DNA of 64,000 nt. It comes from Nitrospirota bacterium (lineage in GTDB: Bacteria > Nitrospirota > Thermodesulfovibrionia > Thermodesulfovibrionales > Dissulfurispiraceae). The translations under genes were made by a program, and so were the position numbers. The notes beneath the pieces were generated by a model, which did not search any database, was not told the origin of the DNA, and saw only the letters and a program-made list of their open reading frames with translations. Every line of letters starts with the position of its first letter. Positions within the stretch are counted from its first letter, which is position 1. The stretch is from positions 480,001 through 544,000 of the forward strand of contig CAWBMP010000005.1 in NCBI GenBank assembly GCA_963790025.1. The letters are read 5' to 3'. Shown piece after piece: positions 1 to 64,000 of the stretch.

Positions 1-1353
1 AGGTTCGAGCGTGGGGCCGATATAAAAATGCTTCAAAATGCCCTCGACAGAGCGGCCTTCCTTATGCAGAAGATTGCGGGCGGAACGGTTTACGGGAAAA
101 TCGATATTTATCCAGGTAAATACACGCCTGAAAGAATCAGTATCAGCTATGAAAAGATAAATAGGGTGCTGGGCCTGGACCTGACGGAAGCGGAAATCAG
201 TCGTTATCTCGATGGATTGGGTTTTCTTGTCGAAAAGGGAAAAGGATATTATAGTATTACCGCTCCGGCATATCGGGTGGATATACAGCGTGACGCTGAT
301 ATTATAGAAGAAGTTGCTCGGGTATACGGGTATGAGAGAATTCCTGCGGTTCTCCCGGCTGCGGTTGCCGGCATTGAGGGTCAGGACAACGCCCGGAAAT
401 TATTTTCTGAGGCACTTCTGAAAGAGCTGAAAGTCTCTTTTTTAAAGTCAGGCTTTACGGAAGTAATCAATTACAGTTTTATGGGGGAACGTGACCTCGA
501 GCTCCTTGGTATCGATAAAGACGATGCACGCTGGAGAAAAGTGCAGATAAAGAACCCTCTGCGAGCCGAGGATGCCTTCATGCGCACAACACTTATTCCA
601 GCTTTGATTGGAAATATAGTGTATAACGTATCACACGATAACAGGGCATTCAGACTTTTTGAAACGTCCCGGGTTTTTCTCAACGGCAGTAACCTTCCTG
701 GCCCGCTGCCTGAAGAGAGAAATCACCTCGCTGCTATTTTATACAAAGAAAAAATGCGGTCGCTCTATAAGGATGATACGCCGGATTTCTTTGTGGTTAA
801 AGGGGTAATTGAGGCGCTGTTTGATTCGCTCAGAATAACCGCTTATTCCTTTGCCAGGTCAACGGAACCCTTTCTTCACCCGGGGCAATCTGCTGATATA
901 TCGGTAGGCGGGCTGAAGATCGGTTACGTCGGAGCTTTATCACCGGTCATTGTTGATCGTCTGGATATAAAGGCGCAGAGGCCGTCAATAATTCTCATGG
1001 AACTTGATATTGACCTTCTCAGCCCTCCTGCTCAATCAATGAAGATGCTCAGGTACTGTCCGTTGCCCAGGTATCCCTATAGTGAAAGGGATACTGCGCT
1101 TGTGATAGATGAATCCCTCGAATCATCGGAGATTGTTGCACTCCTTAAGTCATATAGTTCAGAAATGATAGAGGGTATTACGCTATTCGATGTCTATCAG
1201 GGAAAGAACATCCCTGAAGAGAAAAAGAGCCTCGCCTTTTCAATCCGTTACAGGGCGCCGGACAGAACACTTAAGGACGAAGAGGTCGATGCCCTGCACA
1301 ATCAGATAGTTCGATTTATCATCGAAAAAACCGGTGGATACATAAGAACGTAG
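1..1353 (+). CDS. pheT: Phenylalanyl-tRNA synthetase beta subunit, 5'-truncated by the window edge
   Basis: RFERGAD at the window start, B5 motif RVDIQRDADIIEEVARVYGY, FLHPGQSA, C-terminal FDX-ACB domain (FDVYQG...KKSLAFSIRYR..DRTL). Confidence 0.97.
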   Translation, partial: RFERGADIKMLQNALDRAAFLMQKIAGGTVYGKIDIYPGKYTPERISISYEKINRVLGLDLTEAEISRYLDGLGFLVEKGKGYYSITAPAYRVDIQRDADIIEEVARVYGYERIPAVLPAAVAGIEGQDNARKLFSEALLKELKVSFLKSGFTEVINYSFMGERDLELLGIDKDDARWRKVQIKNPLRAEDAFMRTTLIPALIGNIVYNVSHDNRAFRLFETSRVFLNGSNLPGPLPEERNHLAAILYKEKMRSLYKDDTPDFFVVKGVIEALFDSLRITAYSFARSTEPFLHPGQSADISVGGLKIGYVGALSPVIVDRLDIKAQRPSIILMELDIDLLSPPAQSMKMLRYCPLPRYPYSERDTALVIDESLESSEIVALLKSYSSEMIEGITLFDVYQGKNIPEEKKSLAFSIRYRAPDRTLKDEEVDALHNQIVRFIIEKTGGYIRT

Positions 1354-1436
1354 AGCATTCGGCCTGCCGCGTTCAGAGTACTGCCTTCTGCGTCCAAAAA
1401 ATAAGAAAGTAGCGCTTCTTCCCTGAACGCAGTACG

Positions 1437-1640
1437 TTATATCGCTATTTTATACCCTGCCTTTTCGATAGCTGAATCAATATCTTTCCTCTCAACTTTA
1501 GATTCGTCATACTTGATGCTTGCGCTGCCTATCATGATATTTGCTTCAATAATACCTTTGATGGCATCCAGTGCTTTTTTTACCCTCATCACGCAATGCT
1601 GACAGCTCATTCCCTCGATCTTGATCACCGCTTCTGTCAT
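1437..1640 (-). CDS. copZ: Heavy-metal-associated (HMA) domain protein, CopZ-like copper chaperone
   Basis: 67 aa with GMSCQHC motif; GGAGG RBS upstream. Confidence 0.88.
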   Translation of the reverse strand: MTEAVIKIEGMSCQHCVMRVKKALDAIKGIIEANIMIGSASIKYDESKVERKDIDSAIEKAGYKIAI

Positions 1641-1761
1641 ATGAAAACCTCCAACTAATAATTATGTTCTACTGCCTGAATTGCAGTAAGATGTATATTA
1701 TAACCCATCAGTACGACTATTCCTTCAGTGCATTCTAAATGTTTTTATAAATAAAATTAAT

Positions 1762-1797
1762 TTGACATCATCATGTCATTATAATATCATGATATTA
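1762..1797 (+). promoter_or_regulatory. Sigma-70-type promoter of the gntR-tauE operon overlapped by two palindromic operator candidates
   Basis: TTGACA (1762-1767), 17 bp, TATCAT (1785-1790); palindromes TGACAT-catc-ATGTCA (1763-1778) and perfect TAATATCATGATATTA (1782-1797). Confidence 0.65.
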
Positions 1798-1799
1798 CG

Positions 1800-2558
1800 A
1801 TGCAAAATGAAATACCTCAGTTGCATTTAAAAACGGTTGATAGGTTCAACCGGGAAAAGCTCTATATTCAGCTCACCGGGATTATTTTGGATGAGATCCG
1901 TTCAGGGAATTGGGAGCGGGGCCGGCAAATCTTTACTGAAGAGGAACTTTGCAAACAATATAATGTCAGTAAAATAACCGTCAGACAGGCGATCAATAAT
2001 CTTGTATCCGAGGGTTATCTGATTAAGGTTCAGGGAAAGGGGACTTTTGTCAATTCCGTACTGCCTGTCGTGGGTCTTGTAATGAAAACGCGGCTCACTG
2101 AAAATATGATTGCAAAGGAGGTGCAGACAGAAAAAGAGGTTTTATTTAAAGGACAAAGCGAACAATTACCGGATACTATGGGGTATTTACAGACCCAAGG
2201 GGATGTTTTTTATGTTCTTTGCAGAATAATGGTTGGAGGCGAACCGGCGTATCTTGAAGAATGCTATATCCCATGTGAAATGCTCCCTGATTTGGAGGAA
2301 CTGGACTTTGAAAACTGTTCAATCTATGAAGTTCTAGGGGAAAGAGGAGCAAAGAGGATATTTAAAGTCGAGCAGACTACTGAGATCTCGCATGTCTCCG
2401 GTGAATCGGCAAGGAATCTCAATATGCGTGAAGGAGAGCCGGTGCTTGTTGTTCACAGGTTGTTCCTAAGTTCAGATACATCGGAGATTGCATATACACG
2501 GTTTATGGGCAGAAGCGACACATATAAATTTCAAATGGAACTGGAACGAATACGATAA
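1800..2558 (+). CDS. GntR-family (HutC/UTRA-type) transcriptional regulator
   Basis: N-terminal wHTH TEEELCKQYNVSKITVRQAINNLVSEGYLIKVQGKGTFV; UTRA-like C-terminus. Confidence 0.92.
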   Translation: MQNEIPQLHLKTVDRFNREKLYIQLTGIILDEIRSGNWERGRQIFTEEELCKQYNVSKITVRQAINNLVSEGYLIKVQGKGTFVNSVLPVVGLVMKTRLTENMIAKEVQTEKEVLFKGQSEQLPDTMGYLQTQGDVFYVLCRIMVGGEPAYLEECYIPCEMLPDLEELDFENCSIYEVLGERGAKRIFKVEQTTEISHVSGESARNLNMREGEPVLVVHRLFLSSDTSEIAYTRFMGRSDTYKFQMELERIR

Positions 2559-2582
2559 TAGGAAGGAGGCTGGGTTAGAACT

Positions 2583-3557
2583 ATGAGAAGAAGCTCCGTA
2601 GCACTACTAATATTACTTGTGACTGTTTTTTTAGTTGCTTTCGCAATGACCGGCTTTGCTGCAGCATCAACAGATGCACCTGCGGCACCAACGCCGGTTG
2701 CATCATCGAGTGTCCCGTGGTGGGTGTGGCCTTCGGCGCTTTTTGTTGTTACATTCATAATGGGTATCTTAGCCGTATTGGGCGGCGTTGGGGGCGGGGT
2801 GCTTTTTGTACCCATAATCGGGGGCTTTTTCCCGTTCCATATTGATTTTGTCAGGGGTGCGGGTCTTCTTGTGGCGCTGGCAGGGGCACTGGCTGCCGGC
2901 CCGGGACTGCTCAAAAAGGGCATGGCTGATTTGCGACTTTCTATACCTGTGGCGTTAATTGCGTCCTCTTGCGCCATTGTTGGGGCGATGATCGGACTTG
3001 CGCTACCGAGCAATGTGGTAAATATCGCCCTCGGAGCAACAATTTTAGGGATTGTCGCCATCATGATGATGGCAAAAAAATCGGAATATCCCGAGGTCCG
3101 TGAGCCTGATGCCCTTTCGACCGCGCTGAGGATAAACGGTATTTACTACGAAGCATCCTCAGGCCAGGAAGTGAACTGGCAGATACACAGGACGCCCCAG
3201 GGACTTGCCACTTTTATTATTATCGGTATTATGGCGGGTATGTTCGGCCTCGGCGCAGGATGGGCGAATGTTCCAGTCCTGAACCTGATGATGGGGGCAC
3301 CCCTGAAAGTATCTGTGGCAACGAGCAAGTTTCTTCTGTCCATTACGGATACTTCAGCGGCATGGATATATGTTAATAACGGCGCCGTGCTGCCGATGAT
3401 GGTCGTCCCGTCGATTATCGGCATTATGCTTGGCTCATTAGTGGGTGTAAAGATACTGACCAGAACAAAACCGGCTGCAGTGCGCTATATAGTCATAGTT
3501 ATGCTGCTTTTTGCCGGTTCGAGGGCGCTGCTCAAAGGCCTCGCCATCTGGAAGTAA
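2583..3557 (+). CDS. TauE/SafE (TSUP) family membrane transporter
   Basis: Hydrophobic; GGVGGGVLFVP and GMFGLGAGWANVP repeats typical of TSUP; GGAGG RBS. Confidence 0.9.
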   Translation: MRRSSVALLILLVTVFLVAFAMTGFAAASTDAPAAPTPVASSSVPWWVWPSALFVVTFIMGILAVLGGVGGGVLFVPIIGGFFPFHIDFVRGAGLLVALAGALAAGPGLLKKGMADLRLSIPVALIASSCAIVGAMIGLALPSNVVNIALGATILGIVAIMMMAKKSEYPEVREPDALSTALRINGIYYEASSGQEVNWQIHRTPQGLATFIIIGIMAGMFGLGAGWANVPVLNLMMGAPLKVSVATSKFLLSITDTSAAWIYVNNGAVLPMMVVPSIIGIMLGSLVGVKILTRTKPAAVRYIVIVMLLFAGSRALLKGLAIWK

Positions 3558-3573
3558 ATAAAGGAGGAATAAT

Positions 3574-3990
3574 ATGGATAAAAAAATTAGGGCGACGGAA
3601 GAGCAGCTTGCGTACGCAAAAATCCTGGACTTCGGTATGAAAGCAGGGCTCCTCATGCTCCTTGTGTCATTTGTCGTTTATCTGAGCGGTATCCTGTCTC
3701 CTCACGTACCGGTTAACGACCTCCCGAAGTATTGGGGCATGCCGGTCAAGAAGTATCTTGCCGCAACGCACATTCATACGGGCTGGTCGTGGCTACTCAT
3801 GGTCGGAAAAGGTGATTTTCTCAATTTTATCGGGATAGCCTTTCTTGCCGGAGTTACTGTACTTTGTAATTTTAGAATCATACCAATATTTTTCAGAAAG
3901 AAGGATTTCGTATACGGCATTTTTGCTATTACGGAGGTCTTTATACTAGCACTTGCGGCATCAGGGATACTGAAGTCAGGAGGACATTGA
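3574..3990 (+). CDS. DUF1634-like small membrane protein (TauE partner)
   Basis: 138 aa, 3 hydrophobic segments, directly after TauE, ends GGH; AGGAGG RBS. Confidence 0.75.
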   Translation: MDKKIRATEEQLAYAKILDFGMKAGLLMLLVSFVVYLSGILSPHVPVNDLPKYWGMPVKKYLAATHIHTGWSWLLMVGKGDFLNFIGIAFLAGVTVLCNFRIIPIFFRKKDFVYGIFAITEVFILALAASGILKSGGH

Positions 3991-3991
3991 T

Positions 3992-4894
3992 ATGACAATG
4001 AGCTCCCGGGAAATGTGTCCTATCGGGGCAGCAGTCAAACTGCTCCTTGCCACTCAAAATGCCGGTCTCGATGAAGGAGCTATAAGAGAAGCGATAGCCC
4101 TGGCAAAGATATGTTCCGGCAAGCTTTCCGCGGTATCTGTCGTAGAAATCAACCCCGAATTTGAGGCGTTTGCGCCGGAGCTTGCCGAAAAAGCGGCGAT
4201 CAAAACAAGAGAGCACCTTGAAGCTGTGCGGGCCATGGCAGCGAAGGAGGGCGTAGAATGTGAAATCATAGCGCACCGGGGCCAGGAGCCGTATCAGTTT
4301 ATCGTCGATGAGGCGGCAAAAAAACAGTCCGATATAATTGTCATGGGAAGAAAAAGCAAAACCGTTCTGCAACGGCTCATGATGGGTAGTGTTACTGCTA
4401 AAGTGATAGGATATGCTCCCTGTAATATTCTGGTCGTGCCCGATAAGGCGGCTGTCGAGTACAAGAAAATTCTTGTTGCTACGGATGGGTCAAAATACAG
4501 TGAAACTGCGTCACGACAGGCGGTCATGATAGCAAGGCGGTGCGGGGCCAGTATCATTGCAATTTCCGTAATCCCTTCGGAGACAGGGTCACCGCTGGAT
4601 ATTGTCCATTCGGAGATGCAGCGGGACATTATTGCCGACAAAGAACTCAAAGCCGCTGAAAGCTCAATCATAAAGGTCCGGGAAATTGCGGAAAAAGAGG
4701 GTTTAAGTGTAGAGGGTCTCATTATGTCAGGAGGTCCGTATGAGGCGATCACAGCCTCTGCAAAAGAAAATAATATCGATCTTATTGTGGTGGGCAGCCA
4801 TGGCAAGACAGGATTGGAGAGACTGATTATGGGAAGCGTGGCTGAAAGGGTAATTATGCTCTCTCCATGTGCGGTGCTGGTGGTAAAGAGATAG
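3992..4894 (+). CDS. Universal stress protein (tandem USP domains)
   Basis: Two USP repeats: DIIVMGR...MGSVTAKVIGYAPCNILVV and DLIVVGSHGKTGLERLIMGSVAERVIMLSPCAVLVVK. Confidence 0.93.
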   Translation: MTMSSREMCPIGAAVKLLLATQNAGLDEGAIREAIALAKICSGKLSAVSVVEINPEFEAFAPELAEKAAIKTREHLEAVRAMAAKEGVECEIIAHRGQEPYQFIVDEAAKKQSDIIVMGRKSKTVLQRLMMGSVTAKVIGYAPCNILVVPDKAAVEYKKILVATDGSKYSETASRQAVMIARRCGASIIAISVIPSETGSPLDIVHSEMQRDIIADKELKAAESSIIKVREIAEKEGLSVEGLIMSGGPYEAITASAKENNIDLIVVGSHGKTGLERLIMGSVAERVIMLSPCAVLVVKR

Positions 4895-4904
4895 GGATAA
4901 ACAA

Positions 4905-5645
4905 ATGAGAATCGAAAAAACTGTTGACAGGGAAAGCCAGCAGAAACTTTACGTCCAAATTTATTCTATTTTTAAAGAAAAAATGAAAATAGGAGAATGG
5001 CCTCCGGGAGTGCAGATACCTACTGAGGACGAGCTTTGCAGGATCTATGATATCAGTAAGGCGACAATAAGGATTGCTATTGCGGAGCTTGTGAGAGAGG
5101 GCTCACTAAAAAAGATTCAGGGTAAGGGCACCTTTGTCGTATCCTCAACTCTTTCCATCGGGTTAGTCATGAGAACACGATTGACCGAAGACATGTTAGG
5201 TCAGGGGGTGAAATCGACGAAAGAGCTGCTCCAAAAAGGCGTCAGGCTGCCATCTGATGAGATTAGGACCTATTTCGATGAAAAAGGTATTCTCTACTAT
5301 TATCGCTGCAAAGGCGTTGTAGAAGATGAGCCTGCATACATCGAAGAATCATATGTGCCGTTGGCATTGGTCCCGGGTATTGAAGCGGAGAATGTTGGTC
5401 GAGTCTCGCTTTACGAACTTATTCAGGAAAAGGCAATTGTGAAAATCTCAAGGGTGTTGCAGACTATCGAGGCTACCGAGATAAAGGATGAGGCTGCAGA
5501 AATTTTGTCGATCAGGGCGGGGTCTCCCGGACTGCTTTTGCACAGACTGCTCATGGGCCCTGACGAAGACCCGATAGCTTATACGCGACTTGTCGGGACC
5601 GGCGGAAAATACAGGATCCAGACTGAGTTTGAAAAAATCAAATAG
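4905..5645 (+). CDS. GntR-family (HutC/UTRA-type) transcriptional regulator, paralog of 1800-2558
   Basis: IPTEDELCRIYDISKATIRIAIAELVREGSLKKIQGKGTFV; similar C-terminus. Confidence 0.92.
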   Translation: MRIEKTVDRESQQKLYVQIYSIFKEKMKIGEWPPGVQIPTEDELCRIYDISKATIRIAIAELVREGSLKKIQGKGTFVVSSTLSIGLVMRTRLTEDMLGQGVKSTKELLQKGVRLPSDEIRTYFDEKGILYYYRCKGVVEDEPAYIEESYVPLALVPGIEAENVGRVSLYELIQEKAIVKISRVLQTIEATEIKDEAAEILSIRAGSPGLLLHRLLMGPDEDPIAYTRLVGTGGKYRIQTEFEKIK

Positions 5646-5672
5646 GCAATAAAACAAAGGGAGGAGTATATA

Positions 5673-6956
5673 ATGAGTATTCCGAGACAGGTTTTCGAAT
5701 TTCTAAAGATGGGTGCCCAGGCCCATGCCCGGTGGGAGATCGAAACTTCCTTGAGCATAATAAGAAACAGGAAAAAGCTTCTTGTCTTATTAGCTATGCT
5801 GGTGCCGATCCTGGTAGTGGGTTTTGCTGCGGCATCAGACATGATCGGCGGCAAGGAAGCCTATGCGCCCTCATTCTATTCCACATACATCTTTGTTGTT
5901 TCTATTGCCATTGGGCTGTGTGCAGGCCTGATCACGGGCTGTATAGGAGCGGGAGGCGGATTTGTTATAACCCCTGCGCTGATGGCTGCCGGAGTCAAGG
6001 GGATTCTGGCCGTAGGAACAGACCTTTTCCATATATTTGCAAAAGCGATCATGGGGACTGCAGTTCACAAGAAGCTGGGCAACGTTTCGGGGAAACTGGC
6101 AATCGCATTTCTGGTTGGTTCCGTTGGGGGCACCTTCATAGGCGGCTATATAAACAAGGCGATCTACACCTATGATCCTAATCTAAGCGATTTTTTTATC
6201 AGCATTGTCTATGCAATAGTTCTGGGATTTCTGGGGTTCTATGCGCTTTCGGACTTCTGGAAATCGACCAGGTCGAAGCAAGTTGTCGATGCCCATGGCA
6301 GGACGTCAGGGCTTACCGGCCTTGCAATAAATGTGCAGAGGTTAAAAATCCCGCCCTCGATTACTTTTGATGAAGACTTTGTGCCTGGAGGCAGACAAAT
6401 CTCCGCCGTAGTCGTGGCCCTTGGCGGTGTTATAGTGGGCTTGCTGGCTTCGGTAATGGGCATGGGAGGCGGCTTTGTCACATTCCCGATGTTTGTGTAC
6501 GTTTTCGGTGTTTCCTCGATGACGACAGTAGGGACCGATATCCTTCAGATCATCTTCACAGCAGGTGTCGGATCAATAGTGCAATACGCCATTTACGGGT
6601 ACGTATTCTATACGCTGGCAATGGGTATGCTTCTGGGCTCACTGATAGGCATCCAGATCGGGGCCCTGACAACGAAGGTTGTCAAAGGTATCCACATCAG
6701 GGGTTTCTATGCGGTAACGATCCTTGCGGGCTTTGTCAACAGGGCCGCAACACTGCCGAAGAAACTGGTAGAGTTCGAAATGATCAGTGTCTCAAAAACT
6801 ACGGTCAAGATGATCGAGTCAGCGGGGAACGTTTTGTTCTGGATAGTGGTAGGTGTGTTTACCGTGTGGGTGATCGGGAAGTTTTTAATGAATATAAGTA
6901 AACTGAGGGGCGAAGATGAATACGTAAAAGTCCCCTTGATTAAAAAGGAGGTGTAA
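5673..6956 (+). CDS. TauE/SafE (TSUP) family membrane transporter, long form
   Basis: GCIGAGGGFVITP and VMGMGGGFVTFP motifs, VGTD repeats. Confidence 0.88.
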   Translation: MSIPRQVFEFLKMGAQAHARWEIETSLSIIRNRKKLLVLLAMLVPILVVGFAAASDMIGGKEAYAPSFYSTYIFVVSIAIGLCAGLITGCIGAGGGFVITPALMAAGVKGILAVGTDLFHIFAKAIMGTAVHKKLGNVSGKLAIAFLVGSVGGTFIGGYINKAIYTYDPNLSDFFISIVYAIVLGFLGFYALSDFWKSTRSKQVVDAHGRTSGLTGLAINVQRLKIPPSITFDEDFVPGGRQISAVVVALGGVIVGLLASVMGMGGGFVTFPMFVYVFGVSSMTTVGTDILQIIFTAGVGSIVQYAIYGYVFYTLAMGMLLGSLIGIQIGALTTKVVKGIHIRGFYAVTILAGFVNRAATLPKKLVEFEMISVSKTTVKMIESAGNVLFWIVVGVFTVWVIGKFLMNISKLRGEDEYVKVPLIKKEV

Positions 6957-6957
6957 C

Positions 6958-7668
6958 ATGCTGATTCGCAGCAAGAAACGGTTTTGGACCGGGCTTCTTT
7001 TAATGATGTCTTTTTTAGCTGTCCTGCTGCTGATTTTCTCCCCTTTATTTGACGGGAAAAACGGGCTGCAATTCGCGGACGACACCTTTAACAGACTTGC
7101 GAAAGGATCTTCTTATTTCATACCCAAGATGGCAAAGAATGCTGCCGAATTCAACGGTAAGCAGTTTGCAACGACTATAAAGCTTGAAAAAACCGATGAT
7201 GCAGCCAGGATAGCGAAGCTCCTGACGGGGGCCGGCGCCGCGGTCGAGGTAAAACAGGGGACACTTAAAATGAGCGGAGATCTTGGCGTCGTGCTGCAAA
7301 GCGTGCTGAAGGATTCGGACGCGATGTACAAAAATGACGGCAAGGCTGTTTCCGATCGCTATGGGTACAGTGAAACAAAAGTCATGAAGGATTGGTGGCA
7401 GGGGCTGGCGTCAATCGAAAAGGCGCTGAAGAAAGACAAACATATAGAGGAGTCAAAGGCAGTCGGTGAAGTCAACAAGAAGGCAGTTGAGCCGGCCTAT
7501 AACTTTTATAAAATCGACGGTCAAAAAGTCAGCGAACATGCCGTGCTTCTAACGGGACTGCTTCTGTTTTATGTGCTTTACACAGTATGGTGGGGCTTCG
7601 GGATATTTTACGTATTCGAGGGTATAGGCCTCAATATGAAAAAATCAAAGATCAAGAAAGAAGTTTAA
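6958..7668 (+). CDS. Conserved hypothetical membrane protein (two TM helices flanking a soluble domain)
   Basis: 236 aa ORF 1 nt after the TauE stop, AGGAGG RBS, N- and C-terminal hydrophobic segments. Confidence 0.75.
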   Translation: MLIRSKKRFWTGLLLMMSFLAVLLLIFSPLFDGKNGLQFADDTFNRLAKGSSYFIPKMAKNAAEFNGKQFATTIKLEKTDDAARIAKLLTGAGAAVEVKQGTLKMSGDLGVVLQSVLKDSDAMYKNDGKAVSDRYGYSETKVMKDWWQGLASIEKALKKDKHIEESKAVGEVNKKAVEPAYNFYKIDGQKVSEHAVLLTGLLLFYVLYTVWWGFGIFYVFEGIGLNMKKSKIKKEV

Positions 7669-7685
7669 AGGCGTCAAAGGTCGGA

Positions 7686-7719
7686 GCGCCCCAAACAGTT
7701 TTGAGACTTTTTGGGGCGC
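7686..7719. terminator. Hairpin between convergent genes, probable terminator
   Basis: GCGCCCCAAACAGT / ACTTTTTGGGGCGC inverted repeat (1 mismatch), 6-nt loop. Confidence 0.6.
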
Positions 7720-7770
7720 CCGGTCAGTCTCGACCCCGAGATGGCTTTGCAGCTTTTTTGTTCTTGTCCG

Positions 7771-9141
7771 TCATTCCTCGTCTGCTTTTGCGAGCCCGAA
7801 TTTTTTCAGCTTTCTCCAGAGAGATACCCTGTCTATACCGAGTATCTGCGATGCAAGGGTCTTGTTACCGCCGACCTCGCCCAGCACCCACTGTATATAC
7901 GTTAACTCCTGGTCCTCAAGAGAAGGTATCTGGCCCCTCTTCTTCCTGAATGTCTTGATACTAAGCTCCCTCAGGTCCTCCGGCAGATGGGCGACTTCTA
8001 TTGACACACCATTGGAAAGCGCCACCCCGCGCTCTATAATGTTTTCCAGTTCCCTGACATTACCCGGGAAATCATAGTTCATGAGAAGCGCTATGACTTC
8101 CGGTGCTATTTCGCTGACCATTTTCTTCATCAGGCTTGCGTATTTCTTAAGGAAATAGTAGCTTAAGATATGGATATCTTCTTTCCTCTCGCAAAGAGGT
8201 GGGATGTACAATGAAACAACATTAATTCTAAAATAAAGGTCTTGCCTGAAGTTGCCGCTTTTTATGGCATCGGAGATGTCCCGGTTTGTCGCTGCTATAA
8301 ATCTGACGTCAACCTTTACCGTAGCTGTGGCACCCAGACGCAAGACCTCTTTCTCCTGGATTGCCCTGAGGAGCTTGACCTGCATGGAAGATGGCATCTC
8401 GGTGATCTCGTCCAGAAACAGCGTTCCTTCCGATGCCATTTCGATCAGCCCTTTTTTCATTGTCGCCGCTCCGGTAAAGGCGCCTTTCTCATGGCCGAAG
8501 AGTTCGTTTGAAAGCAGTTCCTCAGTAAAGGCCCCGCAGTTTACGGCAAAAAATGGGCCTTTTGAGCGGGTACTGCTATAGTGTATGAATTTTGCAAAGA
8601 TCTCCTTGCCGGTGCCGCTTTCCCCGCTGAGGAGCACATTGCAGTCAGTCGGAGCTATCTGGCGAGCCGTATCGATGAGCCGCTGCATAGATGGGTCCTG
8701 GGTAATGATCTTAACTTTACCTTCATAGGTCTCGATCTGCTCCCTGAGCTGAATGTTCTCGCGTTTTAAAAGGACTTTTTCGATGGCCTCCCTGACGACC
8801 TGCCGCACTTCGTCAAGCTTGAACGGTTTTGCCACATAGTAAAAGGCACCGTGTTTAATGCTATCAACAGCAGATTTGAGCGTTGCAAAGCCGGTGATCA
8901 TGATTACTTCAGTATCAGGATGGAGTTCCCGGCTGCGCTTCAATATTTCCATACCGTCCACTTTTTCCATTCTTAAGTCCGTAAGCACCACATCGAAATG
9001 CTGTTCATAAAGCAGTTTAAGCGCGTTTTGCCCGCTCTGGGTGGCCGTGACGTTGTACCCTTCCTTTTTCATGACATGTTCGAGGTTGCTAAGCGCTATT
9101 TTTTCATCGTCAACTATCAATATTTTTGCATTGTCATGCAT
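7771..9141 (-). CDS. Sigma-54-dependent two-component response regulator (REC-AAA+-Fis HTH, NtrC/AtoC type)
   Basis: REC (ILIVDDE..TDLRM..KPF), GESGTGKE, ELFGHEKGAFTGA, FPGNVRELEN, GGNKTLASQILGIDRVSLWRKLKK; start moved to ATG 9141 behind an AGGAGGA RBS. Confidence 0.95.
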   Translation of the reverse strand: MHDNAKILIVDDEKIALSNLEHVMKKEGYNVTATQSGQNALKLLYEQHFDVVLTDLRMEKVDGMEILKRSRELHPDTEVIMITGFATLKSAVDSIKHGAFYYVAKPFKLDEVRQVVREAIEKVLLKRENIQLREQIETYEGKVKIITQDPSMQRLIDTARQIAPTDCNVLLSGESGTGKEIFAKFIHYSSTRSKGPFFAVNCGAFTEELLSNELFGHEKGAFTGAATMKKGLIEMASEGTLFLDEITEMPSSMQVKLLRAIQEKEVLRLGATATVKVDVRFIAATNRDISDAIKSGNFRQDLYFRINVVSLYIPPLCERKEDIHILSYYFLKKYASLMKKMVSEIAPEVIALLMNYDFPGNVRELENIIERGVALSNGVSIEVAHLPEDLRELSIKTFRKKRGQIPSLEDQELTYIQWVLGEVGGNKTLASQILGIDRVSLWRKLKKFGLAKADEE

Positions 9142-9186
9142 TGTCGTTGCTCCTCCTAACCCTTTACCTATACCTATACCTATACC

Positions 9187-9265
9187 TTTTGCCTGATGCT
9201 CGGGCGGCATTTGAATTTCTTCAGTATTATTTCACTCTAACATGGCGCTATTGCAAAAAGCAACG
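9187..9265 (-). pseudogene. Remnant of the 5' end of a histidine kinase gene (paralog of 29481-31004), remainder deleted
   Basis: Aligns with ~30965-31041; reads (I)LKKFKCRPSIRQK versus MLKKFKYRPSIRQK; ATG mutated to ATA at 9227. Confidence 0.85.
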
Positions 9266-9398
9266 ATAGTGAATAGTCATGTAACGTATACCCGCCGGCT
9301 TCAAGAGGCTGTTGCAGTCACATTTGCCCATTCGGGCCGTCGTTTTTGAACAATCAATGTGGTAGTACTTATTCTTACCATGCGTAGGAGGTAATTAT

Positions 9399-9557
9399 AT
9401 GGGCACTGCAGTTAAGAAGACTATCTCTTTGCAGCCCGATCTTGCACGCGAGGCAGAAGAAACCGTCAGCGAAGAGGGAAAAACTTTTAGCGCTGTTATT
9501 CAGGACGCTTTGCGGTTTGCACGGCGGGAGCGGCTCAAAAAAACTCCGCAAAGCTGA
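9399..9557 (+). CDS. Small ribbon-helix-helix (CopG-like) protein, possible orphan or truncated antitoxin (not in ORF track)
   Basis: AGGAGG RBS; MGTAVKKTISLQPDLAREAEETVSEEGKTFSAVIQDALRFARRERLKKTPQS fits the RHH pattern. Confidence 0.65.
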   Translation: MGTAVKKTISLQPDLAREAEETVSEEGKTFSAVIQDALRFARRERLKKTPQS

Positions 9558-9748
9558 AAATCAGATTACCAAGTTCATATAGTAACCGACTCCGGGCGAG
9601 TTTTATAGCTTCCGTCTGGTACTTTCTGAAGTCCGAACAGGGTTTATTATGAAAATTCTGCAGGTTACGATTAGAAATTCCCGGCCCGAAATACGAGAAT
9701 GCCGTGATGCGAGCAGCCTCGCTCTACGATAGGAACGGAGAATAGTGA

Positions 9749-10693
9749 TTAGGCAACTTCAGCAGCGGTCATTTGACGCAAATTCGAGATGTCGCGCAAT
9801 GGGGAGTCGCCAAAAAAACGACTGTACTCGCGGCTGAATTGGGAAGGACTTTCATAGCCGACTTGAAATGCTGCCGTAGTTGCATCCAGACGTTCGGCGA
9901 GCATTAACCTCCGCGCTTCGTTCAAACGCAGCCATTTTTGGTACTGCAGCGGGCTCATGGCCGTCAACGCCCGGAAATGATGGTGGAAGGTCGACGTGCT
10001 CATATTGACTTGGGTTGCGAGGTCATCTATACGCAACGGCTGCGTGAAGTTACTCTTCAACCAATCAATTGCCCTCGCTATCTGATGACTCTGACTTCCA
10101 GCCGACGCCATCTGGCGCAAACGAAAACCTTGATCGCTTACAAGCAAACGGTAAAAAATTTCTCTTTTGATGAGCGGCGCAAGGATCGGGATATCGTTCG
10201 GTTCAGCAAGGAGGTCGATCAACCGTTGAAAGGCGGTAAGCAACGGCAACGTGACCTCGCCGGTAGCCATTCCTCGGCTTGACTGATGCGTACGCGGCAG
10301 GGGCAGATTGCTGTCTACCATCAACTGTGAAATTTCGCGTTGATCAAGTCTCAATATGAGCCCCAGGTAAGGCTTCTCCGGGCTAGCTTTGATAATCTGC
10401 ACAACCGTCGGCAGATCCACTGACGTGATCAGGAAGTGGTGCTCATCATACTCATACGATTCGTCCCCGAGCAGCACGCGTTTGGACCCTTGTGCGATCA
10501 CGCAAATGCGCGGTTCGTACATTATGGTCGTGGGCTCGGTCGGTTCGTTTCGCCAATAAAGCGACAAGCCCGGGATTGCCGTCACGCTCTGGTCGCCTTC
10601 ATCAGTCCATCGGGTAATCCCCTTGCCCAAAGTTTCAAGCGCAATTTCCAAATCATTATTCTCAAATACCTGTTTAACATCTTGTTTTGCCAT
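9749..10693 (-). CDS. AraC-family transcriptional regulator (YqhC-like)
   Basis: AraC_N-type N-terminus (YEPRICVIAQGSKRV); MSPLQYQKWLRLNEARRLM...VGYESPSQFSREYSRFFG. Confidence 0.93.
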   Translation of the reverse strand: MAKQDVKQVFENNDLEIALETLGKGITRWTDEGDQSVTAIPGLSLYWRNEPTEPTTIMYEPRICVIAQGSKRVLLGDESYEYDEHHFLITSVDLPTVVQIIKASPEKPYLGLILRLDQREISQLMVDSNLPLPRTHQSSRGMATGEVTLPLLTAFQRLIDLLAEPNDIPILAPLIKREIFYRLLVSDQGFRLRQMASAGSQSHQIARAIDWLKSNFTQPLRIDDLATQVNMSTSTFHHHFRALTAMSPLQYQKWLRLNEARRLMLAERLDATTAAFQVGYESPSQFSREYSRFFGDSPLRDISNLRQMTAAEVA

Positions 10694-10889
10694 ATTAATA
10701 CCCTCCTCCTCCTATATTAACAGACTTCACTCTGCTGTACAATATTTATCGCAGATTTCGTACGATTAGGCAAAAAATGAGCAGAAATGGTCTACCTGCC
10801 TTTGTTTTTTTAGAAGTACAATAAAATTATCGACAGGGCGGCAAATAGTTATTAAACTCTAAAAAGATAGTTCAGTCGTCAACAGGTGA

Positions 10890-13024
<2,135 letters not shown>

Positions 13025-13044
13025 TAACGAAAGGAGATAATACA

Positions 13045-13440
13045 ATGGAGATAAAACGAAGCGGCTCACAACCATCCGGCAAGGGGCCGGCAGAATATTT
13101 TACCGGAACAGTACGCGTTGACCCGCTGTTCAACGCGCCCGATCCCGCACGGGTCCTCGGCGCTCTGGTCACCTTCGAGCCCGGCGCCCGCACGGCGTGG
13201 CACACCCACCCTCTGGGTCAGACCCTGATCGTGACGGCGGGCTGCGGCCTCGTACAACGCTGGGGTGATCCGATCGAGGAAATCAGGCCCGGTGACGTGG
13301 TCTGGATCGCACCTGGCGAAAAGCATTGGCATGGGGCCGCGGCTACCACGGCAATGACGCATATCGCGATCGTGGAACAGGTAGACGGCAAGAGTGCCGA
13401 GTGGATGGAACATGTCAACGACGAACAATACCGCAGGTGA
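13045..13440 (+). CDS. Cupin domain protein
   Basis: [20 protein letters not shown]...GEKHWHGA. Confidence 0.92.
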
Positions 13441-13487
13441 TCGATATGGTAGCGCTCAAAAAAAATGATACGAAGAGGATGAAGCAT

Positions 13488-14027
13488 ATGGCAAAAAAAG
13501 TATTGGTACTGTCTGCAAGCCCAAGAAAAGGAGGAAATTCTGATCTGTTGTGTGATCAGTTCGTGCTTGGGGCTAAAGAAGCAGGCAATCAGGCGGTAAA
13601 GATATTTTTAAGGGACAAAAGGATCAATTATTGTATTGGCTGTGGTGTCTGTCAAAGTAATGGAGGCAAGTGTGTTCAGAAGGATGATATGGCTGAAGTC
13701 CTCGATAAAATGATTGCTGCCGATGTGATCGTGATGGCTACCCCTGTATACTTTTATACGATGAACGCACAGATGAAGACACTGATTGACAGAACCTGTG
13801 CTCGTTATACCGAAATCAGAAATAAGGATTTCTATTTCATTGTAGCAGCGGCCGACAGCAGCAAGCGAGCAATGGAGAGGACTTTGGAAGGATTCAGGGC
13901 ATTCACATCGTGTTTGAGCAGAGCGAAAGAAAAGGGCATTATCTATGGAACCGGTGCCTGGAAGATTGGAGATATCAAAAAAAGTGATGCTATGAATAAA
14001 GCTTTTGAAATGGGTAAAACAGTATAA
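13488..14027 (+). CDS. Flavodoxin family / iron-sulfur flavoprotein (FMN_red)
   Basis: SPRKGGNS, CIGCGVC..C, ATPVYF; start reassigned to 13488. Confidence 0.9.
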   Translation: MAKKVLVLSASPRKGGNSDLLCDQFVLGAKEAGNQAVKIFLRDKRINYCIGCGVCQSNGGKCVQKDDMAEVLDKMIAADVIVMATPVYFYTMNAQMKTLIDRTCARYTEIRNKDFYFIVAAADSSKRAMERTLEGFRAFTSCLSRAKEKGIIYGTGAWKIGDIKKSDAMNKAFEMGKTV

Positions 14028-14052
14028 ACTGAAGGACTAAAGGGGTTTAAAC

Positions 14053-14799
14053 ATGAGTATAAGTGAAACAGCAAACAAAAACCATGAGGAACTGTTCCCA
14101 AATCATAAATCAACATTAAAAATAACAGATCCGGAACTGATAGAAGTATTTGACAATTTTGCTTTTGACGAAGTGCTGGGGTATGGAAACTTAGATGCGA
14201 GAACAAGGTTAATGGTCATCTTGGGTTCAATGATTGCAAGCCAGGCTTTAGGCGAATATAAAGTGATGCTCGGTGGCGCCCTTAATGTAGGTGTAACTCC
14301 GATTGAAGTGAAAGAAATTGTATATCAGGCTGTGCCTTATGTTGGAATGGCAAAAGTATTTGATTTTATCCATGCCACAAATGAAATATTGGAAAGCAGG
14401 GGAATAAAGCTGCCATTAGAAGGACAATCTGCCACTTCACCGGAAACACGATTCGAAAAAGGATTAGAATTACAAAAATCAATTTTTGGAGAAATGATTG
14501 ATAAAATGTATAAGGAATCACCGGCCAATCAGTTTCATATTCAAAAATATTTATCGGCTAATTGTTTTGGTGATTATCTGACAAGAAAAGGATTAGACAT
14601 AAGAACACGAGAGCTCTTAACGTTTTCCATGATTTTATCTTTGGGTGGATGTGAGCCACAGTTAAAAGGGCATATACAAGGCAATTTAAATGTTGGAAAT
14701 GATAAAGAAGTATTACTTAGTACTGTTACTCAATTATTACCTTATGTGGGATATCCAAGAACATTAAATGCAATAAGATGTATAAATGAAATAGGGTGA
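14053..14799 (+). CDS. Carboxymuconolactone decarboxylase (CMD/AhpD) family protein, two domains
   Basis: LDARTR...PYVG and LDIRTREL...LLPYVGYPRTLNA repeats. Confidence 0.88.
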   Translation: MSISETANKNHEELFPNHKSTLKITDPELIEVFDNFAFDEVLGYGNLDARTRLMVILGSMIASQALGEYKVMLGGALNVGVTPIEVKEIVYQAVPYVGMAKVFDFIHATNEILESRGIKLPLEGQSATSPETRFEKGLELQKSIFGEMIDKMYKESPANQFHIQKYLSANCFGDYLTRKGLDIRTRELLTFSMILSLGGCEPQLKGHIQGNLNVGNDKEVLLSTVTQLLPYVGYPRTLNAIRCINEIG

Positions 14800-14850
14800 C
14801 ATAATGCTTTGCACGAGAATACTCGTGCGAAGCAGATAAAAGGAAACAAT

Positions 14851-15420
14851 GGGGTCAGGCTTGCATACGTGCATTTAAGAGTGCTATATTTTGGCATAAT
14901 GGCAAGGCCGCCACGCATAGAATATCCCGGAGCATTTTATCATGTAATAGTCCGTGGCAATCGGAAGCAGGACATTTTTTTAGATGAACAAGATAGGCTT
15001 GAGTATCTTGAGCGCATAAAACGTTATAAAGAAAAATGCGGATTTATTTTTTATGCATACATCCTTAGATAGTAGGAGGGGATAAGTTTTTAGAAATAAT
15101 AGAAGATAAAATTGATGAATTGGACAGGCCGATAAGAAAGCTTACCTTGAAAAAGGCCATAAAGGCAGTCGAGGAAGTGACGGGCGTACTTTGGGATGAG
15201 ATACGCTCCCGAAGCAGGAGCAAGGAAGTAATATTTGCGCGAGGATTATTAGTTGGGGTATGGAGAGAGGCGGGGCATCGGATGGTGAACATACAGCCCC
15301 AACTGAGGAGGGACTTATCAGTGCTTTCAAGATTGTCAAAAATCGCAGAGAGTGAAAGAGGACGAAAAGCCATGAAACAAATATTTCACATGCTAAATGC
15401 ATGAACGCAAGCCTGACCCC
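14851..15420 (+). mobile_element. Internally deleted Y1/RAYT-like tyrosine transposase element bounded by 27-bp inverted repeats
   Basis: GGGGTCAGGCTTGCATACGTGCATTTA (14851-14877) versus TAAATGCATGAACGCAAGCCTGACCCC (15394-15420); MARPPRIEYPGAFYHVIVRGN from 14899 joined out of frame to a C-terminal VGGDKFLE...HTH segment; HUH motif absent. Confidence 0.82.
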
Positions 15421-15441
15421 AGCAATCTTAGGGCGCATGTA

Positions 15442-16347
15442 ATGGAAGAAAATAAAATAGAAATTGATAGAGATCTTTGTGACGGCTGCGGGTTATGCGT
15501 AACCGTTTGCCCGACAGGGACCATATACCTCAAAGAAGGAAAGGCGGCTGTCTCAAGTGAGGAGTCGATCTCTTGCGGACATTGCGAGGCAGTATGTCCC
15601 CAAGAGGCGATCCGTGTCATTGCAATTGATGAAGAGATGTCAAGATATAAAACTTTCACTATGGAGAAGCAGTGGCTTCCTCCCGGCAAATACAACACAT
15701 CTGCTTTGGTTCAGCTTATGGCCTCCCGCCGATCCTGCCGTTGCTTTACCAAACAGCCTGTAGACAGGGCGATACTTGAGGACCTCGTAAAGATAGGAAT
15801 CACTGCCCCGTCTGGAACCAACAGTCAGTCCTGGACTTTCACCATCCTGCCAACGAGAAAGGCGGTAACCTCATTTTCGGAACACATCGCGTCCTTCTTT
15901 GGCCGGTTAAACACTACTGCAGAGAAGACCATACTTCGTCTGTTCCTCAAGTTGATAGGAAAAGGAGAACTCGATGCCTATTACCGCGGTTATTACGGGA
16001 AAGTTAAGGAGACGCTTAAAGAATGGCGCGAATCAGGCAAAGACCGTCTCTTTCACGGCAGCATGGCTGCCATTCTTGTCGGATCTAAACCGGGAGCAAG
16101 CTGTCCGGTTGAGGACGCCTTGCTCGCAACACAGAATATCCTACTTGCGGCACACAGCATCGGACTCGGCTCCTGCCTGATCGGATATGCCGTTGCAGCA
16201 ATGAAGAAAGATGCTTCTATCCAGCAGTCTATAGGAATTCCGACAGAAGAGAAAATTCATGCAGTTATTGCCCTTGGTTATCCGGATGAAGTCTATCAGC
16301 GTGTTACCGGGCGCAAAAAAGTAACACCGCGATATTTCGAGGGATAA
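15442..16347 (+). CDS. Nitroreductase family protein with N-terminal 2x[4Fe-4S] ferredoxin domain
   Basis: CDGCGLCVTVCP, CGHCEAVCP, RRSCR, APSGTNSQ, LAAHSIGLGSC. Confidence 0.92.
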   Translation: MEENKIEIDRDLCDGCGLCVTVCPTGTIYLKEGKAAVSSEESISCGHCEAVCPQEAIRVIAIDEEMSRYKTFTMEKQWLPPGKYNTSALVQLMASRRSCRCFTKQPVDRAILEDLVKIGITAPSGTNSQSWTFTILPTRKAVTSFSEHIASFFGRLNTTAEKTILRLFLKLIGKGELDAYYRGYYGKVKETLKEWRESGKDRLFHGSMAAILVGSKPGASCPVEDALLATQNILLAAHSIGLGSCLIGYAVAAMKKDASIQQSIGIPTEEKIHAVIALGYPDEVYQRVTGRKKVTPRYFEG

Positions 16348-16657
16348 CAACTGAACAAAGAGTTTGCATCTTAGGCGGTATGCTGCACCTGATACTACTC
16401 ACCAGAGACATTTACCAAATGATGTTGATTTTCGGAAGGAACATGTATCCGCAGTCGCTTATCTTTGACAGGACATAAAACCTGTCTAAAAAAAATCTTG
16501 CATTTCGAGACTGAAATAGCCAATATTTAAAGCACTTGGCCTATGCGATTTTGCTGTCTCTAAAACAGATGTGTGTGTCTCCTGAACAAACAGCCTTTTT
16601 ATGTGCTAAGATTTCCATAGGCTAACAAAAAATGAAAAGGAGAAAAATGGAGGGAAA

Positions 16658-17008
16658 ATGAAAAAAGTTTTTGCAATTGTCATGCTGGTAACAATTACAC
16701 TTAGTATAAATTCATGTGCAACTACTTCAAAATATACCGCAAAACTTAATACTTGGATTGGACACGATGTTAATGAACTGATCACTTCTTGGGGGCCTCC
16801 AAGTAATGAATACACTATGCCAAACGGTAACAAAATGTACACTTGGTTACATGTCGGTGGCACTTTAGTAGTATCAAATTATAACTATTTTTTGAGAATG
16901 ACACTAACAAATGCGGTAACATATTGGTGTAAGACAACATTCAATGTCGACGAATCTGGAATAATTACCGGAGGGAGATGGGAAGGGAATTCTTGTCGGT
17001 CTAATTGA
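16658..17008 (+). CDS. Hypothetical lipoprotein
   Basis: GGAGG RBS, signal peptide ending INSC, WGPP motif. Confidence 0.65.
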   Translation: MKKVFAIVMLVTITLSINSCATTSKYTAKLNTWIGHDVNELITSWGPPSNEYTMPNGNKMYTWLHVGGTLVVSNYNYFLRMTLTNAVTYWCKTTFNVDESGIITGGRWEGNSCRSN

Positions 17009-17032
17009 ACAAACAGTATACAAGGGGACAAC

Positions 17033-17305
17033 ATGCCACGGTCAACGCCTGCTCAAATGTTTGAGACTAACGCCCGGAAATTAGTGAAGGAAATTTGGGA
17101 AAATGAACTAAACCGGGACAAAAGCGAATTGGCTATATCTTGGGGCCCGCAGTTCATGACGATAGAGAGAGAACAAATCAATTCCGCCGTTAAAATTCAT
17201 AGAAGTTCGTTTGATACATATTTTAATGCTGACAACAAAGATTTTAAAAGGCAATATCGGGAAGCATTAAAACCAGGCTGGAACAATTGTTATGAAACGC
17301 GGTAA
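17033..17305 (+). CDS. Hypothetical protein
   Basis: 90 aa, AAGGGGA RBS, overlaps the next ORF. Confidence 0.5.
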   Translation: MPRSTPAQMFETNARKLVKEIWENELNRDKSELAISWGPQFMTIEREQINSAVKIHRSSFDTYFNADNKDFKRQYREALKPGWNNCYETR

Positions 17306-17729
17306 ACAACAGACATCTTCCGCTGCTGTGCTGGCTACCGGAGCCGAGCTTTCCCGAAGGGGTTACGATGTCACTTTCACGCTCGGTAACACTCCTAAAG
17401 TGGACATGATATGTTCGCTCCCTGATGGTCTACCCTTCAAGATTCAGGTGAAGGGAATCTCTGGCGAGTATGATTTTTACATCAATAAATCCTTTTTTGA
17501 TGGGGATGCTCAGAAATATCTTTATTTAGTGGTTGTTGTCATTTCAGTTGACGACAACTCACCATTTAGCTTCTATATACTTTCCCATGAAGAAGCACAG
17601 AACGAATTCAACAAACTGCCTATAACTAAAAAGGATGGTAGCCCTATTACGCAGTTCGGACTCGGTTGGACTTCGGTTAAACGATATAAGAACAAATGGG
17701 ATACATTCCCTCATAGTTCCGTAGCATAA
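17292..17729 (+). CDS. Putative PD-(D/E)xK restriction-endonuclease-fold protein
   Basis: ELSRRGYDV...PKVDMIC...KIQVKG pattern. Confidence 0.6.
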   Translation: MKRGKQQTSSAAVLATGAELSRRGYDVTFTLGNTPKVDMICSLPDGLPFKIQVKGISGEYDFYINKSFFDGDAQKYLYLVVVVISVDDNSPFSFYILSHEEAQNEFNKLPITKKDGSPITQFGLGWTSVKRYKNKWDTFPHSSVA

Positions 17730-17764
17730 GAAAGCCCCTCCTCACGGGGCAGGTCCCACCGTCT

Positions 17765-17986
17765 TTAACTTTTATGCGGTTCAACAACATACGGTTCGAG
17801 CCATGCTCTGACCGCTTGGTATTTATCACCGCTATATTTGAATTGTAATAATTCCGGGTGTTCCTTTTCTATCTCGCCATAGAACGCTAAAATATCAAGC
17901 AATGTGAGCCTATTTCTATCTCGCTGAGACCACAATAGTCTTATTTCTCGTTTTGCATCTGCTTCTTTTATCTTACCTGTGCCCAT
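17765..17986 (-). CDS. Hypothetical protein
   Basis: 73 aa, AAGGAGG RBS. Confidence 0.6.
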   Translation of the reverse strand: MGTGKIKEADAKREIRLLWSQRDRNRLTLLDILAFYGEIEKEHPELLQFKYSGDKYQAVRAWLEPYVVEPHKS

Positions 17987-18187
17987 GCGGTTGCCTCCTT
18001 GTTTGTGCCATCTTCTAATAAATTATAGTAGCATATTAACGGTGAGTGGTCGCCTGACGCATAGGGTCGTTAGTGCGTCGAACGATGACTGGGTGGTTCC
18101 ATGTACCGAAGTCATGTCGTTGACCTGATCGACCCTTTTGTTGTATTTTTGGAGCAATGTATGAAGATGAATTGGTAAAAATCCTAA

Positions 18188-18799
18188 ATGGAGGAATCTT
18201 TCATGCGTAGCCTGAAAAAGGCATGTTCCTTCATACTATCTGTAGTTGCATTAATTGTCTCTCTTGTTACCTTCGGCTTGAGTTACTATGACTCTCAGTT
18301 GAAAAACAGGCCTTATATCCATGTTGATTTTATGCAGCCATCAACTTGGCGATACACCGCCGCAGGAGATAGAAAAATGGGAGTGTTAATTGAAATCTCA
18401 AATGCAGGTTCTATACCGGCATCAAATATTAACTTTCAATGGTTTATCAGAACAGATAAAGATTCTGTGATTACAGCACCTGACAAATTTTTTAACGATT
18501 CATTTGGTTCCAGCCCATTTCCAACAACATTAGCCGCTGGGCAAAAAATTGTGTTACCAATCTATAACCCCGACATATCACCAACAGCAACAAAAATATA
18601 CTTAAATGTCGTTGTCACATATGAAGGGACAACTAAAAACTATTTTTTGTTCGGTAATTACAGAAAATATTGGAATGTAGCTCGAAAACATTTTGTCTTG
18701 TTAGATGACAAAGCAAGTTTGCTAATTAGAAATTTCTCAGAATGGGATAGAAACAATAGCAACGCACCTCCTACTGCAAAGGTACAACTGGAAAATTAA
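18188..18799 (+). CDS. Hypothetical protein with N-terminal membrane anchor (start may be 18203)
   Basis: 203 aa AT-rich ORF; hydrophobic N-terminal helix followed by NRPYI; GGAGG before ATG 18203. Confidence 0.65.
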   Translation: MEESFMRSLKKACSFILSVVALIVSLVTFGLSYYDSQLKNRPYIHVDFMQPSTWRYTAAGDRKMGVLIEISNAGSIPASNINFQWFIRTDKDSVITAPDKFFNDSFGSSPFPTTLAAGQKIVLPIYNPDISPTATKIYLNVVVTYEGTTKNYFLFGNYRKYWNVARKHFVLLDDKASLLIRNFSEWDRNNSNAPPTAKVQLEN

Positions 18800-19016
18800 C
18801 AACAAATAGCTGTCTCTTAATCAGGCTATTCGCACATCAAGCAGAACTTCACTTACGTCTATCCAAGGTATTTTCCCGATCGGCTTGGGGTTTCCGGTTG
18901 CAACAAGTGGGACAACAAACGGCAGTTCCCCGCAAGCTATTCGTATCCTGCAAAGCAACGGCATGTTTCGCGTACATAATTATGCGACCAGCCATGGCAC
19001 TTGCGTAGGAGAAATA

Positions 19017-19421
19017 GGGACACATCCCATTTTTCATAACGCTTCCCTTCGTGGCCTTCCTCTCGGCCGCTGTAAGAGCCTTCGTTCAAGCTTTCCTTCC
19101 ATTTCAACAACAAATCCCTCATTGCCAAAGGGTCTTCCCGTCTTTGTCGCGTACCGCACGCGCTCAATTTCTCTCTGGGGTATGTCCGAGTGCAGCAGAA
19201 GTATATAGTCCGCATGCTGCTCTTTACTGAACAGCTCTGCTCCCAATACAACATCATCGCTTCCACTGACATGAGCGCGGGCACTCGAATAGAGATAGTC
19301 TTCAGCGTTCTCTACCATCCCGGCGCGCACCGGATTTTGCTCGATGTACCTTGCAACTGCCCACAAATACTTCTCCTGATCCACAATGTAAAAATAAAAA
19401 TAATGGGGACACATCCCATTT
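19017..19421 (-). mobile_element. 5'-truncated REP-associated tyrosine transposase (RAYT) fragment between two 16-bp direct repeats
   Basis: ARYIEQNPVRAGMV..AEDYLYSS...GRPFGNEGF...RPRGRPR; GGGACACATCCCATTT at 19017-19032 and 19406-19421. Confidence 0.82.
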
Positions 19422-19642
19422 ATTTCACTGTAGACGCTCTCATTCCCAATAAGGCACCGGACTAGCATAGAACGACGGCATATTTATTCTAATGATTATG
19501 CTTTGTACTCTGCAGGATTATCCGCATGTTCATAGGCGTTTATTTCTGTGAGACATCGTACATCTAAGACAATAATTAATATTTTGGGAACAGACATCCT
19601 CTGCCGTTCAAAAAAGGGTCACTGTCGGCAACGAAACACAGA

Positions 19643-20498
19643 TTATTCGCCCACTTCGGAAGGCACAGATTTTCCCGACAGCCAGTCAGTAATCGCGTTG
19701 ACAGCCTTATCCTCGACGCCAATATAACCGTGATGCGACATTGGGCCGCACGGATCTGTCATTCCCGAGGATTTTCCGGAGACTTTGGGACCGTCTTCGG
19801 GCGATGAGCCGCCGAGGACCTCGACGAAATCGACTTTAGGGCTGCCTTTCAATCGTCTTACGAGAGAAAAGGCTTCCCCTAATGGTGTTGACGAACACCC
19901 GTCGTTGTAATGATGCATCAAAAGCACGGGTATCGATATCTTTTCCAGAGGTAACCCTCCGATAAACTGAGATACCCATTGTCGATGTCAGGACAACGCC
20001 TTTTAGCGCCTCATCTTTCAGAACCGTGGCAAGATACGCCACAGAAATAGTCCCTCTGCTAGTCCCAACAAGAAAGAAGGAATCAAGCTTCTTTTCCTTT
20101 AAAGATTCGATAATCTTTCTGATGTCTTGGGCATGTTCTGACGATTCTCGGAAATTATCTGACATGCCATCTTCATGGTCAGAAGGCACATCTACGATCG
20201 CAACGATGAATCCTTTTTTGACGAATACCGGAGATGTTCTGACCAGAAAGTTTGCGCCGAGAGTAATATGTCCGTTATGAACTGAAAATTGTCCTTTTCC
20301 ATAACTCCCCGGGAAAATGAGAAGGGTCCCTTTCGGTGCTGTTTCGGGAGTTTGAATCATAACCCTGACAGTCACGCCAGGCCTGGTTTCAATTTTTTGA
20401 ATGCTCTGTTCAGCCTCAGCCGGATCTTTTAGTAGAAATGTGATAGTGACGGCAATGGCCAGAAGTAACAGATACCCTACGATCGATTTGCTTTTCAT
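19643..20498 (-). pseudogene. Secreted alpha/beta hydrolase, frameshifted near 19960-19975
   Basis: GTSRG nucleophile motif in ORF 19836-20498; continuation LPLEKISIPVLLMHHYNDGC...SHHGYIG lies in another frame ending at 19643. Confidence 0.8.
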
Positions 20499-20676
20499 TG
20501 TACGTTACATTATCTCTTAGAATATCTATATTAGGCAACGGGAAATATCAAGGGTCAGGCATACATCTGACAGATTCAATACTTGCATTCGTAAAGATTT
20601 CCGATCGAAACATACAGCCTCTGACAGCATGATAGCTATGCGGGTTACTGTGAGTAAGCGTGATACAAAAACCTTG

Positions 20677-20823
20677 CTATTCCATCGGTGATATATTTAT
20701 TTCAGAGTCGAATTTCCGAGAATTCACCGTAATCGACACATTATACATTTCCATCTCTTCCGAGGGAGAGGGTCTTAAGATATCCTTCGATGCAGTGTGG
20801 TCCGTAAATGCAGGATCAAGGAG
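20677..20823 (-). pseudogene. C-terminal remnant of an SOS response-associated peptidase (SRAP/YedK-like)
   Basis: LLDPAFTDHTASKDILRPSPSEEMEMYNVSITVNSRKFDSEINISPME* resembles the SRAP tail (WLDP...LRP.P.EEM..Y.VS..VNS...D). Confidence 0.6.
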
Positions 20824-20890
20824 GGGAAATTGCAGCTTATGCGCGAACCCATAACTGCGGGGTCCTGCAGGTCAACCTCAAGGCACCGAA

Positions 20891-23800
20891 TTAATTGGTA
20901 CTTTTATCCAGTACTTCCCTGATTTTTTCAGAAATATCTTTTGCCGAGACTGGTTTCGAAATAAAATGCAATCCATCTCTATCTATTTTTTTGTCCTTTA
21001 AAATGTCCTCTCCATGCCCGCTCATTAATATGACCTTTACGTCAGGTTGTATTCTCTGCATCTCCTGATATGCCTCTTTGCCGCCCTTGTTCGGCATTAT
21101 AACATCCATCAGCACAAGATCAATATTGTTGTGGTGTTCACTGAACTCATTCACAGCATCATTTCCGTCCTCCGCCTCTATTACCTTATACCCTAATTTT
21201 TTCAGCAGCGTTGTCAGTGCTATTCTTATAAATGCTTCATCCTCAACCAATAATATTGTCTCTGCCCCGCCTACCGGAGGAATGTTATCCATGGTCCTTT
21301 TCTCCGCTATTTCCGTATCAATGGCAGGCAAGTATAGCATGAACGTTGTGCCTTTGCCTGGTTCACTGTAAACATTTATATAGCCGTTGTGCTGTTTTAT
21401 TGTACCATAAACCATAGCAAGTCCAAGTCCTGTGCCTTTCCCTACCGCCTTTGTGGTAAAAAAGGGCTCGAATATCTTTTCCATTGTCTGCTCGTCCATT
21501 CCCATTCCTGTGTCCTCGACCGACAACAGGGCATATTTGCCCCGCTTTCCATATCCGTGCTTATTTATGAAGTTGTCGTTCATCTCATAAGATTCTGTTC
21601 TTAAGGTCAATGTGCCGCCTTCAGGCATGGCATCCCTTGCATTCGTTGCAAGGTTTATTAATACCTGTTCTATCTGCCCCACATCGGCATTTAACACGAC
21701 ATCCTTGTCGGAAAGTTTCAAGTTTAACTTTATGTCCTCTCCTATCACTCTCGATAGGAGTTTTCCTATCGTGCCGACTATATCATTGAGACTGGACGGT
21801 TTTATGTCTAGTACCTGTTTTCGGCTGAAAGCCATAAGGTTCTTTATAAGGGCTGCAGCTCTATCTGTAAGGGCCGGCAAATAACTCAGGCTCTCCCTTG
21901 CCGGATCGTCTTCTTTTATTTCCATTTGAAGGATAGTGGTAAATCCCATTATTGCACCCAAAACATTGTTAAGGTCGTGAGCAATACCTCCGGCAAGCTG
22001 TCCCACCGCTTCCATTTTTTGAGCATGCAGAAGCTGCGCTGCAAGCTTCTTCTGTTCAGTAATATCACGCATTATTCCCCTGTATGCCAAAATGGACCCT
22101 TTCTCATCTTTGACGACAGATGATGTTGATAAAACAATCAGTCTCTTTCCGTCCTTCCTTTTCATCTCAATCTGATAGTCTTTAACAAATCCGTTTTTAT
22201 TCAGCATCGTCTGAAACATCTTCCTGTCTTCCGAATCGACATAAAGGTCTCTGGCAAGTTCGATTTTAAGCAATTCTTCTTTAGAGGAATACCCGAACAG
22301 TTCAACGCCTGCCTGGTTAATACTTAAAAACCTTCCTTCAGGTGAGCTCATGAAGACAACATCTTTCGATTCCTCAAAAAGGCTGCGATACTTCTCTTCG
22401 GATTCCCTCAGAGCTTCTTCAGCTTTCCTGCGCTCGGTAACGTCATGAAAACTCCATACACGTCCTATCACATTGTCATTAAACCATTGGGGACGGGAAT
22501 ACCGCTCAAAAATGCTGCCGTCTTTGAGCTCAATAATATCAAAGCTGTCAGCTTCAGGTTGATTGTACAGTCTTGTAACCGCATCAAGAAAGCCTTGTGG
22601 GTCCTTTAACCGGTTCGAAGCATACTCCAACGTCCTCCGCTCGTCTCTTGATGCCATCACGTCATAAGGTATCTGCCACATCGTTATAAAAAGTTTGTTA
22701 AACTCCTCGATTTGTCCGTTTGTGTTTACAACCAGGATGCCATCTGCCGTTGATTCCAATGTCGTCTTCAAAAGTGAAGCTGAAAGTTCACAAGCCTCCT
22801 CTGCCTGCTTCCTTTCTGTAATATCACGAACGGTATGGACAATCTGTGAGGCTGCGCCGGCATTGTCCATGATAGGTGATGTTGAAATTGCCAGCCATCT
22901 ATTGAGAGACGGTTCTAATGTTTCCAAATATTCTTTGCGTCCGCTTTCCTTTGTTTTATTGAGAGGACACCCTGTTAGAGGACAATCCATAACATGGAAA
23001 AACTCGTAGCATTTTCCTCCTATCAACTCTTCCCTGGTCTTTCCCAGCATCTTACAGAGGGACTGATTAACGTTAATGATCGTATGATCGGCAGAGTGCA
23101 GGGAAACACCGTCCGCCATAGCATCGAATAAAGCCGACCAATCACGGGCGGCAGTCTTGGCCGCTTCTGCTGCCTGCTTTCGCAAGGTTATGTCGCGCGC
23201 CGACGCATAAATGAGATATTCATCCCCAATCCGAAAACCGGTTGCATTGATTTCGACGTCTACAACAGTTCCATCCTTCCTGCGATGTCGTGTTTCAAAT
23301 ACCTGTCCCTCTCTGACAAGTGAACTGATTTTTTGCAAAAGCTCGTCCGGACTCCACTGGGCGTCCCAATCCATGACCTTTAAGGAGCTTGCCTCCTGTT
23401 CCGAGTATCCCAGATGAGAAAGAAAGGCATTGTTGCACTCCCGCAAGACACCGTTCGCGTCCAAAATGTGAATTGCATCTTTTGATGTTTGCATAAGAAG
23501 CTTATAGCGCCGGCTCTGGTTAGCAAGTTCTTTCGTTCTTTGTTCCACTTGTGCTTCTATTTCAGCGGTCCTAGTTATGTTTTTCCGAAGATAGAGGACT
23601 ATTAGATAAGTAATGAGCATACCTGCAAACAAATCAAACCACGGACGCCACGTTTTTCGTGACTCAACGAATTCTGCGGTCGGTTTCACAACTATTTCGT
23701 ATTTTCTGCCGGCGAAACTGATTAATCTCGAAATGCCATTTTGCCTATTTACATTAACATTGTTGATATCAAGAACTTGTGCACCGGCCCCTGGTGAAGA

Positions 23801-24619
23801 AGGGACCATGGCGAGGATTTTGGTCTCCAATGCATCCGTTGTGTCATAAAGATAGATGTCAACACCCTCCGGGGTCAGTGCTTTGATTGCTTGTTTGATT
23901 GCGTCTCTAAATCGTATTACAGTCAGAGCAAATCCGCGGAACCCTTGTCCTGAATCACTTTCAAAGACAGGTAAGAATACAATCGTTCCGAATTCCTTTT
24001 CGGTTTCCTGCACAAGGATGATTCGGGATGTGGCAATTGTTTGGCCAGTCTGGCGCGACAAGTTCAAAGCGGAGTTGCGTACTTTATCAGAAGAGAGGTC
24101 GTACCCAAGCGCAGCTGTATTCCCCTTGAATGGCTCGACATAAAATACCGGGAAGTACTCGGCACGACGCGAGGCCTTAACCAGACGGCCTGCCTTACTT
24201 CGCTCAACAATTGTGTAATTGCTCAGACCATCTTTGCGCGCCGATGCCTCATATTTCTCACGTTGAGAGTCATTCACTAAAGGTATCCACTCGAGGGCAC
24301 GCAGGCCGGGCTGATAACGTAACAAAGGCTGAGTAAAGTTCCTGAATTGGCTGCGGTCAACGCCGGCTGAGGATTCATAGAAAGCCTTGAGCTGAGTGAG
24401 GGTTTCCAGGTAGTCATTAAATCGATAGGTGATAGCGTAAATCCGCTCATCCGCGATTTTCTCAAAAGCAGAATGTATTTTGCTTTGTTCGCTGCGAGAA
24501 GCTTCCAGGAACAGATAAGAAGATGCCAGGACTCCTATGATGATAGTCAGTATCAGGGGATACAAACGAACATTGGATTTAACCGCAGTTGTTTCCTGTG
24601 ATGGCCCTGACATATTCAT
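20891..24619 (-). CDS. Hybrid sensor histidine kinase (CHASE - multiple PAS - HisKA - HATPase - REC); start uncertain (ORF open to 24655)
   Basis: CHASE motifs ([20 protein letters not shown]), four PAS-like repeats, [27 protein letters not shown]-terminal receiver. Confidence 0.93.
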
Positions 24620-24718
24620 TGTCTCATAAGTCCTGTTATCTTTGAGCAGCCGCAATTAACATTTATCTTCGCCTGGTCGCTTATATGCGCCACGAAACAA
24701 CTGTTATTATACCTAAAA

Positions 24719-25714
24719 TCACTGTCTCTCCGTGACAGGGGTCCACGTCTTGTCGGGATCGTATGATTTCATATCACGGGCGATCTTAGTCGTGTTCGGA
24801 CCAAGGTTTTTTTGGTAGACCTTCCCCTGCTGATTGACGATAAAAGTCATTACCCCTGACTTGCCCCAGTTTGATGGAAAAGCGACAAGGCCGAAGCCGG
24901 CTACCATATTGCCATTGATGACGTAATTGTATTTCCCGCCGGGTGCATATTTACCCTGCCTTGTCAATATCCTGAAGTAGTAGCCGTGAAAAGGGACCGG
25001 TTGTTCCTTGAATAGGGACTTTCCTTTCTTGTAGCCCTCCATCCTGGCCTGTGCTACGAATTCACCCAGGGGGCTCAATTCCTCGCCCGGCGCCGCCTTC
25101 CAGAAGAGGCCGTTTTTCCTGCCTGGATCGCTGCGAAGTTTCTGTGCATAAGCAAGTACCCCGTTGCCGCTCCAGTCCTTAAGGCCATACTCGCGTTGGG
25201 CCTTGACGTATGTCCGGCAGACCAGTATGGTAGTGAGTTCGTCTTCCCCGATCCGTCTGTTAAGGATTTCCTCCTTGCCGGCCACGGTATCAAAAAACCA
25301 TTGGTCATCATTTCTTACGATTGGAATAGGAAAGGGCCAGTTATCGTTTCCTACGTGAAGGACCACCTTTGAATCATTCTCTTTAACGAGTTCGGTTCTC
25401 TCTGCGAGGTGCTTGGCAAACTGCTCGAATTCAGTGGCTGCCTGTACCTCGTCGCCGGAACGAAGCTCTTTGGCTGCCGGCCCGAATATCTGGTCGAGTG
25501 CAACCCTGTCTTTTGCCTTGACGGCCTGAACGAGGGCCTGCAGGGCATCTTCAGGTGAGGAGAAGAGTTTTTCCGATGCCGCTCCAACATACGGTAGCCT
25601 CCAGATAATAACTAATGATGCAGCTGCCAAAATCAGGGAGATAAAAACCATACTCCGCGAACGAAATACGGATTGCAGATTCATCTTCATAGTTTCCTTC
25701 CTTTCTTTATTCAT
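24719..25714 (-). CDS. DUF2950 family protein
   Basis: WPFPIPIV, EILNRRIGEDEL, PFHGYYFRIL, SGVMTFIVNQQG; paired with DUF3300. Confidence 0.85.
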   Translation of the reverse strand: MNKERKETMKMNLQSVFRSRSMVFISLILAAASLVIIWRLPYVGAASEKLFSSPEDALQALVQAVKAKDRVALDQIFGPAAKELRSGDEVQAATEFEQFAKHLAERTELVKENDSKVVLHVGNDNWPFPIPIVRNDDQWFFDTVAGKEEILNRRIGEDELTTILVCRTYVKAQREYGLKDWSGNGVLAYAQKLRSDPGRKNGLFWKAAPGEELSPLGEFVAQARMEGYKKGKSLFKEQPVPFHGYYFRILTRQGKYAPGGKYNYVINGNMVAGFGLVAFPSNWGKSGVMTFIVNQQGKVYQKNLGPNTTKIARDMKSYDPDKTWTPVTERQ

Positions 25715-26907
25715 TTACGACCGCCTCTGCCTGCTGGTGCAGCGGCGGGGCGTGCCGGCGCGCTGCTCTGGCGGCTGGCCTGACCGCGCATGCTCTCTGT
25801 CCTGGCCTCGTTAGCTCCCCTGTAACCGCCAAATACACCAGATGGCTCCCTTGGCGGGGTGGCTCTCGGGGTGGCGGCGACTGGAGGCTGCGTTTCAGGC
25901 CGGCGGCTGATGGCTGCAGGCGGTTGTGCAGCATGCGGCTGGGCCGTGCCGAGACTTTCCCTGCCGCGAATGCTGAATGTTCTGACATCGGCCGCAGATC
26001 CGGACATCCCGAACGCTCCACCCGAAGGAGTTGCCGGTGTTGTGGTCCCCCGACCCCTGACTTCAAACGGATGAATGTTCCCACGATTCATCGGGATGCT
26101 ATGTTGGGCCACGAACCTTTCCGGGTCGCCATGTGCCGGATCATGCCGCCATGTCTGATTTAAGTAAGGCCTGCTGTTATTGACGTAAACATTTGTTATG
26201 TGAACATAGGGCCTTGAATGATCGACCCAGCCGGGGCGGTTCCATCCATGATAGAACACGTGATGGTTACGCCAGTCAAAGTCCAGGCCCAGCCAATCGC
26301 CGATTGCCAGACCAACCCCAAAGGTAATGAAAGGGACCATGCCGGGCGTCCACCTTTGGGTATATACAAACGCAGGGTCATACTGAGGCACATACATATA
26401 TTGAGGTTGTGCCGGCTCGATTTGTATGTCATCTCCGTCAGTGATTACTCCCTGATCATTGTTACTCACCAGGTTCCCGGCATCCCGTGCCTGCCACCGG
26501 AGCCGCTGAATTGACTTTGTCACATCTTCCGGCTGGTTCAGAAAGGCATCGCCGAGATCGGAAGTCCAAACCATATTGTCGGCCATCGTGTAGAGAACGT
26601 CGGGATAGCGGGCGATTGCCTTGACGCTTTCGGCCCAGTTTTGTTGATCGATTTGCGATATTTGCCCGCCTCCTCTCAGCCATGCTGCTGCATCGGCCAC
26701 CTCGCCCGGATATGTTGAGGCCGGAAGCATCTGGGCCAGCAGAGGGTCAGGGTAAAGCGCGATTGGTGCAAGGAGGGCATCAATCTCATTGTCAGTGAAT
26801 GCATATGCCGGGAGCGTTGAAAGGAAAACAACGAGTATAACCAGCAGACTTTTTATGCAGTTCCTAGACATAAGCGTAAATCCTTCCCCCATTTGCTTTG
26901 GAAGCAC
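25711..26907 (-). CDS. DUF3300 family protein (start uncertain)
   Basis: LLAPIALYPDPLLAQMLPASTYP, YVPQYDP, low-complexity C-terminus. Confidence 0.85.
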   Translation of the reverse strand: MLPKQMGEGFTLMSRNCIKSLLVILVVFLSTLPAYAFTDNEIDALLAPIALYPDPLLAQMLPASTYPGEVADAAAWLRGGGQISQIDQQNWAESVKAIARYPDVLYTMADNMVWTSDLGDAFLNQPEDVTKSIQRLRWQARDAGNLVSNNDQGVITDGDDIQIEPAQPQYMYVPQYDPAFVYTQRWTPGMVPFITFGVGLAIGDWLGLDFDWRNHHVFYHGWNRPGWVDHSRPYVHITNVYVNNSRPYLNQTWRHDPAHGDPERFVAQHSIPMNRGNIHPFEVRGRGTTTPATPSGGAFGMSGSAADVRTFSIRGRESLGTAQPHAAQPPAAISRRPETQPPVAATPRATPPREPSGVFGGYRGANEARTESMRGQASRQSSAPARPAAAPAGRGGRK

Positions 26908-26994
26908 TCAAATATACCGGACTATTGTTTACCATAGCAATAGTTTTTATTATATTATCACGGTATTGTAAAAGCAATTATGCCTGCACAGACC

Positions 26995-27654
26995 CTAAAA
27001 TTGGTTCTTCCGCAGAGTTGCATTTTCCGGAAATGACGCTTTGCTTATCTTTCTCGTATCTGTTCCGCGGTAATTCCCTGCTCTCAGGAGGGCGATAAAA
27101 TTTTCGGGAGTCACTCGGTCAGAGAATTCCGTATAACACAGGCCTACGCCCCTGGAGTCGTGGGCATCTGAGCCGCCCGTATAGGGCAAACGTAAAGCTG
27201 TTGCGGTTTTAATGGCCTGCATATTAAAAGAATAAATATTACAGCCATTGTGGCCCTCGACGGCGCATAGGCCATCTATCCTCTTTATGACATCACCAAG
27301 GCTGTTAATTCCCCGGTATGGATGCGCTGGAATGACCACGCCTCCGTGTCGATTCACAGTTCGTAAAATTTCCGTTATGGGCAAATGCTTTGAAAGCAGG
27401 TTGTCTGTATTGACCCCGAAGATCAAACAGTGCCCTTCCTCGGCAGAAAACTCAACGCCGCGAAACACGAGGACCTGTTCCTTGTATCTTTCCCGCAGCA
27501 CTTCGACAGGCTCCGAAGCCTCATAGGAATAATGTTCGGTGAAAGCTATTCCATGCAGTCCAATCTTTATGGCTTGCAGAATCAATTCTTCAGGGTCTGC
27601 ATCGGAGTCTCCACTTGCCCACGAGTGAACATGAACGTCTACATTGAATCCCAT
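26995..27654 (-). CDS. PHP-domain metal-dependent phosphoesterase
   Basis: DVHVHS, FTEH, AHPYR, GGSDAH. Confidence 0.9.
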   Translation of the reverse strand: MGFNVDVHVHSWASGDSDADPEELILQAIKIGLHGIAFTEHYSYEASEPVEVLRERYKEQVLVFRGVEFSAEEGHCLIFGVNTDNLLSKHLPITEILRTVNRHGGVVIPAHPYRGINSLGDVIKRIDGLCAVEGHNGCNIYSFNMQAIKTATALRLPYTGGSDAHDSRGVGLCYTEFSDRVTPENFIALLRAGNYRGTDTRKISKASFPENATLRKNQF

Positions 27655-27769
27655 TATTTAAATAATACACCAGAGGTAAAGGAAAAGGTAAATGATATTA
27701 CAAAAGTGCTTTACGACGTAATTATCTTGAAACTGTTATTGTATTGTCATATAATCAATACTATAAAGG

Positions 27770-28981
27770 ATGACTATGGATATATATATTGCGCGACAGC
27801 CTATCCTGGACAGAAACAAAGCACTGTTTGCATATGAATTGCTCTTTCGGGACGGGTTGTCCAATTATTTTCCGGAAATAGACGGCGATACCGCTACTTC
27901 AAAAGTACTTTCCGGCAGTTTTCTGACTATGGGCATCAATAATATTACCGGAGGGAAAAAGGCATTCGTTAATTTTACGGAGAACCTTTTAACGTCAGAT
28001 ATTCCTTTTATGTTTTCGCGCGAGTCAACCGTGGTGGAAATCCTGGAAGACGTCATCCCGAGTAAGCATGTTTTGGAATCTTGCAGAAAATTATCTTCAG
28101 CCGGGTATTGTTTGGCCCTTGATGACTTTCTTTTCAATACTGGAAGACAATCGTTCATGAATCTTGTAAACATTGTTAAAATAGATTTCCGCTCGATACC
28201 TATGGACGAGATAAAAAAAATGATGACTAATGCCGAACTTGGTGGAATAAAGTTTCTTGCGGAGAAAATCGAAACAAATGAAGAGTTCAGGGCGGCGTTC
28301 GATATGGGCTTTGAATATTTTCAGGGCTACTTCTTCAGCGAGCCTGAGGTCATGAGGGGTAAGGAACTCGGCAGCACCACCATACAGATACTGGACCTGA
28401 TTGTTGAAGTGAACAAGGAGACTGCCGACCTGGACAAACTCAACGATATCATTGAGCGTGATGTTTCTCTTTCATACAAACTTCTCCGATATGTCAACTC
28501 AGCTTGCATGAAAAGGAGGACCGAAATCTCTTCGATAAGGAAGGCCATAATGATTATAGGTCTTGATGAGTTGAAGAAGTTGGTCTCATTGATCTCGCTG
28601 TCCAAGGTCGCTGTGGATAAACCTGACGAGCTGATTAAAAGATCGTGCATAAAGGCGAGGTTTTGTGAAAAACTGGGCCATGAAAGCGCCAGCCAGATAA
28701 AAAACGTACTGTTCCTGCTCGGGCTTTTTGCTCATATAGATGGCATACTGGACCAACCGATGAAAGAGATCATGGAAAAAATACCCATCTCAAAGATCAT
28801 CGTGGATGCATTGGTGAATGGCGTTGGAGAGGCGATACCTTATTTAAGGCTGGCTGAATGTTATGAAATGGGGGAGTGGGAGGACGTTAAGAAATATGCC
28901 GCTCAAACCTGTGTAGATGAGGGCGTGATCCCGGTCCTTTATGTTGAGGCCTGCAAATGGGCCGACGAATTTACGCTTTAG
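27770..28981 (+). CDS. EAL/HDOD domain protein (YuxH/PdeH-like)
   Basis: IARQPILD, YELLFR, ALDDF, LAEKIET, FQGYFFS, followed by HDOD (LSYKLLRYVNSA). Confidence 0.9.
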   Translation: MTMDIYIARQPILDRNKALFAYELLFRDGLSNYFPEIDGDTATSKVLSGSFLTMGINNITGGKKAFVNFTENLLTSDIPFMFSRESTVVEILEDVIPSKHVLESCRKLSSAGYCLALDDFLFNTGRQSFMNLVNIVKIDFRSIPMDEIKKMMTNAELGGIKFLAEKIETNEEFRAAFDMGFEYFQGYFFSEPEVMRGKELGSTTIQILDLIVEVNKETADLDKLNDIIERDVSLSYKLLRYVNSACMKRRTEISSIRKAIMIIGLDELKKLVSLISLSKVAVDKPDELIKRSCIKARFCEKLGHESASQIKNVLFLLGLFAHIDGILDQPMKEIMEKIPISKIIVDALVNGVGEAIPYLRLAECYEMGEWEDVKKYAAQTCVDEGVIPVLYVEACKWADEFTL

Positions 28982-29405
28982 ACCGGTCTTCGGTCTCAAT
29001 TTGCTCGTTGAGATTAAGGTTCCGGCGTATTGCGATGACTTTTTCAATAGCCTCTCTGACGACCCGACGCACCTCGTCAAGCTGAAATGGTTTTGACACG
29101 CAGTAAAAAACTTCATGTTTAATGCTTTCGGCAACAAAATTGAGCGATCCATAGCCGGTGATCATGATTACCTGTGTATCAGGATGAAGTTCCCGACTGC
29201 ACGTCAATATTTCTATTCCGTCGACTTTTTCCATTTTTAAGTCCGTAAGCACCACATCGAAATGCTGTTCATAGAGCAGTTTAAGCGCGTTTTGTCCGCT
29301 CTGGGTGGCCGTGACGCTGTACCCTTCCTTTTTCATCACATGTTCGAGGTTGTTAAGTGCTATTTTTTCATCGTCAACTATCAATATTTTTGCATTGTTA
29401 TGCAT
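28971..29405 (-). pseudogene. Truncated copy of the sigma-54 response regulator (receiver domain only)
   Basis: Near-identical to the 5' part of 7771-9141; ends after QIETE with no AAA+ domain; overlaps the convergent gene end. Confidence 0.8.
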
Positions 29406-29423
29406 TATTTTTGCTCCCTTCCT

Positions 29424-29500
29424 AAAAGCAGGTAGAGGCAAAGGCAGAGGTTAAGAAAAAAAAGGAATTAGTTTTTGTTCTTAACCTATACCTGTACCTT
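29424..29500. repeat. Hexamer-built intergenic inverted repeat (AGGTAN family)
   Basis: AAAAGCAGGTAGAGGCAAAGGCAGAGGTTAAGAA...TTCTTAACCTATACCTGTACCTT. Confidence 0.7.
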
Positions 29501-31004
29501 TGTTTGTATCTTTTGGTATGGGCAGGCGAATTAGAAATGTGGTACCGCTGCCTACACGGCTATCGACCGCAATGCAGCCGTCGTGTTCTAAAATAATTTC
29601 ATGTACAATGGACAACCCCAGCCCGGAACCCTGACCTACATCCTTTGTAGTGAAGAAGGGGTCAAACACCTTTGGCAGTATATCAGCGGGTATGCCAGGT
29701 CCGGTGTCCGATATTTCTATGTCAACGGTATCTTCCTCAAGAGTGCACTTGCCGTGGTATTTCAGGTAATTGTATATCTCCGGCTCCTCTTCTTCCAGTT
29801 TCTCTATTGCGCTCCGCTGCTGCGCCTTGATATAAAGTATACCCTCATCGAACATAGCTTGAAGGGCATTCTTGATAAGGTTAAGAAACACCTGCTGGAT
29901 ACGCTGTTTATCGGCGAATATCACTACGTTGTCCGGCACGCTGACTTCAATCCCGACCTTTGTGGGTACCTGCCCTTTTAGAAAACGTATAGTTTCGTCT
30001 ATAAGTATCTTAAGCGGCAGCAGCTCTTTTTTGAAGTCCTTTTTTCGTGAGAATTCAAGCAGCGACCTGACGATATTCCTTGCTCTGTCGGTCTGATCGT
30101 CGATTTGTAATAGCAGTTCCTTCTTGTACTCCATATCATCTTCCCCGATCTCTTCAGTTAAAATCTGGCAGGAGGATGAGATATTTGAAAGAGGGTTGTT
30201 GAGTTCATGCGCCACGCCCGACAGAAGGGTACCCAGCGACGCCAGCTTCTCTGTCTGGATAAGATGCCGCTGCCTCAGTTCAAGTTCCTTGAGCATTTTA
30301 TTGACGGCATTAGTAAGAGAGACAATCTCCCTGTCTTTTGAATCAATGTGTATAATGTCAAACCGCCCATCTGCGATGATCTCCATACTTTCTTCCAGCG
30401 ATTTGAGGGGCCTGATCACCATCCTGGACAGGATATGTCCGACGACAATGCCGAGCAAGGAAAGGAAGATGATCGAAAAAATCAGCACGCTTTGAGAATT
30501 GTAAAGCTGAACCTGCAGGTTCTTCCTCTCGATCCTGACGATGCCCTCAGTTATGTTCACAATTTCTTTGCCCAGTTTTCTGATTTTTCCATCAAGAATT
30601 TCCTTATTAGGCAATGTGCCTGTTTCGGGTTTGGCATATTGCTTCATGAGGTCCTTGTATTCCCTGATATTCTGCAGCAGCATCGAGGTTTGCATAGGAC
30701 TGGCAACGGAATTGAATTCCGTCAGATTTTCTTCAAGGGATTTCTGTGCCTCACCGACATAATTGAGGTTCTCCTGATAATCGGATTCCTGCTTATAGAG
30801 AAAAAAGTTTTTCTCAAAGCGTCTCATTTCCAGTGTAGTATTGAAAAATTCGGCAATGGTTTTACCGAAAAGGATTTTTTTTTCAATAAACCTGAGCTCG
30901 ATAAAGGAAAAAACAGAAAGCGCGATTATTATAGGAACAATTGCATAATACCCGAATGTGATTTTTTGCCTGATGCTCGGGCGATATTTGAATTTCTTCA
31001 GCAT
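29481..31004 (-). CDS. Membrane sensor histidine kinase (HAMP-HisKA-HATPase)
   Basis: Two TM helices, HAMP, GVAHELNNPL, DTGPGI, FFTTKDVGQGSGLGL. Confidence 0.94.
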   Translation of the reverse strand: MLKKFKYRPSIRQKITFGYYAIVPIIIALSVFSFIELRFIEKKILFGKTIAEFFNTTLEMRRFEKNFFLYKQESDYQENLNYVGEAQKSLEENLTEFNSVASPMQTSMLLQNIREYKDLMKQYAKPETGTLPNKEILDGKIRKLGKEIVNITEGIVRIERKNLQVQLYNSQSVLIFSIIFLSLLGIVVGHILSRMVIRPLKSLEESMEIIADGRFDIIHIDSKDREIVSLTNAVNKMLKELELRQRHLIQTEKLASLGTLLSGVAHELNNPLSNISSSCQILTEEIGEDDMEYKKELLLQIDDQTDRARNIVRSLLEFSRKKDFKKELLPLKILIDETIRFLKGQVPTKVGIEVSVPDNVVIFADKQRIQQVFLNLIKNALQAMFDEGILYIKAQQRSAIEKLEEEEPEIYNYLKYHGKCTLEEDTVDIEISDTGPGIPADILPKVFDPFFTTKDVGQGSGLGLSIVHEIILEHDGCIAVDSRVGSGTTFLIRLPIPKDTNKGTGIG

Positions 31005-31096
31005 TATTTCAATCTAACACACCACTATCGCAAAAGCAACGGCAGCCGAATATTTCGTACCTATTCCCCAATTTGCCGATTCAGCTATATACCGAT

Positions 31097-33115
31097 TTAT
31101 TCCACCAGCACGAGATCGATCAATTCGTTAATCGCATCGGCAAAGTGAATGTCAACGCCGTTTGTCACCTCTACTGACAGATCGGCAACTTCGGCTTTGT
31201 TGCGGGCAGGGAGAACGACAGCTTTTACGCCGGCCCTTTTTGCGGCAAGGATTTTTTCTTTAATGCCCCGGACCGGCAAAATCCTTCCGGTCAACGTAAT
31301 TTCTCCGGTCATGGCTACATCGCGTCTTGCCGGTTTTTTGGTCAGAAGCGAGAAGATTGCCATGGCTATGGTTATTCCGGCAGAAGGCCCGTCCTTCTGG
31401 ATGGCCCCGGAAGGCACGTGGATATGAATATCATGATTCTCGAAGAAATCCTCCGGTATGCCGTAGGCTGCGGCATGACTTCGTATGAAACTCAGTGCGG
31501 CCTGGGCAGACTCTCTCATGACTTCACCCAGTGAGCCTGTCATGATAAGCTCATTCTTACCTTTCATGGCAACTGCTTCTATAAAGATTATATCGCCGCC
31601 TACCTGGGTGAGTACGAGCCCAGTAGTGACCCCGATTTTGTCTTTCTCGCCCGCAACCTCGAAGTAATGATGTCTCTGTCCGAGATATCGCTCTACATCA
31701 CCAGTTGTAACGGTGACGGAATTCGGCTTCGCTTCTGTTGGACCTGAGCACTGCACTATGTCCCTTGCTATTCTACGGCATACGGTAGCAATTTCCCTTT
31801 GGAGGTTCCTCGTGCCGGCCTCATGCGTGTAGTTGTCCACAATGCAGGCGACCGCGTCTTCTGTAAACACTACAGGAGCGCTTTCAATGCCCTTTTCCCT
31901 GATCTGCCTCGGGATAATGAACTGTGAGGCGATCCGGATTTTTTCCTCCCGGGTAAAGCCGGTGAATTCGAGCACCTCCATCCGGTCCATTAGCGGGCCC
32001 GGAATGGTTTCGACTGTATTGGACGTGAGAATGAACATGACAAAAGAAAGGTCGAAGGGCACATCGAGATAGTGATCGACAAAACTGTGGTTTTGCTCCG
32101 GGTCCAGTACCTCAAGCAGTGCCGAAGAGGGGTCCCCCTTGAAATCACGTCCCATTTTGTCCAGTTCATCGAGCATAATGACCGGATTTGAAGATTCCGC
32201 CCTCCGTATCTCTTCGATGATCCTGCCGGGTTTTGCGCCTACATAGGTACGTCTGTGTCCTCTGATTTCGGCCTCGTCTCTCAACCCGCCCAGTGCTATC
32301 CTTGCAAACTTCCTTCCAAGCGCATCAGCAATGGCCCTTCCCATTGATGTCTTGCCTGTGCCCGGAGGTCCTGCAAAGCACAGAACAGAACCCCTGATAT
32401 GCTGCGTCCTGGTCCTGCTCTCCAGTGCCTGCCGGACAGCGCCGCGCACTTCATCCAGTTTAAAAGGTTTGGCAAGATAGGAGAAAGCGCCTTTCTTCAT
32501 CGCTTCCACAGCAGATGGGACAGTGGCATACCCGGTTACCATTATGACTCTTGTATCGGGCTGTCCCAATCTTATGTTTTCGAGTATCTCCATACCGTCT
32601 ACGCCCGGCATTTTAATATCAGAAATTACTACATCGAATGTAGAGGCAGATAACTTGGTCAAAGCATCCCTGCCGTCTTCGGCGGTCATAACTTCATAGG
32701 CGTCTTTCTCAAGAATATGTGAGAGGTTTTTACGCGCAACTGCTTCGTCATCGATTACAAGTATGCGGGGCTTTCTGTTCATAATAAGTGACTTTACCGC
32801 CAGATGTTCCAGGATTCTCTCTTTGATGGCAGGCAGTCCGTAATGGTTTTTGTCCAGTATCGCTTTCGCGCGTATCAGATCTATGGTGTCCTCAGTCTTC
32901 TTATTCCAGGGAAGGGCGGCAAGGTAATGAATATACGTCAAACCGATAGAATATTCGGTGGTCGACGGACCTATCTTGGAAAGGCCATCAAGCTCCTGAA
33001 GAGCGATCTTCTCAACCTGCGGAGGCATGTGTGCTGCCGTGATGAGTTCCTCTAGTTCATCGAGCGCCGGGTCATGCTGATTCTGATCGTCATCGTCCTT
33101 TTTAAAGAATTTCAT
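31097..33115 (-). CDS. lon: Lon (S16) protease lacking the N-terminal domain, with an inserted response-regulator receiver domain
   Basis: [18 protein letters not shown] insert (~32420-32770), [21 protein letters not shown] (Ser), GIKEKILAA (Lys); start 33115 or 33157. Confidence 0.9.
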
Positions 33116-33213
33116 GGTCTTTCCGTAACAGGGGTCCAAGTCTTGTCGGGATTGCATGATCGCATCTTGGAACGCACCCTGAATTACATGTTTGTAGTGA
33201 GCTCATTGTCGTA

Positions 33214-33630
33214 TTAATAGCCTCCTGACTTGAGTATTCCAGATGCCGCAACCAACAGTATCAGGACTTCTATAATTGCCAGTACACCGTACACTGTATC
33301 TTTCTTCCTGAAAAATACCGGGATGATTCTTATGTGGCAGAGAATAGTAACACCGGCCAGGAACGCGATACCGACAAAGTTTAGAAGATCGCCTTTGCTG
33401 ATCATGCTCAGACATAGCCATCCCGTATGCATATTGTTAGTCGCAATATATTGTTTTGCCGACATGCCCCAATATTTTGGCAGGTCATTTAAAGGAACAT
33501 GCGGGGCAAGAATACCGGTAAGATAAATGATAAAAGATACAAGTAATATGAGAAGGCCGGCCTGTATCCCTAACTTGAGTATGTTTTCATAAGCAAGCTG
33601 CTCTTCTGTTGCCCTTACTTTCCTATTCAT
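33214..33630 (-). CDS. DUF1634-like membrane protein, paralog of 3574-3990
   Basis: MNRKVRATEEQLAY...GILKSGGY, colinear with 3574-3990. Confidence 0.8.
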   Translation of the reverse strand: MNRKVRATEEQLAYENILKLGIQAGLLILLVSFIIYLTGILAPHVPLNDLPKYWGMSAKQYIATNNMHTGWLCLSMISKGDLLNFVGIAFLAGVTILCHIRIIPVFFRKKDTVYGVLAIIEVLILLVAASGILKSGGY

Positions 33631-33699
33631 TAATTTTCTCCTTTGACAGGATATTCTGCACATTGTCTGTTGTCAATTGTCAATGGCTCCTCTCATTAC

Positions 33700-34674
33700 T
33701 CACTTCCAGATTTCAAGACCCTTAAGAAGCATTCTCGACCCGGCATACAGCAGCATGATGATAACGATATAACGTGCTGCCGCCGGCTGTGTTTTTGTCA
33801 GCACTTTCACCCCGACTATTGTGCCAAGTATAACGCCGATTATAGCCGGGACAACCATCATTAACAGTACTGCACCGCCGTTAATGTATATCCACGCCGC
33901 GGAAGTATCTGTGATAGAAAGCAACAGTTTGCTTGTTGCCACAGAAACTTTTAGAGGGGTCCCCATGATCATGTTGAGCACGCTGACATTCTCCCATCCT
34001 GAGCCGAGGCCAAACATGCCGGCTATGATACCGACTAGAATAAAGGTCACAAGTCCCTGCGGGGTCCTGTGTATCTGCCAGTTCATTGCCTGACCTGTTG
34101 ATGTTTTGTAATAAATACCGTTTATCCTAAGTGCCGTTGAAAGGGCATCAGGCTGTGTGACCCTCGGATGTGCCTTTTTTTTAGTTATAAGCATAATGCC
34201 GATAACCACAAGAACAGTTGCTCCGAGAGCGGTCTGTATTATATTGATTGGAAGCGTCAGCCCTATTACTGCTCCAGCAATCGCGCTCGCTGATGTTATT
34301 ACAGTTATCGGCAAAGACAGACGTAAATCCGCCATGCCAATTCTGAGCAATCCCGGACTGGTAGCCAAGGCCCCGGCCAATGTCACAAGAAGACCCGCAC
34401 CCCTCACAAAATCAAGATGGAACGGAAAAAAAACTCCGATTATGGGCACGAAAAGCATGCCGACTCCTATGCGGCCCAGTACGGCCAAGGTGCCCATTAA
34501 GAATGTCACTACAAAAAGCGCTAAGGTCCACACCCACCAAGGAACATTAGATGATGCAACTGCAGCAAGCTCCGAAGGTGCATCTGTCGATGCTGCAGCA
34601 AAGCCAGTCATTGCCCAAGCAACTAAAAAAATGGTTACAAGTAATATCAATAGTGCTGCGTAGCGTCTTCTCAT
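33700..34674 (-). CDS. TauE/SafE family transporter, diverged paralog of 2583-3557
   Basis: Same length (324 aa) and colinear; GGVGGG changed to GRIGVG. Confidence 0.85.
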   Translation of the reverse strand: MRRRYAALLILLVTIFLVAWAMTGFAAASTDAPSELAAVASSNVPWWVWTLALFVVTFLMGTLAVLGRIGVGMLFVPIIGVFFPFHLDFVRGAGLLVTLAGALATSPGLLRIGMADLRLSLPITVITSASAIAGAVIGLTLPINIIQTALGATVLVVIGIMLITKKKAHPRVTQPDALSTALRINGIYYKTSTGQAMNWQIHRTPQGLVTFILVGIIAGMFGLGSGWENVSVLNMIMGTPLKVSVATSKLLLSITDTSAAWIYINGGAVLLMMVVPAIIGVILGTIVGVKVLTKTQPAAARYIVIIMLLYAGSRMLLKGLEIWK

Positions 34675-34698
34675 AGCTCCAACCCTGCCTCCTTCCTT

Positions 34699-34840
34699 TT
34701 ATCGTATTAGTTCCAGTTTTTTTGGAATTTATATTTGTCGCCGGCCGTCTATATGAAACCTCCAGTTATTAATCCCGCTCCCAATTCCCTGAGCATATCT
34801 CTTCCAAAAAATTTTTGGCAACCCGAATATTCAGCTTCTC
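34699..34840 (-). pseudogene. GntR remnant (5' piece fused to 3' piece), paralog of 1800-2558
   Basis: Minus strand contains TCAGGGAATTGGGAGCGGG (as at ~1902-1920) and CGACAAATATAAATT...CTGGAACTAATACGATAA (as at ~2516-2558). Confidence 0.8.
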
Positions 34841-35065
34841 AATATATAATCCAGCAACTGCTGAATCACTTCTGTTTTTTTCGAGGAGATTCCTGGACAA
34901 CAATACATCATCAAAGCGGTGTTGTCATCTCACCCCAAGGATTATAACATGTAGGCTGAGTCAGATGCAGAGAATCTGGAATACAATTAAAATGGGCGGA
35001 GAACTGAGTTTGAAAAAGCAATTGTGTTTGCCTTTCGGTTACCTGCAAGCCAAAAGCCTTTATAG

Positions 35066-35170
35066 CGTTGCAATTTACATCACAGGGCTGTGTTTTGCAT
35101 CTAACAATATTTACCAATAAAAACAATACTATGACATAGGGACAATTTCATCCTGTTATATAATGCAACA
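35066..35170. promoter_or_regulatory. Candidate upstream activator sites, approximate consensus TGTTGCA-N3-TGCAACA
   Basis: CGTTGCAattTACATCA (35066-35082), TTTTGCAtctAACAATA (35093-35109), TGTTATAtaaTGCAACA (35154-35170). Confidence 0.5.
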
Positions 35171-35224
35171 TTTGTTATTTTATCGGCATATGAGAAAATA
35201 ATGTTGAAACAAGGAGATATATTG

Positions 35225-35240
35225 TGGCATCGAAAATGCA
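35225..35240 (+). promoter_or_regulatory. Sigma-54 (-24/-12) promoter
   Basis: TGGCATCGAAAATGCA = GG-N10-GC, 45 nt before the ATG at 35286. Confidence 0.75.
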
Positions 35241-35285
35241 ATGTAATTAATAAATAAAACAAAATGCCAGCAAGGAGGAATAAAG

Positions 35286-35453
35286 ATGAAATTATTTGAA
35301 AGGTTTGAAAGAATTATGATGGCGGCAGCTTTTGCGGAAGAGGGAGAGTTTGATACGGCACAGCAGATAATGAAAGAAGATGAGGCAAGGAAGGACCTTC
35401 GTCCCACGCAGAGGAAGCAACAGGATAAACGGCAGGAAATTAGAGCAGAATAA
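35286..35453 (+). CDS. 55-aa small protein, copy 1 (AAAFAEEGEFDTA motif; not in ORF track)
   Basis: AGGAGG RBS; MKLFERFERIMMAAAFAEEGEFDTAQQIMKEDEARKDLRPTQRKQQDKRQEIRAE*. Confidence 0.88.
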   Translation: MKLFERFERIMMAAAFAEEGEFDTAQQIMKEDEARKDLRPTQRKQQDKRQEIRAE

Positions 35454-35468
35454 CGAGGAGGAATAAAG

Positions 35469-35636
35469 ATGAAATTATTTGAAAGGTTTGAAAGAATTAT
35501 GATGGCGGCAGCTTTTGCGGAAGAGGGAGAGTTTGATACGGCACAGCAGATAATGAAAGAAGATGAGGCAAGGAGGGACCTTCGTCCCACGCAGAGGAAA
35601 CAACAGGATAAACGGCAGGAATTAAGGGTGGAATAA
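35469..35636 (+). CDS. 55-aa small protein, copy 2 (not in ORF track)
   Basis: AGGAGG RBS; MKLFERFERIMMAAAFAEEGEFDTAQQIMKEDEARRDLRPTQRKQQDKRQELRVE*. Confidence 0.88.
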   Translation: MKLFERFERIMMAAAFAEEGEFDTAQQIMKEDEARRDLRPTQRKQQDKRQELRVE

Positions 35637-35638
35637 TT

Positions 35639-36064
35639 ATGAAAGCAAGTTTTGAAACTTTGATGTCTGCTGTTACATTTGCCGAGTCAGGCGAGTTTGA
35701 TACGGCGCGTGAACTCATGAAGGATGGGAAACGGATATTGGTAGCGGTTGATACCGAAACTTCGGGCAACGGAATATTCAGCTATGCATCAAATATGTGC
35801 AAGAGAATAGGGGCAACTCTGGATGTTTTGTATAACGGCAGTCGTGTTGATGGAGAGTTTGCCAAGAAGTTAGCAAAACTTTTAGCGGATGGTATCAACT
35901 ACAGGTTAGTACAGGGGAAAGGCGATGTAAAGAGGGATATTATCAATTACACGAATGCCCACAGGAATATCATTTTTGCAGTTGTTGATAACGGGATCCA
36001 GGGTCTTCCGCAAATCAGGCAAAGATTAAAATGTCCACTGGTTGTAGTGTCGGGGGCAATATAA
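35639..36064 (+). CDS. Degenerate USP-like protein with N-terminal AVTFAESGEFDTA motif
   Basis: MSAVTFAESGEFDTARELM followed by KRILVAVD...LKCPLVVV. Confidence 0.75.
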   Translation: MKASFETLMSAVTFAESGEFDTARELMKDGKRILVAVDTETSGNGIFSYASNMCKRIGATLDVLYNGSRVDGEFAKKLAKLLADGINYRLVQGKGDVKRDIINYTNAHRNIIFAVVDNGIQGLPQIRQRLKCPLVVVSGAI

Positions 36065-36394
36065 GGAGAATTAAAATAGAAAACCTTTGGGGGAGACAAA
36101 GCGGTCTCTTATAAAAAGAGGATTCCATATCAGGTTGAGTGCCGGCGTTATCATATCGTATTATCCACAGCATTTTAGGCGCCATTCTATAATATAGGGA
36201 TATCTGCAGGCTGATGTTTCTTCAAAAGCATTCAATGTTCGGATAATTGTTATTCAGTCAACAACTGCCATCTGTTTCGACTTGAAAATTAAACTCTTGA
36301 CTCAACATGGACACTAATCGTAAAATCTACAGTTTAGATTCGCTATGATTACAGATGCTTGCCGCGACCGGAATCCGCACCGGAGGTTATTAGA

Positions 36395-37198
36395 ATGAGT
36401 GAAGACAGAGTGCAGAATTCAGTAGTCAGCTTAACGAGAGTGGCGATTATGTTTTGTGTTACTCTCATTTTCATAATGAAGGGAACTGCATCAGCAGCAC
36501 TGACTGTCGCGGTAAACCAAGACCATATCAATATCGGTTTCTTCTATCACGGGAGCACTGTGACTGTCAAGGGCATATCAGACCCCGGTTCTGATTTAAT
36601 TATTAAAGTGACCTCGTCTTATGGCCACCAGTCTCTAAGGAAGAAGGAGAAAGTTGCCGGACTCGTATGGTTGAATGGCGGCGCATTGAAATTTGATCAT
36701 GTCCCCACTTTATATTCTCTTCACAGTACGAAGAAGATCAACGACATACTGAGCGAAGTGGAAAGAGACAAATACGTAATCGGTTATGGGTCCCTGGGCG
36801 GAACAACTTTAATACAACCAGTTGCGGATAAGGCAGAGAAAACAAAATGGTTTAATGAATTTATAAAATTTAAAGAGGATTCCAAGCTTTATTGCAACTC
36901 ATTCGGTGATATATCGGTCAAGACAAATGGCAAGGAACAGGATTATTATGTCCTGATTCCATGGCCGTATCAAGCAACTCCGGGGGAATATATTATCACG
37001 GTATACGCTGCAAAGGACCAAAAAGTCGTTGAAACGGCTGAATCAAAGGTAATTGTGGAACAGGTCGGTCTCGTAAAGGCATTTGCCGAAATGGCAAAAA
37101 ACAGCGCGGTTTTATACGGCATCATTTCGATAGTTGTGGCACTTGTGGCCGGCTTTGTGGTAGGTCTGATTTTCCGGAAGGGTGGGGGTGCCCACTAA
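36395..37198 (+). CDS. Putative transmembrane protein, TIGR02186-like (TauE-associated)
   Basis: Signal peptide, IGFFYHGS, RKKEKVAGLVWLN, C-terminal TM LYGIISIVVALVAG; GGAGG RBS before ATG 36395. Confidence 0.75.
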   Translation: MSEDRVQNSVVSLTRVAIMFCVTLIFIMKGTASAALTVAVNQDHINIGFFYHGSTVTVKGISDPGSDLIIKVTSSYGHQSLRKKEKVAGLVWLNGGALKFDHVPTLYSLHSTKKINDILSEVERDKYVIGYGSLGGTTLIQPVADKAEKTKWFNEFIKFKEDSKLYCNSFGDISVKTNGKEQDYYVLIPWPYQATPGEYIITVYAAKDQKVVETAESKVIVEQVGLVKAFAEMAKNSAVLYGIISIVVALVAGFVVGLIFRKGGGAH

Positions 37199-37265
37199 CG
37201 TTCTGATTTCGCCCTAAGTCTTTCGTAGGAATGCATCACCAAGTGTGCTGGAGGGGAAAATTAAA

Positions 37266-38123
37266 ATGTATGAGAACATAGTTGTGGGGTTTGACGGTTC
37301 GGAGCACAGCAAATCAGCTCTCAACGAGGTTTGCAACTGGATAAGGCGACATGGTGGGAACGCTGTGCTGGTCCATGCAGTATTCTTTGACGAAGAAGAG
37401 TACGGCACTATTCCCGATCAATTGGAAAGGCGGATGGATATCGGCAATAAAATGTGTTTCCAGGCGCAAGAAGAGATTTCGTCTGCTCTGGGCATCAATC
37501 TTGAGTCGATCATCTGCGAAGGAGACCCCCCTGATACAATAGTGGAGATTGCTGAGAATAAGAAAGCAGATCTTATTGCCATAGGAACACACGGCAGAAA
37601 AGGTATAAAAAAACTTCTTATGGGGAGCGTAACTTCCGGGGTCCTTGCCCATTCTCCCTGCGATGTGCTGGTGGTGAAGAAGTCATGCCCTGCAAGCCGT
37701 GGAGCATATGGGTCTATTCTAGTACCCTTCGATGGCTCCGAATTCGGCAAAAAGGCCCTCTCACAGGCCTGCCGCATAGCTGAGATTGAAGGCAGTAATG
37801 TAACGGTGCTCTATGTAGTTCCGCGCTATGAAGAGATGGTAGAGTTTTATATGACAAGCTCCATAAAAAACAGTCTCACGAAAGAGGCGGAGAAGATCAC
37901 AGGGGTAGCAGCTGACCTCGCGTTAAAGAAGGGAGTTCATGCAAAGTTACTGATAGACTACGGCGATATCGGAAGCAGGATTGCTGAAACTGCCTCCAGA
38001 GAAAAAAATGATTTAATTATTATGGGCACCCGTGGATGGGGCAGCATAAACAAGGTCGTTATAGGGAGTTCCACTGAACGTACAATAATGTACGCCAATT
38101 GCCCGATACTCGTGGTGAAGTGA
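37266..38123 (+). CDS. Universal stress protein (tandem USP domains)
   Basis: IVVGFDGSEHS, GTHGRKG..LLMGSVT..SPCDVLVVK, second repeat ending CPILVVK. Confidence 0.93.
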   Translation: MYENIVVGFDGSEHSKSALNEVCNWIRRHGGNAVLVHAVFFDEEEYGTIPDQLERRMDIGNKMCFQAQEEISSALGINLESIICEGDPPDTIVEIAENKKADLIAIGTHGRKGIKKLLMGSVTSGVLAHSPCDVLVVKKSCPASRGAYGSILVPFDGSEFGKKALSQACRIAEIEGSNVTVLYVVPRYEEMVEFYMTSSIKNSLTKEAEKITGVAADLALKKGVHAKLLIDYGDIGSRIAETASREKNDLIIMGTRGWGSINKVVIGSSTERTIMYANCPILVVK

Positions 38124-38267
38124 GCAGGTCAAAGTACACAGGAAAGTGCTTATAGCACCGTCTATCGGTTATATCGGAAATCAGCAGTAGTTGCGATGCA
38201 TCGGACCTATCGATTATTCAGAGCTGACCCCGCTGGAAGGAATAAGCTTAAAAAGCCCGAAGAAATT

Positions 38268-39860
38268 TCAGAGTACCACCGCCAATTTTTCCGGAACATG
38301 TCCTTTGTATTGCTTGAAATTATTGCGGAACTGTTCCACCAGGTTCTTTGCGGCTGCATCGTAGGCCGCCTTGTCAGCCCATACATTGCGGGGTTTCAGC
38401 ACATCGGCGGGCACGCCAGGACAGGCCTTCGGGACTATGAGCCCAAAGAAAGACTCCTCCTCAAATTCGCCGTTTGCCAGTGTGCCGTCAAGTGCGGTAT
38501 TGACAAGCACCCTTGAATAGGCAATCTTCATCCGGCTTCCAACGCCGTAGCCGCCGCCGCTCCAGCCCGTATTCACCAGCCAGCAGTCGACTTTGTAGTT
38601 CGAAATCTTTTCATTGAGGAGTTCGGCATAGACTGAAGGATGGAGCGCCATGAACGGGGCGCCAAAGCAGGCGGAAAAAGTCGCCTGCGGTTCGGTAACG
38701 CCTGCCTCTGTACCGGCCACTTTGGCGGTATATCCGGATAGGAAATGGTACATGGCCTGTTCCGGGGTCAACTTGGCAATAGGAGGCAATACACCAAAAG
38801 CGTCGCAGGTGAGCATGATTATATTGGATGGATGCCTCCCCATGCCCGATCGAATTATATTGGGTATATGAGTGACCGGATAGGAGGCGCGGGTGTTTTC
38901 AGTGAAGGAGTCGTCATCCATGTCTATTCTGCGGCTTACCGTATCGATGGCGACGTTTTCGAGGATGGTGCCGAATCTTCTGGTGGTTTGATAGATTTCC
39001 GGCTCCGATTCCACTGAAAGTCTTATGATCTTGGCATAGCAGCCACCTTCGAAGTTGAATATACCATTATTATCCCAGCCGTGCTCATCGTCGCCTATCA
39101 GGGACCGTTTTGGATCAGCGGATAGCGTGGTCTTGCCTGTGCCCGAGAGGCCGAAAAAGATGGCCACATCCCCTTTTCCACCGGCATTGGCCGAGCAGTG
39201 CATGGATAGGATATGGTTTTCATGAGGCAATAAATAGTTCAGGATGGTAAAGATTGACTTCTTGATCTCGCCGGCATAACTCGTACCGCCGATGATGATT
39301 AACCGCTTCGCGAAATTCACGATGATGAAGGTTTCACTGTTAGTGCCGTCAACGGAAGGGATTGCATGAAAACTGGGGGTGTCGATGACTGTAAAGGCCG
39401 GTTTGTGTTTGACCAGCTCCTCCTCAGTGGCCCGGATAAACATGTTCCTGGCAAATAGGGAGTGCCACGCATTTTCGGTAATCACCCTCACCGGGAGGCG
39501 ATGCTCGGGACTTGCACCCGCAAAGCAGTCCTGGACGAACAGGTCCTTGCCATGCAAGTAAGCCAGCAGTCTTTTGTAAAGACCGTCAAATTTGGCCGGG
39601 TCTAACGGCTGGTTCACTTTACCCCAGTTGATATGAGCATGACATGACGGTTCGTCGACGATGAATTTTTCGTTAGCGGCCCGCCCGGTATAATGGCCCG
39701 TTTTAACAGCGACCGCTCCCAAATGGGTAATAAGGCCTTCGCCCCGTCTCACGATCTGCTCATATAGTACAGGGGTGGGAGGGGTCCAAAAGATCAGATT
39801 TGCATTGGTAATTCCGTGTTCTTCGAGGCCCGTCCCTCTGGTAATGTCATTTAATTTCAT
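38268..39860 (-). CDS. pckA: Phosphoenolpyruvate carboxykinase (ATP)
   Basis: YAGEIKKSIF, FFGLSGTGKTTLS, IGDDEHGW, NFEGGCYAK. Confidence 0.97.
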   Translation of the reverse strand: MKLNDITRGTGLEEHGITNANLIFWTPPTPVLYEQIVRRGEGLITHLGAVAVKTGHYTGRAANEKFIVDEPSCHAHINWGKVNQPLDPAKFDGLYKRLLAYLHGKDLFVQDCFAGASPEHRLPVRVITENAWHSLFARNMFIRATEEELVKHKPAFTVIDTPSFHAIPSVDGTNSETFIIVNFAKRLIIIGGTSYAGEIKKSIFTILNYLLPHENHILSMHCSANAGGKGDVAIFFGLSGTGKTTLSADPKRSLIGDDEHGWDNNGIFNFEGGCYAKIIRLSVESEPEIYQTTRRFGTILENVAIDTVSRRIDMDDDSFTENTRASYPVTHIPNIIRSGMGRHPSNIIMLTCDAFGVLPPIAKLTPEQAMYHFLSGYTAKVAGTEAGVTEPQATFSACFGAPFMALHPSVYAELLNEKISNYKVDCWLVNTGWSGGGYGVGSRMKIAYSRVLVNTALDGTLANGEFEEESFFGLIVPKACPGVPADVLKPRNVWADKAAYDAAAKNLVEQFRNNFKQYKGHVPEKLAVVL

Positions 39861-39866
39861 AGTGAC

Positions 39867-40061
39867 CTATTCGCCGGCATCAGACGAAGAGCTTTTCTCG
39901 AACACCTGAGAATTTATATTGCCGGACTCGGGTCCTCCGCACTCAGGGATATAACAAGTAACGTTGACATATTCACACTTTTCTTTACACGACGGGCAGA
40001 TATCCAGGGGAATATCTGCATCTATTGTATTACCGCATTTGTTACATTTCCATATCGCCAC
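39867..40061 (-). CDS. Rubredoxin-like small protein
   Basis: WKCNKCG...CPSCKEKCEYVNVTCYIPECGGP; AAGGGAGG RBS, GTG start. Confidence 0.8.
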   Translation of the reverse strand: MAIWKCNKCGNTIDADIPLDICPSCKEKCEYVNVTCYIPECGGPESGNINSQVFEKSSSSDAGE

Positions 40062-40382
40062 GGGTGCCTCCCTTAAAAAGAAGATCTATTCAACCAACCT
40101 ACCAGTAATTTATAGCCTGAGAGTATATATAAAGTCAAGGCCCTGCACCGAGCCAAAGACCGGAAATGGCGCATTAAAGGAGGTATTGAACGGGAAATGA
40201 CTTTCTTGATCAAAATGTAATTGTTCTGTAACTTTGTTGACTTAACATTCATGCATTCATGTGTGTCGTCATCTGAGAAGTTGTCCTGAGACATTGACAA
40301 TCAGAACAGGACTATGTAATCATTTATCCCAAGCCAAAAACGGTTATGCAGCGTAATAAAAGATAAAAGGGGAGGAATTTTT

Positions 40383-41300
40383 ATGTATCTTTACCTGCCA
40401 GTAGCTTTAACAAGTATCAATGTCCTGGTTCCTGTTGGACTTGGACTGGCCGTGGGACTGCTATCCGGACTCTTTGGCGTTGGGGGTGGCTTTCTCATGA
40501 CACCTCTTCTGATAATGTGCGGCATTCCATCGACAGTTGCAGCAGCAACTGATTCAAATCAGATTGTCGCGGCATCGACCTCGGGCACTTATGCTCATTG
40601 GAAGGTCGGCAATGTCGATTTCAAGATGGGACTTTACCTTTTGGCAGGCGGCTTTGCCGGGGGGCTTCTCGGCGTTGAAGGGATAAAGGTGTTAAGGGCC
40701 ATGGGCAACGCGGATTTTGTCATAAAGATGACATACGTGCTTATGCTCGGCTCAGTCGGCAGCTATATGTTATATGAAAGCCTTTCAAGCATGAGAAAGA
40801 AAAAAGTGCACGAGGCCGTAGAGGAGCGGGAATCGTCATTTGGCAGGTTTCTCAGGTCACTGCCCCTTCAAACATTTTTTGAAAAATCAGGGGTATCACA
40901 CTCGGTGCTTATACCCATTGTTTTCGGCGGCATTGTCGGAATACTTGCGGCAGTTATGGGTGTGGGCGGAGGCTTCCTGATGGTGCCGGTCATGGTGTAC
41001 ATCCTGAGGATGCCCATGCATGTCGTTGTAGGGACAAGCCTTTTCCAGATACTTTTCAATTGTATTGAAGTTACTTTTCTGCAGGCAACTACAAATCATA
41101 CGGTCGACTTTATCCTTGCCGTCCTTTTACTGATCGGTTCTACCGTGGGAGCACAGATTGGGGCGGTCTTTGGCAGGAAACTCAAGGCGGACCAGCTCAA
41201 GGTGATTTTGGCGGTAATAGTGCTCGTGGTTACAGTAAAAATAGTTTTTGAGCTTACGCTTAGCCCGTCGTTGTTCCTGGCTCAATCAGGCGGCCATTAA
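40383..41300 (+). CDS. TauE/SafE (TSUP) family transporter
   Basis: GLFGVGGGFLMTP and VMGVGGGFLMVP repeats; ends GGH. Confidence 0.9.
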   Translation: MYLYLPVALTSINVLVPVGLGLAVGLLSGLFGVGGGFLMTPLLIMCGIPSTVAAATDSNQIVAASTSGTYAHWKVGNVDFKMGLYLLAGGFAGGLLGVEGIKVLRAMGNADFVIKMTYVLMLGSVGSYMLYESLSSMRKKKVHEAVEERESSFGRFLRSLPLQTFFEKSGVSHSVLIPIVFGGIVGILAAVMGVGGGFLMVPVMVYILRMPMHVVVGTSLFQILFNCIEVTFLQATTNHTVDFILAVLLLIGSTVGAQIGAVFGRKLKADQLKVILAVIVLVVTVKIVFELTLSPSLFLAQSGGH

Positions 41301-41365
41301 TGGCCGAAATAGTTGAGAAGTCTATAAAGAGCGCCCCCTGCCCGGTGCTTGTGGTAGCGGCATAA
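41300..41365 (+). pseudogene. 21-codon remnant of a USP gene (start fused to the C-terminal motif)
   Basis: MAEIVEKSIKSAPCPVLVVAA*, matching the USP tail (APCPVLVV); ATG overlaps the TauE stop. Confidence 0.6.
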
Positions 41366-41403
41366 AGATTAGGTATAGGCAAAGGTAAAGATAAGATAAA
41401 AAT

Positions 41404-41431
41404 AAAAAGGGGTCATTACTGACCCCTTTTT
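41404..41431. terminator. Bidirectional intrinsic terminator
   Basis: AAAAAGGGGTCA-ttac-TGACCCCTTTTT between convergent genes. Confidence 0.88.
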
Positions 41432-41439
41432 TAAACTTT

Positions 41440-41457
41440 ATAGTGCACCTGCACTAT
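41440..41457 (-). promoter_or_regulatory. SECIS-like hairpin downstream of the second UGA
   Basis: mRNA AUAGUGC-AGGU-GCACUAU; loop starts ~22 nt after UGA 41474-41472. Confidence 0.75.
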
Positions 41458-41732
41458 TTCTTGCTTCCGCTTCAACTGCCCTGTGAAGGTTTCTCTTCGG
41501 TCCCTTTTTGCATGTCCGGGTTTGTCGCTTCGTCTGTTTTTTTGTCTTTATCTTTGTCTTTATCCTGGTCCTTGTCTTTATCCTGATTCGGCTGTTGCCA
41601 TTGAGTGCCACCTGCACCCATACCACCGCTTCAGGCAGCCCATGCGTTTTCAGCGCCCGATAAGCCGGCCCCGGCGATCAGGGTGGCGATACCCAGACCG
41701 GCAAGAAGCCTTTGGAGATGCTCCCTTTGCAT
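41454..41732 (-). CDS. sbtA: Selenocysteine-containing RiPP precursor peptide, SbtA/selenobiotic type, 92 aa with two UGA(Sec) codons (not in ORF track)
   Basis: AAGGAGG RBS; MQREHLQRLLAGLGIATLIAGAGLSGAENAWAA-U-SGGMGAGGTQWQQPNQDKDKDQDKDKDKDKKTDEATNPDMQKGTEEKPSQGS-U-SGSKK*; UGA at 41633-41631 and 41474-41472; nearby rSAM maturase. Confidence 0.87.
41603..41619 (-). promoter_or_regulatory. SECIS-like hairpin downstream of the first UGA
   Basis: mRNA GGGUGC-AGGUG-GCACUC; loop starts ~18 nt after UGA 41633-41631. Confidence 0.72.
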
Positions 41733-41823
41733 TTTTTCCTCCTTTCTACTAATGATAACTGCCTAAGCTCCTGCAAGGCAGGGATGTCCACTGGATAGAA
41801 AAAAACAATGTCAAACTAAATAG

Positions 41824-41861
41824 TGATAGATATATTCTATCATAGATAGCTATACTGTCAA
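41824..41861 (-). promoter_or_regulatory. Sigma-70 promoter for the precursor peptide overlapped by a LysR-type palindrome
   Basis: Minus strand TTGACA (41861-41856), 16 bp, TAGAAT (41839-41834) with extended TG; TGATAG-N7-CTATCA at 41824-41842. Confidence 0.62.
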
Positions 41862-41916
41862 GTGCCTATTACTCAGCGGAAATGAGGTTCATTTTTGCAC
41901 GCATGATGACTGATGC

Positions 41917-43536
41917 TCAGACACTGAACTGGTCCACGATATCCTTCAGATGGCCGGACAGCCGGGCCAGTTCGGACGAGGACTGCGCAATCTGATCGGA
42001 CCCGCCGGAAACCTCTTTTGCACCTCCTGCAACAGCCTGAATGTCCCCGCTGATTGCTTCAGAGGTTGTAGACATTTCCTCTGTCGCGGTTGCGATCTGT
42101 TGCACCATGTTTTGAAGAGATGTTACGCTCTGTACGATGGCCTTAAGCTGCTCTCCAGCCTCGATCGAGTACTGAAGTCCTGTATTCACCTTTTCGTTCG
42201 TGAGATTCATTGCAGCAACGGCGCTGTCAACTTCGCTTTGAATAGCTCCGATCATCTGACTGATTTCAGAAGTGGCTTTTGCGGTCCGTTCAGCGAGTTT
42301 CCGCACCTCGTCGGCAACAACAGAAAACCCGCGACCTTGTTCTCCTGCGCGTGCGGCTTCAATTGCAGCGTTCAGTGCAAGCAGATTTGTCTGATCAGCA
42401 ATATCGTTGATAACAGCCACAATTTCGCCGATCTGTTTAGACTTTTCGCCTAGCGATTGCATGACGCGGGTCGATGTGTTGACTGTTTCAGCTATGCTCC
42501 TTGATTCGGCTACAGATTTGGCGACTACTTCCGCCCCTGTTCTGGCGATGTCTGCGGTTTCCGATGAAGATTGAGCAATGCTTGAAGCGTTTCTTGCAAT
42601 GTCGATGACTGTTTGGGACATTTCTTCGGCGGAAGTTGCGATCTGTGATGAGCGGTTTGATTGATCGGACATTGTCCTGGTAATCTCTTCGGAACTCGCG
42701 CTCAAGTGTTCGCTGCCGGAGGCGACGCTTGCAGACGCCCGCTTGATATCTCTGATCACGCCTTTGAGTTTGACGACCATTGCTTTCATTGCATCGAGCA
42801 ATTGTCCGGTTTCGTTTTTGCCTGTGGCTTCGATCTCAACCGTGAGGTCGCCGGACGCTATTTTGGCGGTTGTCTCGACCGCGTCGAGCAGCGGCCCGGT
42901 GATGCTTCTGATTATCCACAGGGTCACGAAGATTGCAATCGCCAACGCCGATGCACTCAGGATGATAATTGATATCCTGACAGTCTTCGCCTTGCTGCTG
43001 GCTGCATCTGCGTGCAATTTCGCCTGTTCCTTGATAAAAATATCCATGTCATCTACTGACTTAAGGTACGCGGCCTGTAATGCCTCGAATTCAGACAGCA
43101 GTCGGACAGCTTCATTTCTATTGCCGTCCATGAGGGATTTGACGATTTGATCTCTCATGTCGGCAGACGGCTTTCTCCTGTCGAGCATTGACTGATACAG
43201 GGCCTTCCCTTTTTCAGATTGCACGAGGGCTTTGAGTTTGTCAAAATTATCGCTGATACTTTTTCTTGAGCCCAGCATGTGCTCTATTTCTTTTTCCAGG
43301 CTTTCTTTGTTTTCGGCCATAAAGGCTTTTTCAAGATGAGTGGTCGCCGTGAGAATGTTCGCGGTGAGGTCCCCCAGAATAAGAGCCTGAGGCAGACGTT
43401 TATCACCCATTTCCCGGATATTGCCGCTCAGAGACGAAATTGACAGATATGCGGTAAGAGAAATTGAGATGACCAGCACAATCACAATTCCAAAGCCGAT
43501 AAATAACTTTGTCTTGATTTTCAGGTCCTTTGTCAC
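41917..43536 (-). CDS. Methyl-accepting chemotaxis protein (four-helix sensor, HAMP, MCP signal domain)
   Basis: Two TM helices; [40 protein letters not shown]. Confidence 0.96.
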
Positions 43537-43557
43537 TTTATTTGCCTCCCGTACATC

Positions 43558-45153
43558 TTATTTATTACTATCCATAATGGTGAAAAAGCAATAAGGGTCT
43601 TTCTCCTTGAAGATATCCAGGCCGCGGCTGTATGCTGCAGCGAGGCAACCGCCGCAGCCTGGACGAATAGGGCAGGCTGAGCATGCACCGCAGCCGGCAC
43701 GGTATCGTTGTGCCTTCACCGAGTCATAGATTTCGGCAAGACCTTGTTCGTTTATGTTCCCGATGAAGGAAGGAAATTTTCGGCAGGCATGCACCTCGCC
43801 GTCGGGAAGAAGGGCAAGGAAATTGAACGCCGCGCCGCATCCGAAGCCGGTGCAGCCTCCAAACGGCGCAAGCCCTTCCTGCCGGCGGATAATATTGATG
43901 AGATTATCCTTGATCCCGAGGACCGGGTTTACCTCTGCGGTTTTTATATAGGATTCGAGGAAGCGAATATATTGGTCCCTTCCCGGCAGTTTAAGCTGCG
44001 CCCCTTCTCCAACCATGGAGAGACGGTTGAAATTGAAAGTGTCGGCGAGACCGTGAAGGAATTCACCGAGGGGCAGTATCTGTTCGATATTGTCTTGTGT
44101 GAGCGTGAGCATTACCATAGAATAGACACCGAGTTCCCTGAGCAGTTCAAGAAAATTGACGGTCCGCTCGAAATGGCCCGGGCCGCGGATCGAATCATTA
44201 TGCTTCTGCAGGCCCTCAAGACTGACCTGGAAAAAATCGGGACGCTGGATCGAGACAATTTCTCCGATAAGCTGTCGCGGTGAAGGGTTACCCAGGATAG
44301 ATAGGATGAAGCCCTTATCAGCCGCGCCGCGGTAAAGTTCGAGGAAATGAGGATATAACAGGGGGTTGCCACCGGAAAAGGAGATCCGTCCCTTCACGTG
44401 CCTGTTACGGCAGAAATCATGGAAGTCATCGAGAATGTCCAATGCTTTCCTGAAGTTGACAGTCGAACGGCTGGTGCGGTCGTAGCAGTGCTTGCAATGG
44501 AGGTCGCATGCCTGGGTAATATGCCATTGCAATGTGAACGAGGTTGTGACACGGAATGAGTCATCGAAAGGTCCTGCAGCCGAAAAAATTCCGGGGTCAC
44601 GTTTCAGAAGTGAAGGAGGTGAAAGCAGGATGCCGCGCTTTATTGCACGATCAACAGCGGCGTCAACTGCTGAAACAGCAATCTTCCCTTCAGCAGCCAC
44701 CTTATTAGACGGCATCCCCTCGACTGCCATCTTGAGGACGAGCAAGTCCTCATCCGTGGCCGGCCTGCATTTGACCTCGCCGCTAACAGGGCTTTTCCAG
44801 ACGAGCAACATCTCCGCACCGCGAAGGGGCACTTCTCCGGACGTTTCGCGATTGTCGGCGATAAAGGTGAACAGGTTTTTCCACCTGAGAGGGAGCACCT
44901 CAAGGGCGGGGTTCACATCGAGCGTGTCAGTACCCGATGGTATTTCGGCAGCATTAATCCTGGCCATAGCCAATTCAAGTCGCACCAGATCAGAAATAAA
45001 AGGAGGCAAACCATGAGTGTCTGCACAGAGGGTGAGAACATCGGGAATCATATCGGCTGCAGGCGCGGGGCTGCGTGAGGAGATGATCCTATCCCACGAT
45101 TCCCTGCCAATAAGAGAGATACAAGCGCTGTAAATATCTTCGAGCCTCATCAT
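43558..45153 (-). CDS. sbtM: Radical SAM/SPASM peptide maturase, SbtM/selenobiotic type
   Basis: TLQWHITQACDLHCKHCYDR (CX3CX2C), GGCTGFGCGAAFNF, C-terminal SPASM cysteines, long N-terminal extension; start reassigned to ATG 45153/45150. Confidence 0.88.
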   Translation of the reverse strand: MMRLEDIYSACISLIGRESWDRIISSRSPAPAADMIPDVLTLCADTHGLPPFISDLVRLELAMARINAAEIPSGTDTLDVNPALEVLPLRWKNLFTFIADNRETSGEVPLRGAEMLLVWKSPVSGEVKCRPATDEDLLVLKMAVEGMPSNKVAAEGKIAVSAVDAAVDRAIKRGILLSPPSLLKRDPGIFSAAGPFDDSFRVTTSFTLQWHITQACDLHCKHCYDRTSRSTVNFRKALDILDDFHDFCRNRHVKGRISFSGGNPLLYPHFLELYRGAADKGFILSILGNPSPRQLIGEIVSIQRPDFFQVSLEGLQKHNDSIRGPGHFERTVNFLELLRELGVYSMVMLTLTQDNIEQILPLGEFLHGLADTFNFNRLSMVGEGAQLKLPGRDQYIRFLESYIKTAEVNPVLGIKDNLINIIRRQEGLAPFGGCTGFGCGAAFNFLALLPDGEVHACRKFPSFIGNINEQGLAEIYDSVKAQRYRAGCGACSACPIRPGCGGCLAAAYSRGLDIFKEKDPYCFFTIMDSNK

Positions 45154-45230
45154 ATCGGTCACATAGCTGCCCACTGTTGATATAATAATATAATAATAGA
45201 ACCTTTGAGTGTCCCAGTGCAAACACAAAG

Positions 45231-45279
45231 ACAGGTAAAGGTAACTTCTGTTTTTACCTCTACTGTTACCTTTACCTGT
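45231..45279. repeat. Hexamer-built inverted repeat (AGGTAN family), perfect 15-bp arms
   Basis: ACAGGTAAAGGTAAC (45231-45245) / GTTACCTTTACCTGT (45265-45279). Confidence 0.8.
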
Positions 45280-45422
45280 TTTTTTGGTGTTATAGCGTAA
45301 GTGGCGATTAGATGTGTTATAATCGAACAAAACTTATGGATGAATTTTTGTCTTTTTGTTAAACTTATCGAATCAGTCAGGTAGATTCTTTCACGCTTTA
45401 ATTATGACTTTGGAGGCGAGTA

Positions 45423-45719
45423 TTGAAAAGGGTTTCTGTAGAAAACCTCAAACCGGGGACTAAACTTGCTAAACCTGTACTTAATGACAGCGGCATGATT
45501 ATCATCGGCGATGGTACTGTATTGTCGGACTCTCATATAAGTCGCCTGCAGAATATGAACATAAGCAGTGTTTTTGTCGAGGGGACGGCAGGGCCTTCAA
45601 AAAGCAAGGAAGAACTTCTGGCCGAACTGGATGCCAGGTTCAAAAAAACAGGGGAAGAGCCGTACATGTCGATATTGAAGAGGGTATTGAAAGAGCAGAT
45701 AGAAGGCAAGGGCATTTGA
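45423..45719 (+). CDS. Hypothetical protein resembling the N-terminal region of HD-GYP proteins
   Basis: LKPGTKLAKPVLNDSGMIII..GTVL...I.RLQNMNISSVFV; GGAGG RBS, TTG start. Confidence 0.75.
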   Translation: MKRVSVENLKPGTKLAKPVLNDSGMIIIGDGTVLSDSHISRLQNMNISSVFVEGTAGPSKSKEELLAELDARFKKTGEEPYMSILKRVLKEQIEGKGI

Positions 45720-45720
45720 G

Positions 45721-46557
45721 ATGGAAATTCGGGACTTGAGAAGTCAGATTGAAAAGATCGATGCGCTTCCTACAATACCCAGCATATTGAGAAAGCTGCT
45801 GGCTGTTATCGAGAGGCCCAAGATTTCAATTAGCGAGATTGGCAGTTTCATTGCCAATGATCCTGTGCTCACGTCGAGGGTGCTCAAAGTCGTCAACTCG
45901 CCGATTTACGGCTTTCCGGGCAGAATATCCTCTCTGAATCAGGCTTTGATATTGCTCGGCCTCAATGTGGTGAGAGGGATGCTGCTCGGCGTTTCCGTTT
46001 TCGAGGCAATGGAAAAGACCATGTCAGGTCTATGGGAGCATTCACTCGGCTGTGCCATTGCCTCGCGTATTGTCGCAAAGAGAATGGGAGTTAAAGAGCC
46101 GGAGGAAGTTTCTGTTGCCGCTTTGCTGCATGATATCGGAAAAGTGGTACTGGGTCTTAAATTTCCCGAGGAATACCGTCAGGTGATGGGCAGTGCCGAA
46201 ACGGAAGGGATCTTTATCTTCGAGGCCGAGAAGAGATCTTTTAATATTAACCATGCCGATGCAGGCGGATGGATCTCCCTTAAGTGGAACTTTCCCAGCA
46301 ACCTTGTTGAGCCGATTGAATATCACCACAAGCCTCACCTTGCCAAAATAGTCCCCCTTCAGACGGCAATAGTCCATTTTGCGGATGTGTTAACGCGAGC
46401 CAAGGGGTTCGGTTTTGCCGGCGATCACTTTGTCCCTGCAGTGCATCCGGCGGCATGGAAGTTGCTCAACCTTTCCGAGGATGACTTGAAGGAAATAATA
46501 TCGGAACTGGAAGATTCATTAGACGAGGCCGGTGGCTTCCTGCTTTCCGATGAGTAA
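45721..46557 (+). CDS. HDOD domain protein
   Basis: LPTIP, DPVLTSRVLKVVNS, LWEHS, LLHDIGK, YHH. Confidence 0.92.
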   Translation: MEIRDLRSQIEKIDALPTIPSILRKLLAVIERPKISISEIGSFIANDPVLTSRVLKVVNSPIYGFPGRISSLNQALILLGLNVVRGMLLGVSVFEAMEKTMSGLWEHSLGCAIASRIVAKRMGVKEPEEVSVAALLHDIGKVVLGLKFPEEYRQVMGSAETEGIFIFEAEKRSFNINHADAGGWISLKWNFPSNLVEPIEYHHKPHLAKIVPLQTAIVHFADVLTRAKGFGFAGDHFVPAVHPAAWKLLNLSEDDLKEIISELEDSLDEAGGFLLSDE

Positions 46558-47473
46558 TACCAAGACTGTTGTTGTTATCTCCAAAGACCCGGTACTAACC
46601 GGCATAATCGGCAAGTTCCTTGAAGGGTCCTACCAGGTCATCGAATTCGCCGCCCTCCCATCTTCACTGGATTATATATATAGTTCGATTCCCGATGTAT
46701 TGCTGCTGGACATAACATCCGATGATCCGGTTATGGTTACGACGCTTAATGATTTAAAAAGTGATCCTATTCTGGGCAGCCTGTCCATATTTGCAATTTT
46801 CGGAGATGCCTTTGCCGTTCCACATTGGGATTATCTGCTTGTCGATGATTACATTAAGCGATCATTGCTGGAAGATGAATTACTGTCACGGGTTGAATTG
46901 TGCATACAGAGGGCGGAGCGGACGATCGAAGTAAATCCGCTGACACGGTTACCCGGAAATATTCAAATCACAAAACAGATACAAAAGCGGTTGGATGCCG
47001 GTGAGCAATTTGCACTCGCTTATGCCGACCTCGATCACTTTAAACCATACAACGACCGCTACGGATTCAGCCGGGGCGATGAAGTCCTGAAGATGCTCGG
47101 CAGGCTTATACTCAATACTGTTAAAGAGAGACATCCTTACGGCAGTTTTGTCGGGCATATCGGTGGAGATGATTTTGTATTCATGATGGATTGCGATGCC
47201 GCTGCTGAGACTTCAGAAAAGATTATCGGTTATTTCGACGAGATCATCCCCACTTTTCACGACATGGACGACAGGACAAAGGGACACATAGAATCCACGG
47301 ACAGGGAGGGAAAAAAAAGGGTATTCCCTCTCATAAGCCTGTCAATCGGCATTGCGCATAATAGGATGAGAAAGTTTACCCACTATGGGGCGATGGCCGA
47401 AGTCGCATCTGAAGTGAAAAAATTTGCCAAGACAGTTGTCGGCAGCTGCGTAAAGAGCGATCAAAGACATTAA
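46550..47473 (+). CDS. Diguanylate cyclase (degenerate REC + GGDEF)
   Basis: NPLTRLPGN, DLDHFKPYNDRYG..RGDEVL, HIGGDDF. Confidence 0.9.
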   Translation: MSNTKTVVVISKDPVLTGIIGKFLEGSYQVIEFAALPSSLDYIYSSIPDVLLLDITSDDPVMVTTLNDLKSDPILGSLSIFAIFGDAFAVPHWDYLLVDDYIKRSLLEDELLSRVELCIQRAERTIEVNPLTRLPGNIQITKQIQKRLDAGEQFALAYADLDHFKPYNDRYGFSRGDEVLKMLGRLILNTVKERHPYGSFVGHIGGDDFVFMMDCDAAAETSEKIIGYFDEIIPTFHDMDDRTKGHIESTDREGKKRVFPLISLSIGIAHNRMRKFTHYGAMAEVASEVKKFAKTVVGSCVKSDQRH

Positions 47474-47550
47474 AAAGGTTCATTGTCTTAATTTCATGAA
47501 TTTTTGTTGAGTCCTGTTTGCCGACAGAGGGCTTATAAATATGCGGACTT

Positions 47551-48600
47551 CTACATACTTTGCACTCCCGAATCTTTCAGAAAAATTGTTCTCATGGGAA
47601 ATGCAACGGCGATCCCTTCCACCGCATAGCGGCGATGAAGACGAATGACCAATTCATGCTGGATTTGTGCCTGGCAGGAGAAATCCCTTATAAGCATATT
47701 CATGGAAAGCTTAATGCCTGAATCGGAAAAACTGCTGTATTGCACAAAAGGCTCAAATTCCGGCATGCACCCAGGCAAGTCGCGCATCAATTCTTTCATA
47801 ACATCGACCGTGACCTTTCCTACTTTTTCTAAATCGCTTTCATAACCCACACCCACCTGAAAGGTAAGGGTCATCTCCGAGCTCGGGAAAGAATAATTTG
47901 TTACACTTGCCGCGGCGAGTTTGGAATTCGGGATGACAACAACGTTGTTGACCGGCGTTTTGATAGTGGTATCGCGCCATGTCATGTCGTCAATATAGCC
48001 CTCCTCACCTGAACTTAGCTTAACGTAATCACCGACCCTGATTTTGCCCGATGCAATAACATGCAAGCCGGAAAAAAGATTTGCAAGAGTGCTCTGTAAC
48101 CCGAGGGCTACTGCCAATCCTCCCACTCCCATGGCAGTAAGAATGGGAGTTATTGCCACTCCTATGGAATCCAGTGCTATCATAAAACCCATAGAGTAAA
48201 CCAGAAGTTTTACTGTATTCACAAATATTGAAAAGGCGGAAACAGCTCCCCCTGTCTTTTTTATGTACATACTCATGAATCCAGCGACAAATCGTGAACA
48301 GATTATTGTTCCGGTGAATACCATCAACACATTGAGTATTTTTTTAAGCAAAAAAAAGATGACCTTGTTCATCGAGATCAGATGAATCGTCCCGTAAATG
48401 GTAAGAATGGAAATGGAAAGCATAATCATATAGCGCAGGGCTTCTGCGGCAATTTGATGAGTTCCGTCTTCTCCCTTTGATACCCTTCGTAGCTTCCCCA
48501 AAATTATCCCTTCAAGGACAATACCGATAATGACTCCGCCTGCCACGACAGCCGCAGGCATGAGTGTCTCCGGACTAATAATGAAATGATCATATTTCAT
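47551..48600 (-). CDS. mscS: Small-conductance mechanosensitive channel
   Basis: GVGGLAVALGLQSTLANLFSG, VGDYV, IPNSKL, AFP. Confidence 0.92.
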   Translation of the reverse strand: MKYDHFIISPETLMPAAVVAGGVIIGIVLEGIILGKLRRVSKGEDGTHQIAAEALRYMIMLSISILTIYGTIHLISMNKVIFFLLKKILNVLMVFTGTIICSRFVAGFMSMYIKKTGGAVSAFSIFVNTVKLLVYSMGFMIALDSIGVAITPILTAMGVGGLAVALGLQSTLANLFSGLHVIASGKIRVGDYVKLSSGEEGYIDDMTWRDTTIKTPVNNVVVIPNSKLAAASVTNYSFPSSEMTLTFQVGVGYESDLEKVGKVTVDVMKELMRDLPGCMPEFEPFVQYSSFSDSGIKLSMNMLIRDFSCQAQIQHELVIRLHRRYAVEGIAVAFPMRTIFLKDSGVQSM

Positions 48601-48627
48601 GACGATTGAAGAATCACGCTTCGCGCG

Positions 48628-48906
48628 TTAATCAAAAAGCTTTATTATTGTGTCCGCTTTATCCTCGATGCTCTTGATACTTTGGGACATCGATTTGTGG
48701 TCTTTTTTTATTTTGTGCAAATCGTCGGCAATATTCAGGGCCGCGAGGATAGCTGCTTTGAGCGGGGTTATGTGGGGTGCAGACGTATAAACTTCTCTGA
48801 GCTTTTCATCCACGAACCCGGCGAGTTGGACCAGGTATTCGGGCGACTCATTGTCCCCTTTTATTATGTACTTTTGTCCCAGGATATGTACTTCAACATT
48901 TCCCAT
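48628..48906 (-). CDS. zapA: Cell division protein ZapA
   Basis: VEVHILGQKY...LAGFVDEKL...AILAALNIADDL plus coiled coil. Confidence 0.9.
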   Translation of the reverse strand: MGNVEVHILGQKYIIKGDNESPEYLVQLAGFVDEKLREVYTSAPHITPLKAAILAALNIADDLHKIKKDHKSMSQSIKSIEDKADTIIKLFD

Positions 48907-48999
48907 GCAAACCTAATGCGTTACGAGAAAAGAACAAATTATTTTGAAATGCCGTTTATTCATTTTTGTTTTCACTCATCACTCATGACGGATCACGGC

Positions 49000-49221
49000 C
49001 TATTTGAGTTCGACCGATTCCAGTTCATTGAATAAATCTTCAATCTGGGTTTTTATCGAGGCTTTCTCAAGCATTAATTTATCTATTTCCTGCTGTTTTA
49101 ATTTTAATATATTTTCAAGCTCTTCTATCCGGTTGTCCAGATTGCTTTTCTCCTCTTTCAACATCTTGATCTTTTCAACGGCATAGGTTATCTTCTCTTC
49201 AAAAGTCTTCAACATATCCAT
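49000..49221 (-). CDS. ZapB-like coiled-coil protein
   Basis: 73-aa coiled coil upstream of zapA; GGAGG RBS before ATG 49221. Confidence 0.72.
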   Translation of the reverse strand: MDMLKTFEEKITYAVEKIKMLKEEKSNLDNRIEELENILKLKQQEIDKLMLEKASIKTQIEDLFNELESVELK

Positions 49222-49325
49222 AACTTCCTCCCTTACCTTAACCCAAGTCGAGCCATTAAAATCGCTCAACGCGGGTTCGAAATAATAACACAAAATATCG
49301 TACAGCGTACAGCGTTCAGAGAACG

Positions 49326-51335
49326 CTAAAGTTCTCCGATATGGGTATTAGTCAAGGTGAACTTGCCGTCACTATTTGAGCGCAAATACTCGAAATAGGT
49401 CGTCATTACTTTTTTGACGTAATTTCTCGTCTCATCATAAGGAATATCTTCAATAAACTCGTCGACTGTTTTGTATTTCCCCTTTTTCAACCAGTCGTTT
49501 ACCGCATCCTCTCCGCCGTTGTAAGAAGCGAGAGCGACCGGAATAGAGCCGAATCTGTTGAGCAACTGCTTGAGATAGAAGCTTCCCAGCATTATGTTGG
49601 TCCGGGCATCCTCTAATTGGACACTGGCTGGTCCCCTGGACTTTTCAAGATGCACCTTCATATTCTTTTTATAGCGGAGGGCGGTCTGGGGCATCATCTG
49701 CATCAGTCCGATAGCGCCTGCGATAGACTGTGCTTCGGGCTCGAACCGCGATTCCTCGCGCATTACTGAAAGAATCATATAAGGATCGAGTGAGGTAATC
49801 CCTGAGGCTTCCTCAACTTCAGACCAGAAGGCAAGCGGATAATAGAGCTCGTGCAGTTCTTCGTTGTATGGGACCTTTGAAATAAGCGCTATAGATGTCT
49901 TGTAATATCCAAGTTTTTTAAGATATAAGCTGATGGAAACCAGGTCGCCGGGCGCAGGATTCTTTCTCGACAGGAAGAGCAGGTCGGCGGCAGCCTCGTC
50001 CTTCAGACCGATGCTTGTCAGTATATCGATCCTTGCAGAAGCAGGCTGATTCAATGAGGCTTTCAAGTGGGTCTTGCCGATTACCGGAGGTTTCCGTTTA
50101 TTTTTCAGCAAGGTCAGATACGCATAAAAATCATGGCTGTTTTCCTGGTCTTCAGCATGGCCCGGTGGTGCTTTATAGCCAAGCAAATCCCCGCACTTCC
50201 TGCTCCAATACAGATATTTTGAATCGCCGTATGTCGAGGTCAGCTTTGAAAAGATTTTATATGCATTTCTGTAATCCCTCGATAAATAGTAAGTCCACCC
50301 CTCGGACCATAGGGTCTCTTCCCTGGCGGACGGATAATGCGTAAGAACGGTATCGAAAATTTTAAGGGCCTCCTCAGTATCGCCTTCCCGTCTTTTCATC
50401 CCGCCATACGCCAGTATCACTGTTGCTACCCTGTTATCGGCGGCATTGCTGAATTCCGGCAGCTCGGACTGAAAGACAGCGTTATCGCCGGCCCTGAAGA
50501 TTGATCGCGCTCTCCAGAAACTGTTCTTCGTTATTTTATAGAGATCTGCCGCATCTTTGTATCTTTTCTGCCTGAATAAAGAGTATGCCAGGCTGTCCGT
50601 TATTTCCCGAGCACTGAAATCGTCGCCAGCGGGTAACGTGTTGAGTGCCCGGCCGGAGCGAGCAAGAGCCTCCCTCAGGACTTTTTCGGCTTCTTCAAAA
50701 CGCCACGCGGTATTCAGTGCCTTTCCCTTTTTCATAAGGTCTTCTGCTGTAACATCGGATGGCGAGAGTTCATTCGACGCCCTTGCCGACAGTGGGCAGG
50801 CAGCGATAAACACTTCTCTGAGCAGTTCCCTGGCTTTCTGCTGGTCATTGTTCTCCTTGAGCCACTGCGCATAGGCATATTTGATCTCCATATTCCATGG
50901 GTTGTCTTTGACCATGCCCTCGAGTAACATGCCTGTCGACGGGCCGTTCTTTTTTTCCAATAATTTTATTTCTCTGAATTCTGCTTTTTTAACAAGCCGC
51001 GATTCCCTGTACTTCTCTTTAAGGGACCTCAAGTCCTGAAGTGCCCGGTCTGAGTTTCCTGCGCCCTCATAAGCTTTCGCACGCCACAGCAGCGCATAAT
51101 CACCTAACAACGGCAATTTCTCATATGCAACGGTCAGGAGGGCAATTGCTTTTTCATAATTACCGCATTCCATATAGTTTTTGCCTCTGAGAAGTGCTTG
51201 TGCCCCGTCTGGTACCGTCTCTTGAACCGGACCACCAAAAGTCTGCGACGCGGGCATAAAACATAGAGCAAAGAGAACGGGCAACAGGAACAAGTACAAG
51301 TGCACCTGAGAGCGCGGGTTAAAATTTATTGACAT
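49326..51335 (-). CDS. slt: Soluble lytic murein transglycosylase with TPR-like repeats
   Basis: MREESRF, AGAIGLMQMMP, ASYNGG, IPYDETRNYVKKV. Confidence 0.9.
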   Translation of the reverse strand: MSINFNPRSQVHLYLFLLPVLFALCFMPASQTFGGPVQETVPDGAQALLRGKNYMECGNYEKAIALLTVAYEKLPLLGDYALLWRAKAYEGAGNSDRALQDLRSLKEKYRESRLVKKAEFREIKLLEKKNGPSTGMLLEGMVKDNPWNMEIKYAYAQWLKENNDQQKARELLREVFIAACPLSARASNELSPSDVTAEDLMKKGKALNTAWRFEEAEKVLREALARSGRALNTLPAGDDFSAREITDSLAYSLFRQKRYKDAADLYKITKNSFWRARSIFRAGDNAVFQSELPEFSNAADNRVATVILAYGGMKRREGDTEEALKIFDTVLTHYPSAREETLWSEGWTYYLSRDYRNAYKIFSKLTSTYGDSKYLYWSRKCGDLLGYKAPPGHAEDQENSHDFYAYLTLLKNKRKPPVIGKTHLKASLNQPASARIDILTSIGLKDEAAADLLFLSRKNPAPGDLVSISLYLKKLGYYKTSIALISKVPYNEELHELYYPLAFWSEVEEASGITSLDPYMILSVMREESRFEPEAQSIAGAIGLMQMMPQTALRYKKNMKVHLEKSRGPASVQLEDARTNIMLGSFYLKQLLNRFGSIPVALASYNGGEDAVNDWLKKGKYKTVDEFIEDIPYDETRNYVKKVMTTYFEYLRSNSDGKFTLTNTHIGEL

Positions 51336-52548
51336 AATCCACATACGAATCGTAATTTCTTTTTGTCTCATCCAGGCTGTCGCCCCCGAATTTTTCGAGG
51401 AGTGCATCGGCAATAACCAGTGCGGCCATTGCCTCGCCGATCACTGCCGCTGCAGGTACGGCGCAAGTATCAGAGCGCTCATATGCCGCTTCAAATGGTT
51501 CTTTAGTCATTATATCGACTGACCGCAACGGTTTTCTCAGGGTCGGGATGGGCTTCATTACCGCTTTAATGATAACAGGCATTCCATTGGTGATCCCTCC
51601 TTCGATCCCGCCGGCGTGGTTCGTCCTCCTGAAGAAGCCAATGTCCATGCACCCCGAAAGGTCTGCCGACTTTTTGGGGACCCCATCTGCCTTATAGAAT
51701 ATTTCATCCATTACTTCGGAGCCGAATTTATCGGCATACGTAAAGCCGTCACCGATTTCAACCCCTTTGACAGCCTGAATGCCCATAAATGCCTGTGCTA
51801 GGATACCGTCCAGACGCCGGTCCCACTGAATGTGGCTACCGAGGCCCACGGGCAGACCGGTGGCTAGTACCTCGAATCTGCCGCCGAGCGTATCTCCGGT
51901 CTGTGCTGCTTTGTCGATCAGCGCCATCATAGCACGCGCAGTCTCCTCGTCAGGGCATCGTACCGGAGAAGCATCGATCTTTTCGGGAAAACTGTTTGCT
52001 GGAAATGCGTCCCGGAATTCTTTCAGCACCATATCTGAGATGCTGACGCTGCCGATCTGGGTCACATAGCTCCCTATATCAATAGAAAACGCGGACAGGA
52101 ATTTTTTTGCTATCGCCCCCAGAGCGACTTTAATTGCTGTTTCTCTTGCACTGGAACGCTCAAGGACATTCCGTATGTCCCTCTGATTAAATTTCAGTGC
52201 TCCACCAAGGTCCGCATGCCCCGGACGCGGCCTTGTGACGGGTGCAATTGAACCCTCGTGCAGGCTTTCCACCGACATCCCTTCCAGCCAATTCTTCCAG
52301 TCCTTGTTTTCGATAAGCAGAGCTATAGGAGAACCGAGGGTTTTTCCCCATCTGACGCCTGAGATTATTTGCGCACGGTCCATCTCAATCTTCATCCTGC
52401 CCCCGCGCCCGTATCCCAACTGCCTTCTTTTTAGTTCTCTATCAATATCGGCGGCCGCTACGGCAAGACCGGAAGGAATTTTCTCGATAATGCCGACAAG
52501 CGCCTTACCGTGCGATTCCCCGGCAGTTATAAGCTTAAGTATTTTCAT
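51319..52548 (-). CDS. aroC: Chorismate synthase
   Basis: TAGESHG, RPRPGHAD, ERSSARETA, MKPIPTL, ERSD. Confidence 0.97.
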   Translation of the reverse strand: MKILKLITAGESHGKALVGIIEKIPSGLAVAAADIDRELKRRQLGYGRGGRMKIEMDRAQIISGVRWGKTLGSPIALLIENKDWKNWLEGMSVESLHEGSIAPVTRPRPGHADLGGALKFNQRDIRNVLERSSARETAIKVALGAIAKKFLSAFSIDIGSYVTQIGSVSISDMVLKEFRDAFPANSFPEKIDASPVRCPDEETARAMMALIDKAAQTGDTLGGRFEVLATGLPVGLGSHIQWDRRLDGILAQAFMGIQAVKGVEIGDGFTYADKFGSEVMDEIFYKADGVPKKSADLSGCMDIGFFRRTNHAGGIEGGITNGMPVIIKAVMKPIPTLRKPLRSVDIMTKEPFEAAYERSDTCAVPAAAVIGEAMAALVIADALLEKFGGDSLDETKRNYDSYVDYVNKF

Positions 52549-52699
52549 ATATGTACGATAACGTGAAATAGCTGCTAGCGTCAATGATTTTTAAGGAGCT
52601 TGACATTGCTTTTGTATCGCTTGACATTTATTTGGCAGGTGATAGTATCATATTAAAAAAGAAAGCAAATTTGGGTATGCGCAAATAGGGATTGATGAA

Positions 52700-53554
52700 A
52701 TGAAAAGGCCGCCCCCTATAACGGTCGCAACTTTTGTTACGGGTTTGGTTTTGCTCATGATGCCGGTACGGATTGACTTTTGGGGGACCCCCATCATTTA
52801 CGCCCAATCAGAGCCGGCGAAAACGGCCCCCCCTCCTGTAGCACAGCCTTTAATCCGTGAAGGTGAATTTGCGGTAAAGCTTGTGTCAGTATTTGAATTG
52901 GGTGCTGCCGCTGATGAAGTCGAGGCTGAAACCCTGCTTGCACAAGCCGGCATTGCGCCGGGGAATGGGTGGATTGCAGACTACCCTGTTACCCCCGATA
53001 TTGCGGGCGAACTGCAAAAAGCAGTGAGCAATGCCGCAGACTCCAGGAAATTTACGATTAGTAAAGGTGAAGCAGTGAAGAGGTTTCAGGACGCTCTTGC
53101 TGCTCTCAAGGTATCGTTCAGGCCTTTTGCGGGCAGTCAGCCGGAACCCCAGCCATCGGTCCCTGAGAGTTACTCGAACCCTGCGGTAATTAACAATTAT
53201 TATGCGACTGAGGGGCCGCCGGTAGTTACATATTATGCCCCACCGCCCGATTACCTTTATCTGTATGCATGGGTCCCTTGTCCGTTCTGGTGGGACACCT
53301 TCTGGTTTCCGGGGTATTACATACTCAATGATTTCCACAGAGTTGTTGTCGCTCACGGCAGCGTGTTATTTGTCACAAATCATTTCAATGACATCAGGGT
53401 GCACAGGGTATTTCGTATCGACCCGGTAAAGAGATTCAGGGGAACGACCTTTGCTGGAATAGGCGCCCCTCATGGAAGGGGTTTTATATCTACCGGAGTT
53501 CCGGGAAGTCCTGAGAGAATCTTTAACAGGCGCGGTGTGCAGAAGCACAGGTAG
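52700..53554 (+). CDS. Hypothetical exported protein, Pro/aromatic-rich C-terminal half
   Basis: 284 aa, N-terminal signal-like segment, GPPVVTYYAPPPDY motif. Confidence 0.7.
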   Translation: MKRPPPITVATFVTGLVLLMMPVRIDFWGTPIIYAQSEPAKTAPPPVAQPLIREGEFAVKLVSVFELGAAADEVEAETLLAQAGIAPGNGWIADYPVTPDIAGELQKAVSNAADSRKFTISKGEAVKRFQDALAALKVSFRPFAGSQPEPQPSVPESYSNPAVINNYYATEGPPVVTYYAPPPDYLYLYAWVPCPFWWDTFWFPGYYILNDFHRVVVAHGSVLFVTNHFNDIRVHRVFRIDPVKRFRGTTFAGIGAPHGRGFISTGVPGSPERIFNRRGVQKHR

Positions 53555-53576
53555 GCTACTTGGAGGTAAATTTATT

Positions 53577-54197
53577 GTGGTTAAAGAAATGCGCGGCTTC
53601 ATCATAATCCTTTTACTTATGGTTTGTGCGGCTGTTTTGACCTCTTCACAACTTGCATGTGCCGGAGGACCGACGGAAGGATTGCAACAGTCGGTTGATT
53701 CCGTTCTTGCAATCGCAAGGAATGAAGCATTGAAAGGACCCGGTAAACAAACTGAAAGAAGAGCGGCAATGAGGAAGATAGTTGACAACATATTTGATTT
53801 TGGGGAGATGTCCAAACGTTCCATGGCGCTAAACTGGAAGAAAAGAACGCCTGAAGAAAAAAAAGAATTCGTTTCTCTTTTTGCGGACCTGCTCGAAGCA
53901 ACGTATGCTTCAAAGATCGAGAGATATAACGGTGAGAAGATCGTATATACAGGAGAATCCATAGACGACGGCTACTCGATGGTCAGGACAAAAGTAATCA
54001 CCAAGACGAATACGGAGATACCGTTGGATTATAAGCTGATGAGAGAAGGGGGTAAATGGATGGTATACGACGTGGTTATTGAAGGTGTAAGCCTGATAAA
54101 TAACTACCGCTCTCAATTCAACCAGATAATAAGTTCCGGTTCTTATGACGGGCTGGTAGCCAGGCTGAAGAAAAAATCAATCGAGGAACCAAAGTAA
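53577..54197 (+). CDS. mlaC: MlaC/Ttg2D phospholipid-binding periplasmic protein
   Basis: FDFGEMSKRSM, VYDVVIEGVSLINNYRSQF; start 53577 (GTG) or 53589. Confidence 0.9.
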   Translation: MVKEMRGFIIILLLMVCAAVLTSSQLACAGGPTEGLQQSVDSVLAIARNEALKGPGKQTERRAAMRKIVDNIFDFGEMSKRSMALNWKKRTPEEKKEFVSLFADLLEATYASKIERYNGEKIVYTGESIDDGYSMVRTKVITKTNTEIPLDYKLMREGGKWMVYDVVIEGVSLINNYRSQFNQIISSGSYDGLVARLKKKSIEEPK

Positions 54198-54207
54198 ACT
54201 AAGAATC

Positions 54208-55035
54208 GTGAAGACGCCTTTCTCCATTTTAACACTGATAGTTGTATTAATGATTCTATTCCCGTCTGCCGTTCGGTTGCATGACGCGGCATATGCCCTT
54301 TCTCACCATAAAGCGGGCAGCCACGTAAAGGACCGGCGCCACAGCAGTGCAAGCGACATGGAATTTATATTTGTCAAAGGCGGCTGTTATAAGATGGGTG
54401 ATATCTTCGGGGATGGAAATAGCGACGAAAAACCTGTGCATGAAGTCTGTGTCAGCGATTTTTACATGGGAAAGTATTTGGTGACGCAGGGCCAGTGGAA
54501 GGATATAATGGGTTATGACCCGTCACTCTTCAGCAGTTGCGGCGAAAACTGTCCTGTTGAAAATGTGAGCTGGAGTGATACTCAGGTATTCATCGGGAAG
54601 TTGAACGGGAAGACGGGAAAGAATTATCGTTTGCCTACGGAGGCGGAGTGGGAGTATGCCGCAAGGAGTGGAGGGAGGCAGGAGAAGTGGGCAGGCACGA
54701 GCAGCGAATTGGAACTTCAGCAATATGCGTGGTATGATAGGAACTCCGGGGACAAGACGCATCCGGTAGGACAGAAGAAGCCGAACGGTTTGGGACTGTA
54801 CGACATGAGCGGTAATGTTTGGGAGTGGTGCCAGGATTGGTTTGACGACAGCTATTACAGGGATGGTCCGAGGAACAACCCCACAGGACCGGGGAGCGGA
54901 CAGGACAAAATGCTCCGCGGGGGGTCATGGTTTAACGGGAGAAATTATGTTCGCGCGGAGACCCGTTTCGGGTTCGATCCGGCTAGCCCATACATCCTCG
55001 GCGGCTTTCGCCTGGTTGCCCCTTCAGGGAGGTAA
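54208..55035 (+). CDS. Formylglycine-generating-enzyme (SUMF1/FGE-sulfatase) domain protein
   Basis: EKPVHEV, RLPTEAEWEYAAR, GLYDMSGNVWEW, RGGSW, GFRL. Confidence 0.92.
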   Translation: MKTPFSILTLIVVLMILFPSAVRLHDAAYALSHHKAGSHVKDRRHSSASDMEFIFVKGGCYKMGDIFGDGNSDEKPVHEVCVSDFYMGKYLVTQGQWKDIMGYDPSLFSSCGENCPVENVSWSDTQVFIGKLNGKTGKNYRLPTEAEWEYAARSGGRQEKWAGTSSELELQQYAWYDRNSGDKTHPVGQKKPNGLGLYDMSGNVWEWCQDWFDDSYYRDGPRNNPTGPGSGQDKMLRGGSWFNGRNYVRAETRFGFDPASPYILGGFRLVAPSGR

Positions 55036-55040
55036 TTAAT

Positions 55041-55898
55041 ATGCACACAGCGGCGAATAGGAATTTGGCGGGCCTGACGGACATGTCAAAGTTGAATATT
55101 CCATCACTGCCGATAATTGCTGTCAAGGCATTGCAAGTTCTGGGGGAAAAGTCAGCGAGCACAGACAGTCTGGCAAAAATCATTTCTTTTGACCAGTCTT
55201 TTACTTCACGTCTGCTTAAGATCGCGAATTCGCCTTATTTCAACAGAGGGAATAGTGTAGGTTCAATTGACGATGCCGTTTTCCGCGTAGGGTTCGAGAC
55301 CGTGCGGTCTATAGTCGTAATGGCGGCCCTCAAAGATGTCAGAAGAAACTCAGACGTAACAGATTTTGGACTTTGGGAACATAGTACCGCTGTTGCAATT
55401 GCCTCGAGGGTCATCGCGGAGCAATTGGGGACCGGCAGTCCGGCGCAGTTTTTTATTCCGGGCCTGTTGCACGACATCGGCAAGATGGTGATGAATGTCA
55501 ACTTTAAAGAAAAATATACAACGGTAATTGACGAAGTGAGGGCTTCAGGCAAGGCCTTTCAGAAAGCAGAGTTTGAAGTATTCGGTTTTACGCACTGTAA
55601 TATGGGCGAGTATGTAGCTGAAAAATGGAACCTCCCCGCCGAAGTCCGCAATGTAATTTCTCTTCACCACTGCCCTGCCTCCGAGATAGCGGACCGCAAG
55701 GACATTTTCGGCGTGTTACTGGTAAAGGCAGCCGACTTTATCTGTTCCGAACTGGGAATAGGCATCGGCGACAACTTTGATCCCGTTGAAAGGGACCTCG
55801 GATTTATAGGACTGTCAAATGGGTCCCAGGTTGATAGTATTAAGAAAAAAGTTGAAGAACAGTATCCGGAATGCAAATCCTTCATATTAGAACAGTGA
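55041..55898 (+). CDS. HDOD domain protein
   Basis: IPSLP, RLLKIANS, LWEHS, LLHDIGK, HH. Confidence 0.9.
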   Translation: MHTAANRNLAGLTDMSKLNIPSLPIIAVKALQVLGEKSASTDSLAKIISFDQSFTSRLLKIANSPYFNRGNSVGSIDDAVFRVGFETVRSIVVMAALKDVRRNSDVTDFGLWEHSTAVAIASRVIAEQLGTGSPAQFFIPGLLHDIGKMVMNVNFKEKYTTVIDEVRASGKAFQKAEFEVFGFTHCNMGEYVAEKWNLPAEVRNVISLHHCPASEIADRKDIFGVLLVKAADFICSELGIGIGDNFDPVERDLGFIGLSNGSQVDSIKKKVEEQYPECKSFILEQ

Positions 55899-55902
55899 CC
55901 GA

Positions 55903-57543
55903 GTGGAAGAAAAAGACTTAGAATTAGTGGTAAATGCCTTTATCGATGCTGTCATAGCGGTGACAAATGATCATCGAATTGTGGCCAATCGTGAAGCTGA
56001 CCTGCATATAAAACACATGACTTCATGCTCTCTTACATTAAAAGAAGAGAATTGCCACGAGTGCAAATTATTTACCCGCGACGGCATGTGTTATCTGAAG
56101 AGTTTTGACAACATGGATATGCTCAAGATTGACGGCGGATACGGTAATGAGAAGTATTCTTATACGGTTCTTGCGTCATGCCTTAATCAAAGCCGTCTGG
56201 TACAATTCAAATCTGATACCGGTGTGGGAAATATTCGCGGCATGCTGGCTGCGGATGTTCTCACCGGACTTCCTTCAATGGGTTACCTTAAGGACGCGCT
56301 CAAGATTGAGATGTCGCGGTCAAAGCTCCTTAATAAGAAACTGGGAGTCATATTCCTCGACATCCTTCGTTTCAATGTGATAAATACTACTCTGGGAAGG
56401 GACAGTGGAGACCGGGTCCTATATCTCGTTTCAAAAAAAATCGAGAGTTCACTCAGAAAATCGGATATTGTTGTAAGGCAAGGGGGGGACGTTTTCGTAG
56501 TAGTGGCAACAGACCTCAAGAGGACCCAGGAAATTTTCAAAGTCGCCAGGAGGATAATAGGGGCGGTCACTAGTCCTTATTTGATAGGCGGAAAAGAGAT
56601 CAGGCTGGCGTGTTGCCTCGGTATAAGCGTTTTTCCCGATGATTCGGAGGACGTCAATACTCTTCTGAAAAACGCCGATGTGGCCCTGCAAAACACAAAA
56701 AAAAGGGAAAAGAATTCTTTCACCTGTTACCACGGGGACATGGACAAAGAGTCTGAGGAGCTTTTGAGTCTGGAAAGCCGGCTTCATACGGCGGTTAAGA
56801 ACAATGAACTGGTCCTCCATTATCAACCACAGGTTAATGCAGTGACGGGACGGTTAATTGGCGCGGAAGCCCTTGTCAGATGGAACTTGACCGGTCATGG
56901 CATGATCCCGCCATTAAAATTTATTTCCCTTGCCGAGGACATGGGGGCCATTGTCGAGATAGGCGCCTGGGTGATCCGTCAGGCTTGCAAGCAGGCGCGG
57001 TCCTGGATCGATGACGGTTTTGCACCAGTTTGCATCTCGGTCAACTGTTCAATCAAACAATTCCGCGACGTTCATTTGGTAGATACGATCAGGGAGGCCC
57101 TTGAAGAATATAATATCCAGCCGGCGATGTTCGGTATCGAGATAACCGAAAATGTGTGTATGGACAATCCCCGCAAAGTTATCGGCATTCTGCGGCGAAT
57201 TGCAGACCTTGGCATAATCGTATCGATTGACGATTTCGGGTCCGGTTATTCTTCGCTGAACTATCTTAAGAAATTCCCCGTTCATAAATTGAAGATAGAC
57301 CGGTCTTTTATCAGTAATATTACAGGAGACAAGTCCGATGAGGCCATTGTAAAGACGGTAGTTTTTCTGGCTCATAATTTTGGGCTCAAAGTTGTGGCCG
57401 AGGGTGTCGAGAGCGAAGACCATGTCGATTTTCTGGCCCAATTAGGCTGCGACGAGTTGCAGGGATATCTCATAAGCAAACCATTGCCGGCTGAAGATTT
57501 TGTGAACATGTTGCGCGCTTTGCAGGAATGCATCGATAAATAA
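55903..57543 (+). CDS. GGDEF-EAL protein (degenerate GGDVF, intact EAL)
   Basis: RQGGDVF; YQPQV, EALVRW, IDDFGSGYSSL, KIDRSF, VAEGVE, QGY. Confidence 0.92.
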   Translation: MEEKDLELVVNAFIDAVIAVTNDHRIVANREADLHIKHMTSCSLTLKEENCHECKLFTRDGMCYLKSFDNMDMLKIDGGYGNEKYSYTVLASCLNQSRLVQFKSDTGVGNIRGMLAADVLTGLPSMGYLKDALKIEMSRSKLLNKKLGVIFLDILRFNVINTTLGRDSGDRVLYLVSKKIESSLRKSDIVVRQGGDVFVVVATDLKRTQEIFKVARRIIGAVTSPYLIGGKEIRLACCLGISVFPDDSEDVNTLLKNADVALQNTKKREKNSFTCYHGDMDKESEELLSLESRLHTAVKNNELVLHYQPQVNAVTGRLIGAEALVRWNLTGHGMIPPLKFISLAEDMGAIVEIGAWVIRQACKQARSWIDDGFAPVCISVNCSIKQFRDVHLVDTIREALEEYNIQPAMFGIEITENVCMDNPRKVIGILRRIADLGIIVSIDDFGSGYSSLNYLKKFPVHKLKIDRSFISNITGDKSDEAIVKTVVFLAHNFGLKVVAEGVESEDHVDFLAQLGCDELQGYLISKPLPAEDFVNMLRALQECIDK

Positions 57544-57590
57544 GTTTAAAGAATTCTTGTGCAGGTAATGTTGCTTTTTTAGCGTTATTA

Positions 57591-58160
57591 ATGATAATTT
57601 TCCTGATGTCCGAACAGATTCAGCAAATCGGGGCCAGGATATGCGAACTGAGAGAGATCGCGGGATTGTCGGTCGAAACGCTTGCGAATGAGTTCAACAT
57701 CGCAGCTGAGATCTATCGCGATTACGAAAAAGGTGTCCTCGACATACCTGTAAGTTTACTCTTCGATATCGCGCGAAGGTTCAATGTTGACCTGACAGAA
57801 ATATTAACAGGCGAAGCGCCAAGGCTTCACGCATATTGCCTTGTGCGAAAAGGCAAAGGGGTGAGTGTTGACCGGAGCAAGCACTATAAATATCAAAGCC
57901 TGGCATATAACTTCTTACATAAAAAGGCCGAGCCTTTTCTTGTCACAGCCGGTCCCGAACGTGACGATGCCGAGGTCCAGCTGAATTCCCATACCGGCCA
58001 GGAATTCAACTATGTGATTGAAGGAACGGTCAAGGTCGTAGTTGATAATCACGAGCTTGTGCTGAACGAAGGTGATTCCCTGTTCTTTGACGCGGGTCTG
58101 GACCACGGAATGAAGGCTCTCGGCGGAAAACCGGCCAGTTTACTCGCGATTATCTTATGA
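57591..58160 (+). CDS. XRE-family HTH + cupin transcriptional regulator
   Basis: N-terminal [26 protein letters not shown]. Confidence 0.9.
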
Positions 58161-58170
58161 AAGGTGTCAG

Positions 58171-59826
58171 ATGCTAAAGCGATTTGTGTCAAAGGCAGAT
58201 TTCACGTCATATGAAGACTTTGTCGAAAACTTCAGCATCATCGTTCCCGAGAATTTCAACTTTGCGTATGATGTTGTCGACGAAATGGCGCTGCATCGTC
58301 CCGGCAAGGTTGCCCTGGTATGGTGTGACGATAAAGGTGGAGAAGCGATATTCACCTTTGGTCAACTAAAAATATACAGTGACAAGGCGGCAAATTTATT
58401 TTCGTCCCGGGGCATTCGGAGAGGAGATCCGGTGATGCTCATCCTGAAAAGGCGCTTCGAGTTCTGGTTCTGCATCCTTGCTCTCCATAAGATAGGGGCC
58501 ATCGCCATTCCCGCGACACATATGCTTACGACAAAGGACATTGTGTACCGGAATAATGCGGCGGACATAAAGATGATTGTCAGCGTGGCAGACGCCGATG
58601 TTATCACGCATGTGGAAGAAGCTGCGGCCCAATCACCCTCACTCTGCCTGAAGTCCCTTGTCGGAGCGGGCCGGGAAGGCTGGCTCGACTTTAACGCTGA
58701 AATGGAGCGTGTGCCGGCGACTTTCAAGCGTCCCTCCGGTGACGCCGCTGTCTTGAACAGCGACATATTACTAATTTACTTCACGTCCGGAACAACGGGA
58801 ATGCCAAAGATGGTGCAGCATAATTTCACATATCCTCTCGGCCACATACTCACTGCAAAATATTGGCAGAACGTGCGTGAGGATGGGTTGCACCTCACCG
58901 TGGCAGACACCGGCTGGGCGAAGGCCGCCTGGGGGAAAATATACGGCCAGTGGCTTTCGGGATGTGCGATATTCGTGTATGACTACGACAAGTTCTATCC
59001 CCAAAAATTGCTTGATGTATTGGTGAAGTACGGCGTAACTTCTTTCTGCGCCCCTCCGACCGTTTACCGGTTCCTGATCAAGGAGGACCTTTCAAGATAC
59101 AGGTTCGATAAGCTCAACTACTGTGCCGTAGCCGGAGAGCCTTTGAATCCTGAAGTCTATTCCCAGTTCCTCAAGGCAACGGGAATAAGGCTTATGGAAG
59201 GTTACGGGCAGACGGAAACGACTGTCGCTATCGGCACATTCCCCTGGATGGAGCCTAAACCGGGTTCGATGGGCAAACCGTCTCCGCGATATGACATAGA
59301 CATTCTCGACGACAATGGCAACTCCTGTGAGGTCGGGGAGGAAGGACAGATTGTGATCCGCACCGGCAAAAGCATGCCGGTTGGAATATTTGGGGGATAC
59401 TATCGACAGTCTGATCGTACCGCGAGTGTTTGGCAGGATGATATTTATTACACGGGGGACATGGCATGGCGCGACGAAGATGGATATTACTGGTTCGTTG
59501 GCAGAGCGGACGATCTCATTAAAAGTTCGGGATACCGGATAGGCCCTTTTGAGGTCGAAAGCGCCCTTGTGGAGCATCCCGCGGTGCTGGAATGCGCTAT
59601 TACAGGTGTTCCAGATGTGCTAAGGGGGCAGGCCGTCAAGGCATCAGTGGTTTTGGCCAAAGGCTATTCTTCAAGTCAGGGGCTGGCAAGAGAGCTGCAG
59701 GAACATGTGAAGAAAGTGACTGCACCTTATAAATATCCGAGGATAATCGAGTTTGTAAACGAGCTCCCCAAAACAATCAGCGGCAAGATCCGGAGGGTCG
59801 AGATTCGGGAGAAAGTGAATTGGTAA
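58171..59826 (+). CDS. AMP-forming acyl-CoA synthetase
   Basis: [56 protein letters not shown]. Confidence 0.94.
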
Positions 59827-59854
59827 CGCCCGAATTTCTGATAGAATAACAGTC

Positions 59855-62077
59855 ATGAAGATAAACAAGGACATAAAGGCCCTTATTAAGGGAGAGTACG
59901 CAGATCCTTTCTCGATTCTGGGGGTGCACCGGTCTGAAGGCACGCTGAGTATAACGGCATTTTTACCGGAGGCAAAAGAGGCTTGGGCCATACAGGACAG
60001 GGGACCCGCAAAAGAACAGCCTATTAAAATTAAAATGACGAAAGTTCATAAAGAGGGCTTGTTCCAAGCAATTTCGGAAAATCTGTCAAGCGAATACAGG
60101 TACAAGTTCAGGACCACCAGCGGTTTGGGTGAGGTCCGGGAATTTTATGACCCTTACTCCTTTCCGCCGGTACTTACGGATTATGATCTGCACCTGATCG
60201 GCGAAGGGACGCATTACAGGAATTATGAAAAGCTCGGCGCTCATATACGGGAAATCGACGGCATAAGCGGGGTCCATTATGCAGTCTGGGCGCCTAATGC
60301 CCAGCGGGTAAGTGTTATCGGCGACTTCAACAGGTGGGACGGCAGGCGGCATCCCATGCGTTTCCTGGGCAATTCAGGTATATGGGAACTTTTTATCCCC
60401 GGACTTGGCGAGGGGACATTGTATAAATTCGATATTTTGTCTCTTTATAATAAATACAGGGAACAAAAGACCGATCCGTTTGCATTCTTTTTTGAGACGA
60501 GGCCGAAAACCGCTGCGATTGTTTATGATATTGAGAACAAGCACGAATGGAATGATGCGGAGTGGCTTTCTTCGCGCAGTCAGAGGAACTGGTTTGAATC
60601 CCCGGTTGCAATCTACGAAGTACATCCGGGCTCGTGGATGCGAATTGCAGGGGAAGATTCCCGCTTCGCCACATACGGGGAGTTGGCCGATACATTGATA
60701 CCGCATGTCAAAGAACTTGGATATACGCATATAGAATTCCTGCCGGTCGCAGAGCACCCGCTCGATGCATCATGGGGGTATCAGACGATTGGCTATTATG
60801 CGCCGACAAGCAGGTTCGGCAAACCCGATGGCTTTATGTATTTTGTCGACTGTTGCCATCAAAACGGAATAGGCGTTATTGTTGACTGGGTCCCCGCCCA
60901 TTTTCCCAAGGACGCGCACGGGATGGCTTTTTTTGACGGCACATGTCTATATGAGCACGCAGACCCCCGGAAAGGAGAGCATAAGGAATGGGGGACCCTG
61001 GTGTTCAATTACGGACGCAATGAGGTAAAGAATTATCTCATTTCCAACGCGCTTTTTTGGCTTGACAAGTATCATATCGATGGCCTGAGGGTGGATGCGG
61101 TGGCCTCGATGCTCTATCTCGATTATTCCAGGCAGCAGGGCGAATGGCTTCCGAATATGTTTGGCGGTAATGAGAACCTCGAGGCAATAGATTTCCTGAA
61201 AACGTTTAATGAGGTGGTGCACCATTATCATCCAGGCGTTCTTACAATTGCAGAAGAGTCAACAGCCTGGTCCGGTGTCTCAAAGCCGACTTACCTCGGT
61301 GGCCTGGGTTTCAGCATGAAGTGGAACATGGGCTGGATGCATGACACACTGGAGTATTTCTCCCATGAAGCAATCCATAGAAAGTACCATATGAACAATC
61401 TTACTTTCGGCATGGTTTATGCCTTTTCCGAGAATTTCATTCTTCCTTTTTCCCACGATGAGGTGGTGTACGGCAAGCGGTCCATGCTCAATAAGATGCC
61501 CGGAGATATGTGGCAGAAATTTGCTAACCTGAGGGCGCTGTATGGCTTCATGTACGGACATCCCGGCAAGAAGCTTCTTATGATGGGGTCGGAGTTCGGC
61601 CAGTGGGATGAATGGGATTTCAATAAGGGCCTCGACTGGCAGCTGCTGCAGTATGAGCCGCATCAGAAATTACAGAAGTATGTTGCCGACCTTAACGCCC
61701 TTTACAGAAGTGAACCTGCACTATACGAGGTATGTTTCGATTGGCATGGCTTTGAATGGATTGATTTCAGCGATGCCGATAACAGCATTGTTGCTTTTAT
61801 CAGAAAGGCGAAGGACCCGGATGATTTTCTTGTTTTTGTATTCAATCTTACGCCGGTGCCCCGCTTCGGATACCGCATAGGGGTCCCGGCCGATGGTTAT
61901 TACCGGGAGATACACAATAGCGACTCGTCCTTATACTGGGGCGGAAACCTCGGAAACAGCGGGGGAGTAAACGCAGATAAAATAGTTTCTCACGGGCGCT
62001 ATCCCTTCTCTCTCAGCCTTATCCTGCCGCCGTTGTCAGTGCTGGTGTTGAAGCCGGTAAAGCAGGTAAATAGGTAA
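59855..62077 (+). CDS. glgB: 1,4-alpha-glucan branching enzyme
   Basis: VWAPNA, SWGYQ, DWVPAHFP, DGLRVDAVASM, AEEST, SHDEVV. Confidence 0.97.
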   Translation: MKINKDIKALIKGEYADPFSILGVHRSEGTLSITAFLPEAKEAWAIQDRGPAKEQPIKIKMTKVHKEGLFQAISENLSSEYRYKFRTTSGLGEVREFYDPYSFPPVLTDYDLHLIGEGTHYRNYEKLGAHIREIDGISGVHYAVWAPNAQRVSVIGDFNRWDGRRHPMRFLGNSGIWELFIPGLGEGTLYKFDILSLYNKYREQKTDPFAFFFETRPKTAAIVYDIENKHEWNDAEWLSSRSQRNWFESPVAIYEVHPGSWMRIAGEDSRFATYGELADTLIPHVKELGYTHIEFLPVAEHPLDASWGYQTIGYYAPTSRFGKPDGFMYFVDCCHQNGIGVIVDWVPAHFPKDAHGMAFFDGTCLYEHADPRKGEHKEWGTLVFNYGRNEVKNYLISNALFWLDKYHIDGLRVDAVASMLYLDYSRQQGEWLPNMFGGNENLEAIDFLKTFNEVVHHYHPGVLTIAEESTAWSGVSKPTYLGGLGFSMKWNMGWMHDTLEYFSHEAIHRKYHMNNLTFGMVYAFSENFILPFSHDEVVYGKRSMLNKMPGDMWQKFANLRALYGFMYGHPGKKLLMMGSEFGQWDEWDFNKGLDWQLLQYEPHQKLQKYVADLNALYRSEPALYEVCFDWHGFEWIDFSDADNSIVAFIRKAKDPDDFLVFVFNLTPVPRFGYRIGVPADGYYREIHNSDSSLYWGGNLGNSGGVNADKIVSHGRYPFSLSLILPPLSVLVLKPVKQVNR

Positions 62078-62133
62078 AGGTGAAGGTAAAGCGGGCCTTT
62101 TCTTTACCTTTACCTTTGCCTATACCTGCTTTT
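62059..62133. repeat. Hexamer-built inverted repeat (AGGTAN family) between convergent genes, probably also a terminator
   Basis: AAAGCAGGTAAATAGGTAAAGGTGAAGGTAAAG...CTTTACCTTTACCTTTGCCTATACCTGCTTT. Confidence 0.75.
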
Positions 62134-62610
62134 TTACATTTTGCCCATTTTAACAAGGCTTTCGCGGAACACCTTATAAAAAGTGTCATTGTCGCTAATA
62201 GATTTTTTGAGGACTGTTTTTAGGTCCGGAATGTCATTATCATTCACAACAATGTTTGCGCTTTTTGCAAATGCCGTCATATTGTCACCCGTTTTGAAAT
62301 CTTTTCCTGTCAGGACAATAAAGATGTGTCGCCGCGTCGACATCGGCATTGCCTGCAGGAATTTATATACGAAATTGCTTTCCGGAGCGCTCCCGCCGAA
62401 CCGCTCATTTAGAATGATTAAAGCGTACTGGTTTAACTTCAACTTCTCAAAGGTATCTTCCACGCCCGCTGTAAACTCGACGCTGTATTTAAGCCGTTGC
62501 AGCTCAGCGCTTATGGCCTTTTTCAGTTCGGCGCTATCCTCGCATACCAGTGCGCTCCGTAATTCCTCTTCGTATTCCTCAGTATCCGAGGTATGTACTC
62601 CCATGCGCAT
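62134..62610 (-). CDS. Hypothetical receiver-like protein downstream of pilT
   Basis: 158 aa, GGAGG RBS, MPMSTRRHIF...KTGDNMTAF. Confidence 0.75.
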   Translation of the reverse strand: MRMGVHTSDTEEYEEELRSALVCEDSAELKKAISAELQRLKYSVEFTAGVEDTFEKLKLNQYALIILNERFGGSAPESNFVYKFLQAMPMSTRRHIFIVLTGKDFKTGDNMTAFAKSANIVVNDNDIPDLKTVLKKSISDNDTFYKVFRESLVKMGKM

Positions 62611-62621
62611 TCCTCCACGCG

Positions 62622-63800
62622 TTAAGGTGTCTTAAGACGTTTATCGTAATCCTTATCCAGTTTCAGTTCCTCGATATCGGTGGTTTTTTCACCTTTGGCA
62701 CTCTTGATCATATCGACGCCTCTGCCCACAATGGCTTTTCTCGAAGCATACGCCATAGCTGTTTCTTCGGTTATCTGTCCTTCCCGGTAGAGCCTGATGA
62801 TGGCTTTGTCAAAGGTCTGCATGCCGTATGCGTCACCAGCCTCGATGATCTCATAAAATGTTCTACCCTCGGATTCGCCGTTTACTATAGATTCTTTGAC
62901 TCTTATATTGGTTTTCATGATTTCGACGGCCACTATTCTGCTGCCGCCTATTTTGGGCAACAGTCTCTGACTGGCCACCCATCGTATGGTATCGGCAAGG
63001 CGGTTTCGTATCTGCTTCTCCTCCTCCTGTTCAAACATCCCGATGATCCGGTTGATGGTCTGACCGGCGTCTATAGTATGGAGCGTGGCGAGGACAAGGT
63101 GGCCCGTTTCAGCAGCCGAAAGCCCTATCTCAACCGTTTCCCTGTCCCTCATTTCACCCACAAGTATGACCTTGGGGGCCTGGCGGAGTGCAGCTCTCAA
63201 CCCGTTGGCAAAAGTGTCGAAGTCCACGCCCATCTCCCTTTGGTTAAAGGTCGCCTTAATGTGCGGATGAGAAAATTCAACAGGGTCTTCAAGCGTTATT
63301 ACATGCACCGCCTCAGTCTCATTGATGAGTCTCAGTACCGCGGCCAGTGTTGTTGATTTGCCGGTCCCCGTTGCGCCGGTCACCAGAACCAGGCCGTTTT
63401 TCTCCGCCGCAATTTGCGCCAGGACTTCAGGCACTTTAAGTTCGCCAAGAGTGGGGATTGAGGTAGAAAGCTTTCTTAGAACTATGGAATATGAACCGCG
63501 CTGGGAGAATATGTTTACTCTGAACCGCGCTTTCCCGGGCACCGAATAAGAGAGATCGCACGATCCCTCGCGGACCAGCGTTTCAGTGAGGCGGCGGTCC
63601 GAGTTGATGAGATTCAGTGCGAGGACTTCAGTCTGAAAGGGAGTCAGATTGTCGAGTGATACCCCTGAAAAGGCGACAGCTGCCATCCGTCCAGCCGACT
63701 CAACCTGGGGCGGCTTTCCCACCGTAAAGTTGAGGTCGGATGCATGGGGGTGGCTGTCCAGCATAGTATTTAGAATGTAATCAAGCCCTGCTCTTCTCAT
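62622..63800 (-). CDS. pilT: PilT/PilU family type IV pilus retraction ATPase
   Basis: GATGTGKST, LEDPVEF, ALRQAPKVILVGEMRD, ETGHLVLATLHT, GMQTFD. Confidence 0.93.
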   Translation of the reverse strand: MRRAGLDYILNTMLDSHPHASDLNFTVGKPPQVESAGRMAAVAFSGVSLDNLTPFQTEVLALNLINSDRRLTETLVREGSCDLSYSVPGKARFRVNIFSQRGSYSIVLRKLSTSIPTLGELKVPEVLAQIAAEKNGLVLVTGATGTGKSTTLAAVLRLINETEAVHVITLEDPVEFSHPHIKATFNQREMGVDFDTFANGLRAALRQAPKVILVGEMRDRETVEIGLSAAETGHLVLATLHTIDAGQTINRIIGMFEQEEEKQIRNRLADTIRWVASQRLLPKIGGSRIVAVEIMKTNIRVKESIVNGESEGRTFYEIIEAGDAYGMQTFDKAIIRLYREGQITEETAMAYASRKAIVGRGVDMIKSAKGEKTTDIEELKLDKDYDKRLKTP

Positions 63801-63803
63801 AGT

Positions 63804-63938
63804 AAAAACCAGGTATAGGCAAAGGTTAAGGTTAAGAAAGTCAAAACATAGTTTAAATAGGTATAACGATGCATAACCATATGTTTTCTCCGTCTCATTT
63901 TTTTTCTTAACCTATACCTTACCCTTTACCTGTTTTTA
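63804..63938. repeat. Hexamer-built inverted repeat (AGGTAN family) with ~65-nt spacer
   Basis: AAAAACCAGGTATAGGCAAAGGTTAAGGTTAAGAAA...TTTCTTAACCTATACCTTACCCTTTACCTGTTTTT. Confidence 0.75.
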
Positions 63939-64000
63939 GAAATCCGGGGGCGGTTGCTTCAGGAACTGCACGAATTTTTGTTTGTCTATAGACTTGTCGT
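63936..64000 (-). CDS. 3' end of an upstream gene, probably a second PilT-family ATPase (partial)
   Basis: DKSIDKQKFVQFLKQPPPDF*; position directly upstream of pilT. Confidence 0.5.
   Translation of the reverse strand, partial: DKSIDKQKFVQFLKQPPPDF

Follow-up and report, generated by a model that had tools for sequence, protein, structure and literature searches.

The window, that is, the whole stretch of 64,000 nucleotides that was analysed, carries on its minus strand a small gene with two in-frame TGA codons (sbtA), the gene of a radical SAM/SPASM maturase (sbtM) and, between them, a gene for a methyl-accepting chemotaxis protein (MCP). The features are listed below, with the basis of each assignment in brackets.

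43558..45153, minus strand: sbtM, radical SAM/SPASM maturase, 531 aa from ATG 45153 (TIGR04082; Radical_SAM and SPASM of Pfam)
41917..43536, minus strand: gene of the methyl-accepting chemotaxis protein, 539 aa (MCPsignal, HAMP, 4HB_MCP_1)
41834..41861, minus strand: sigma-70-like promoter site in the spacer between the MCP gene and sbtA (pattern match only)
41738..41744, minus strand: ribosome-binding site AAGGAGG, 5 nt 5' of ATG 41732 (sequence)
41454..41732, minus strand: sbtA, 92 codons and a TAG stop, with U34 and U87 as the probable readings of two TGA codons (translation; TIGR04081)
41634..41732, minus strand: signal-peptide-like leader, residues 1-33, ending A-W-A-A (translation and family consensus; cleavage inferred)
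41631..41633, minus strand: UGA codon 34, almost certainly selenocysteine (Sec) (sequence and translation)
41582..41635, minus strand: SECIS 1, extended stem-loop (fold; covariation in 116 internal sites; fdhF register)
41538..41582, minus strand: (DK)n low-complexity linker, residues 51-65 (translation)
41472..41474, minus strand: UGA codon 87, almost certainly Sec (sequence and translation)
41440..41457, minus strand: SECIS 2, 7-bp hairpin AUAGUGC AGGU GCACUAU (fold; covariation in 53 C-terminal sites)
41404..41431, minus strand: intrinsic terminator, a 12-bp stem followed by a T run (fold and pattern match)

The stop codon of sbtA is TAG at 41456-41454 of the minus strand, and TGA34 and TGA87 are the sole in-frame stops between it and ATG 41732 in the translation. 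With U for TGA, the frame translates to MQREHLQRLLAGLGIATLIAGAGLSGAENAWAA-U-SGGMGAGGTQWQQPNQ-(DK)n-KTDEATNPDMQKGTEEKPSQGS-U-SGSKK, in which U34 is followed by SGGMGAGGTQW and U87 is preceded by PSQGS. At the nucleotide level, TGAAGCGG surrounds both TGA codons. The promoter-like site consists of TTGACA and TAGAAT separated by 16 nt, with TG before the -10 element, and agrees with the consensus at 11 of 12 positions. Since sbtA has a promoter-like site and a terminator of its own on its two sides, the ORF is framed as its own small transcription unit. In the table-11 ORF list no ORF of at least 40 aa starts at 41732, and only the in-frame middle piece of sbtA is given (41472..41621; 49 aa), so that ordinary gene prediction would overlook sbtA or cut it short.

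The initial annotation had proposed a gene missed by the ORF calls, opened by a ribosome-binding site and ATG 41732, with a 92-codon frame broken only at UGA34 and UGA87, the same nucleotide context at both UGAs and a (DK)n linker between them. All of these points agree with the sequence and the translation. Its span of 41440..41732 has the right start; the end is not that of the gene, which stops at 41454, and it is the second hairpin that ends at 41440.

The peptide and the enzyme were assigned to families with curated HMMs. The sbtA product matches TIGR04081 (SbtA) at 31.2 bits against a cut-off of 30.5, residues 1-25 aligning with the first 25 of the 27 model positions; the margin is only 0.7 bits and the model covers the leader alone. 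The enzyme matches TIGR04082 (SbtM) at 716.4 bits against a cut-off of 350, over model positions 1-516 of 516. The open frame of sbtM extends back to TTG 45330 (a 590-residue frame, 45330-43558), and the start at ATG 45153, giving 531 aa, fits because the TIGR04082 model begins at open-frame residue 66. The radical SAM motif CX3CX2C is present as CDLHCKHC at 216-223 (C216-C220-C223), and the cysteines of the SPASM region are residues 434, 439, 457, 488, 491, 494, 500, 503 and 522. The next-best family is TIGR04340, the radical SAM/SPASM maturases of the ACGX system, which shares the core (147.1 bits, residues 264-583 of 590); the match is far under the 400-bit cut-off, and an additional N-terminal domain of SbtM, some 200 residues long, lies outside TIGR04340. 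A single SbtM above the cut-off and a single SbtA are encoded in the genome, and a second sbtA was found neither upstream of sbtM (45330-45720) nor elsewhere in the genome.

The leader consensus of the SbtA family is MDxxxLKKxLAGLxIAGLxxGAxL, which resembles a signal peptide yet is more conserved than signal peptides require. A lipobox-like motif ending in Cys follows the leader in 34 of 72 SbtA peptides and is absent from the sbtA of the window, where the leader end A-W-A/A would fit a signal peptidase I site. We also predicted the fold of SbtM together with leader residues 1-33 (own alignments), which scored 0.59, while the best of 3 controls scored 0.00; of 157 solved complexes 116 reach this mark, as do 2 of 215 mismatches, and a mark at 0.60 or under is held by just 18 of the 157 solved complexes, plus both passing mismatches. 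At least 74% of contacts are shared between runs, and the partner has a pLDDT of no less than 66. The prediction is compatible with, and weakly supports, a leader that doubles as the recognition sequence of SbtM.

SbtM is distributed patchily among relatives. It was found in 7 of the 41 genomes searched, the window's own included; within the genus itself 2 of 10 genomes have it, one of them as a truncated copy. In a wider scan 180 SbtM-encoding stretches were found, and the best 80 of these together with 6 loci fetched from relatives (86 in total) were used in the comparison. The leader HMM finds an SbtA gene in 77 of the 86 SbtM loci of other genomes (best 80 of 180, plus 6). No leader match was obtained at loci L040, L046, L058, L088, L100, L104, L107, L110 and L119, among which at least L046, L058 and L088 have less than 350 bases of flank upstream of sbtM. 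Deduplication left 77 distinct peptides, and 5 were excluded because readthrough of all TGA codons gave tails longer than 130 aa; the 72 peptides of up to 130 aa that were kept comprise 71 from these loci (best 80 of 180, plus 6) and that of the window.

At E <= 0.01, TIGR04081 recognises every one of the 72 peptides scanned. No Sec is present in 5 of them, one in 9, two in 23, three in 24, four in 10 and five in 1, so the two Sec of the window are ordinary for the SbtA family, with 23 of the 72 peptides having two and 24 having three. The commonest contexts are SGUSG, SGUGG and SSUSG, and both contexts of the window are present in the family tally (10 occurrences of GSUSG and 2 of AAUSG). By this survey and the table of a review (PMC13188914), SbtA peptides are marked by Sec or Cys among small residues behind the leader, frequently with another such site close to the C-terminus, and the window's peptide shows this pattern. 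N-proximal Sec sites hold Cys instead at loci L062, L054 and L076, and the C-terminal site does so at L036 (SSCTGTKK) and L037 (SGCSGSKQ); five SbtA peptides are Cys-only.

With regard to gene order, sbtM lies on the same strand as sbtA, 1.8 kb upstream and non-adjacent, and the MCP gene, which starts 21 nt after the sbtM stop, fills the gap. Generally, the gene of the homolog peptide is found immediately upstream of sbtM, in the same orientation (66 of 74; best 80 of 180, plus 6), of which 59 are clear cases and 7 were scored as overlap owing to over-long ORF calls, while 8 of 74 are downstream. The sbtA of the window belongs to this downstream minority. So does that of locus L041, the closest SbtM relative among the loci kept (63% identity), where sbtA follows sbtM after 169 nt and the leader end, AWAAU, is identical. 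No ortholog of the MCP was found at other SbtM loci, the best match having 30% identity over the signalling domain, and the neighbouring MCP, TauE/SafE, HDOD and GGDEF genes have no counterparts there; these genes are outside the SbtA/SbtM cassette and are not counted in. When 729 neighbour ORFs from the 86 loci and the window were clustered, SbtM was present in 81 sources, against 7 for the cluster that came next, and among these ORFs there is no recurring partner gene beyond sbtM and sbtA. The two genes may be co-regulated, which is not implied by the arrangement because the MCP gene intervenes and sbtA has its own promoter-like site.

Each UGA of sbtA is followed by a hairpin with the common core GUGC-AGGU(G)-GCAC, the loop A of which is at +21 in the first and at +25 in the second (the U of UGA being +1). 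SECIS 1 sits within the coding sequence, and its apical hairpin (41619-41603) is GGGUGC AGGUG GCACUC, whose codons encode G-A-G-G-T. In SECIS 2 the UAG stop codon is within the 5' arm, and the remainder is 3' UTR. Both apical loops contain G, as is usual for bacterial SECIS elements: AGGUG at +21..+25 in SECIS 1 and AGGU at +25..+28 in SECIS 2. The region of SECIS 1 folds at -23.4 kcal/mol (z -2.95), a stability that 2 of 200 shuffles reach, and SECIS 2 folds at -10.2 kcal/mol (z -2.40), with 5 of 200 shuffles as stable. The hairpin core GTGCAGGT(G)GCAC has 3 copies in the 3.45-Mb genome (both strands), 2 of which are in sbtA. The third copy, at C4:1443711, was considered as a further site and treated as chance because it has no open frame around it. 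The core count, the two folds and the recurrence of the hairpins in homologs together exceed what would be expected by chance. Bacterial SECIS models in Rfam are few and lineage-specific. No SECIS family was hit when 40500-42500 was compared with Rfam at E <= 10; the 11 matches obtained are all sRNA families, all below the gathering score and all on the terminator.

The fdhF SECIS of E. coli has a bulged U at position 17, which is lacking in the closing stem of SECIS 1 (GGGUGC/GCACUC). The likeness lies in the apical part, since fdhF (NC_000913.3) has UGCAGGU at +18 to +24 and SECIS 1 has identical bases in the same register, with G22, G23 and U24 in its loop. SECIS 2 differs: its distance from the UGA is 4 nt greater, and the stop codon falls within it. 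Since the apical loop of SECIS 1 equals that of fdhF in its bases and its register, E. coli may be able to express sbtA with Sec.

The hairpins were then compared across the homologs. In a strict hairpin test, which required a stem of at least 5 bp and, 16-29 nt after the codon, the start of a loop containing G, 151 of 170 motif UGAs of the SbtA homologs passed and the remaining 19 failed; 8 of 29 motif Cys codons and 429 of 1829 arbitrary TGA triplets in sbtM also passed. RNAalifold gives an identical 5-bp apical stem for the 116 internal and the 53 C-terminal sites, with compensatory changes in 5 of 5 pairs in the internal set and the C-terminal set alike. Before scoring, the stems were extended, by one inner pair in the internal set and by one inner and one outer pair in the C-terminal set, after which double changes are found in 6 of 6 and 6 of 7 pairs, respectively. 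In the internal set (116 sites), 90.7% of the cells are paired, compared with 75.6% after shuffling, and the covariation score is 0.445, compared with 0.200; no shuffle of 500 reaches 0.445, and the slid controls, which correct for the relatedness of sequences that the shuffles ignore, stay at or below 0.144. In the C-terminal set (53 sites), the corresponding values are 92.0% and 74.4% for the share of paired cells and 0.458 and 0.165 for the score, with 0 of 500 shuffles reaching 0.458 and slid controls at or below 0.129.

The internal stem is also visible in the peptide. Its bases, GGU GCA GGU GGC ACY, encode G-A-G-G-T, and of 135 internal Sec 104 have an xAGxT-like motif behind them, against only 1 of 33 internal Cys. 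Position 3 of the first Gly codon, a synonymous site, pairs with position 1 of the fifth codon as U-A in 69 cases and as C-G in 27, and the two are unpaired in 6. As this synonymous base covaries with its partner, selection acts on the RNA, and the variants GAGGT, GAGGA, GTGST and DAGGV are RNA-driven forms of one stem.

The genome that carries the window has a complete set for Sec insertion. SelB (355 bits), SelA (608.9 bits) and SelD (320.1 bits) are above their curated cut-offs, as is tRNA-Sec (68.2). The selD gene itself is Sec-containing, with one in-frame TGA, and this codon is followed by a GGUCC-GGC-GGACC hairpin at a distance similar to that of the sbtA hairpins. A search of public sequencing runs for expression returned four DNA metagenome runs (best word share 0.31) and listed no RNA run. 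Both UGAs of sbtA are almost certainly read as Sec, because the Sec machinery is present, the hairpins show compensatory changes and Cys takes the place of Sec in homologs. In the initial annotation both UGAs had been taken as Sec codons followed by the same hairpin core, and the enzyme at 43558-45153 as a radical SAM/SPASM maturase of TIGR04082 acting on a TIGR04081 peptide. The HMM matches of leader and enzyme, the Pfam domains, the folds after both UGAs, the selA, selB, selC (tRNA-Sec) and selD genes, the covarying hairpins and the Cys/Sec exchange at both kinds of site all favour this proposal, and the homologs, instead of ending at the first UGA, run on with conserved motifs downstream.

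There are two ways in which the frame could be shorter. If only UGA34 were recoded, UGA87 would be the true stop and the hairpin after it a 3'-end structure of the transcript. UGA87 is indeed just 5 codons before TAG, so near a stop that Sec insertion is beyond proof from sequence, and SECIS 2 is short, with a strong terminator 9 nt further on. However, homologs repeat the tail U-S-G-S-K-K with a stop 4-5 codons on, 30 of the 67 peptides with Sec have their last Sec 4 or 5 residues short of the end, and Cys occupies the exact UGA87-type site in the two peptides named above. SECIS 2 moreover keeps the AGGU/AGUU loop of the internal SECIS elements, covaries in 53 sequences and has no T run of its own, and we regard this reading as very improbable. 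That neither UGA is recoded, leaving a peptide of at most 33 residues or a decayed pseudogene with hairpins that are due to chance or serve as regulatory RNA, is scarcely credible. It would agree with the standard ORF list, which has nothing for sbtA, but not with a 92-codon frame that is open save for two TGAs, nor with downstream motifs conserved in 72 homologs next to SbtM in which Cys alternates with Sec. The covariation of the hairpins and the complete Sec machinery are against it as well, and the ribosome-binding site, promoter-like site and terminator frame exactly the sbtA ORF.

We therefore return to the reading with two recoded codons, and consider it very likely that 41732-41454 is sbtA, the precursor of a thio(seleno)oxazole RiPP in which both UGAs are Sec and which is modified by SbtM and exported. 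In the mechanism that we propose, SelB and Sec-tRNA would read each hairpin and thereby insert Sec at codons 34 and 87. SbtM, which would be cytoplasmic and oxygen-sensitive, would bind the conserved leader in the cytoplasm and oxidise Sec34 and Sec87, in their S/A-U-S-G context, to 5-seleno-oxazoles with the loss of four hydrogens per site. The leader would then serve as a Sec-pathway signal peptide for export through the translocon, with a cut by signal peptidase I at A-W-A/A. The mature peptide, of about 59 residues, would be hydrophilic, acidic/basic and disordered, would carry a selenium heterocycle near each end and would act outside the cytoplasm.

SbtM and a substrate, SbtMa, were reportedly studied by Lewis et al. 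(Biochemistry, 2021). Sec-containing RiPPs had been proposed bioinformatically, as noted in a passage of a 2016 review (PMC4979651). According to the section on this system in a 2024 review (PMC11002830), the SECIS directly follows the TGA of the precursor, SbtM takes 4 H from both Cys and Sec substrates, and the Cys substrate's product is a thiooxazole by NMR. A table in a 2026 review has the entry 'Selenobacteriocin, TIGR04081, SGUG, 2 Sec' (PMC13188914). The SbtA family and its two Sec are thus already in print in the relevant parts of these two reviews (PMC13188914, PMC11002830). The locus of the window shares with the SbtA/SbtM system the TIGR04081 leader, the TIGR04082 enzyme, Sec in an S/G-rich motif, a SECIS after the UGA and a two-gene cassette without a further conserved partner, and its two Sec agree with the entry in the review table (PMC13188914). 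It differs in that sbtA is downstream of sbtM with the MCP gene between, in that the leader ends in A-x-A and not in the lipobox of nearly half of the peptides, and in that the linker is a (DK)n run. The sbtA of the window is a typical further member of the known SbtA family, in a minority gene arrangement. In the review passages on SbtA/SbtM considered here, neither the SECIS footprint in G-A-G-G-T nor the arrangement with a stop codon in the stem is described.

A second comparison is with the bufferins (BufA; MNIO/DUF692 and DUF2063), which, in the portion of the source that treats them, are RiPPs with Sec signal peptides whose 5-thiooxazoles bind copper in the periplasm (10.1101/2024.03.18.585515). 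Like SbtA they have a ribosomal precursor with an N-terminal Sec-type signal peptide, and their Cys-type residues become 5-thiooxazoles in the cytoplasm ahead of export, with no dedicated transporter (10.1101/2024.03.18.585515), which would hold for SbtA as well. However, the enzyme is an oxygen-using MNIO for bufferins and an anaerobic radical SAM/SPASM enzyme for SbtA, and bufferins combine sulfur with a small folded protein, whereas SbtA combines selenium with a disordered repetitive core. No MNIO (DUF692) or DUF2063 domain was found by Pfam in the 7 ORFs scanned at 38268-47473. The likeness is one of the way of working and not of family membership, and while bufferins are described as binding copper via their heterocycles, metal binding by SbtA would be an analogy only.

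By this analogy, soft-metal binding or redox chemistry outside the cytoplasm is the most likely role of SbtA, at low confidence. Many RiPPs are antimicrobials, and such activity is common enough in this class for a product of the same di-Sec SbtA/SbtM pair to be considered as an antimicrobial instead of a metal-binding or redox peptide. This is also the sense of the name 'Selenobacteriocin' given to TIGR04081 in the table of the 2026 selenoproteome review (PMC13188914). Nevertheless, no immunity, dedicated exporter or leader-protease gene recurs among the 729 ORFs, where the cluster next to SbtM (81 sources) has 7 sources, and the lipobox-like leader of 34 of 72 peptides would anchor the product in the membrane of the producing cell itself. 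SbtA cores are long, hydrophilic, repetitive and rich in K/E/D/P/G, and the known thiooxazole peptides with Sec signal peptides, the bufferins, are copper buffers in the part of the source that describes them (10.1101/2024.03.18.585515). We therefore consider an antimicrobial product improbable, and prefer the metal-binding or redox role because exporter, protease and immunity genes are missing among these neighbours and many leaders are of the lipoprotein type. A more specific version of the metal-binding or redox role, to which we assign a small chance only, is that SbtA is the selenium counterpart of bufferins, exported or lipid-anchored and carrying 1-5 seleno-oxazoles as ligands along a flexible chain for soft metals or electron shuttling, with the MCP tying it to chemotaxis.

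The locus of the window adds one unusual gene arrangement to the SbtA family. It also provides a clean natural case of two recoded UGAs within 92 codons, in which the second SECIS spans the stop codon. The conserved G-A-G-G-T 'peptide motif' after internal Sec is the translated footprint of the SECIS stem, which may be useful beyond sbtA. If SbtA were indeed the selenium counterpart of bufferins, it would trap Cu, Hg, Cd or Ni, or pass electrons on, at the surface of anaerobic cells, and the MCP encoded directly after sbtM in this organism would, for example, sense the metal or the loaded peptide.

In the window, the two-selenocysteine peptide precursor gene sbtA and the radical SAM/SPASM maturase gene sbtM, both on the minus strand, are accompanied by the following genes:

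40383-41300, plus strand: TauE/SafE-family membrane protein gene, convergent with sbtA
41917-43536, minus strand: methyl-accepting chemotaxis protein gene (domains 4HB_MCP_1, HAMP and MCPsignal)
45721-47473, plus strand: HDOD and GGDEF-domain genes, divergent from sbtM

The chemoreceptor gene starts 21 nt past the sbtM stop and sits between sbtM and sbtA, and its ortholog is absent at the other 86 SbtM loci compared (the best 80 of 180 encoding stretches and 6 from relatives). The TauE/SafE, HDOD and GGDEF genes do not recur at these loci either. Elsewhere in the same genome, selD (L010, G000:C4:824216-825151, minus strand) encodes a selenoprotein too (MEKVRAAG-U-AAKIGP...), and its TGA is followed by a hairpin GGUCC-GGC-GGACC at a spacing similar to that of the sbtA hairpins.

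A shortened SbtM-like ORF of about 354 aa is found in the same-genus genome G004 (L040, 5980-7044), which covers model positions 172-516 only and is without the N-terminal domain. The roughly 6 kb flanking this ORF to the left and to the right yielded no SbtA, and the ORF is possibly a copy that has decayed or is put to a different use.

Among the homologous peptides, the most Sec-rich one seen (L113, 6384-6752) contains five Sec, arranged in a regular series of modules about 21 residues long (GSGUSGxKDxAGGx...), and a separate hairpin belongs to each. SbtA of L084 (3362-3691) carries an unrelated hydrophobic tail past the first Sec motif, where its close relative in L085 (2153-2389) continues normally, and the divergent tail probably stems from a frameshift, pseudogene decay or faulty assembly.

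In four homologs (L038, L086, L105 and L109) UGA is the very last sense codon, with TGA directly followed by TAG, while five others (L035, L061, L099, L102 and L106) end in U-S-U, with two UGAs one codon apart. A hairpin is still present after these terminal UGAs, and at the last UGA the sequence fits both Sec and stop.

SbtA peptides with Cys only come from L042, L043, L045, L060 and L075 (the L075 sequence has a run of N within its repeat array), and they carry (K)TSCSG(G/K) repeats, without hairpins and without the GAGGT motif that follows the internal Sec. At L036, a single sbtM is flanked by two sbtA copies (5634-5915 and 8220-8468), one of which has a C-terminal Cys (SSCTGTKK) and retains a hairpin across its TAG (UAGGGC AGGUU GCCCUG). 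This copy looks like a recent Sec-to-Cys change.
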